In this document: positions 1 to 41,923 of the stretch, in pieces | Layout of the letters: each line of letters starts with the position of its first letter | How positions within the stretch are numbered: the stretch's first letter is position 1 | Assembly (NCBI GenBank): GCA_013166835.1 | Contig: JABLTI010000013.1 | Span: 1 to 41,923 of the forward strand | Source of the DNA: Promethearchaeati archaeon | GTDB taxonomy: Archaea > Asgardarchaeota > Heimdallarchaeia > JABLTI01 | Length of the DNA stretch: 41,923 nt | Direction of reading: 5' to 3' | Translations under genes and position numbers: made by a program | The notes under the pieces: generated by a model | Databases searched by the model: none | Told to the model about the DNA's origin: nothing | What the model saw: only the letters and a program-made list of their open reading frames with translations

Positions 1-92
1 AACTAAAGCAATTTCTGTTTTTTTGTGTTGAATTCATACACGAAAAGCATATTAACAACATACTCTGTTGAAAACTCTAGACAAAGGAGTCT

Positions 93-872
93 TTGATAAA
101 ATTGGTAAATTATGATAAAGATTTCTTGAGAAAGTATCAAAAAGCCAGAGATGAAAAGGATTCCATCCTCTGTGCTGGTTTTGATCCAGCAATTCCCAAT
201 CAACGAGAGAAGAACACATTGTCCGAGAAATATTTCATGGACAATAAATCTGTTGAAGAAGGAATCATTGCTTTTTTTGAAGAATTTCTTGAGAGTGTTC
301 AAGATTATTGTTGTGTTATAAAACCGAATAATCAATATATATTCCACATGGGATTGAAATCATATCAAAAAATGAATAAAATGATTCATAACCAAGGATT
401 AATTTCTATTCTAGACCAGAAATTAGGAGATATTGGTTCAACAAATGATTCAGGTTTTTATTGGATGAATGAAATGGGATTCGATGCAGTTACCTATTCT
501 CCTTTTGCTGGTAATATTGCAGAGAGTTTGAATGCTGCGCATCAAGTGAAAAATGCAATTGTAGAAGGACAAAAGGGTTATGAGTTCATCGCAGGAAGGA
601 TGAAGGAGCTAAATGGTGATGGAATTGTTGTCGGAGCTACAGGACATGTAACAGCTGATGACCTTCAGAAAATCAGAGAATTAGCAGGTAATGATGTAGT
701 CATGCTTATTCCTGGTATAGGCAAACAACAAGGGGACCTCGAGAAAGTAATTCATTTTGGAGGAGAAAATGTATTACTTAATGTTAGTCGAGCTATTTTA
801 TATTCAGAGAATCTGAAAGAAACTGCAAAGAAATACAATGATCAATTTAATGAGGTAAGAAAGGGAAAATAA
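93..872 (+). CDS. pyrF: Orotidine-5'-phosphate decarboxylase (apparently with an internal in-frame deletion)
   Basis: LCAGFDP, IKPN, catalytic DQKLGDIGST (DxKxxD), VVGAT, LIPGIGKQQG, NVSRAILY; GGAG at 86-89, start may be TTG 102. Confidence 0.9.
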   Translation: MIKLVNYDKDFLRKYQKARDEKDSILCAGFDPAIPNQREKNTLSEKYFMDNKSVEEGIIAFFEEFLESVQDYCCVIKPNNQYIFHMGLKSYQKMNKMIHNQGLISILDQKLGDIGSTNDSGFYWMNEMGFDAVTYSPFAGNIAESLNAAHQVKNAIVEGQKGYEFIAGRMKELNGDGIVVGATGHVTADDLQKIRELAGNDVVMLIPGIGKQQGDLEKVIHFGGENVLLNVSRAILYSENLKETAKKYNDQFNEVRKGK

Positions 873-897
873 TCAATTAGTTGGTTATTTCCCATAA

Positions 898-2490
898 TCA
901 CATTTCTCTTAAGAATTTTCTAAACATTGCTACATGAGTGAATGGTAGTGTTGTGATCTTACTTCTTCTTACATTACCAATTTCACTAATCTTTGCAGTA
1001 TGTTCCTTTCCATTAATTATTACTTTTGGTGAATTTATCTGACGTGATAAATTGCCTTTAAGAACAAATGAAACTGAGAATTTTTTATCTATATCCCATG
1101 ACATTTCTTTATCATCACTAGGTGCAAGCTCTGAAGGAAGGAACTCAGAAACTGTCAATCCACTTTCAATTTCATTTGTTATTGTACATGGTACTGAGGT
1201 GGAAGAAACGATTGTGCAAATATAGATGTTATCCTTGGGAGTTTTTTCAAGTATTTTTGAAATTGTACAGAATTCATCTTTTATTGGAATTGACAAGTCT
1301 GTTCTCCAAACTAAAGGAGATGGTTTAATGAGGTATTTTTGTAAGAACTTTGTTCCACTTTCAACATTTATTAGGCTTTGTTGTATGTTCATACCATAGT
1401 TTAAGCCAAAATCAATGAATTCCATTTCATCAGTTTTCGTTTCTTCTGTTAACTGCATTTCAGTTGGAATTAAATCTCTAATAAATAATTCATCTAAAGT
1501 TACTGGTAATAGGTTTAAGACTTCTGATGTGAAATAAGTACTGACTTTTCCATCTTCATCTGCTTCTCTCATTAATGAATTATAATCTTGAACTATGCGA
1601 ATTTCCTCTCCCTTTCGTATCATAATTGTTCTAGGAATTCTTTTTTCCAAAGTGTAAAATGCTTTTACTTCTCCACCTGGTGCGAGAGAAGAAGCTTTCC
1701 AAGTAAGTTTCAATCCATTTTCAACAAGTTCTTTTTTGTACTTTCCACCTTCTTTACAAATTACTTCTTTAATTTTGTAAAGGTAAGGTATAATGTCTGA
1801 AACAATTATATTGGTTAATTTATGCTCAGTTTCATTCTTAAATGACGCAATAAGATTATGTTCAAGAATAGTTTCAGAGGGAGTTATTTCTAAGTTTAAT
1901 TTGTCTTTATGTTCTACTCCACCACTATTCTGATAGGAGATTTTTCGGACTACGGTATTTGAAATAGGGGATTGATGTTTTTCGAGCATTTCATGTAATT
2001 TATCTTCTGACAATAGATGATCTGATCTTAAAGCAATCAAATTCGCTAAAACGTCAACCTCAATTGAAACTAAATCAGATGCTTCCACATGCTCAATTGT
2101 TACTCGAGATAGCTTTTCTAATGCTTGGGATGCTTTCTTAATTATTTGATAGGCTTCTTCTTCTCCGAGTTTGATTCCAAGTTTCTCAAAATATGTTGCA
2201 CACCAAACAGCCATTCTTCTGTCATTTATTGGAAGATTTGTTCTGTTTTGTATGAACAATTTTAGGGTTTTAGCTATTGAAAACAATGATCTTGCTTTGT
2301 GTTGCATAATTTGTTCATTATTGTCATCATATACTCTGACAACTGCTTCAATCACTTCGAAATTATCCTTTTCACTAATTGGGGTGACTGAAAGAGACAG
2401 ACTTGCTATGCCTGGAAATTTGGTGATTTCAGCTTCTTTGTCTATTGGTTCACTCATTTCTAACACCATTACGTCCTTACGTCTTAACAC
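898..2490 (-). CDS. Hypothetical cytoplasmic protein with 2-3 DUF11-like beta-sandwich modules
   Basis: Repeated N-x5-L-x4/5-D-x-IP pattern (NETEHKLTNIIVSDIIP; NLLPVTLDELFIRDLIP) and LTWKASSLAPGGEVKAFY; no signal peptide; likely start 2457. Confidence 0.6.
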   Translation of the reverse strand: MLRRKDVMVLEMSEPIDKEAEITKFPGIASLSLSVTPISEKDNFEVIEAVVRVYDDNNEQIMQHKARSLFSIAKTLKLFIQNRTNLPINDRRMAVWCATYFEKLGIKLGEEEAYQIIKKASQALEKLSRVTIEHVEASDLVSIEVDVLANLIALRSDHLLSEDKLHEMLEKHQSPISNTVVRKISYQNSGGVEHKDKLNLEITPSETILEHNLIASFKNETEHKLTNIIVSDIIPYLYKIKEVICKEGGKYKKELVENGLKLTWKASSLAPGGEVKAFYTLEKRIPRTIMIRKGEEIRIVQDYNSLMREADEDGKVSTYFTSEVLNLLPVTLDELFIRDLIPTEMQLTEETKTDEMEFIDFGLNYGMNIQQSLINVESGTKFLQKYLIKPSPLVWRTDLSIPIKDEFCTISKILEKTPKDNIYICTIVSSTSVPCTITNEIESGLTVSEFLPSELAPSDDKEMSWDIDKKFSVSFVLKGNLSRQINSPKVIINGKEHTAKISEIGNVRRSKITTLPFTHVAMFRKFLREM

Positions 2491-2673
2491 TAAATGTTAC
2501 TTTTATATTAAATTTAGTTTTGAAGCACAAATACCATTAGATTTTTTGAGATTAAATCTTTTGAGGTATGAACAATTCTAAGTAAATTGCTTTCAAAAGA
2601 TTAATTTAGTATAACCACAGATTAAAAAACTCGTAAAGATATTTTTACAGTATAGATATCTTAACGTTGTGGA

Positions 2674-5600
2674 GTGAAACGTATGCTGTATGCCATAAAA
2701 CACGCATTAAGAGGGATCAGTCGTCGAAAACTGAAAAACCTCATAAATACTGTAGGCATACTAATTGGAGTTTCACTTTTAGCTGGCGTGCAAATAGCTA
2801 CTGATTCTCTTGTTAATGCTATGCAAGAAACTGTGAGTTTGCGGTATGGTAATGCAGACATAGTTATTCAAAAAGGTGAATATATACCTGAATTTTTTGA
2901 ATATAGCGTTTATCAACAATTAAAATTAGATTGGGAACTGATTCCCTATATAGATGGAATCGCCCCGAGAATAACGTCACAGGTTATAGCTATTTCGTCT
3001 GCAACGGAACAAACAGAACCTTTTGTAACGATTATTGGAATAGATGAAACATTAGATGAACCTTTTGGACAGTTAATACCGGATGATACTTTTGGGAATA
3101 ATAATTTTGAGTTCAATGATCTAGAACTTCAGTATAGTGGAGATATATTACTATCCGCTGAGTGCGTAATTGGTAATCTTTTAGCAGAAGATATCATTGA
3201 CTTCGATGAAGAAGACGAAGGATTAGTTATGCCTAATGTAAATCTAATGTCAATTCTCTACACAAATGTTAGTGGATTGTTAAATACCGAGACATTGAAT
3301 GTTAAAGGAATTGCTAAAGTTGAAGGCAAAGGTGTGATTAACACTGGGTATGTAATTTTTATGAAATTAAGCCATCTACAAGTACTATTCAAAACAACCA
3401 GTTTAGGTATAAACAATATCATTATCAGCACATCTAAAGGAAATGATAATGCTGAATTTGTTAAGAATCTTATTCATGAAAGATTGGCATTTCACTATGG
3501 GGAAGAAGGCGGGAAATTCCAAGTTGATCCTCAAAAATTAGAAGCATTTAGGGACATTGAGGATTCTATCAGTAATTTCCGAGTTGTTTTGTATGTATTT
3601 GGTTCATTAATTATCATTTCTGGTATAATGTTAATCATAAATATAACGTTGATGAATATTGATGAGAGACAACGTTCAATTGGTATTATGCGAGCTATAG
3701 GAATGACGCAAAGACAGTTACTCATATCTTTAATTACTGAAAGCATGGTTCTCGGAGGAATAGGATCCGTATTAGGTCTTGGCGGAGGGGTATTAAGTGG
3801 TCAAGGTATAATTTTCCTTTTGGAAAATTTTCTTGATATAGGTTCAATTTTAAAAGATATACCATTAATTATTCAACCTCGAGGATTTTTGATATCGTTT
3901 GCAATTGGAATAATCATTTCTCTTCTAGCAGCACTTTATCCTGCATGGAAAGCTTCGCGAATTGATATAGTAGAAACAATAAATGAGGTTGAAACACCGC
4001 AGGTTCGACGTAAAACCGGTAATTGGTCCATCATCCTAGGTATACTTTTGATTTTAGCGTCAATAGGAGCATTTGTAATATCACTTAAAATTGAGACATT
4101 ACCTGATTGGCGTTGGATGATATTCATAAGTAGTATACTGGGATTTCTCTTTGGATTAGGATTCACTTTATCAAGAATAATTGGCTCAAGAGTATCATTT
4201 AATGGATTTGCATTATCTTGGATGATAACTGGTTTACTTTCTGTATTATTACTGAATCCATTCATGAATAATATGGGAGTTGATGAGGAATGGGCTTTGT
4301 ATACATTCCTCATTGGAATGTTAGCATTAGTATTTGGAACGATAATCTTTATTGCTTTAAACCTAGAATGGATTTCAAATCGATTTAATGATGTCTTTCA
4401 ACAAATTAAGAAAATGCGTTCTATGGGAATTGTATCAATGCGTTATGTTGGGAAGAAACGAACCAGATCTGCGTTAACATTTGCAATCTTTGGTGTCATT
4501 TTAACTATGAATGTTTTTCTAGCTGTTTTCACTGGTAGTTTTACTTTGGGTTTCGATGATTTTGCTGAAAGAGAAGAAGGAGGAGTAAATATCATTGCGT
4601 ATTCACCTGGAATTGATCTTAGTTTTCTCAATATTACAGGAGATCCAATTGATATTATAACAAATGCAGATCCTAATGTAGAAAGAGTTGTAGGAATGAA
4701 ATTCAAACTTTCACTTTTAGGAGCATTTGCTAATCTGCGTTTTTCAGCAACGAACGAAACAACAACGATTACTGAAGAACTCCCTGTCCCATCAGATATG
4801 TGGGGAATTAATGAAGAATTTCTAGAGATGACTGAATATCCTTTCGAAAGTGTTTGGGACGGAATTTCCGGAGATCCATGGATAGCTGCTATGGATAGTA
4901 CAACAAATTACATTATTTTACCCAATCTTTTACAAGAATTTGAATTTGATGAGGGAGGAAAAACGTATGTATTAGATGTAGAGCTTGGCAGTAATATCAC
5001 CGTACCTGAGTCGGTTAATCCAGTTACTCTAGAAGTGACCTTAGGTAACTATACTGTAATTGCTTTCGTGGAGACAACATCCTACTCAATGTTGTTTTCA
5101 AGTTATCTCTTTGTAAGTGAAAACTCTACTATTTTCCAAGATATTAATGAACCCTCTGCATATCTTGTACAAACCAATCCAAGATTATCTACAGAAGAAA
5201 ATTTAGAAGTAAGTAGAAATATAGAAGCAGAATTACTTGGTTTCGATACTTTGTGTATTAGAGATAGAATGGAATCCTTTATGGAAATTGTCACCCAATC
5301 AGTGAGTTTCATGCAAGCGTTTGTTTCACTTGGTCTTGTAGTTGGTGTTCTGGGTTTAATTGTGGTTTCACTGCGTGGTATTACTGAAAGAACTAGGGAA
5401 ATTGGAATGATGCGAGCATTAGGGTTCCAAAGATCAGAGGTGATAACTGCTGTTGTTTTGGAGATTTTTGCAGTAGCATTTGTGGGTTTGGTGATTGGCT
5501 TTGTGAATGGATTCATTCTTGGGTATGGTATGTATACACAATATTTGGTTGAATTTGACTTCAAATTTATTATTCCTTGGGCAACACTTGCTCTGTTCAC

Positions 5601-5697
5601 TTTTGTTACCATTGTACTTTCTATTATTGCAGCTGTTTTACCTGCAAGACGAGCTTCGAAAATACCCCCAAGTGAAGCCTTACGTTATACTGGTTGA
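2674..5697 (+). CDS. FtsX/MacB/LolE-family ABC permease (two FtsX repeats)
   Basis: Two copies of ER..IG.MRA.G plus AA(L/V)(Y/L)PA..AS motifs, two large extracytoplasmic loops, C-terminal ALRY. Confidence 0.9.
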   Translation: MKRMLYAIKHALRGISRRKLKNLINTVGILIGVSLLAGVQIATDSLVNAMQETVSLRYGNADIVIQKGEYIPEFFEYSVYQQLKLDWELIPYIDGIAPRITSQVIAISSATEQTEPFVTIIGIDETLDEPFGQLIPDDTFGNNNFEFNDLELQYSGDILLSAECVIGNLLAEDIIDFDEEDEGLVMPNVNLMSILYTNVSGLLNTETLNVKGIAKVEGKGVINTGYVIFMKLSHLQVLFKTTSLGINNIIISTSKGNDNAEFVKNLIHERLAFHYGEEGGKFQVDPQKLEAFRDIEDSISNFRVVLYVFGSLIIISGIMLIINITLMNIDERQRSIGIMRAIGMTQRQLLISLITESMVLGGIGSVLGLGGGVLSGQGIIFLLENFLDIGSILKDIPLIIQPRGFLISFAIGIIISLLAALYPAWKASRIDIVETINEVETPQVRRKTGNWSIILGILLILASIGAFVISLKIETLPDWRWMIFISSILGFLFGLGFTLSRIIGSRVSFNGFALSWMITGLLSVLLLNPFMNNMGVDEEWALYTFLIGMLALVFGTIIFIALNLEWISNRFNDVFQQIKKMRSMGIVSMRYVGKKRTRSALTFAIFGVILTMNVFLAVFTGSFTLGFDDFAEREEGGVNIIAYSPGIDLSFLNITGDPIDIITNADPNVERVVGMKFKLSLLGAFANLRFSATNETTTITEELPVPSDMWGINEEFLEMTEYPFESVWDGISGDPWIAAMDSTTNYIILPNLLQEFEFDEGGKTYVLDVELGSNITVPESVNPVTLEVTLGNYTVIAFVETTSYSMLFSSYLFVSENSTIFQDINEPSAYLVQTNPRLSTEENLEVSRNIEAELLGFDTLCIRDRMESFMEIVTQSVSFMQAFVSLGLVVGVLGLIVVSLRGITERTREIGMMRALGFQRSEVITAVVLEIFAVAFVGLVIGFVNGFILGYGMYTQYLVEFDFKFIIPWATLALFTFVTIVLSIIAAVLPARRASKIPPSEALRYTG

Positions 5698-5787
5698 AGA
5701 TTCTTGCTGTTAGGAGAATTCGAGAAACACTTATTATTTAAGAGGTTATTCTTTTTGTGATTATTCACTGGGTGTGAAAAGACCAAA

Positions 5788-6255
5788 TTGGCATTAGAAA
5801 CTGTAGAAGAACTGATAATATTTGTCGATTTAGACAACTTCAAAGAGATATCAGAAAAGCAAGGTTGGGTAACATTCAAACCAAATGAAATTACTGGAAC
5901 TCTAACTGAATTAATTTCTAATTTTATTAGAAAGCATGTTGGAGAAGTAATTTATGGTCTAGATGAGAAAAGAGGAACTGAAGAATGCATGTTACGTTTG
6001 ACTGGAGCTTTGTTACATGAAGTTATTGTTTCCGATTTAGAGTATATTGCTAGCAAAATACGGGAAACCGGTTTTGAGTGTGGGTGTGAAGCTTCTGTAA
6101 GTATAGGGGTTTCTAGAGGTCCTTATACACCCATAAGACCAACAGGTCCCTATCAGTGGTCGAAAAGATTATTTAAGGGACAAGCACAAAGACTCGCACA
6201 TAAAGCTTTGAAAAAAGCTAAAAAACAAGGTGGAAACAGAATCGTTTTCTTATGA
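5788..6255 (+). CDS. Stand-alone GGDEF-like (class III nucleotide cyclase/palm fold) protein
   Basis: FVDLDNFKEI, RGTEE at the GGDEF hairpin position, VSIGV, AHKALKKAKKQGGNRIV. Confidence 0.75.
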   Translation: MALETVEELIIFVDLDNFKEISEKQGWVTFKPNEITGTLTELISNFIRKHVGEVIYGLDEKRGTEECMLRLTGALLHEVIVSDLEYIASKIRETGFECGCEASVSIGVSRGPYTPIRPTGPYQWSKRLFKGQAQRLAHKALKKAKKQGGNRIVFL

Positions 6256-6283
6256 TTTTGGTCATACTTGGATCTGTTTGAAA

Positions 6284-6925
6284 ATGAATCAAACTTTTGT
6301 GAAAAAAGCAACCACCCGAAGTAAAAGGAAGGGTTTTCTTGTTGATATGCATATTCATACAAATTACTCTATTGATTCAGCTTTTACTTTAGAGGAAACT
6401 CTTATAGAGTTGGATGGGGTTGTGGATGCTTTAGCTATTACTGATCATGATTCTATGGGGAACTTTTCCAAAGAGATCTTGCAAGGATTGGAATCAAAAT
6501 ATCATTTGAGGATTTTTTCAGCATCAGTTGAAATTTCTACTACTCAAGGGGATATTTTAGCATATGGTATTACAGCAGTTCCATCGCAAAATCTGAGACC
6601 TGACGAAGTAATTGAGATTATTCATTCAGAAAATGGTTTAGCAGTTGCTGCTCATCCATTTGCATTACTTGGTTTAGGAGATTTGATTTATGACCTTGAA
6701 CTAGATGCTATAGAGATAAATGGATCGAGATCAAAACACACTAACGATTTAGCGAAGGAAGCAGCTGAATCAATGGGATTACCATGTATTGGTGGTAGTG
6801 ATTCTCATAACAGATTTCATGTTGGCACTTGTGTAACAGAATTTCCTAAAAGAGTTGATTCCATAAAGGAAATTATTGATTTTGTTAGAAAAGGGAAATG
6901 TACACCTGTATTTATGCAATATTAG
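6284..6925 (+). CDS. PHP-domain metal-dependent phosphoesterase
   Basis: DMHIHTNYSID, AITDHD, AAHP, GGSDSH; ATG 6284 preferred over 6230 (avoids overlap with upstream gene). Confidence 0.9.
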   Translation: MNQTFVKKATTRSKRKGFLVDMHIHTNYSIDSAFTLEETLIELDGVVDALAITDHDSMGNFSKEILQGLESKYHLRIFSASVEISTTQGDILAYGITAVPSQNLRPDEVIEIIHSENGLAVAAHPFALLGLGDLIYDLELDAIEINGSRSKHTNDLAKEAAESMGLPCIGGSDSHNRFHVGTCVTEFPKRVDSIKEIIDFVRKGKCTPVFMQY

Positions 6926-6942
6926 GAAATAAGGGTAGAATT

Positions 6943-8103
6943 TCATTCTTTAATTATCATCGTATCAATCATTTCATCAGTAAATTTATTTCTTCTCTCT
7001 TGATGTTCTTCTACAAATGTTTTTACTTTTTCAGCCAAGGTTTTCTTGCATTGACCACAGAGTAATTTTCCTGAGAGGCAGTTTGTTCTCATTTCTTCAA
7101 TTTTCATATCATCCGGTTCAAAGAGATAATACTCATACCAGTAAACATTGCATTTATCTGGTTCACCACCAAGTTTTCTCTGTTCTTCAACTGTAGCTCG
7201 ACCACCAGTATATGAACGCATAATTTTCTTACTAGCAGATTTTGGTGTATCAGTAGTAAAAATACACGAATCTGGTTCTGATGCTGACATCTTTCCTCCT
7301 TCTGCTAATCCCGGGAAGAACTTACAATGAATCGCTGCTGGCTTATAGTAACCAAGTTTTGGTGCAACATCTCGAGTTATCCTCCAATATGGATCTTGAT
7401 CTATTGCTGCAGGAATTAGTATTGGGATTTTTTTTCCTTTTAGTTTAGAAGGAAGGAAACAAGGCATTGCTTGAATTGAGGGATAAAAAATCATACCAAC
7501 ATTGGATTCATTTGTGAAACCAAAAACAGCTTTGGCTGTTGAAAAAGTGGTTCTTTTGGCGACTTCAACAGCTATTTGATACATGGTTGGAGTTAATTGA
7601 GAATCAAAAATGAAGTGAGTTTTTTTAGGATCAAACCCAACAGCCATAACATCTTTAGCATTTTCGTAAGCATAATCCTTTGTTTCTTGAAAAGTTAGTT
7701 TTTGACTGAACAGGAATTTTTCATCATCAGTCATTTGGAAATAAAGTTCAACATCGAAAATATCTTGTAGCCATTTTGTGAAAATCCATGGTACTAAATG
7801 ACCAAGATGTGTATGACCTGATGGACCTCTTCCAGTGTAGAGTGCGAATTTCTCTCCTTTTTCCAATTGCTTTAGAATCCAATCAAAATCTCGATGACTG
7901 AAGAATAATCCTCTTCTTAATAAGAGATGCAATTTACCTTTACTGTATTTATCAATAACAGCGATTTCTTTTTCTGTTAATAGGGTTGTCCCGAATTTTT
8001 TAACCAATTTCTTATAATCAATTACACCACTTACTTCCCAAGGTGTGACAACCATTTCTTTGGATATCTTACTTTTTTCTTCAGGCATGATTATTTCCTT
8101 CAA
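6943..8103 (-). CDS. trpS: Tryptophanyl-tRNA synthetase (archaeal/eukaryotic type)
   Basis: VTPWEV, LYTGRGPS..HLGH, AIDQDPY, KMSAS; probable start 8088. Confidence 0.97.
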   Translation of the reverse strand: MKEIIMPEEKSKISKEMVVTPWEVSGVIDYKKLVKKFGTTLLTEKEIAVIDKYSKGKLHLLLRRGLFFSHRDFDWILKQLEKGEKFALYTGRGPSGHTHLGHLVPWIFTKWLQDIFDVELYFQMTDDEKFLFSQKLTFQETKDYAYENAKDVMAVGFDPKKTHFIFDSQLTPTMYQIAVEVAKRTTFSTAKAVFGFTNESNVGMIFYPSIQAMPCFLPSKLKGKKIPILIPAAIDQDPYWRITRDVAPKLGYYKPAAIHCKFFPGLAEGGKMSASEPDSCIFTTDTPKSASKKIMRSYTGGRATVEEQRKLGGEPDKCNVYWYEYYLFEPDDMKIEEMRTNCLSGKLLCGQCKKTLAEKVKTFVEEHQERRNKFTDEMIDTMIIKE

Positions 8104-8250
8104 AGATTCCGAGTAATTATAGATATCTAGAAGATTTCTTCTAATTTAAAAGTCTTTCAGCAACTAGAAACATTACAAGATAAAATAAAGAATATTTGAG
8201 AATTCTAAAGCAATATAATCGAAAATTGAAATAAGAGGATGAAAAACTAT

Positions 8251-8823
8251 TTAGGTTGCTTCTTCTGTTTCTTCCTCGACTTCACCGAGTATGATACCAG
8301 AATCATCAGAGCTTTGAGCTGCAATTTCATCGGGATCTCCGGTTTCTTTAAACCATTCCCCTCTCATATCAATAGATTGTTCCTCTTTAATTAGAGCTTT
8401 TCTCTCATGTATCTTATCCATTCCATCATACCATTTATCCATCTTTTCGGATCTAGCGACCTTTTCTGCTCTTCGATTTTTAATCTCTGTTGGGGAGAAT
8501 TTCCATCGAAGCCATTCGCCAAATTTCATATTGTGTGGTTCGAGAATATATTTTCGAACAAAATACTGCACTCCCATAATCTGGGCGAATACGACAATAA
8601 CTCCTACTCCTATTGTAAGATACAAATTTACAGTAGCACTTGTACCACCTCGTGTTATAACTAAATACATTGCAACTGGAATTACACCAATTGCTAGCAT
8701 TAGAAAAGGAATCCCTATTAGGATAAATATTCCTTCTATCAAGTAGAACATAACTACATAGATAAAATCACCGAAACTACCGCCTCTGTGTTTCTTCTCG
8801 GGTGGAACATAAGTCAAAGTCAA
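8251..8823 (-). CDS. Hypothetical membrane protein (2 TM hairpin, acidic C-tail)
   Basis: Two hydrophobic stretches followed by a charged helix and EVEEETEEAT tail. Confidence 0.7.
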   Translation of the reverse strand: MTLTYVPPEKKHRGGSFGDFIYVVMFYLIEGIFILIGIPFLMLAIGVIPVAMYLVITRGGTSATVNLYLTIGVGVIVVFAQIMGVQYFVRKYILEPHNMKFGEWLRWKFSPTEIKNRRAEKVARSEKMDKWYDGMDKIHERKALIKEEQSIDMRGEWFKETGDPDEIAAQSSDDSGIILGEVEEETEEAT

Positions 8824-8928
8824 TCACATATGAGATTTGTTATATGAACTTTAACTTCGTTATTTATAAGCTTGTGTTTAATTACAAAAATAGAACAAAA
8901 AATTCGAACAGGTCATTATCGATATTAT

Positions 8929-9468
8929 TTACCACCAAACATCTTTCCAACCCATCGTATATCCCACTGCATTCGCTGCAAAATGGAGTACTAATGCTAA
9001 GGGAATTATAATTACCCAATAAGTCCACGGAAAAGCAGTATCTATTCTTGCAAATGCTAATCCAAATACAATGAAACCAATTTGGTCTATTACAATAAGT
9101 GATCCACCTGAAGGAATGTTTAATCTTCTCTTAATAAAAGATCCAACAACATCTCCTGTAACCGCTCCGAAGCTTTGTAAGAATCCATTGGTTAATGGAA
9201 CAATAAAAGGCACATCAACTATATTCGTGAACCACCATGAAACAAATATCCCTAGCAAGAATCCTCCTAGAAAACCGGCAGCAAATCCCCTCATTGTTTT
9301 ATTGTTTCCAAGGATTCGTCTTCCATCAAACCAGTTCTTTCTAAAATCCATTGGTAACCCCCCTCCAAATAACATTGGAGTTGTATTTGATAAGAAAGCT
9401 GGAAGAACAAAAAATATTGCATTAAGAACCTCTGATTCAATTAAGAGTTCAAACCAGGATGGAATCAT
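8929..9468 (-). CDS. carS: CDP-archaeol synthase (CDP-2,3-bis-O-geranylgeranyl-sn-glycerol synthase)
   Basis: PAFLSNTTP, DGRRILGNNKT.RG, GDVVGSFIKRRL, IDQIGF, C-terminal KDVWW. Confidence 0.93.
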   Translation of the reverse strand: MIPSWFELLIESEVLNAIFFVLPAFLSNTTPMLFGGGLPMDFRKNWFDGRRILGNNKTMRGFAAGFLGGFLLGIFVSWWFTNIVDVPFIVPLTNGFLQSFGAVTGDVVGSFIKRRLNIPSGGSLIVIDQIGFIVFGLAFARIDTAFPWTYWVIIIPLALVLHFAANAVGYTMGWKDVWW

Positions 9469-9649
9469 TTTTCAAACACTTTAAGGAGTTTTTATGTGTA
9501 TAATGCCTATTGAACGAGAATTATAAACTATTAAAATTTTCTCATGTTAAACAATTCTAGAAAATAGCTAAAGTAGTTAAAATACTTTAATATCAATATT
9601 TAGTGAGAGAAAACAGTTTATCAAATAGATAGGAGAACAGCACCTACCA

Positions 9650-10684
9650 TTGAATATCTTTTGTAAGAACAGAATTAATCTTAAATTCCGTAATTCTGAA
9701 TTACTACTCGATCCAGAGGTTATGGATTCTAGTGCTAACTGTATATTCGTTTCTCATGCACATACAGATCATTTGCCAAGAAGTAAGAGAAAACCCAATT
9801 TTACTCCAACTGCTGTGTGCTCAGAAGCAACTGCAAGACTCTTTTTTGAACGAATGGGTTATAAAATTCAGCAGAATAATACTTGGAAGAATGATGATTT
9901 TGAAATTAAAACCCTACCAGGTGGGCACACGTTTGATTCAACAGTAGCTGAGATAATCGATCATGAATCCAATCAAAATATAATTTATACTGGTGACATT
10001 AATATTGAAGATAGAGGATATCTGAAAGGTTTCGAGCCGAAAAAATGTGATATATTAATACTCGAAGCTACCTGGGGGGACCGTGACTACAGATTTCCAT
10101 CTTTTGATAAACAAATTGAACAAGCAAAAGAATTCATTCGTAATGAATTAGAAAAAGGCTATCCGGTAGCACTTCTTGGATATCCACTTGGAAAATCACA
10201 ATTATTGAATTTTTGCTTTGGGAATTTGTGTGAAATACGTTACTCAAGTAATTCAATTTGGAAAATGGAGCAAGTACACAAAGAACTAGGATTAGAACTA
10301 TTTGAAACAAAGAAACTACCACAAAATCCAGATGAAGAAGGATTAGTTGGTAACAGTCCTTGGTTACTATTCTATAATCACATAGGCAATCGAGATCCTA
10401 CACTTAGCAAACTAAAGACAAAATACAATTTGAAGGTTGTCGGTTTTTCAGGTTGGGCTAAAAATCTTGAAAACTACAAATATAGAATGGGTGCAGATGC
10501 TGCTTTCACAATCAGCGATCATTCAGATTATAGTAGTTTATTAGAAATTGTGAAGAAAAGTAATCCTAGCAAAATTTTCACTGTTTTTGGGAATGCTCAA
10601 GATTTAGCTAGAGATCTGCAAAAAGATGGTTTTAATGCTGTACCAATAAAAAAAGGACAATCTACATTGGATAATTTCTTTTGA
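9650..10684 (+). CDS. Metallo-beta-lactamase/beta-CASP fold exonuclease with C-terminal PIP box
   Basis: SHAHTDH, GH, YTGD, LEATWG, LGKSQ, FSGW, SDHSD; ends QSTLDNFF. Confidence 0.88.
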   Translation: MNIFCKNRINLKFRNSELLLDPEVMDSSANCIFVSHAHTDHLPRSKRKPNFTPTAVCSEATARLFFERMGYKIQQNNTWKNDDFEIKTLPGGHTFDSTVAEIIDHESNQNIIYTGDINIEDRGYLKGFEPKKCDILILEATWGDRDYRFPSFDKQIEQAKEFIRNELEKGYPVALLGYPLGKSQLLNFCFGNLCEIRYSSNSIWKMEQVHKELGLELFETKKLPQNPDEEGLVGNSPWLLFYNHIGNRDPTLSKLKTKYNLKVVGFSGWAKNLENYKYRMGADAAFTISDHSDYSSLLEIVKKSNPSKIFTVFGNAQDLARDLQKDGFNAVPIKKGQSTLDNFF

Positions 10685-10693
10685 TGGAAAATA

Positions 10694-11062
10694 TTAGTCT
10701 TCTTGAATTTCCAAATGCTCTCGAGCATAAATAATTAACCCTCTTCGTTTTGCAAATTTCACTGCTGAATCACTGAATAAGTTTGACACAATCATTCCTT
10801 TTCTATCATTCAAATCATTTAAAATTCGTTCAAAACGTATTAGACGATCTACTCCAACAGCTCGTTTCCAATCAACAATTTTCACAAATAATTGATTAAT
10901 TTCTAAATCTGAGTTTGTTTTCAATAACATCTCAAAATGGTGTTTTTTTCCGCTTGTTCCGACTACATCAACTTCCCTTTGAATTACGAAATCCATACTT
11001 TTGAAAAATGCTTTGGCTAACTCTAGTAAATCCTGTAACTCTTCATCGTTGTTTGGCAACAC
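10694..11062 (-). CDS. Mrr-like restriction-endonuclease-fold protein, catalytic motif degenerate
   Basis: GTSGKKHHFE, DWKRAVGVD, KGMIVS..FSDSAVKFA; expected D..ExK residues not conserved. Confidence 0.7.
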   Translation of the reverse strand: MLPNNDEELQDLLELAKAFFKSMDFVIQREVDVVGTSGKKHHFEMLLKTNSDLEINQLFVKIVDWKRAVGVDRLIRFERILNDLNDRKGMIVSNLFSDSAVKFAKRRGLIIYAREHLEIQED

Positions 11063-11115
11063 CTGTATGAGAGACCTCCTAATTCACCTGCAATATTTCA
11101 TCACTAACAATACTA

Positions 11116-12213
11116 CTATTTTAATTCTTGTTCTTTTACTTTTTCTCTTGAAATACGCGATTTTTCCACAATTTCTTCAAGATTTTGCATACCTATTTCT
11201 CGTTTTTTATTTTCTATTTCTTGAATAGCTTTTACGAGAAAGCTGTTGAGTGGTGCTTCTAAACCAAATTCTTTAGCTTTCTTTACTATATAACCATTTA
11301 TGAAATCAACCTCAGTTTTTCGTCCAGCCTTCAAGTCCCATAAGAGAGAGGATTTTATTGCTCCATGTCTTTTAATACTCACTAGTTTAATGATATTACT
11401 TAAGAGCCCAAATTTTATTCTTGTAAATAGACTATCTTTAGTTCTAGCTTTGTATAGGAAAGAACGGAGATTTATGTTATCTACTTTTTCAAGAGTAATA
11501 TTGTTTGCTTCGGCAATGTGTATACCTTCTCTTTTCGTATCACCCATTATTTGGGATAAGATTTTGTGATTATAGAGTTCACCTATTGTTAAATCAAATA
11601 ATGCACTTAAGGGTGCAATTACAGAGTTTACTATTAGTTTACTCCACCTATACCCAACAATATTATCAGTTAAAATAGTTGGTCTCCAAAGATCAAGTAA
11701 GGATTTCATCTCAATTAATCTCTGATCATCAGAATTGTTGCCAGCTTCAAAACCTAAAATAAAATTACCAGTTTTTGATGTAATCCTTATTCTCCCAGGT
11801 TCGGATTTAGTAGCTCCCCAACCAACTACTCCTGCAACAATTTGTTCTTGAGGGAGATATTTAGCCATAATGTCTGTATTACCAAAACCGTTTTGTAAAC
11901 TATAAACGAGACTATTAGGAGTTAATACTGATTTTATATCCTTCATTGCTTTTTCAGTATCTAAATTTTTAACAACAACTAAGATATGCTTAAATTTTCG
12001 GTCAAAATCTTTTATGTTATTCTCAATTGGAATTGTGAAAGGTTTCTCAAAATCTTCTATTAACAAACCATTCTTCTTGATTGCATCGTAATGATCACCT
12101 TTTCTATTTACAAAATAGACATCTTTATTTGCAGATTGAATAATTGCTCCTATTGTTCCTCCAATAGCACCTGCACCAATAATTAATACTTCTCCTGTTT
12201 GCATCTTCTTCAT
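11116..12213 (-). CDS. panE: 2-dehydropantoate 2-reductase (ketopantoate reductase family)
   Basis: IIGAGAIG, SLQNG, WSKLIVN, SSLLWDLKAGRKTEVDFING. Confidence 0.85.
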   Translation of the reverse strand: MKKMQTGEVLIIGAGAIGGTIGAIIQSANKDVYFVNRKGDHYDAIKKNGLLIEDFEKPFTIPIENNIKDFDRKFKHILVVVKNLDTEKAMKDIKSVLTPNSLVYSLQNGFGNTDIMAKYLPQEQIVAGVVGWGATKSEPGRIRITSKTGNFILGFEAGNNSDDQRLIEMKSLLDLWRPTILTDNIVGYRWSKLIVNSVIAPLSALFDLTIGELYNHKILSQIMGDTKREGIHIAEANNITLEKVDNINLRSFLYKARTKDSLFTRIKFGLLSNIIKLVSIKRHGAIKSSLLWDLKAGRKTEVDFINGYIVKKAKEFGLEAPLNSFLVKAIQEIENKKREIGMQNLEEIVEKSRISREKVKEQELK

Positions 12214-12405
12214 AGAAATTCACCACATGAAAGGACTTCTAAGTATGTGTTTGCAGTAAACAACTAATAAGAGCTATAAATCAGTAGATTTATTTCTTTC
12301 GCTAAAAGTAATAAGACCAATCAAAATAACATTGTTTCCTTATCAATAAATACAGAAATACTAAAAATTCAAAAACAATTTAAGACACTATGGGATTAGT
12401 TTGTA

Positions 12406-13554
12406 ATGGAAGGTATGAATATGGATTTGGATTCCTCAAAAGATATTGAACAAGAAACTCTTTTTGATAAAAAAATAAGTATTAAAAACATTTTAACTGA
12501 GGGTATAGCACAATTCCATTTGAAAATCGCGGGAAACAAAATCTCTGCAGCGAGAATCGAAGGATCATTTGATAATTATATTGAATACAGTAAGCTGCTG
12601 AAAAGCAATTCGTGGGATAAAGGATTAAGTGTTTCTCTTGATAAAGTCACTCTTTATCCATATCACCTTCAAGTTGCTTATGTACAAGCTTTTGAAAAAT
12701 TATTGGGAAATGCTTTGGAAGTTTCTAATAGAGCAAAATATTTACGAACAATCATTCTAGAGTTAGAAAGAATATCCCATCATCTCTCATTCATTGGTGT
12801 TTTAGGAAAAGGTGTCTCTTATCCACTTTTATTCTCTAAAGCAATTTCATTACGAAAAATTATTATTGATTTTATAATTGATTTAACGAATTCTTCTGAT
12901 AGAAAATCCTACATTAAATTTGGAGGAGTTTCTAAAGATATTGATGTGAAACTAACTAATAGAGCATTTTCTGTTTTAGAGATAATCAAGAAAAGTAGCT
13001 TGAAACTGAGAAAGAAAATTTCTAGAAATTCCATATTAAAAGGATTATTGCAAGATGTAGGATTTTTATCTCGAGATTCAGCTAAAAAATTATCTTTAGT
13101 AGGACCTATAGCAAGAGCCTCAGGTGTAACAGCTGATGTCAGAAGAACAGATCCTTATGCAGCCTATGAAGCAGTTCAATTCAATGTTCCAGTGTATGAT
13201 TCTTGTGATCTCTATGGAGAAGTGATGGTTCGAGTTGATGAAATCATAGAATCTATAAATATATTAAAACAACTTCTATCAAACCTACCAGAAGGAAGCT
13301 TAAATCAGGAATTTACTCAAGATCAGATTCCAGCAAAAAATTCCATTATGCGTATTGAAACACCATCTGGAGAGCTCTTTAGTTTTGCAATTAGTAAGAA
13401 AGGTACACTTGCTGAAAAACCTGTAAATTATAGTATTGTCTCTCCAATTAAACTTAATATACTAGGAGTTCTTTCCCGACTTTCTGGAGAATCATATGAT
13501 AATGTATTAGCTATCTTACTATTAATAGGTGAAGGCTGGAGTAGTTTCATGTAG
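12406..13554 (+). CDS. NuoD/group-4 hydrogenase large-subunit homologue lacking metal-binding motifs
   Basis: LRTIILELERISHHL, GPIARASGV..DVR..DPYAAY, VR.DE..ES, IETPSGE; no CxxC at either end. Confidence 0.8.
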   Translation: MEGMNMDLDSSKDIEQETLFDKKISIKNILTEGIAQFHLKIAGNKISAARIEGSFDNYIEYSKLLKSNSWDKGLSVSLDKVTLYPYHLQVAYVQAFEKLLGNALEVSNRAKYLRTIILELERISHHLSFIGVLGKGVSYPLLFSKAISLRKIIIDFIIDLTNSSDRKSYIKFGGVSKDIDVKLTNRAFSVLEIIKKSSLKLRKKISRNSILKGLLQDVGFLSRDSAKKLSLVGPIARASGVTADVRRTDPYAAYEAVQFNVPVYDSCDLYGEVMVRVDEIIESINILKQLLSNLPEGSLNQEFTQDQIPAKNSIMRIETPSGELFSFAISKKGTLAEKPVNYSIVSPIKLNILGVLSRLSGESYDNVLAILLLIGEGWSSFM

Positions 13555-13575
13555 AGTCACAAAAAAATTAGTGTT

Positions 13576-14610
13576 CTACTTTTTTATTGGATGACTTTCA
13601 GAAGGCTCATTATCTAATCTTGTTAGTTTTTTAGTTGATTGAATAAATTTTCTCAAGTTTTTTCGTTCAAATATTAAGAAAATTGCTAGTTGAAGTGAAA
13701 CTCCACCTATTATCCAATATACTGATCCCATCTCTCTTCCGGGTTCTTCAAATGAACTAGAAACAATATCGATGCTTTTCGTAATAACGAGTACTCCTTC
13801 CGCAACATTTGGAAAGCTACTCATTTGTTTCATATTTGAAGTAGTCGTTCCTGAAACCAATAAACCATCGGTATACCCATACGAAAGCCTAGTTTGGTTT
13901 TCGAATTCACCAAAATAGACATACTTTCCTAGGTAATCAGATAATATGAATTCTTCATATAGTGTAATATTCGAAAGTAAATTAGTTACATTACGTATTC
14001 CCTCAAACGTTGAGATAAGACTGTAGTTTGTGACTTGATAATTATTTGCTTTGATGGTAAGATTTTCTCCAATTGTAAGATTGGCTTTTGTCCAGAAAAA
14101 TGCGGTGGTATTTATTGGATAATAAGATGTATTTGTTGAAGAAGAGATTCGATGTGTATAATTATCGATAGTTATATTATCTTCTGCTAAATTAAAGTAC
14201 TCAGTTGAGTGTCTTTGAATAGTTTGGTTTTCATTTATCATTAATTCCTCATTGGATGAATAAGTATATTGCTGCACTATGTCAAATTTAATTTCATCCT
14301 CTGTTACATTCATTACTTTTATTGAAATCCCTGTGATTTCTTCTATTGACCATCTCAAAGCAGTATAATTAACAGTTTCCAATGTTTGATTGTCATTTTT
14401 CTCCAAATACAATCCTGTTATGTTTCCTTCGAAATTAAAATTGATAGCTTCTTCATAAGAAAAGATATCATCTATTTTAAAGAGATAATGATTTGCAGAA
14501 GTAGAATCATCTAAGAGTTTTGCACCAGAAACTAAGGTTGTGAATATAATTAAAATGCAAAATATTACAGAGAACAAAGTTCGATATATTCGTTTGTAAT
14601 TTTTTTGCAT
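13576..14610 (-). CDS. Predicted surface glycoprotein (N-terminal signal, C-terminal TM anchor)
   Basis: Hydrophobic N-terminus, roughly 15 N-x-S/T sequons by eye, VYWIIGG.. TM followed by basic residues. Confidence 0.75.
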   Translation of the reverse strand: MQKNYKRIYRTLFSVIFCILIIFTTLVSGAKLLDDSTSANHYLFKIDDIFSYEEAINFNFEGNITGLYLEKNDNQTLETVNYTALRWSIEEITGISIKVMNVTEDEIKFDIVQQYTYSSNEELMINENQTIQRHSTEYFNLAEDNITIDNYTHRISSSTNTSYYPINTTAFFWTKANLTIGENLTIKANNYQVTNYSLISTFEGIRNVTNLLSNITLYEEFILSDYLGKYVYFGEFENQTRLSYGYTDGLLVSGTTTSNMKQMSSFPNVAEGVLVITKSIDIVSSSFEEPGREMGSVYWIIGGVSLQLAIFLIFERKNLRKFIQSTKKLTRLDNEPSESHPIKK

Positions 14611-14775
14611 GTCTTAATAGCTCCCAAATTAGCAAATCTAATTGTTGCGTCAAAAGATTTTTAGCATTTCTCAATTAATCATTTAAATATTAAATATCCT
14701 TAGTATTAAAAGGGAAAAACTAGAATAAATTTCCTTCTATATAAAGCAAAGGATAACTAATTGGAGAAGCGCTAG

Positions 14776-15831
14776 ATGTTAGGTCCATGGTTTGAAATCG
14801 TAATATTTCCAGGATTTGTCTTTATAGTTATTCTAGCAATTTTAAGTGAACAAATAAATAATCGACTTAATTCTCGCTTCTACTTCAAGACAGAAAAAAC
14901 ACCAATGTTTATTCCAATTGTTGAAAATTTCAAGTTTTACATAAAAGGAGAGCAAGAAAGTATAAGTAGAAATTCTATTCTCCAAGGAATAATACTAGTT
15001 CTTATGGTAGCTTTACCATTATTTAGTTCCTTACTGCTACCAATCAACCTTTGGAGATCATTTGAAAATCTCCAAATACCAAACTGGATAGGTGTTTATG
15101 GTGGGTATACTGGTACAAATGAAGGTATTGTAGGAGTTATTACTTTTGAAGGGGATCTCCTTTTATTATTTGTACTAATACTATTTTTTGGTTTCCTCAC
15201 ATTTTTGGCTCAATACTTGAATAAACATCATTCCGCGAAAGAATCCCTAACAAAAACTTTCACTTTTATGATTTTTGACATTCCATTATTTTTTGTTTTA
15301 ATTGGTCCAATTATCGCTAAGAGATCTTTAAGTTTAACAATTCTTGCAGAAGATATTCGTAGGATTGTTAATTCCAATTTAACTTTTGGATTAGTATTTT
15401 TACTTCCAATAGCTGTTGTGGTTTCGTTGTTTTGTTTAGCTATGAAATTTGATCAACCTTATTTTGATCGAATTAATACTGATAGCATTATTAGAAGTAA
15501 TGCTCCTACTCCTAAGAATTGGAAATTAAATTTTTGGAATCTCTCCATGAGACTCATGGAAGTTGTCATCGCAGGTTTAATAGTTTCTGTTTTTTTAGGA
15601 GGTTCCTATTTACCAATACCTATTCACGGGAATTATCAGATATTAGCCAACACTGCGAATTTTATTTTCAAGTGTCTTGTTGTATTAATGATTACTACAA
15701 TAATTCGAGCATTAAGACCCCGAATGAGAGCAAATCAAACATTCAATTTTGCTTTGAAAATACTTACACCTCTTAGTTTTCTTTCGATTCTTCTAACCGG
15801 GGGTTATATTGGTTTAGTTGGTATAAATTGA
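14776..15831 (+). CDS. Divergent complex I subunit 1 (NuoH/EchB-like) membrane protein
   Basis: IFPG N-terminus, about 8 TM, VFLGG, IR...PRMR.NQ (cf. PR.R.DQ), PLS in the last helix. Confidence 0.75.
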   Translation: MLGPWFEIVIFPGFVFIVILAILSEQINNRLNSRFYFKTEKTPMFIPIVENFKFYIKGEQESISRNSILQGIILVLMVALPLFSSLLLPINLWRSFENLQIPNWIGVYGGYTGTNEGIVGVITFEGDLLLLFVLILFFGFLTFLAQYLNKHHSAKESLTKTFTFMIFDIPLFFVLIGPIIAKRSLSLTILAEDIRRIVNSNLTFGLVFLLPIAVVVSLFCLAMKFDQPYFDRINTDSIIRSNAPTPKNWKLNFWNLSMRLMEVVIAGLIVSVFLGGSYLPIPIHGNYQILANTANFIFKCLVVLMITTIIRALRPRMRANQTFNFALKILTPLSFLSILLTGGYIGLVGIN

Positions 15832-15886
15832 ACTACGTGAATGATTACGTTAATAAAACATGATGTAATATTCTTTCTTGTAATAG

Positions 15887-16519
15887 GTGAAGTTTGCTAT
15901 GGTAAGTGACTCATTTCAATTAGCTATGTTCATTATTTCACCAATCGTGCTTATTCTAGATGCCATTGTAATTACTACAGGCATTTTTCGAAAACTCATT
16001 AGAAAAGAGAAAGAGGATATTGAGGAACGTACTAGACTTTTCTCTATGGTAGATGTTATGGAGAAAATAGGTATTGGTCTTGGTATTCTTACCTTAATCT
16101 TGGCAGGATTTCTTGCAGTAAATATTCCTGATATACAAGGTGAATGGTTAGGTTGGTTCAATCCAATAACAATTATTTTTCTTGTAATTATTGGATGTCT
16201 ACTTGCACTAAGAACCCTAGATGATACACCTGTAACAGCCCTTATTGCAATACTTGCTGGTTTACTAGGAGCAGCAGTTTTCGCAGCAGCATTCGGAGAA
16301 AATGAATATGGCAGATGGATTTACTTTGCAGTGTTCTTGGTAGTTGATGTAATTGTTTTCATTCTGGTACGAATGTTAACGAAACAAATGGCTATGATTG
16401 GAAGAATTCTGAATTGGTTCCCAGTAGCAATTATTGTAGTATTTGCTTGCTTAGGTTGGGGAATATTTCAAATAGTTTTGTTAATTATGCAAGGTATAAA
16501 TCTGGTAATATTACCATAA
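15887..16519 (+). CDS. Hypothetical polytopic membrane protein (6-7 TM)
   Basis: Multiple hydrophobic helices; co-oriented 55 bp after the NuoH-like gene. Confidence 0.75.
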   Translation: MKFAMVSDSFQLAMFIISPIVLILDAIVITTGIFRKLIRKEKEDIEERTRLFSMVDVMEKIGIGLGILTLILAGFLAVNIPDIQGEWLGWFNPITIIFLVIIGCLLALRTLDDTPVTALIAILAGLLGAAVFAAAFGENEYGRWIYFAVFLVVDVIVFILVRMLTKQMAMIGRILNWFPVAIIVVFACLGWGIFQIVLLIMQGINLVILP

Positions 16520-16640
16520 ATAACGATGATCGAGTTTCTCGATCAATTCTTTTTTTCTTGAAAAAATCAGTGGATAATAAATTAAAAAAAATAAGTGAAA
16601 AAAAATGAAAAAAGAAAATGAAATATTAGATTAATGATCT

Positions 16641-18131
16641 CTAATAATCATCTTCGTCGTCTTCGTATTCTTCTTCATCTTCTTCTTCTAAAGCATCCAT
16701 TTCAGCAATCTCTTCAGCAATTTCTTCGCCAGGTCCACCGTAATCTTCTTCTAATGCTAGTTCAACTTCGTCAGTTTCTTCAATTTCCTCTGGTTCTTCA
16801 AAGATATCTTCCGGAATTTCTTCAACTAATTCAGATGCTTCAGTCTTCAAGGCAATCATGAATCTACGAGCTAATAAGTCATAAAACTTAGTTAGTTCAC
16901 CAAGATCATTGGCTTCGTAAAATTCGCCTCTACCAATTTCAGATAATCGTTTCAATAGACGGTTATCAGCTTCTCCTAAACCAATAGTATAAAGTACTGT
17001 ATTTGGATAGTCTCGTCCGCATTTTCGAGCGATTGGTACAGGATTTATGCCTAAACCGTTACCTTTGTTCGGTTGTCCATCTGTTAAGAGAACAATCATT
17101 GCCGGATTCCTTTTACCAGTTATAGAATTAGGCTCAAATTTTGCAGTCATTTCATAAGCTTGTTGTAATGCTCCACTCATAAAAGTGAGACCACCACCTT
17201 TTGAACATCTTTTTGAGACATAATCTGCAATTATTTCTAAGCCAGCAGATTTTGCTTGTCCTGTACAAGCAATGACTGGTGTTGGACTTCCAGTTCCATA
17301 GTCTACTTCGAAAACATCAACGTCACCAGCAAAGCTGATTATGGAGAGCTGTTCTCCCCAACCTCGAGAAACTTTCTGAGATAAGAAAAGCAATGTCGCT
17401 AATGCTGCGCCTTTGATTCGTGAGACCTTTTTCTCATCGAATTCATCTAAGAGATTTTCTAAATCTCTTCCACCCTTTAAGCCTCGTCGAAGACCTTCAA
17501 CTGCTGTACCTGTTCCTTTTACAACCATATCTTCTTTGCTCATTGAGCCAGATACATCAAGAACTAAGACTGCGTTAAATGACATTTCACTTGCTGGAAC
17601 CAATTGAACTTCAATTTCTTTTCCAGAAGGATCGATAATTCCAACTTCATCACCTTCTATTTCTGGATCAGATTCTAAGAAAATGATTTTGACATGACCA
17701 CAACCTGCATCAGGCCAATCGACTTGCAAGTTTCTGTAAATCGGACGATTTCTAATAACTGAAGTCATCTCATCAAAGTTTTCTAATATATAAGAAATGC
17801 ATTCCTCAACTGGTTGACCTTCTAAAGGTTCGATTCCAAATTTTACTCGAGTAATTGGCTCTCTTTTCAAATGAGCTTTTCTGACCTTTACTCGATCACC
17901 ATCACTGATATTAGCAGAATCTAGTATCCCATTGTCAACAGCAATAGATTCAGCTTCAACCTCATCATTCTCCAATACCTGTACAGCACAGCTATCTTCA
18001 AATTCATTGATGAGTTGAATTATATCAAAATCGTCTACGCCGATTCTTTCCATATCACGTTTATTCAGGTAGGATCTTCCGTCAATTTCACCTACATTAA
18101 TGACTGAAATATCAATAATTTTCTCAACCAT
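16641..18131 (-). CDS. CDC48-N-like domain + von Willebrand A domain + acidic tail protein
   Basis: N-terminal DMERIGVDDFDIIQL...IAVD..ILDSANISDGDRVKVRKA resembles the p97/VAT double-psi barrel; MIDAS DVSGS...T...LTDG; last about 70 aa D/E-rich. Confidence 0.8.
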   Translation of the reverse strand: MVEKIIDISVINVGEIDGRSYLNKRDMERIGVDDFDIIQLINEFEDSCAVQVLENDEVEAESIAVDNGILDSANISDGDRVKVRKAHLKREPITRVKFGIEPLEGQPVEECISYILENFDEMTSVIRNRPIYRNLQVDWPDAGCGHVKIIFLESDPEIEGDEVGIIDPSGKEIEVQLVPASEMSFNAVLVLDVSGSMSKEDMVVKGTGTAVEGLRRGLKGGRDLENLLDEFDEKKVSRIKGAALATLLFLSQKVSRGWGEQLSIISFAGDVDVFEVDYGTGSPTPVIACTGQAKSAGLEIIADYVSKRCSKGGGLTFMSGALQQAYEMTAKFEPNSITGKRNPAMIVLLTDGQPNKGNGLGINPVPIARKCGRDYPNTVLYTIGLGEADNRLLKRLSEIGRGEFYEANDLGELTKFYDLLARRFMIALKTEASELVEEIPEDIFEEPEEIEETDEVELALEEDYGGPGEEIAEEIAEMDALEEEDEEEYEDDEDDY

Positions 18132-18320
18132 TTTACATCATCACTGTTTTTTTGTGTAATTTTTATATATGATTACATACATTTACATACTTTACCTTTT
18201 AAAATGTTTGCATTTGGAGATAGCACAGAAATAAGAAACAAGATCATTTGAAAAATACTAGCAAATAGTATAAAAAATAAGAAAAATAAAGAAAAAAAAG
18301 TAAAAATCTAGACAAGGAGA

Positions 18321-18857
18321 CTAATCATCAAATATGAATTCAAAGGATTTTTCTGCCTGAACTCCACCTGTCTGATCTTCATAATATATACGTAGAGTGT
18401 ATTCTAAAAAGTGTCCAAATATGAATAAACCTTCAGCGGTTTCTCCTTCAGGAGGGAGGGGTGGGAAAAGTGAACTGGCAGTAAAATTAATTGTCACCGT
18501 GAGTTCTTGACTCTTCTGTAATGTTATCCAATAAGCAGAGCCATTTCTAAAAGCCATTGGAGTATTGTCCCCATATACTATACTGTCTCTAAGAATAGTG
18601 ACTTCTTTCAGAATTCCTACATCATAATCACAAATCATCCTAAAGGATAGCTGAATATTATCAGTAGTATTTCCTCTGATGGAATTAGCTTTTATGGTCA
18701 TATTAAGATCTTGACCATAAAACGGAATTGTTGCAGCCATTACAATAAAAAATACAGCTAAAACTGATGCAGCGACAATTATACCTATCATTATAGGGGT
18801 CATAGCTTTTCGATTTTTTAAGATACTTGAGAGCTTCATTGATTCAACACTATCCAT
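18321..18857 (-). CDS. Type IV pilin/archaellin-like protein (class III signal peptide)
   Basis: KNRKA/MTPIMIGIIVAASVLAVFFIV: basic leader, cleavage after A, TP-hydrophobic helix. Confidence 0.7.
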   Translation of the reverse strand: MDSVESMKLSSILKNRKAMTPIMIGIIVAASVLAVFFIVMAATIPFYGQDLNMTIKANSIRGNTTDNIQLSFRMICDYDVGILKEVTILRDSIVYGDNTPMAFRNGSAYWITLQKSQELTVTINFTASSLFPPLPPEGETAEGLFIFGHFLEYTLRIYYEDQTGGVQAEKSFEFIFDD

Positions 18858-19258
18858 CTTGATCGGTTCTTGAATGAATTATTTATCAAACCTATTACAA
18901 ACACTTTCAGATTGTTAATATTCCTTTAAAGTTATTTGGATAATTAATAATTTTTCCTTTCAAATGTTAATTGAAATCAGTTTTACTGTTAAAAAATGAT
19001 TTTTAAAGAATTTGGTTCATTCTTTTTTATTAATATAAATTGCATTTTTATCACTTTTGCACTAATAATTGAATTTATTATAAGATACAAGGTATACAGT
19101 AATAAGAAAACTTACACCTATTAAAATTATTCAAAATTGAAATTTGTCGAAGACTAGTACGTATCGAAAACTTAAATAGGTAATTTTTGTAGGGATAAAA
19201 TAAGTTTACTAGAAATATAAATAAATCAAGGAAATAAAAACAATCGGAGATTCTCTCG

Positions 19259-20239
19259 GTGGTAACCTTCTTCAAAGTAGTAGTTCTTGGTGACGGCGGA
19301 ATTGGAAAAACTTCCATATGTAACTATTTGACAACTGGCGAATTCTTTGGTAGCTATAAATTATCAATTGGGGCAGATTTCTTTAGTAAAAAATTAGTGG
19401 TTGATAGTGAGGAAGTAACCTTACAAATATGTGATATTGGCGGACAAGATCAGTTCGCTGAAATCAGCAACATTTTTACCAAGGGTGCACATGGATGCAT
19501 TCTCTGTTATGATACAACACGTCGAGATACTTTAGATTCTTTAGATCGATGGATTGGGAAGCTAGAAGATAACAGTATTCCTAAAGTCTTAGTTAGCACT
19601 AAAAATGATGTAGAAGATCTTCGTGAAGTTTTAGATGAAGAAGGGATTGAGACTGCAAAACGACTTAATATTTCTTTCTATATTCCAACAACAAGCTTGA
19701 AAGGAATAGGAATTACCGAAACTTTTGAAGCTATAAGTACATTAATGCTCTTACACAAAAAAGGAATGGATATGCCTGCAACTGAGTTGGTAGATGTAAC
19801 ACAAGAAAAACAATTAGAAATTCATACAATCTCTGGATCACAACATATGCAAGCTCAACCTTTAGGTATAGGGCGTGTGCCTTCAGCAGCAAATCATCTT
19901 GAAGCACCAATAGCTCCGGTTATTGAAGCAATAAAAGAAGAATACACACCACCTGTCGTTGAACCTACTGAAGCAGAACCATCATTTACTCAACCAATAA
20001 CCCTAACACCACCAGTTGTAGAAGAACATATAGAAGATAGAATCATACCTACTCCAAAAGAAATACAAAGCATAGAACCCCCTACAGAACCAGAAAAAAC
20101 TGCTATACAGCCAATTACTACAATTACTCCACCAATTTCAGAACAAAAGACAAATGATGAAGAGTCCGAAGATAAAGAAAGCACTTCTTTTCTAGACAGA
20201 TTACGTAAAGAGAGAAAGAAAACAGAAGATGAAGAATGA
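19259..20239 (+). CDS. Rab-like small GTPase with long Pro/Glu/Thr-rich C-terminal extension
   Basis: G1 GDGGIGKT, IGADF (RabF1-like), G3 DIGGQ, YD.T, G4 TKND. Confidence 0.9.
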   Translation: MVTFFKVVVLGDGGIGKTSICNYLTTGEFFGSYKLSIGADFFSKKLVVDSEEVTLQICDIGGQDQFAEISNIFTKGAHGCILCYDTTRRDTLDSLDRWIGKLEDNSIPKVLVSTKNDVEDLREVLDEEGIETAKRLNISFYIPTTSLKGIGITETFEAISTLMLLHKKGMDMPATELVDVTQEKQLEIHTISGSQHMQAQPLGIGRVPSAANHLEAPIAPVIEAIKEEYTPPVVEPTEAEPSFTQPITLTPPVVEEHIEDRIIPTPKEIQSIEPPTEPEKTAIQPITTITPPISEQKTNDEESEDKESTSFLDRLRKERKKTEDEE

Positions 20240-20276
20240 ATAGGAACTAAATCTTTTATTCTACTACTTTTATTTA

Positions 20277-20630
20277 TTATTTAATTACCCAAATTTCCGG
20301 ATCTTCAGTAATAGTTACTAATTTTTCTTGTATTGCCCTATATTGCAGAATTAAATTTTTACCATATTCTGTTAATGAAGTCTTTCCTCCACCACCAGTT
20401 CCTCCCCTTTCGCTAATCACTACAGGTTGTTCTAATTGCTCGTTGATTTCAGTTATTAGTTTCCAACCTTTCCTAAATGAAATATTACACTCTTTAGTAG
20501 CCTCCGTGAGGGAATCAGTACGATCAATCGCTTCGAGAATAGCCATCCGTCCGGGACCAAGAATAGAGACACCTTTCCTTTCAATCCAAAATTTTACTTT
20601 AACTGTGAAATCGTGAGGCACTTTTATCAA
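20277..20630 (-). CDS. ModE-type winged-helix regulator (DNA-binding domain only)
   Basis: GPGR..ILEAID.T.SL..A....ISFRKGW, RGG.GGG...LT..G; no molybdate-binding TOBE domain. Confidence 0.85.
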   Translation of the reverse strand: MIKVPHDFTVKVKFWIERKGVSILGPGRMAILEAIDRTDSLTEATKECNISFRKGWKLITEINEQLEQPVVISERGGTGGGGKTSLTEYGKNLILQYRAIQEKLVTITEDPEIWVIK

Positions 20631-20798
20631 CTCAAGTATTCACTAATAAACATTACATAAATATATTATGAATTTTAATGAAAAAATACTAAGAAAGAGA
20701 AATAGCTTTATCAAAACAAAACTTAAAAGGAACAAAGAGTAGATGATTGATATATTTATCAAAAAAGATATAAAACAATTAACCTACCATTACAACTG

Positions 20799-21398
20799 TT
20801 GGAGGAAAATCAATTGGGTTACGAAATGACAAGGCCATCCCAGAAGTGGATTGGTATAGGCTTATTATTTACAGCTTTCGTATTAATGCTCTTCACATTA
20901 GCTGTTCCTTATATTAATCATTTTGGTGAAGAAAACAGTAGATATACTTATTTCACAAGATGGAATGGTCAATGGAAGGAAGGACAACAAACAACTTATA
21001 ATGATCCTGGATTATTATTGGATTTTCCTAATGCCGCCCCCTGGTTTATTGGCTTAGGACTTCTCATAGCATTTATTGGAGCAGGATATCTATTCTGGTT
21101 AACTTATTCAAATAAAGCTTGTTACTTTACTCGGGAAAAACCGGGACCTATTGGTGGTAGTGTAGCACTTGTTGGCATAATATTCTATTTCATTGGCAAT
21201 TTTCTTTATGAGCACTGGGCTACAGGAACACCACGACCTTTAATTGGTTGGCCAGCTGATTCAGATTTTATTATCTCAACTGTTCGACTGTCACCAACAT
21301 TTTGGGTTGGTATCGCTTTAGGTGTTATAGCAATAGCATTAACTGCAATGAATATACTATATTATTTCGATACAATATCAAAGCGTCCTGTAAAATAA
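20799..21398 (+). CDS. Hypothetical 4-TM membrane protein
   Basis: Four hydrophobic helices with larger first and second outside loops; probable start ATG 20826. Confidence 0.7.
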   Translation: MEENQLGYEMTRPSQKWIGIGLLFTAFVLMLFTLAVPYINHFGEENSRYTYFTRWNGQWKEGQQTTYNDPGLLLDFPNAAPWFIGLGLLIAFIGAGYLFWLTYSNKACYFTREKPGPIGGSVALVGIIFYFIGNFLYEHWATGTPRPLIGWPADSDFIISTVRLSPTFWVGIALGVIAIALTAMNILYYFDTISKRPVK

Positions 21399-21468
21399 GT
21401 GAAATCCTCTATAATAGAGGATTTATATTTTCTTATTTTTTATTTTTGGAATTTATTATGATATCACA

Positions 21469-22650
21469 TTATTTTAGACTTCTTCTTATAGAACCCTTGA
21501 TTTTTGGGAATGTTAAACCACAAGCATCACAAGTTTCCCATACTAGACCATTAATTAAATCACCAGTGTTATACCGAATAAACACAGTTCCACGCCAATC
21601 AATATGACTGAAACATAAATATCCTGGTTCTCCTGCTTCTACAGGTTCTAATGAATTTTTATCCAAAACTTCCCAATAGAAATACCTTGGATTTAGATGT
21701 ATGCCACTGTTTTCAGAGCATTCGTAGAATGTACCTTTAGTACGATTATTTGTGTAACTTTCAATAATTTCAGGTGTTGAACCTAGTTCTGCAAAAAGAC
21801 TCTTTATCTCAGCTTCTGTTTCTTGTAATAATGGTTCTCCTGTTAATAAACAGACTTTGAAACTACTAATCTTGTTTATTTCTTTTTTACTCAATTTTTC
21901 TATAGCTGAAGTCAACCATTTTTTAGTTAAAGTGGGTGTTCCTAAAAACAACTCAAAAGTAATATTGTTTGCTAATTTAAATTGCTCTTTTGGAGATGTC
22001 TGTTTATCACCACAAGTAAAGAATGTTCCTCCACCGACTGAGAGTGGTGCCCAAACACTTTGGAAAAAACTAACAGAAGGTGATGCTGGCATTATATTGA
22101 AAACCTCCCAATTTGCTCTAAAACCGGTCATATACAAATGAGCAACAATCTCTGGAATATTAACCAATAAGTCACGTTTTGTGTAAGCAATTAAGGCAGG
22201 TTGTTTTGAACCACTTGTATTGTGAAAGTGAACAGGCAACCACTCATTCACAGCTTCCATTATTATGCGTTCTTCTTCACCAACAGGTTCCTTTGCAAAC
22301 ACACCTCTGAGATACGTTTTATTAAGAGCCTTCAACCAATACTTAAAAGATTGAAATGGGGATAATGATTCTGTTTCAAAATTGCATTCCCACCATTCAG
22401 GTTCGAATGGTTTTAGGATAAACTTCTCAGGATTTTTCATGTGGTCGGATTTTGTGGTTAGGGGGATTTTCTGGAAGTCTGTGATACTATCTATCCATTT
22501 TGGATCAATATTATGGGTTTGGAACCATTCACGATAAAAAGGACTGTATTTTGCTACAACCTTCTGTAAATAAACAATGAGTCTATTTTCAGCTTTTCTT
22601 TTCTGCTTCTCAATACTCCAACGATAGTTGTAAGATGCCAATAATTTCAC
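21469..22650 (-). CDS. Phenylacetate-CoA ligase/F390-synthetase-like adenylate-forming protein, C-terminal subdomain absent
   Basis: SPFYR, IPLTTK, GTPT, TGEP, EC....GIH, GEPG.L, RYNTGD, CDACG; ends at the hinge. Confidence 0.75.
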   Translation of the reverse strand: MKLLASYNYRWSIEKQKRKAENRLIVYLQKVVAKYSPFYREWFQTHNIDPKWIDSITDFQKIPLTTKSDHMKNPEKFILKPFEPEWWECNFETESLSPFQSFKYWLKALNKTYLRGVFAKEPVGEEERIIMEAVNEWLPVHFHNTSGSKQPALIAYTKRDLLVNIPEIVAHLYMTGFRANWEVFNIMPASPSVSFFQSVWAPLSVGGGTFFTCGDKQTSPKEQFKLANNITFELFLGTPTLTKKWLTSAIEKLSKKEINKISSFKVCLLTGEPLLQETEAEIKSLFAELGSTPEIIESYTNNRTKGTFYECSENSGIHLNPRYFYWEVLDKNSLEPVEAGEPGYLCFSHIDWRGTVFIRYNTGDLINGLVWETCDACGLTFPKIKGSIRRSLK

Positions 22651-22807
22651 CTTTAATTCACTTAAGATTATACAAACAAGAAATGATATTTCTTATTCAA
22701 AATAAATATTTTCTGAAGAACACATCATTTGAAAGAGTAGAGTGTAAAAGAATTTAAAAAACAGCCTTAAATTGTTTAAATGAAAAACTCTCTTGTTGGT
22801 TTCTACA

Positions 22808-23845
22808 ATGGCGAAGAAAATTGGTATATTAACAAGTGGTGGAGATGCACCAGGCTTAAATCCTGTTATTGCAGGTTATACAAAAACAGCCATAAAGAAT
22901 GGTTATGAGGTCATAGGTTTTCTTGATGGCTGGAAGGGATTAATTGAAGGGCACTATGAGAAGCTAACCTTAGATCGCGTTAAGGAAATAGTCCAAGAAG
23001 GAGGTACTATCTTAGGTTCATCAAGAACTAATCCTCGAAAAGAAGAAAAAGGGTTTGAGAGAATTTTTGATACATTGAAGAAATTAGATATTTATGCCTT
23101 TGCTGCATGTGGCGGTGATGATACACTCGGAGTTGCTAAGGAACTCAATGAGAAAGGAGCTAATGTTGTTGGTGTACCTAAAACAATAGATAATGACCTT
23201 GAAGCAACAGATCAAACTTTTGGGTTTGATACTTCGATAAATATCGCAATGGATGCAATTGACCGTTTGCGAACAACTGCTCGTTCGCATCATCGAATCT
23301 TTGTTTTGGAATTAATGGGAAGACATTCAGGATGGATTGCTTTAGAAGCTGGAATGGCTGGAAATGCGAATGCAGTTATTATTCCAGAATTCGATTATCC
23401 ATTAGCTGAATTATGTGAATTATTAAAGAAACGACATGAAGGTATACGCACTTATAGTATTGTTGTAGTTGCAGAGGGTGTTATCTTTCCGGAAATGAAA
23501 GAAAAGGTCGAAAAAGCTGGTAAAGATTCTTTTGGTAATGTTATTCTAGCAAATTTGAAAGTAGGAGAATTTTTAGCTGATGAAATAAAAGAACGCACTG
23601 GACTCCCAGTACGCGCTGTAACTTTAGGGCATATACAAAGAGGTGGACCACCAAGTGCTTATGATAGATTTTTGGGGTTAAGATATGGTGCAAAAGCAGC
23701 TGAATTAATTCATACTGGAAAATTTGGTCGCATGACAAGTCTTCAAGGAACAAATATTGCAGATGTTCCTATTGAAAAAGCCGTTGCTAAACGAAAAGTT
23801 GTATCCAAAGAATTGTGGTTATTAGCGAAATCATTTTTTGGTTAA
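22808..23845 (+). CDS. pfkA: 6-phosphofructokinase, PfkA family, PPi-dependent signature
   Basis: TSGGDAPGLN, GGTILGSSR, GGDDT, PKTIDND, ELMGR, LGHIQRGG. Confidence 0.95.
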   Translation: MAKKIGILTSGGDAPGLNPVIAGYTKTAIKNGYEVIGFLDGWKGLIEGHYEKLTLDRVKEIVQEGGTILGSSRTNPRKEEKGFERIFDTLKKLDIYAFAACGGDDTLGVAKELNEKGANVVGVPKTIDNDLEATDQTFGFDTSINIAMDAIDRLRTTARSHHRIFVLELMGRHSGWIALEAGMAGNANAVIIPEFDYPLAELCELLKKRHEGIRTYSIVVVAEGVIFPEMKEKVEKAGKDSFGNVILANLKVGEFLADEIKERTGLPVRAVTLGHIQRGGPPSAYDRFLGLRYGAKAAELIHTGKFGRMTSLQGTNIADVPIEKAVAKRKVVSKELWLLAKSFFG

Positions 23846-23863
23846 CTTTTTGTTTTTTCCTTT
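23846..23863 (+). terminator. Oligo-T archaeal-type terminator after pfk
   Basis: ctttttgttttttccttt directly after the stop codon. Confidence 0.45.
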
Positions 23864-23991
23864 CATGTATACAAGGGTTTATAGGTTTAGTTGTAAAGGT
23901 ATGTAATTGTATGTAGATTAGTCTTTTTAATTAAAGAGATTAAACTATAGTTATTGATAGTCTTGTATAAGATAGAAAGAGGACGCCGTTT

Positions 23992-25419
23992 ATGATATTA
24001 GTATATGATAAAGAACAACCTGATAGCAAACCCCTAACATTAAATGTAATTGATACTCACACACATCTCGGCAAAGAAGAGGTGGTAAGGGGCAAAGGTA
24101 AGGATTATCGAATTATAAGACCAAAAGATCACTTAGATTTCTATGAGAAGTTAAAGTTCGATGTTTTTCAAAGAATTAATGCTTATCCTGAGGATTATGC
24201 TTACGCTATGCCAGAGGATCCAAAAGAGTTCAGTTTACCAGCAACGCAACTTCAAAAATTGATCTTTAAAGAAAAAAGAACAACTCAGAATCTAGGTTGG
24301 TTTGCAGACAAAATCGTCACTTTTCCATTACATGATATATTGCAATCTAAGACTGATCCACATTTTAAGAAATCAAATGATTATATATTAACTAGAGCTC
24401 AAACTTTAGAATATGGGTCACGACTTGTACCATTTTGTAGAGTGGACCCCAGAGATGAAGAAAAAGCTATAGATGAAATCGAGCGTTGTATTGAATATGG
24501 TGCCAGAGGATTAAAGCTTCACCCATTGTCTGAAGAATGGATTGAAGAAATTGTAAGCGACAAAGTTATTGACGTCGTACGTACTGCAGTTGATAATAAA
24601 CTACCAGTACTCTTTGATTGTCAGAACTATAAAACAGCTGAAGAAATTCACCAAGTAGCCATGGAAGTACGAGCACAGAGTAAAAACAAAGATTTTACTT
24701 TAATTGTAGGACATTTTGGTTTTGATTATCTAACTCCAGGAATGTACGAAATTTTAAGTGATCCAAATATTAAAACAGAAACTTCGGGCATGCGCGGGGA
24801 TGATTGCGAAGTTTTCTACAAAAATTGTTTAGATCTTGTTGATGATTGGTATTTTTCAACTATGTATGGTTCAGATCATAGTTACTTTAGTGTTCCTCAA
24901 GCAAGCGATCATATAACTTTTCTATTTTCAAATACTGCAAAAGATTTAGGGATTTCATTTGAGCATATCAGACACATCTTGGGAATTAATGCTCTTCGAA
25001 TTTTGAAGATTTATTGGCCAACGAAAGTGATTAATAGAAAAGGTGTTAGTAAATCAAAAGTTACTTGGGGAGACTTCAATAAAATAATGGATTGTACAAA
25101 ATATGAGGATTTAGCAAAAACTGTAACAGATTTATCTGAAATCTCTGGTGTGTATTTTAACACAGATTCTTTGTTTGATCCATCTGGTGAAAATGTCTAT
25201 GAGGAACTCTTTATTCTCAATATTTTTGCTGATATTATTGATCTTCGACGTAGTTTCGTAGTGCAACATTCTGATGATAACAAGCTTAAAATTTCAGAAA
25301 TTACAAAACTTATGGATTTCGCATCCAAGATAACTCAGATACTAGAAGAAGAGGATGAAACATATCCATTTACTCAACAGTATTTGTTTGATTATTTATT
25401 ACATCAAAAACCAAAATGA
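23992..25419 (+). CDS. Amidohydrolase-superfamily (Amidohydro_2-like) metallohydrolase with C-terminal extension
   Basis: IDTHTH, FCRVDP, GARGLKLHP, IVGHFG, YGSD, GINALRIL; GAGG upstream. Confidence 0.85.
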   Translation: MILVYDKEQPDSKPLTLNVIDTHTHLGKEEVVRGKGKDYRIIRPKDHLDFYEKLKFDVFQRINAYPEDYAYAMPEDPKEFSLPATQLQKLIFKEKRTTQNLGWFADKIVTFPLHDILQSKTDPHFKKSNDYILTRAQTLEYGSRLVPFCRVDPRDEEKAIDEIERCIEYGARGLKLHPLSEEWIEEIVSDKVIDVVRTAVDNKLPVLFDCQNYKTAEEIHQVAMEVRAQSKNKDFTLIVGHFGFDYLTPGMYEILSDPNIKTETSGMRGDDCEVFYKNCLDLVDDWYFSTMYGSDHSYFSVPQASDHITFLFSNTAKDLGISFEHIRHILGINALRILKIYWPTKVINRKGVSKSKVTWGDFNKIMDCTKYEDLAKTVTDLSEISGVYFNTDSLFDPSGENVYEELFILNIFADIIDLRRSFVVQHSDDNKLKISEITKLMDFASKITQILEEEDETYPFTQQYLFDYLLHQKPK

Positions 25420-25452
25420 GTTTAATCAAGCCCTAAAAGTAAGTGAAAAACA

Positions 25453-28400
25453 ATGAGTAATCCCTCCAATAAAATTCCAACAACCAATAAAACCAATACT
25501 TTACGTAAATTGGTTTTTTCACATGGAATTGAGGTTGAGAATTTTATTACTAATAAAAGAGGAGACATACTCGAAGATGGAAAAGAATTAGTTGCTGTAT
25601 GGGATCAAATGTTCAATGGAGCGTTAAATTTCCTAAAATCTCTTACTAGTAGTTCCACAAATGTGCCTGAATACATCCGTAGAAAAATAAAAAGAGTAAC
25701 TCGAAAAGATGTTAAAAGGCATGGTAAAATAATCAGATATGTACAGATTCATTATCAATTTAATGGTAAAACAATAGCAATCAATGTTTTTGGACCAGAC
25801 CCAAATATTTCTCAAATCACATGGTTACTTGAACTAGTTACTCCCCCATGTGAGTACTTTGAGGAATTGGATTGGTGGATTAATACCCTTTATTTAGCAG
25901 CATCAAGGTCTTTGACGAAAGGATATAATATACAACCTCTAGGATTTAATCCTTATCAAACTGAGTACCGAGCAGGTGTAACTTGTGGTGAACATCATCA
26001 CCTTGGAGGATTTAAGAGTCCAAAAGAAAAGAAAGCCGCGTACAATATGGTAAGAGCTTATATTCCACATCTAATTGCTCTTTCAAATACATCACCTTTT
26101 ATCGATGGAAAACCGGATGGTAGAACTATTCTGAAAAAAGGAGAAGATGGCAGAACGTTAATTCTAGCTCCTGATTGTGTCAGAAGTCAAAGATTAAAAG
26201 AAAATTCAGGACAACTTGGACCAAATATCCCTGAATATTTACCTTATGTTGGACCTTCTTTCACAAGGCAACAATTTTCAAGATATGTAAGAAAGGAAGT
26301 GCCTGACGATCGATACGTGGATGCATTTCCATTTACTACTTATGATACTATTGAGTTTCGATTTTTTGATGTTCAATATGATCAGAATATTAGAAAATCA
26401 ATCATAATAGTACTACAAGCACTTGCATTAAAAGCAGTCAAGCTTACTCGAGCAGGAAAAACTATTCCTGATGTAAAAGGCAACACATTATATGAACACC
26501 GAAAAAGAGCAGTAAATTTCGGTATGTTCGCCAAATTTCAAGGAGACCCGAGTATCGAATCTTTAGGCGGGCAATTTGTAAAACATTATAATCACAATCC
26601 CGAAACAGGTGGACCTCCTGGAAAAATTTACGAATCTTTAAGGTCAATGATGATATGGTTAAAGCCAGAATTCATTGATTTAAAAATAAATGAAAACGAT
26701 CTTACATCCATTTTAATCATGTTATGGGGAACCGCAAGAATTGCCCCTCCCATCTCCGCTGCAACATATATGTTTTATTTATATGAAAAAAATCATGGGA
26801 ATATTGCTAATGTAATAAATTCATTAGCTTTAATCAATGGCAAACCTCGCAAATCATTTTCAGAAGTATTAGGTAGACCTCAATATTCAATGTCAAACCT
26901 AATTTCAACAAAAGTAGCTAAACCAGTTCAGACAGCAGATACAACTAGAAGTTCCTTAGCGAGAAAGCTACAACTAGAGTCAAGACAACGACGCAAAAAA
27001 ACAATGGTGAAAGAAAAAGCGAGATTGAAAGCAAAACAAAGTCTTAAAACAAAAATGATACGGGAGAATGTGAAGAAAGAGAGAGAAATAGAAAAGAAAC
27101 GACAAGATCGACTAAGGCAACTTGAAAAGGCTAAAAAACCTCCTCCAAGACCTTTAAGAGCATCATCCTCTGCTACCAGAACATCATCAAGCATCTATAA
27201 AACTAAAATACCTGTTAGCAAAAGTAGAGTTCCACCGAGAAAAACAGTTTCCGTAAAAACTACAAAAAGAATTACGCCCACAAAATCAGCAAAAAAACCT
27301 CTTACTAAAACTCAGAAAATCTCTTCTAAACCCAAGCAACCAAAAAGAAAACCAACCAAAAAAGCTATGGCTAAAAGAGCTCCTCCTTCCAAAAGTGTAG
27401 TTAGAAAGCAACCGAGCAAGAAGAAAGTCCTAACAAAATCAGCAATTTCTAACAGATCCAAATCCATCCATACAACCAGGAAGAAGCCTGTTCAAGCATA
27501 TGCATCAACAGCATCTAGAAGCGCATATTCAAGAAAACAGATTAAGCTTCCACAACCAACAATAAAAAAACGAACGACAGCAAAAACCGTTACTAGAAAA
27601 AAGAGTACACCAAAGAAAGCGACAGCATCAACAAAAGCTGTATCTACACAAATGATACTTCAATATGAATCATATAGAGATACTAAGTTCATAAGAAGTT
27701 TATCAATATCAAATATGCCTTCAAGAATTGATTACAGCACTATCATACCTGTTATTAAATTAAAATGGAGAAAATCAATTATTCAATCAATGTTAACATA
27801 TCCAATAAAAATTGAAGCACAAGTTTCTGCTCTTGAAAAAAGAAACAAGTTCAAAGCAACTGCTTTTCAAGAGACTATTAAATTGGAGAAATCATCCTTA
27901 AAAGACACTTGTTACTTACCAATTCCAATTAATCTTAACAATTCGACAGGGGAATTTCAAGTAAAATTTATTGTTAGAGATGGTAAAAAGAGCAATATTT
28001 TAGGGACAGAATATCGAACTTTTAATCGTATAAAAATTCCAAGTGATAAGAAGCATCAGATTACAAGATTAAGTATTCCACCAAACCAAGTTGGAGATTC
28101 AAAAGTTAACATTATAGTAAATGCTTCAAAGAATAACTCAAGAGGAAAGATTACTCTTTGGGGTATTTCACAACGAGGAATTATGAAATTTTATGAGAAA
28201 AAGGCAAAGTTTAGACAAAGAAAAATTTCTCTAGACATACCTGTTCTTATACCACCAAGTATGTGTTCCTCACAATGGATGTTATATTTAGTGTTTAATG
28301 CAAGAGGAACGAGTATTTCAGCATACACAAAAACACCTCCTCCGCTATCAAAGGTTATTAATTTTAGTTTAAGTGGTAACCCACCCTTAAGATCAAGAGT

Positions 28401-28728
28401 TTATTCGGATTTCCATGCAGAATTAACTCCCAAACTCATTTTTAAGACTAGATGTGAAATCAGTGAAATCGAAATTCTACAGGTTGAAAATAATAATAGT
28501 ATGAAAAATCTCAAGAAATACCGATTAAAATCAAGAATTAACAAAGGAGAGAAATTTGTTTTGGAATCCTTTGAATGGAAAGCACCATCTATGCGAAAAG
28601 GCCTCTTTGGTTCTCATAAACAAAAATCAGTAGAATTCTATTGTCGTATTGTTGATAACTTAGGGGAAATAAATGATTCTTTAATTGGTAAAGTTGAAAC
28701 ACCAATAATTACCGTGTTCAAGAAGTGA
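25453..28728 (+). CDS. Carboxylate-amine ligase (GCS2/YbdK-like) fused to polybasic low-complexity linker and beta-rich C-terminal domains
   Basis: HGIEVE, LELVTPP, GEHHHLG, LIALS..SPF..G, TIEFRFFD; residues about 490-735 K/R/S/T/P-rich. Confidence 0.8.
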   Translation: MSNPSNKIPTTNKTNTLRKLVFSHGIEVENFITNKRGDILEDGKELVAVWDQMFNGALNFLKSLTSSSTNVPEYIRRKIKRVTRKDVKRHGKIIRYVQIHYQFNGKTIAINVFGPDPNISQITWLLELVTPPCEYFEELDWWINTLYLAASRSLTKGYNIQPLGFNPYQTEYRAGVTCGEHHHLGGFKSPKEKKAAYNMVRAYIPHLIALSNTSPFIDGKPDGRTILKKGEDGRTLILAPDCVRSQRLKENSGQLGPNIPEYLPYVGPSFTRQQFSRYVRKEVPDDRYVDAFPFTTYDTIEFRFFDVQYDQNIRKSIIIVLQALALKAVKLTRAGKTIPDVKGNTLYEHRKRAVNFGMFAKFQGDPSIESLGGQFVKHYNHNPETGGPPGKIYESLRSMMIWLKPEFIDLKINENDLTSILIMLWGTARIAPPISAATYMFYLYEKNHGNIANVINSLALINGKPRKSFSEVLGRPQYSMSNLISTKVAKPVQTADTTRSSLARKLQLESRQRRKKTMVKEKARLKAKQSLKTKMIRENVKKEREIEKKRQDRLRQLEKAKKPPPRPLRASSSATRTSSSIYKTKIPVSKSRVPPRKTVSVKTTKRITPTKSAKKPLTKTQKISSKPKQPKRKPTKKAMAKRAPPSKSVVRKQPSKKKVLTKSAISNRSKSIHTTRKKPVQAYASTASRSAYSRKQIKLPQPTIKKRTTAKTVTRKKSTPKKATASTKAVSTQMILQYESYRDTKFIRSLSISNMPSRIDYSTIIPVIKLKWRKSIIQSMLTYPIKIEAQVSALEKRNKFKATAFQETIKLEKSSLKDTCYLPIPINLNNSTGEFQVKFIVRDGKKSNILGTEYRTFNRIKIPSDKKHQITRLSIPPNQVGDSKVNIIVNASKNNSRGKITLWGISQRGIMKFYEKKAKFRQRKISLDIPVLIPPSMCSSQWMLYLVFNARGTSISAYTKTPPPLSKVINFSLSGNPPLRSRVYSDFHAELTPKLIFKTRCEISEIEILQVENNNSMKNLKKYRLKSRINKGEKFVLESFEWKAPSMRKGLFGSHKQKSVEFYCRIVDNLGEINDSLIGKVETPIITVFKK

Positions 28729-28867
28729 TTTTTTACACTATTTAGTTCTTATTTCTACTTTCTTTTGCTTTTCTTCAAAAAAGTTAAATACAATTGCCAA
28801 AGCAGAAAGGCATAGCTATTTGCTCTAGCGATTTTTCTCTGCAGTTCTCGAGAAAAAAAATAGGAGT

Positions 28868-31003
28868 GTGAATATAGTGTTGGAAGATAAGAAAAGATAT
28901 CTAATAACTAGCGCCTTGCCTTATGTCAACACTGTGAAACATCTCGGGAACTTAGTTTCCTCGTTATTGCCCGCTGATATTTTAGCGAGATATCTTAGGC
29001 AAAGAGGAGAAGAAGTTCTAGCAGTATGTGGAACAGACGATCATGGTACACCCGCAGAGGTTTCAGCATTAGAGGTTGGAATGCCAGTAGAAAAATACGT
29101 TGAGCAAATGTCCAAAAAACAGAAGGACATCTATGAACGCTTCGGCCTTTCCTACGACATATTTAGTAGAACACATACACAAGAAAATACTGAGACAACA
29201 CAACATCTCTTTCTTAAATTGCATGAGAATGGACATATCAAAGAAAAAGAAGTACAATCCTTGTATTGTATAAACTGCAAAAGAAACTTACCTGATAGAT
29301 ATGTTAAAGGCACTTGTCCTAATTGTAAATATGAACATGCTCGTGGAGACCAATGTGAAAATTGTTCAAAAGTATTAGATGGAATCGATTTAATTAATCC
29401 AAAATGTATAATTTGTGGTGAAAGCAACACCGAAATTAGAATTGAAAATCATCTCTTTCTAGATCTTGGAGGTTTAGAAGGGAAAATCAAAGCATGGGTT
29501 GATACACATAAAGATTGGCCAAAAACAACTTTATCTATAGCAAATAGTTGGTTAAAAGAGGGTTTGCGACCTCGTAGTATATCCAGGAATATTAAATGGG
29601 GTATACCAATACCACTTGATGGCTATCGCGATAAAGTCTTCTATGTTTGGTTTGATGCTCCAATAGGATACATTTCCATTACAAAGCAATGGGCGAAACA
29701 ACAAGGCAAGCCTAAACTTTGGGAGAAATATTGGAAGGATCCAGATACTTATCTCATTAATTTCATTGGAAAAGACAATGTTCCATTTCATGTAATAACA
29801 TTTCCAGCAACACTAACTGGTGCCAATGATGGAATAATTTTAGCTGATTATGTTAAGGCATTCCAATGGCTAAATTATGAAAGATCGAAGTTTTCATCAA
29901 GTCAAGGAGTAGGAATATTTACTGATACAGCATTGGAATTATACCCAGCAGATTATTGGCGATACTACATAATGAAGATAGCACCGGAAAGACATGATAC
30001 AGATTTTCTTTGGACAGAATTCAGAGATAGCATAAACAATGATCTTGCAGATATTCTTGGAAATTTTGTGCACCGAACTTTAACTTTCATTAATAATAAT
30101 TTTGAAGGAAAAATTCCTGTAAGAAATGAACTAGAAAAGGAAGATAAAGATATTCTCTCATTACTAGAAAAAACAGCAAAGAAAGCAGATTCTGAAATGA
30201 GGGAATTGGAATTCCAAAGAACACTGCTAACTATATTCGATTTTGCTCGAGAATGCAATAAATACTTCCAAAGCAAGAAACCATGGGCCAACTTGAAAAA
30301 CAATAATATTAAAAGAGCAGCAACAACTTTGAGTATTTGTGCGCAATGCAGTCGAGGATTAGCTGTTTTGTTAGCACCTTACATCCCATTTTCTACAGAA
30401 GAAATCTTTGAACAACTAAATCTAAAGGAAAGTATTCACAAGCAATCATGGTTCTCAGTAACTGAGAAAATTCCAAACGGCCATAAAGTGAAACAAGATA
30501 TTCACCCAATTTTTCAAAAAATAGAACTTGAAGAGATAATCGAACTTGGATTAAAGTGGGGTAGTGAATCAATTAAAGAACTCCTAGAGAAGAATCCAAA
30601 TCTTGATCCTTTGAAAAAGAAGAAAAAACATGCACCTAAAAAAATAGAACAAAAGAAGAAGGTAGAAAAAGTGACTAAAGATTTAATTTCGTTTAAAGAA
30701 TTCCAAAAACTCGATTTAAGAGTTGGAACAATCAAGACAGTAGAACCTGTAAAAGATGCAGATAAACTTGTAAAAATCATTGTTGACATTGGAACTGAAG
30801 AAAGACAGATTGTCGCAGGCATTGCAGAGCGATACAAACCAGATGAATTAATTGGAAAACAAATCATTGTCGTAGTCAACTTAGAACCAGCTAAAATAAG
30901 AGGAGTGGAATCCAACGGTATGCTATTAGCCGCATCTGCTGATCCAGAGATTTCAGTACTCGTTCCTCTTAGAGAAGTTCCAGATGGCTCAAAAGTAAGA
31001 TAA
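28868..31003 (+). CDS. metG: Methionyl-tRNA synthetase with C-terminal tRNA-binding domain
   Basis: SALPYVN..HLGN, Zn knuckles, YVWFDA, GKDN, KFSSS, C-terminal OB domain (VNLEPAKIRGVESNGM). Confidence 0.97.
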   Translation: MNIVLEDKKRYLITSALPYVNTVKHLGNLVSSLLPADILARYLRQRGEEVLAVCGTDDHGTPAEVSALEVGMPVEKYVEQMSKKQKDIYERFGLSYDIFSRTHTQENTETTQHLFLKLHENGHIKEKEVQSLYCINCKRNLPDRYVKGTCPNCKYEHARGDQCENCSKVLDGIDLINPKCIICGESNTEIRIENHLFLDLGGLEGKIKAWVDTHKDWPKTTLSIANSWLKEGLRPRSISRNIKWGIPIPLDGYRDKVFYVWFDAPIGYISITKQWAKQQGKPKLWEKYWKDPDTYLINFIGKDNVPFHVITFPATLTGANDGIILADYVKAFQWLNYERSKFSSSQGVGIFTDTALELYPADYWRYYIMKIAPERHDTDFLWTEFRDSINNDLADILGNFVHRTLTFINNNFEGKIPVRNELEKEDKDILSLLEKTAKKADSEMRELEFQRTLLTIFDFARECNKYFQSKKPWANLKNNNIKRAATTLSICAQCSRGLAVLLAPYIPFSTEEIFEQLNLKESIHKQSWFSVTEKIPNGHKVKQDIHPIFQKIELEEIIELGLKWGSESIKELLEKNPNLDPLKKKKKHAPKKIEQKKKVEKVTKDLISFKEFQKLDLRVGTIKTVEPVKDADKLVKIIVDIGTEERQIVAGIAERYKPDELIGKQIIVVVNLEPAKIRGVESNGMLLAASADPEISVLVPLREVPDGSKVR

Positions 31004-31072
31004 ATACACAATTATTACAAAGAAATTATCCATATAAGTAATGTAAAAGTAAATAGCTTTTACATTCTCTTT

Positions 31073-31333
31073 CTATTTTTGTAATGAGAGTAGGATCAGT
31101 GCGGCAATAATTCCTCTTCTCGCTAATTCAACTTTAAAAGGATCCCTTTCAAGAACATCACATAAAGCTTTCCAGCGAACGACAGTATCAAAACTTGCAG
31201 GATATTTACTTAAACAAAAAACAGCTGCAACAATCCCCTTGTCTCTCTCTTCTTTAAATTGTCTTTGAGTTAGAAGATCGTAAAATGTTTTCCAACGGAT
31301 AGCAGCATCTAATTCGGGAATTCTTTTAGCCAT
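31073..31333 (-). CDS. Small protein made of two tandem ~40-aa repeats
   Basis: D...RWK...D.L....FK.E...GI.AA...LS occurs twice. Confidence 0.7.
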   Translation of the reverse strand: MAKRIPELDAAIRWKTFYDLLTQRQFKEERDKGIVAAVFCLSKYPASFDTVVRWKALCDVLERDPFKVELARRGIIAALILLSLQK

Positions 31334-31600
31334 GTTGTATCAGCCTAATTTTTTTGGTTCTTTTTTCTGTTCTATAATTAATATTTAATTATTCAAAAAA
31401 TCTTTCGATGTAAGATTGTTTCATAAAGAAATGCGAAGTTGAGTTAATAAATCTAATTTTAGGAGTAAAATCTTAGGAAAATCATTTTCAGTCATTCCGA
31501 AAAGCTTTCAAATCAGTTAACATTTTGAAAATTACCAAGATAGAAAAAGAATAATACTAGTATCTGAAAATATAAATAGAAATCTCAGAAGATGAAATAA

Positions 31601-32068
31601 ATGGAACTCAGTGAAGACGACTTTTGGGCAAGATTAGCAATTGAAGCAGGTGAAATGAAAAAAGAACAACCGAACTTCACACCAGTAAACGGTGATACAA
31701 GGGTATGGAGAGGATTCCTTATTGGAACAGGAATTTATTCTGGGGGAGTATTCCAATTTGAATTGCGATTACCAAGATCGTTTCCATTTAAACCACCCAA
31801 AGGTAAAGCTATAACTCCAATTTGGCATCCGAATATTTTCAAAGAACGTATTTGTATTGGGATTTTAGGAAAAGATTGGACCCCTGCAAGTAATCTTGTT
31901 GATGTTGTTGAGTCTCTAAGATTTTTGTTGTCAAATCCAAATCCGGACGATCCATTAAATACAACTGCAGCAAAGGAATTCAAAAATAATCGTAAAGAGT
32001 TCGAAAGAAAAGCAAAACAGTATATTGAGAAATATGCGACGTGGGATGAGCTTGGAAGAGGTACCTAA
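31601..32068 (+). CDS. Ubiquitin-conjugating enzyme E2
   Basis: Y.GG.F, FPFKPP, WHPNI, catalytic Cys in RICIGIL, W.PA, PNPDDPLN. Confidence 0.93.
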   Translation: MELSEDDFWARLAIEAGEMKKEQPNFTPVNGDTRVWRGFLIGTGIYSGGVFQFELRLPRSFPFKPPKGKAITPIWHPNIFKERICIGILGKDWTPASNLVDVVESLRFLLSNPNPDDPLNTTAAKEFKNNRKEFERKAKQYIEKYATWDELGRGT

Positions 32069-32471
32069 TTCATTTTTCTCCTTTGAGTCAAAAGAAATTG
32101 GAAATGAAATTTACATTCAATTCTTTTTTGCCTCTTTCTAAACCCATTTTATAAGGGAATATTCTATATTAAATGGGAAATTTCACTCCTAATAATGCAA
32201 TAATAGTCAGCTGGTATTAATCTCCCATCCGCTCTATGAGAGATAATCGCTTTTAGGATCGCGACATGCAGTTTGGGGTGGTCTTTCCCGCAATTCTCAT
32301 TTGAGTTGCTAAAACAACAAAATAGTATAAGTTATCTCTCAAAAAAGCGGTACAGAACATTTTAGGGAAAAGTTTTAGATTCCTCCCTCTTATTTCATTT
32401 TGTTTTAAATAACTTGGAAAGATTTATTTGTAAAACGATTATCCCTAATCATACTAGCTTGGTGTTTTAAG

Positions 32472-33032
32472 ATGACTAATCTCTGGACCGATGTAAAAAC
32501 AGGACCTAATCCACCCGAAATTGTCTATGGGGTAATTGAAACTCCTCAAGGATCGAAGAATAAATTCGAATTTGATAAAGATATTATGGCTATTTATCTT
32601 GATCGAGTATTATTTTCTTCAGTTGTATTTCCAATTTCCTATGGGTTTATACCTAGAACTTTGGGAGATGACAAAGATCCTTTAGACATCATGGTTTTAA
32701 TAACAGAGCCTACTTTTCCTGGATGTGTAGTCTCAGCTAGACCCATTGGTGTCTTACGAATGAAAGATGAAAAGGGCAATGATGATAAAATTATAGCTGT
32801 TGCAGAAAATGATCCAAGACTTGCAGAAGCACAAGATTTAGATTGGATTCCAAAACATCAACTCATAGAAATCAAAGAGTTCTTCAGAGATTATAAGAAA
32901 TTAGAAAAAGGAAAGAAAACTGAAGTATTAGGATGGGAAGATAAGGATTCAGCTTATGAAATTATAAATGAATCCATCAAATTATTCATTGAGAAATATT
33001 TCTTAATTATGAACAAGAAGTTTGAGAAGTAA
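32472..33032 (+). CDS. ppa: Soluble inorganic pyrophosphatase (family I)
   Basis: E.P.GS.NK, LDR, YGFIPRT, DDKDPLD, D.KIIAV, FF..YK.LE. Confidence 0.96.
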   Translation: MTNLWTDVKTGPNPPEIVYGVIETPQGSKNKFEFDKDIMAIYLDRVLFSSVVFPISYGFIPRTLGDDKDPLDIMVLITEPTFPGCVVSARPIGVLRMKDEKGNDDKIIAVAENDPRLAEAQDLDWIPKHQLIEIKEFFRDYKKLEKGKKTEVLGWEDKDSAYEIINESIKLFIEKYFLIMNKKFEK

Positions 33033-33101
33033 AGATAGAATTTTAACTTTTTGCTAAATACCTCATTAATAAAATTAAATAGGCAACACAATCTGAAAGA
33101 C

Positions 33102-34061
33102 ATGGTAACAATGATTGGTGCTGAAAACCTAACAAAATACTATGGAGACTTTTTAGCTGTTGATCATATAAATTTCGAGATTAAGGAAGGAGAAATCTTT
33201 GGATTTTTGGGACCGAATGGTGCTGGTAAAACAACTACAATACGCATGCTTGCTGCGATTTTCCCTCCATCAGAAGGTTCTGCTAATGTTGCTGGTTTTG
33301 ATATCAACGATGATGCTATGTCTGTTAGAGCCAATGTAGGAATCCTTTCTGAGAATCCTAGTCTCTATGAAAGATTGACTGCCCGAGCTAATCTAGATTT
33401 TTTTGCCAAACTTTATGATGTTCCTAAAGATCAAATTGATGCGCGAATCGAATCTTTAGGTGAATTATTTGATCTAAAAACCAGATTAGATGAAAGAGTA
33501 GGAACTTACTCTAAAGGCATGAAGCAGAAATTAGCTATTGCTCGAGCATTAATTCATGACCCAAAAATACTATTCTTGGATGAACCAACATCTGCTTTAT
33601 CCCCGGAAGCAGCTAAATCTATCCGAGATCTATTAACTGATTTAGCTAAAGACAGATCAAGAACAGTTTGCATATGCACACATAATTTATTTGATGCAGA
33701 GAGACTATGTGATCGTGTTGCCATCATAAGAGAGGGGAAAATACTAACTATTGGTTCACCAGGAGAAATAAGCAATAATTATTCGGGTCCACCCACAATT
33801 CAAATTAGTTTTTCCGAATTAAACAAGGAGCTTGTTACATCTATTTCCAAATCAGAGGGAGTTATTTCGGTAGAACAACATTCTATTAAAAATGAAGTTT
33901 CAATTAAATTGGAGAATCATGAGAAGTACACCCCTTCATTACTAGCTGATCTCATTTCAAAGAAAGCTCAAATCTTGGAAGTAAAACCAATCTATGCTTC
34001 CCTTGAAGAAGCTTATCTAAAACTCATAGAGGAGGATATAATTAATGGGCTTGAGACTTAG
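33102..34061 (+). CDS. ABC-2 (DrrA/NatA-like) transporter ATP-binding protein
   Basis: GPNGAGKTT, YSKGMKQK, LFLDEPT, CTH; ATG 33102 more plausible than TTG 33051. Confidence 0.93.
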   Translation: MVTMIGAENLTKYYGDFLAVDHINFEIKEGEIFGFLGPNGAGKTTTIRMLAAIFPPSEGSANVAGFDINDDAMSVRANVGILSENPSLYERLTARANLDFFAKLYDVPKDQIDARIESLGELFDLKTRLDERVGTYSKGMKQKLAIARALIHDPKILFLDEPTSALSPEAAKSIRDLLTDLAKDRSRTVCICTHNLFDAERLCDRVAIIREGKILTIGSPGEISNNYSGPPTIQISFSELNKELVTSISKSEGVISVEQHSIKNEVSIKLENHEKYTPSLLADLISKKAQILEVKPIYASLEEAYLKLIEEDIINGLET

Positions 34062-34857
34062 GAAAGCGTTTCTCTTAACGCGGAAAGAGCTCAAAGAATC
34101 ACTCAAGAGCAAAGAAGTGATTTTAATTATCACACTTATGCCACTAATGTTTGCAGTGATTATGCCGTTATGTATACCACTTGTAAATTATACAATACCA
34201 ACTGAAGCATTTACTGAAGACGATTTTGAATCGTTCCCTGCACTTGTTCCATATTGGGATGAATTAGATTCCAAAGGGCGTTTCTTGATTTTCTTTACAA
34301 TGATATTTTTTGAATCATTCTTATTACTCCCCATGATTTTACCTATGGCAATTGCTGGTGATTCGATAGCAGGGGAACGAGAAAGAAAAACAATCGAATC
34401 ATTAATTGCGTCACCTCTGTCAACTGAAGAGATTGTACTTGGAAAATTGATGACAACAATGATTCCCTCTGTACTAATTACTTGGTTTTCTGGCATAATT
34501 TTCATGCTAATAGCAGATTTATCCCTTTATGGTACAATTGGCAGATTAGTTTTTCCAAATATGATGTCTGCTGTTTTGTTATTTGGTCTTTCGCCATTTT
34601 TCACTTTGATTACGACACAAACAATGATTATTGTATCTACAAGAGCAAGTGGTATGAGGGAAGCTCAACAACTAGGAAGTTTAGTGGTAATTCCTCTATA
34701 TCTCTTCATTCTAGGCGAGACTGCCCTTCTAGTGTTGTTAAAAGCTTATTGGACTGCAGTAACTTCTTCTATTTTGTTAATGTGTACGATTTTGCTTTTG
34801 CTCATTAATTTGAAGATTTTTGATAGAGAATACATGATTGCGAGTGTAAGAGGTTAA
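34045..34857 (+). CDS. ABC-2 transporter permease
   Basis: DSIAGERERKTIESLIASP...GK; 6 TM; overlaps the ATPase stop. Confidence 0.9.
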   Translation: MGLRLRKAFLLTRKELKESLKSKEVILIITLMPLMFAVIMPLCIPLVNYTIPTEAFTEDDFESFPALVPYWDELDSKGRFLIFFTMIFFESFLLLPMILPMAIAGDSIAGERERKTIESLIASPLSTEEIVLGKLMTTMIPSVLITWFSGIIFMLIADLSLYGTIGRLVFPNMMSAVLLFGLSPFFTLITTQTMIIVSTRASGMREAQQLGSLVVIPLYLFILGETALLVLLKAYWTAVTSSILLMCTILLLLINLKIFDREYMIASVRG

Positions 34858-34861
34858 AAAA

Positions 34862-35692
34862 ATGAGCAAAGAATTCTTCAGAAAAATAAGAAAAGATAAA
34901 GTCAAGACAATTTTTCGAAAAGAGATAAAGGAATTACTGAAGAATAAAGAGATTCTTGTCACGGTTATTATAATGCCAATTGTGTTTTCATTACTTATAC
35001 CATTAAGTATGATTACTTTGAATCTTGCAGAAGAGCAAGAGATTCCGGAAGGTGACCAAGTTTCGGAAATTTTTCGCAATCTTGCTCCTTTTTGGGATGA
35101 AAGTACTGATCTCCAAAAAGTTTCTATTGTTCAAGCAAATCTTTACCTAGCTTTTCTTATCATGATACCAATGATGGTTCCTATGGCTATCTCGAGTGAT
35201 AGTATTGCAGGTGAAAAAGAAAGAAAAACAATTGAGGGATTATTAGCAGCACCAATTACCAAAGAAGAAATTCTTATTGGGAAAGCTCTCGCAGCTGCTG
35301 TGCCTTCTATTGTCATTTCTTGGATTGCGGAGATAATTTACATCATTTTCACTGACATTGTAATCTATAATATTATGGGAAGGATAATTCTACCTAATCT
35401 TTTTGCGGCTATTATGTTCATCTTTTTAATGCCTACCCAGACATTATTATCAACTTTACTTATGACTTCATTCTCAAGCAGAGCAAGAGGATCAAGAGAA
35501 GCTTTACAGAAGAGTGGATTTTTCGCAATACCTATCATATTTATAGTTTCAGCTTTGATTTTTCTTCCACTATTAATTCATCCTTCATTAACACTTGCTT
35601 CTGAAGTTATTTTGATACTACTAATGTTTATTATCTTAAAAAGAGCAACAAAGAATTTTAATAGAAATAAACTGCTATCAGTTGGAAGTTAA
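34862..35692 (+). CDS. ABC-2 transporter permease (paralogue of the upstream permease)
   Basis: DSIAGEKERKTIEGLLAAP...GK; 6 TM. Confidence 0.9.
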   Translation: MSKEFFRKIRKDKVKTIFRKEIKELLKNKEILVTVIIMPIVFSLLIPLSMITLNLAEEQEIPEGDQVSEIFRNLAPFWDESTDLQKVSIVQANLYLAFLIMIPMMVPMAISSDSIAGEKERKTIEGLLAAPITKEEILIGKALAAAVPSIVISWIAEIIYIIFTDIVIYNIMGRIILPNLFAAIMFIFLMPTQTLLSTLLMTSFSSRARGSREALQKSGFFAIPIIFIVSALIFLPLLIHPSLTLASEVILILLMFIILKRATKNFNRNKLLSVGS

Positions 35693-35770
35693 GAAAGAGT
35701 CAATAGATTTATCAACCAAAAATAAAACGGTTAGAATATATGTCTGACAAAATCTTTCGGTGAGCTAGCA

Positions 35771-36481
35771 ATGAAAATAGAATTACTGAATCATCCAAAC
35801 GAGAAGCTTGCAGAAATTGCTATTAAAATGTGTAGGGGAAAAAAGAAAGTCGCTCTAAATGAATCTGTTAATGAAGATTTAATAAGAAGAGTTGTAGATT
35901 CAGGTCATGAATCTGTCGCAGAACATGTTAATTTTACTTTCAGAATTACAGGTTTAAGTAGAGTTACTTCTCATCAATTCGTTAGACACCGTATTGCTTC
36001 TTATTCTCAAGAAAGTCAAAGATATTCAGATCCTTTAGAAGTTAAAGATAAGTATTGGGCTGTTATTCCTGATTCAATTCAAGAAAATCCTGAAGCAAAA
36101 AAATTAGCAATTGATTTTCTGGAGGAATCCATAAGAGTGAGAAAGAAAATGGATGAATTAGGGATAAAACTAGAAGACTCGAGATACTTCTTACCGAATG
36201 CTACAAAAACAGCAATTGTTGTAACTATGAATGCTCGAACACTTTGGAATTTCTTTAATTTCAGAATTTGTAGTAGAGCTCAATGGGAAATAAGACGACT
36301 AGCTAAACTAATGTATTATTTGGTTAATGATGTTGCTCCTGCATTATTTAGTTGGTGGACTCCAAGATGCGAACGAGGATGTCCAGAAAAATGTGGAGAT
36401 CCAGTTTCAAATGAGATTGAAGAAGGTACTATCATCACTGGAAAAACTATTGAATATTTGCCTAAAGATAAAAGGGATTAA
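35771..36481 (+). CDS. thyX: FAD-dependent thymidylate synthase
   Basis: GHES..EH, RHRIASYSQESQRY, R..LP, MNAR, AQWEIR. Confidence 0.96.
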   Translation: MKIELLNHPNEKLAEIAIKMCRGKKKVALNESVNEDLIRRVVDSGHESVAEHVNFTFRITGLSRVTSHQFVRHRIASYSQESQRYSDPLEVKDKYWAVIPDSIQENPEAKKLAIDFLEESIRVRKKMDELGIKLEDSRYFLPNATKTAIVVTMNARTLWNFFNFRICSRAQWEIRRLAKLMYYLVNDVAPALFSWWTPRCERGCPEKCGDPVSNEIEEGTIITGKTIEYLPKDKRD

Positions 36482-36522
36482 TATTTCTCTCAAAATTTAA
36501 AATCCTCTTCTGAAACCATCCA
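36332..36522 (+). repeat. Diverged direct repeat, copy 1 (thyX 3' end + remnant of convergent gene end)
   Basis: Aligns without gaps to 39865-40055 (offset 3533). Confidence 0.92.
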
Positions 36523-36824
36523 TTGATAATTATGAGCTACAAATAAGTGATTCGAATACATTTGGTACTTTTCTTAAAAATATGATTGCAGAAGGAACTA
36601 ATAAATCTGTATTCGGTTTAGGTAAAGGCGCATTCTTCTTCCGAGTCTGGGTGGTTGACAATTATGGTGTAGTAAGTGATTGGAGGAATACTGAATTAAC
36701 AACTGTTAAATTGGCTACTGTATAGATCGATCTCATCATAGGTGGAGGATTACTAGTAATAGTGATCTTAATAGTGGTAATCTCTCTATTTGTTCAGCGG
36801 AAGAAAAGAACTCCATCAAGATAA
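36522..36824 (+). pseudogene. Remnant of FN3 + TM-anchor C-terminus of a paralogue of the LVIVD surface protein
   Basis: Translates IDNYELQIS...GLGKGAFFFRVWVVD...V*IDLIIGGGLLVIV...RKKRTPSR*, aligning to the 927-aa protein C-terminus; in-frame TAG at 36723-36725; 5' part missing. Confidence 0.85.
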
Positions 36825-36954
36825 TCTTACATATAGGTGCTATCTTAACATCTTTTTTCTTTTATTTAACCATTGTATTGATTTCTACGATAATCTTTTA
36901 TCTATTATCGTTTAATATATCTTTTATAAAACTATATTGAGGGCGATACAAACT

Positions 36955-39720
36955 ATGAATTCTAAAATTTTATCCAAGTGCTTTGCACTTTTTGTTATTT
37001 TACTATTCCCTATAACCATGACGATGTTTTTACCTACACAGGCTATTTCTGATAATGACAGTAACTTCCTAAATGCAAAAGGCAATGATAGCTTTATTGA
37101 GGATTTTACTACAACAACTTATAGAGATGGCGGTGCTACAGATGCATATGGTTGGGGATCTGGAACTGTTTTGAATCCAAGAAATTATACTTGGGAATTA
37201 TTAGATTTCTTAGCTACTCCTAATCCAGTATCTGGATTGGAAGTACAAGGAAGGAAAGCTTACATTGCTTGTCTCAATTATACATCTACACCTGATGATG
37301 TAAAAGTAATTGATTTAAGTGACTTATATAACTTAGTAGTTTTGGACACTACGAATTTTTATAGTGGATCTATGACTATAGATGTAGATGGCGACACTAT
37401 TTATGTAGGAAAGGATTTTGCCATAACTCCAGCACAATATCTTTTGACATATGATGCTACTGATCCAACCAATGTTGGAATTTATGATAATATTGTTACC
37501 AGTGGACTAGTAACTGATATTGATGCTGAAGGACGTTTAGTTTACTTTACTGAGTATGGAGCATCTGATGGTAAATCAATTGGAGTACTTGATGCTGAAG
37601 ATCCTTCAAATTTGGTTAACATTAATAACAATTGGACTTCTGATCAAGCATTGGGATTGGAAGTTGAAGGACAAATAGCATATGTTGCTGCTAGTTTTGA
37701 TGGATTCTATGTCCTCAATATAGCCAGTAAGCATAGATCATTTGAATATGGATATGTTGACACACCAGGGAATGCTACTGATGTGATTATTGATGGTGAT
37801 TTGGCATATCTTGCAGATGGTCCTGGTGGAGTACATATAATTGATGTTAATGATCCTACCAATCCTACGATAGTAGGCAGTTATGATACTCCTGGAAATG
37901 CTTTGCGTCTGGTAAAGCAAGGAAACACTTTGTTTATTGCTGATGGCTATGGTGGAGTTCAAGTGTTAGATGTAGCTGATCCGGCTAATCCTTTATTCGT
38001 GACTGAGATGCAATCAATTTCTTATGTTTCTGATTTAGACCTTTATGGTGGAGATTTAGTTGTAGGCACAGCTGATGGTGTTTATACATATCATATTGGT
38101 TATGTAGGCGACTTCTCAAGCATGTGGTATGATAATCCATATTCTGCACTAAATGCTACAGATGTTCGAGTTCAAGGAAATATTGCTTATGTTGTTGGTG
38201 GTTCAGACGGATTATATACTCTAGATATTAGTAATCCTCTAAATCCTATACTCCTTGACCAAGATATCCAAGGAGGTACACCCTACTATCGAAAACTAGA
38301 TGTTCGAGGTAATTTTGCCTATGTTTGTGATTATGGAAATGCTTTTCGAGTCTATAACATCAGTGATCCAACAAATATTATCCAAACTGATACCAGAACT
38401 CTTAGCTATACAACAGATATTGCTGTTGCGGGAGATATGGCCTTTATAGCTGATGGATCACTTGGTGTTTACATCTACAATATAAGTGATCCCTATAACA
38501 TTCCTTCACCCTATAGCTCCTTTGATGTCTTTACAAACGTGACTTCTCTTTGGGTTCAAGGTAATTATTTATATGTAGTTGATAATATTGCCGGGGGTCC
38601 TATAGCAACCAGCCTTTACATTTATGATATTTCAGATATTGCCAATGAAGTATTATTGGGATCAGATTCAGTAGATGCTCAGTTTTTTGATATTTTTGTT
38701 GATGGTGATATAGCCTATACAGCTGACAAAGATTGGATGATCCTTTATGATGTAACTGACCCTACTCTTCCAGGTTTTACTTCTTGGACTAATCAAGAGA
38801 GTTATGGTGTTTGGGGATTCGGTCCTTATTGTCTTAGTGCAGATACTTTTGAAGGAGTATCATTAGTCAATTGTACAGATATTAACCTTGTTAATTCTAT
38901 AATGAGTATCTATCCAAATGCTACAGGTGCTTTGCAAGTAACAACTCATGGCGACTACACATATGTTGCAAATACATCCTCATTGGTTATTTTGCGTCAT
39001 TTTGAGAGTGCTGGAGCAACATTCGACCCAGGAACCTCAATAGCTCAATCTTTAGAAGTCGACAGTGCAACAGGTGATGATATAAAATTAGCTACTTTGA
39101 CTACAGAACATTTCATTCCTCCAGGGACAGGCATTGACTATTATATGTCAGCTGATGGTGGCGCTCATTGGGAAGCTGTCACTCCAGGAGTAGAACATGA
39201 GTTTGTTTTTTCAGGCGACGATTTACGTTGGAAAGCTGAAATAACTGGACCCAAAGATCGCAGTGCTCATATCTATCAAATAACAATTGATTACTTCTTT
39301 AATGAAGCTCCAAGTATACCTACTATTAATGATCCTGGTGATGTAATCCAGGTAGGTAGTGTTGAAGTTAATTGGAGTACTAGTACAGATGATGCTGGAA
39401 TAGATCACTATGAATTACAAATGGACAATGAAACAGGATTTACTACACCAGTCTATACTTTCAATGTTCCTGGTTTATCTCAAGTTATTTCAGGTTTAAC
39501 GAATGGAGACTATTACTTCCGAGTACGGGCTGTTGACATTTACGACCTAGCTGGTGGTTGGAGTGCTGTAGTCAATTTAACAGTCGATATTCCTCCAACT
39601 AGCACACCACTTGATTTACCTTGGTGGGTTTATGTCATCATTGGTGGTGGACTTCTGCTTATTACAGCAATTGTTGTTGTGATAGTTGTTGTAAGAAAAC
39701 GCAAAGTAGTAACAAGATAA
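36955..39720 (+). CDS. LVIVD-repeat (beta-propeller) surface protein with FN3 domain and C-terminal TM anchor
   Basis: Signal peptide; many G..AY.AD...G..I.D(I/V)S.P.NP repeats; W.......YELQ...GL....Y.FRVRA FN3; TM + RKRK. Confidence 0.9.
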   Translation: MNSKILSKCFALFVILLFPITMTMFLPTQAISDNDSNFLNAKGNDSFIEDFTTTTYRDGGATDAYGWGSGTVLNPRNYTWELLDFLATPNPVSGLEVQGRKAYIACLNYTSTPDDVKVIDLSDLYNLVVLDTTNFYSGSMTIDVDGDTIYVGKDFAITPAQYLLTYDATDPTNVGIYDNIVTSGLVTDIDAEGRLVYFTEYGASDGKSIGVLDAEDPSNLVNINNNWTSDQALGLEVEGQIAYVAASFDGFYVLNIASKHRSFEYGYVDTPGNATDVIIDGDLAYLADGPGGVHIIDVNDPTNPTIVGSYDTPGNALRLVKQGNTLFIADGYGGVQVLDVADPANPLFVTEMQSISYVSDLDLYGGDLVVGTADGVYTYHIGYVGDFSSMWYDNPYSALNATDVRVQGNIAYVVGGSDGLYTLDISNPLNPILLDQDIQGGTPYYRKLDVRGNFAYVCDYGNAFRVYNISDPTNIIQTDTRTLSYTTDIAVAGDMAFIADGSLGVYIYNISDPYNIPSPYSSFDVFTNVTSLWVQGNYLYVVDNIAGGPIATSLYIYDISDIANEVLLGSDSVDAQFFDIFVDGDIAYTADKDWMILYDVTDPTLPGFTSWTNQESYGVWGFGPYCLSADTFEGVSLVNCTDINLVNSIMSIYPNATGALQVTTHGDYTYVANTSSLVILRHFESAGATFDPGTSIAQSLEVDSATGDDIKLATLTTEHFIPPGTGIDYYMSADGGAHWEAVTPGVEHEFVFSGDDLRWKAEITGPKDRSAHIYQITIDYFFNEAPSIPTINDPGDVIQVGSVEVNWSTSTDDAGIDHYELQMDNETGFTTPVYTFNVPGLSQVISGLTNGDYYFRVRAVDIYDLAGGWSAVVNLTVDIPPTSTPLDLPWWVYVIIGGGLLLITAIVVVIVVVRKRKVVTR

Positions 39721-39728
39721 TAAAACAT

Positions 39729-39760
39729 GAGACGTTATATAACGTCTCCATTTCTTTCTT
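39729..39760 (+). terminator. Perfect 20-bp palindrome plus T-rich tract after the LVIVD gene
   Basis: gagacgttatataacgtctc (39729-39748) followed by catttctttctt. Confidence 0.65.
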
Positions 39761-39864
39761 TTTCTTCTTGAATCTAGCAATTATATCCTACACCATCTTC
39801 TTCTGAGAGTTATAAATCTACGAAAATACAAGATTTTATCACATTGATTGCTGTTTCTTCTTCA

Positions 39865-40055
39865 GTTGCTCCAGCATTATTTAATTGGTGGACACCAAGA
39901 TGTGAACTTGGTTGTCCAGAAAAATGCGGGAATCCAGTATCGAATGAGATTGAAGAATGTACTATCATTACCGGTAAAACTATTGAGTATCTACCAAAAG
40001 ATAAAAGGGATTAGTATTTTTCTTATAATTCAAAATCATCTTCTGAAACAATCCA
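39865..40055 (+). repeat. Diverged direct repeat, copy 2 (orphan thyX 3' fragment + true end of the 562-aa gene)
   Basis: Encodes VAPALFNWWTPRCELGCPEKCGNPVSNEIEECTIITGKTIEYLPKDKRD*, 45/49 identical to the ThyX C-terminus. Confidence 0.92.
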
Positions 40056-41711
40056 CTCACCATTATTCCATCTGCTTACAAACAATTCATCTTTGTCTTT
40101 CTGAATTTCAGGTCGACCCACGATTATCTGTGTATTGATACCATCTGGTAGATACCAATTAAATAATTCAGCCATCCCCATAGTTATGGAAGAAGGAAGT
40201 CTTGAAAATAACATTAAGCCATTAAAAGTTCCATTTATTTCCCCACAGTACACATGTGGAAGATGGTAACAGAAATTGATAATTCGCTCACGCAAATTAT
40301 TGTGATTCTTACTTGTTTTATTAGAATTAACTTCGAGATAAGCAGAAATCTCTCCATCACTTCTAGGTAAGATTACTTGTATATCCTCATAGATTATTTT
40401 ATTTTCAAATAATTTCTTTATGCGTTGAACTGTTTCATTCATATCTTTCTTAATATTCTTCTGGATAGCTCTTCGATTATAAATTCCAGTCATAAATTGG
40501 TTTAGAATTTTTAGATCCAAGGAATCTAGATCAAGGTATTTGGTTTCAACAATTCGAGTTGGAATAACAATATTTCCCAACAAATTTGATTTTTCTTTAT
40601 GTGTCTCAGTTGAAACATTATCAAATAGGCTACTTTCAATTGCTATATCATTTAAATTGAAATTCAATGATTTCGTTTTAGTATTGAAATATTTAAACCA
40701 ATAACTACGAAAAGCTGAATGTAACTCGAAAACATGAAACTCAACAATTTGATTTTTTTCTTTTAGATTTTGACAATAATTGACGAGTTTTTTGTAATAG
40801 TCTTTCGTTTTAGGTCCAACATAGAATTGAGTTATAACGCAAGCATTTAGACAAATGAATTTATGGGTATACAAAAATGGATTTCTGATAGGAGTTCGAA
40901 AATATACTCTTTGTTTTTTCGTGCAAATTAATAGTACCATAAACTGGGTCAAACCTAATGCAAGATAATTTATACGATACTTTTTTATTAAAACGTTCAT
41001 CTCAAGTAGTTTTTTTACTGTTTTCGCAATTGTGCCATGATGTAAAGAGAGATTCTTCTCAAGTTCTTTAGGTTTAATAGTCTGCTTAATTAGTGCAATA
41101 TTCATTATGTCAATTGCATTATCAGATATATTGACTGATTCTTGAAAAGTGTTCGATAAAATAAGCGATATTTCATGGGGATCTAAATCACTAGTTTGCT
41201 TATTTGCCAATCTTTTCTTCACTAATTCTTCATGTTGATATTGTGTTTTGTATAAACCTTGCTTAAGAACTTCCAATAATCCAGGTGAACCTGCTGAAGA
41301 GATTAACAGCTTACAGCTATCAATGTATACTTGCAAATCTGGAGAAATTTCTCTCCATAACTTTTCCCATTTTTCATGCTCTATATGTGATAATTTCATA
41401 GACAAAGGATAAGCATTAGCTATTAGTCTTACCCACCAAGAATCTCGCATTTGTTTTGGAACAAACAGGAGTATTGCTTCACGCCAAAAAATCGCATTTC
41501 TATAATGAACTCCCTGCAACATTTTTTGATTAATAAAAAGTGTTTCTCCAACAAATTTACTCCACTTACTCTCATTATCTAATTCAAAACCAACTCCAGG
41601 TTCAACTCTTTTGGGACTATATTTGGTTTCATGAAAGTATTGTTTTATTACTTTAACCTTCTCGTATAATTCATTTTCAAGTTGTGTTAAATTTCCGAGA
41701 TAGGATTCCAT
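40023..41711 (-). CDS. Large protein with two Lrp/AsnC-like winged-helix modules; probable transcriptional regulator
   Basis: LHHGTIAKTVKKLLEMNVLIKKYRINYLALGL and LDSLDLKIL...ETVQRIKKLFENKII, each followed by beta-alpha-beta segments. Confidence 0.65.
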   Translation of the reverse strand: MESYLGNLTQLENELYEKVKVIKQYFHETKYSPKRVEPGVGFELDNESKWSKFVGETLFINQKMLQGVHYRNAIFWREAILLFVPKQMRDSWWVRLIANAYPLSMKLSHIEHEKWEKLWREISPDLQVYIDSCKLLISSAGSPGLLEVLKQGLYKTQYQHEELVKKRLANKQTSDLDPHEISLILSNTFQESVNISDNAIDIMNIALIKQTIKPKELEKNLSLHHGTIAKTVKKLLEMNVLIKKYRINYLALGLTQFMVLLICTKKQRVYFRTPIRNPFLYTHKFICLNACVITQFYVGPKTKDYYKKLVNYCQNLKEKNQIVEFHVFELHSAFRSYWFKYFNTKTKSLNFNLNDIAIESSLFDNVSTETHKEKSNLLGNIVIPTRIVETKYLDLDSLDLKILNQFMTGIYNRRAIQKNIKKDMNETVQRIKKLFENKIIYEDIQVILPRSDGEISAYLEVNSNKTSKNHNNLRERIINFCYHLPHVYCGEINGTFNGLMLFSRLPSSITMGMAELFNWYLPDGINTQIIVGRPEIQKDKDELFVSRWNNGEWIVSEDDFEL

Positions 41712-41923
41712 AATTCCAACACCATTTCTGTTTATTTTTTCAAGAAAAAACGATTTTTTCCGTTAGAAACTGGAATAACGAAATAAACCATTTAATCAAA
41801 AATTAAACTATTTTTGTTATTATTTAAGGTTTTTACATTCTTTTCAAAAAGAAAAGAAGGAATTTTAGTGAAGTAAAGCGAAAAAGAAGGTCTTAGAAAA
41901 CTTCTTTTGAAAAAAGAATCGTT

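What the first reader, a model, noticed from the sequence alone, without database searches (positions are those of the whole stretch)
23992..28728. Amidohydrolase + giant polybasic carboxylate-amine ligase: candidate writer/eraser peptide-modification system
Seen: two co-oriented genes 33 bp apart. The first is a metallo-amidohydrolase (HxH, KLH, H, D). The second has intact GCS2/YbdK-type ligase motifs (ExE, E, HxH, ExRxxD) but is 1091 aa, about three times a typical YbdK. Known: this ligase fold forms ATP-dependent amide/isopeptide bonds in glutamate-cysteine ligase, in PafA of pupylation and in peptide-tagging amidoligases, which often sit next to a peptidase or amidase. Inference: a ligase/deconjugase pair acting on a macromolecule rather than making gamma-glutamylcysteine, possibly an undescribed Asgard post-translational tagging system.
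Basis: partly seen in the sequence, partly recalled or inferred. Interest (0 to 1): 0.8.

Follow-up and report, generated by a model that had tools for sequence, protein, structure and literature searches.

The report
Asgard ligase–hydrolase–VWA gene trio
The two flagged genes are real and belong to a three-gene set that Asgard archaea keep together: an ATP-dependent amide-bond ligase with a long basic arm and three Ig-like domains, a metal hydrolase, and a metal-site docking protein; what the set acts on is unknown.

Summary
Observation confirmed. ORFs 23992-25419 (475 aa, Amidohydro_2) and 25453-28728 (1091 aa) lie 33 bp apart on one strand. Ligase residues 1-465 model as a YbdK/GCS2 fold with every catalytic motif invariant. 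Residues 466-729 form a linker of net charge +74. Residues 730-1091 model as three beta-sandwich domains.

The hydrolase lay within the fetched flank of the ligase in 66 of 80 Asgard loci. The two gene trees agree on the main splits.

It sits next to the ligase in other lineages and is fused to it in one protein. In 121 sampled genomes of the phylum, 49 hold all three genes and 66 hold none.

Best reading (0.45): a ligase/hydrolase cycle on a macromolecular target, probably protein. Main rival (0.3): small-molecule amide metabolism. No tag gene or substrate was identified, and my paper searches found no description. This scan had already noted the same trio on other genomes.

The parts
23992..25419 (+). 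Metal-dependent amidohydrolase-superfamily protein (475 aa), Amidohydro_2 type. It has an insertion of about 80 aa after the HxH strand and a variable C-terminal extension of about 125 aa.
   Evidence: Pfam PF04909, E 1.3e-10; 14 of 17 family members match PF04909. D21, H23, H25, K175, H177, H241 and D295 are invariant. No NCBIfam match and no PDB sequence match at E<0.4.
25420..25452 (+). 33-bp spacer between hydrolase and ligase with no T-run. T-rich tracts follow the upstream PFK gene and the ligase stop, so the pair reads as a two-gene transcription unit (inference from sequence).
   Evidence: In the second family (f3) the two genes overlap by 4 bp in 9 of 10 loci that hold both.
25453..26847 (+). 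Ligase catalytic domain (residues 1-465): a divergent YbdK/GCS2-type carboxylate-amine ligase.
   Evidence: AlphaFold2 model: pLDDT 88.4, pTM 0.91. Foldseek top hits are YbdK 1tt4 and 1r8g (E 6e-14, TM 0.73), then plant GCL 2gwc; PafA 4bjr at E 9e-6. Profile against PDB: YbdK, E 1e-5. Catalytic motifs invariant in 43 sequences.
26848..27639 (+). Polybasic, low-complexity linker (residues 466-729): 56 K, 28 R, 2 D, 8 E, net +74; 84 S/T/P; 5 aromatics.
   Evidence: The sequence is variable, but a basic segment recurs in the long forms of other lineages.
27640..28728 (+). C-terminal region (residues 730-1091): three tandem beta-sandwich (Ig/FN3/macroglobulin-like) domains.
   Evidence: AlphaFold2 model: pLDDT 86.6, pTM 0.82, all-beta. 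Foldseek hits are macroglobulin-domain proteins, integrin legs and FN3 arrays (E about 5e-9, low TM as expected for a multi-domain array). Ig-like neighbours in the ESM Atlas, scores 0.81-0.88, count as a lead only.
16641..18131 (-). Third component: a Cdc48N-like barrel plus a VWA domain with a complete MIDAS site (D192-x-S194-x-S196, T316, D351), and a 68-residue acidic C-terminal tail (37 D/E).
   Evidence: Pfam VWA, E 1.2e-9; CDC48_N, E 1.7e-6, below its cut-off. It matches the profile of the ligase-adjacent VWA family of other Asgard lineages at E 2.3e-176. MIDAS residues invariant in 16 sequences. Tail. Aligns colinearly with the N-terminal half of a VWA-ligase fusion protein.

Best explanation
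The hydrolase (23992-25419) and ligase (25453-28728), together with the Cdc48N-VWA protein (16641-18131, minus strand), are one copy of a three-gene module kept across Asgard archaea. The ligase domain most likely activates a carboxylate with ATP as an acyl-phosphate and joins it to an amine, which is the chemistry of its superfamily. Its non-catalytic parts (basic arm, three Ig-like domains) and the MIDAS-VWA partner point to a macromolecular target, most likely a protein, that is docked or recruited. The metal hydrolase then removes or processes the same amide bond. Shown here: the genes, folds, intact catalytic and metal-site motifs, joint inheritance, and one fusion. Inferred: the chemistry, the macromolecular target, and the opposing roles of ligase and hydrolase. 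Unknown: both substrates.
For: (1) Linkage. The hydrolase family lay in the fetched flank of the ligase in 66 of 80 Asgard loci. Gene order differs between lineages: hydrolase then ligase; ligase then hydrolase; ligase> VWA< hydrolase<.
(2) The main ligase clades (23, 33 and 2 loci) are splits in both the ligase and hydrolase trees, with support 0.93 or higher. 30 of 55 bipartitions are shared. One genome, G033, holds both paralogous pairs.
(3) In 121 phylum genomes the ligase was found in 51, the hydrolase in 53 and the VWA protein in 52. All three were in 49 and none in 66.
(4) The VWA family is adjacent to the ligase in 17 of 80 loci. It is fused in front of the ligase domain in P0066, where it aligns colinearly with the window's VWA protein over residues 11-424 at E 3e-16.
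(5) The catalytic motifs and the GhExE signature are invariant; the signature is as defined in PMC2588565 (passages read). The fold is YbdK-like.
(6) Interaction modules rather than metabolic ones: three Ig-like domains, a +74 linker, and relatives carrying Zn-ribbon, HHH or VWA modules or reaching 2232-3804 aa.
(7) None of the three proteins has a membrane-like hydrophobic segment.
(8) Near-identical contigs from an RNA library lie on both genes. This is weak evidence, because such libraries can also contain DNA.
Against: No biochemical data exist. No small ORF of 25-99 aa near the core genes is conserved beyond one genus-level group (at most 6 of 80 loci), so no Pup-like tag gene sits beside the system. 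The nearest solved relative is YbdK, a small-molecule enzyme. PafA and Dop are more distant (TM 0.33-0.46 against 0.73). From my recollection, not from a call, the characterised Amidohydro_2 members act on small molecules. Iyer et al. read other carboxylate-amine ligase plus peptidase neighbourhoods that lack small ORFs as glutathione-like peptide metabolism (PMC2588565). Related genomes are not independent samples, so the co-occurrence counts overstate the number of independent events.
Confidence: 0.45

Rival explanations
1. Small-molecule pathway. The ligase makes a free amide, such as a gamma-glutamyl-type peptide, low-molecular-weight thiol, solute or cofactor precursor. The Amidohydro_2 enzyme is a hydrolase, decarboxylase or cyclase in the synthesis or turnover of that compound. 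The extra domains and the VWA protein only localise or regulate the enzymes.
For: The closest fold and sequence relatives are YbdK and the glutamate-cysteine ligases. No tag-like ORF is conserved nearby. The published precedent for ligase plus hydrolase neighbourhoods without small ORFs is glutathione-like metabolism (PMC2588565). Public records label relatives 'glutamate-cysteine ligase family protein'.
Against: It scores far below the YbdK and GshA model cut-offs (47.6 against 176.4 bits). No other biosynthetic gene is conserved around the trio across lineages. Ig-like arrays, polybasic arms, and VWA, Zn-ribbon or HHH fusions are unusual for metabolic enzymes. A MIDAS-VWA/Cdc48N partner with matching distribution, and one fusion to it, is hard to explain in this reading.
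Confidence: 0.3
2. Processing rather than erasing. The hydrolase prepares the ligase's substrate, for example by deamidating or trimming it to expose the carboxylate or amine, as Dop does for Pup. The two enzymes would then act in series, not in opposition.
For: The genes are tightly coupled, with a 4-bp overlap in 9 of 10 f3 loci and a 33-bp gap here. That fits two steps of one pathway made in fixed proportion. The Dop precedent is in the abstracts listed (PMC7947786, PMC3511204).
Against: Dop is a homologue of its ligase, whereas this hydrolase belongs to an unrelated superfamily. No candidate precursor is encoded nearby.
Confidence: 0.15
3. Non-enzymatic scaffold. The ligase domain no longer catalyses ligation and the protein is a structural or adaptor component.
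For: It is very divergent from the curated YbdK and GshA models, and about 57% of the protein is non-catalytic.
Against: All metal-, ATP- and phosphate-binding motifs are invariant over 43 sequences down to 34% identity, and the domain model is confident.
Confidence: 0.05
4. The adjacency is incidental and the two genes have unrelated functions.
For: In this genus the flanking genes are housekeeping (PFK, MetRS), and the VWA gene is about 6 kb away on the other strand.
Against:: linkage persists through rearrangements, the trees agree, and the genes are present or absent together.
Confidence: 0.02

Closest known systems
YbdK / GCS2 carboxylate-amine ligases (PF04107, TIGR02050; E. coli YbdK 1r8g, Salmonella 1tt4)
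   Same: Same fold (Foldseek E 6e-14, TM 0.73 on the target). Same GhExE, HxH and ExRxxD motifs. The Pfam gathering score is passed.
   Different: Only 51 of 291 Pfam profile positions match, and it is far below the TIGR02050 cut-off. The domain is 465 aa rather than about 370, with family-specific invariant blocks (FGPDPNxxQITWxLELVTPPC, with invariant C133). It carries a basic linker and three Ig-like domains, 1091 aa in total, and is co-inherited with a hydrolase and a VWA protein.
Pupylation enzymes PafA (ligase) and Dop (deamidase/depupylase)
   Same: A glutamine-synthetase-fold carboxylate-amine ligase paired with an enzyme that hydrolyses amides. Iyer et al. propose that PafA arose from a GCS2 precursor (PMC2588565). 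This is the working analogy for a protein-directed ligase and hydrolase.
   Different: The fold match is weaker than to YbdK (PafA E 9e-6, TM 0.33-0.35; Dop TM 0.38-0.46). The hydrolase here is an Amidohydro_2 protein, not a ligase paralogue. There is no Pup-like ORF, and no proteasome or AAA gene in the window.
Carboxylate-amine ligase plus peptidase neighbourhoods described by Iyer, Burroughs and Aravind 2008 (transglutaminase-ligase fusions; ligase with GAT-like peptidase or gamma-glutamyl cyclotransferase)
   Same: A ligase of this superfamily is genomically coupled to a hydrolytic enzyme, without a small tag ORF.
   Different: The partners there belong to different families and the systems are bacterial. 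The authors read them as small-peptide metabolism. None includes a VWA/Cdc48N partner or Ig-like tails (passages read; Additional file 1 not seen).
Amidohydro_2 family (PF04909)
   Same: The Pfam score is above its cut-off. The HxH, H, H, D pattern is invariant, with spacing like that family's mononuclear enzymes (the comparison with ACMSD-type sites is recalled, not from a call).
   Different: No NCBIfam family and no solved relative by sequence. It has an insertion of about 80 aa after the first strand and a C-terminal extension of about 125 aa. The reaction is unknown.

Membership tests
GCS2/YbdK carboxylate-amine ligase (PF04107) | Pfam model above its gathering score | tested here: met
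   26.2 bits against 21, E 6.1e-6, but only residues 173-223 are matched
GCS2/YbdK carboxylate-amine ligase (PF04107) | GhExE signature and the Mg/ATP-binding acidic, His and Arg residues | tested here: met
   G25-I-E27-V-E29, E127, H181, H183, E301, R303 and D306 are invariant in 43 sequences; the signature is defined in PMC2588565
GCS2/YbdK carboxylate-amine ligase (PF04107) | Glutamine-synthetase-like ligase fold nearest to YbdK | tested here: met
   Foldseek: 1tt4 and 1r8g, E 6e-14 to 9e-14, TM 0.73-0.74
YbdK subfamily (TIGR02050) / GshA equivalogs | NCBIfam curated cut-off | tested here: not met
   47.6 bits against 176.4; all GshA and YbdK equivalog models are also far below their cut-offs
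YbdK subfamily (TIGR02050) / GshA equivalogs | gamma-Glu-Cys ligase activity | not testable with these tools
   needs an enzyme assay
Pupylation (PafA/Dop/Pup) | The ligase is closer to PafA/Dop than to other GS-fold ligases | tested here: not met
   PafA E 9e-6, TM 0.33-0.35; Dop TM 0.38-0.46; YbdK TM 0.73
Pupylation (PafA/Dop/Pup) | A small disordered tag gene (Pup) in the neighbourhood | tested here: not met
   Gaps around the pair are 33 bp, 146 bp and 139 bp. No intergenic ORF of 25-99 aa is shared by more than 6 of 80 loci. A tag encoded elsewhere is not excluded.
Pupylation (PafA/Dop/Pup) | Linkage to proteasome or AAA unfoldase genes | tested here: not met
   None among the 33 window ORFs scanned
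Amidohydro_2 (PF04909) | Pfam model above its gathering score | tested here: met
   42 bits against 26.4; 14 of 17 relatives match
Amidohydro_2 (PF04909) | Metal-ligand pattern HxH ... H ... H ... D | tested here: met
   H23, H25, H177, H241 and D295 are invariant in 17 sequences
Amidohydro_2 (PF04909) | (beta/alpha)8 barrel fold | not tested
VWA domain with MIDAS | VWA model above its cut-off and a DxSxS...T...D metal site | tested here: met
   VWA 39 bits against 23.8; D192, S194, S196, T316 and D351 are invariant in 16 sequences
CDC48_N (PF02359) | Pfam model above its gathering score | tested here: inconclusive
   28.5 bits against 35.1 for the window protein. 16 of 16 family members match at E<=1, best 6.7e-10. 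A profile hit to another double-psi barrel (Fwd subunit D, E 0.0024) is consistent.

The most novel reading that the evidence does not exclude
An Asgard-wide, ubiquitin-independent system of reversible protein modification built on a YbdK-type ligase. The ligase writes an isopeptide or amide mark, an Amidohydro_2 enzyme removes it, and a MIDAS-VWA/Cdc48N protein acts as adaptor, reader or target. The polybasic arm would tether the ligase to a polyanion, either nucleic acid or chromatin, or the partner's own acidic tail. It would be a functional analogue of pupylation that arose separately in the closest archaeal relatives of eukaryotes.
Probability: 0.3. Interest if true: 0.85.

Novelty: new variant of a known kind. 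Interest (0 to 1): 0.68.

Why it matters
Asgard archaea are the closest known prokaryotic relatives of eukaryotes, and their regulatory protein machinery is studied for clues to how eukaryotes arose. This three-gene module was found in 49 of 121 sampled genomes of the phylum. In the public records I saw, relatives are labelled only 'hypothetical' or 'glutamate-cysteine ligase family protein'. None of my four paper searches found a description of it. If it is a protein-modification cycle, it would be a second case, after pupylation, of a glutamine-synthetase-fold ligase recruited for tagging, and it would add a new kind of mark to archaeal cell biology. If it is metabolic, it points to an unknown amide compound typical of Asgard archaea. 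Either outcome can be tested with three recombinant proteins.

Tried and rejected
1. Complex prediction of the ligase catalytic domain with the hydrolase gave no verdict (score 0.00, mark 0.32). It counts neither for nor against binding.

2. An earlier scan note suggests that the VWA protein resembles the N-terminal part of eukaryotic DEPDC5. I could not test this. A Pfam scan of 16 members found no IML1/DEPDC5 family. A profile search of PDB sequences found only ITIH VWA domains (E 0.002) and a double-psi barrel (E 0.0024).

3. The 620-aa gene that always precedes the short Loki-type ligase (40 loci) is not related to the VWA family by hhalign (probability 0.1).

4. The idea that the VWA protein's C-terminal residue is a Pup-like glutamate donor was rejected. 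The C-termini differ...DDY...EEN...EDD and ...EEL in this family, and mostly E in others.

5. The second VWA paralogue in this genome (contig C129) lies among housekeeping genes, with no ligase or hydrolase nearby.

6. The neighbour families of other lineages (a 303-aa protein, an EF-Tu-like small GTPase, a Toprim-like protein, the 620-aa protein) have no homologue in this genome at E<=1e-5.

7. The 178-aa ORF upstream of the VWA gene is conserved only within this taxonomic family.

8. Parts of the region without cover in the RNA run X18 say nothing about expression.

9. ESM Atlas look-ups gave only generic Ig-like and Amidohydro_2 neighbours.
Full report
THE OBSERVATION

One is 23992-25419 (475 aa) and the other is 25453-28728 (1091 aa), with 33 bp between them. 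The upstream gene is a phosphofructokinase and the downstream gene a methionyl-tRNA synthetase. T-rich tracts follow the PFK stop and the ligase stop, but the 33-bp spacer has none. I therefore read the pair as one transcription unit; this is an inference from the sequence. An independent DNA assembly (run X5) has a single contig, 24507-27672, across the junction with one difference. An RNA-library run (X18) holds near-identical short contigs inside both genes: 25049-25246, 26498-26750 and 27347-27571. The tool warns that RNA libraries can contain DNA, so this is only weak evidence of transcription.

THE HYDROLASE

The 475-aa protein matches Pfam Amidohydro_2 at E 1.3e-10, with 42 bits against a cut-off of 26.4. 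Of 17 relatives, 14 match the same family. D21, H23, H25, K175, H177, H241 and D295 are invariant in those 17 sequences, so the metal site looks intact. The protein has no NCBIfam family and no solved relative by sequence. The Pfam match starts only at residue 128, after an insertion of about 80 residues. The last 125 or so residues vary between lineages. I did not model this protein.

THE LIGASE

Residues 1-465 give a confident model (pLDDT 88.4, pTM 0.91). Its best structural matches are the two YbdK structures (E 6e-14, TM 0.73). Plant and bacterial glutamate-cysteine ligases follow, then PafA, Dop and the glutamine synthetases at a greater distance.

By sequence the relation to YbdK is thin. 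Pfam GCS2 scores 26.2 bits over 51 profile positions. TIGR02050 scores 47.6 bits against a cut-off of 176.4. A profile of the family finds YbdK in the PDB at E 1e-5 in three colinear blocks.

The catalytic signature is complete and invariant in 43 sequences down to 34% identity: G-I-E27-V-E29, E127, H181/H183 and E301-x-R303-x-x-D306. The first of these is the GhExE signature that Iyer et al. describe as distinctive of carboxylate-amine ligases (PMC2588565, passages read). The family also has its own invariant blocks, including FGPDPNxxQITWxLELVTPPC with an invariant cysteine, C133.

Residues 466-729 form a low-complexity linker with 56 K, 28 R, 2 D and 8 E, a net charge of +74.

Residues 730-1091 model confidently (pLDDT 86.6) as three beta-sandwich domains. 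Their structural neighbours are macroglobulin-domain proteins, integrin legs and FN3 arrays.

None of the three proteins has a membrane-like hydrophobic stretch.

IS THE PAIRING CONSERVED?

Yes. Among 41 related genomes the ligase was found in 11 of 11 of the window's family and 12 of 14 of a second family. Strong hydrolase matches were in 11 of 11 and 10 of 14. In each case the hydrolase lay directly upstream on the same strand. In the second family the two genes overlap by 4 bp in 9 of the 10 loci that hold both.

A scan of one genome per species returned 102 confirmed loci, of which the best 80 were kept. Most record titles name Asgard groups: Heimdall-, Hod-, Jord-, Frey-, Thor- and Hermodarchaeota and Promethearchaeia. 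The exceptions are a few 'uncultured archaeon' records, two labelled Bathyarchaeia and one labelled Thermoproteota. In 66 of the 80 loci the hydrolase family lies within the fetched flank.

Three arrangements occur:
- hydrolase followed by a long ligase (about 980-1093 aa), as in this window;
- a short ligase (about 550-600 aa) followed by a 513-aa hydrolase, in the Loki-type lineages;
- a very long ligase (1228-1399 aa) with the hydrolase a few kb downstream on the other strand.

For 58 non-redundant loci, these three groups are splits in both the ligase and the hydrolase trees (support 0.98 and 0.93; 1.0 and 1.0; 1.0 and 1.0). 30 of 55 bipartitions are shared, and patristic distances correlate at r = 0.99 (0 of 999 permutations reach this). 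Related genomes inflate that last figure. One genome, G033, carries both a long-type and a short-type pair. The pair was therefore duplicated and inherited as a unit.

A THIRD COMPONENT

Clustering the neighbours showed a family of about 430 aa directly beside the ligase in 17 of 80 loci. It lies downstream on the same strand in the second family, and between ligase and hydrolase on the opposite strand in the Jord/Frey-type loci. The family has a Cdc48N-like barrel followed by a VWA domain.

The window carries a member at 16641-18131 on the minus strand, which matches the family profile at E 2.3e-176. Its MIDAS residues D192, S194, S196, T316 and D351 are invariant in 16 sequences. With a mean column identity of 63%, this family is better conserved than the ligase or the hydrolase.

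One metagenomic protein, P0066 (962 aa), is a fusion. Its first 406 residues align colinearly with residues 11-424 of the window's VWA protein (E 3e-16), and the ligase domain follows.

In an evenly drawn sample of 121 genomes of the phylum (completeness at least 80%), the ligase was found in 51, the hydrolase in 53 and the VWA family in 52. All three were found in 49 and none in 66. The six exceptions are:
- G023 and G013, whose contigs end inside the locus;
- G087, one weak ligase-only match;
- G116 and G125, with hydrolase and VWA but no ligase found;
- G103, with VWA only.

In some families the adjacent pair is VWA and hydrolase, with the ligase about 10 kb away. Two families carry two complete paralogous sets. 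Each of the three pairwise adjacencies therefore occurs in some lineage. In this genome the ligase and hydrolase are single-copy, and the VWA protein has one distant paralogue among housekeeping genes.

HOW LARGE AND HOW KNOWN IS THE FAMILY?

A profile search of 1.84 billion representative proteins found 479 hits at E<=1e-3, but only 95 at E<=1e-30. These range from about 100 to 3804 aa, and some carry the ligase domain near the C-terminus of giant proteins. Among 16 of them scanned, I saw fusions to VWA, to double zinc ribbons and to a helix-hairpin-helix module.

Named records are 'hypothetical protein', 'glutamate-cysteine ligase family protein' or an automatic YbdK label. All named organisms are Asgard groups, apart from one marine sediment metagenome entry and one Thermoplasmatota member.

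Four full-text searches found no description of the system: Asgard with glutamate-cysteine ligase, amidohydrolase and vWA; GCS2/YbdK/amidoligase terms; Asgard with carboxylate-amine ligase; Asgard with von Willebrand, MIDAS and Cdc48. Those searches cover open-access papers and bioRxiv only. Earlier agents of this scan reported the same trio on other genomes. I had reached the trio from my own before reading those notes, and they agree with what I found.

WHAT IT MOST LIKELY DOES

The chemistry is inferred from the superfamily. ATP activates a carboxylate as an acyl-phosphate, and an amine then attacks it to form an amide (PMC2588565).

The target is not known. I favour a macromolecular target, probably protein, at 0.45, for four reasons:
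- The catalytic domain is repeatedly joined to interaction modules rather than metabolic ones.
- Its constant partner is a MIDAS-VWA/Cdc48N protein, a type of docking module, and that partner can be fused to it.
- No other biosynthetic gene travels with the trio.
- A metal hydrolase travels with the ligase, as expected for a removable or processed mark.

The main rival is a small-molecule amide pathway, at 0.3. It is supported by YbdK being the nearest relative, by the absence of any conserved small ORF beside the system, and by the published reading of other ligase-peptidase neighbourhoods as glutathione-like metabolism. A variant, at 0.15, has the hydrolase preparing the substrate rather than erasing the mark. 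A dead-enzyme scaffold (0.05) and chance adjacency (0.02) are poorly supported.

A LINEAGE-SPECIFIC DETAIL

In the window's family, all 12 VWA orthologues carry an acidic C-terminal tail of about 45-70 residues; the window's tail has 37 D/E in 68 residues. In the other lineages the tail beyond the profile match is 1-21 residues. The same family has the longest basic arm in the ligase: net +70 over residues 499-722, against +8 to +55 elsewhere.

The opposite charges may mean that the arm and the tail bind each other, or that the tail is a substrate. This is effectively a single evolutionary event, so it is a hint and not a test.

COMPARISON AND VERDICT

The ligase domain belongs to the GCS2/YbdK superfamily in fold and motifs, but it fails the curated YbdK and GshA models. 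It is best called a new, Asgard-centred subfamily with its own architecture. It works like a carboxylate-amine ligase. Whether the system works like pupylation is untested, and it is not a member of the PafA/Dop/Pup system.

I rate it a new variant of a known kind, with interest 0.68.

Noticed in passing
window 16641-18131 (-) and 26848-27639 (+): Opposite charges expanded together. All 12 VWA orthologues of this taxonomic family have an acidic C-terminal tail of about 45-70 residues with a conserved DEVELAxEExYG motif, and the same family has the longest polybasic ligase arm (about +70). Other lineages have short tails and shorter arms.
   Followed up: partly
window 19259-20239 (+); loci L047, L050, L084, L090, L103; L038-L062; L063-L100: Small GTPases and Roadblock/LC7 genes recur near the trio in different lineages. 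A Ras-family gene lies here, and its family is in 12 of 80 loci. An EF-Tu-like small GTPase is in 9 loci and Roadblock in 10. This genome has 16 Ras-like ORFs in 3.56 Mb, so one within about 7 kb by chance is roughly a 6% event.
   Followed up: partly
window 31601-32068 (+): A lone ubiquitin-conjugating enzyme (E2, UQ_con, E 7e-33) sits about 600 bp downstream of MetRS and about 2.9 kb from the ligase. It keeps this position within the genus only (family F21). No E1, ubiquitin or RING gene was seen in the window.
   Followed up: no
proteins P0050, P0053, P0055, P0057, P0060, P0063, P0072: Giant relatives of 2232-3804 aa carry the same ligase domain near their C-terminus. In the four that I scanned (P0050, P0053, P0055, P0060), Pfam found only GCS2 and, in P0053, a helix-hairpin-helix module.
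   Followed up: no
loci L063-L104 (Loki-type): The short ligase is always preceded by an unannotated gene of about 620 aa (40 loci). Upstream of that, an undecaprenyl-diphosphate-synthase-like gene and an HMG-CoA-synthase-like gene are common. A coiled-coil protein often follows the hydrolase. In those genomes a VWA-like protein of about 725 aa lies 20-56 kb away on the same contig.
   Followed up: partly
loci L031 and L055: Records titled 'Bathyarchaeia' (L031) and 'Thermoproteota' (L055) carry this Asgard-type ligase, 81% and 44% identical in protein to the window's. For L031 at least, the MAG label is probably wrong.
   Followed up: no
window 31073-31333 (-): An 86-aa ORF between MetRS and the E2 gene is conserved in 6 loci of the same genus. 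It contains an internal repeat (RWKxxxDxL twice).
   Followed up: no
window 12406-15831: A NuoD-like gene (Complex1_49kDa) and a NuoH-like gene (NADHdh) are separated by an unannotated 344-aa gene on the opposite strand.
   Followed up: no
window 36937-39720 (+): A 927-aa protein with LVIVD repeats (E 1e-35) lies downstream of an ABC-2 transporter operon and ThyX.
   Followed up: no
window 18321-18857 (-): A 178-aa ORF with no Pfam match lies directly upstream of the VWA gene. It is conserved there in all 11 other loci of this taxonomic family (in two frames in one of them) and is covered by an RNA-library contig. No homologue was found near the trio in other lineages.
   Followed up: partly
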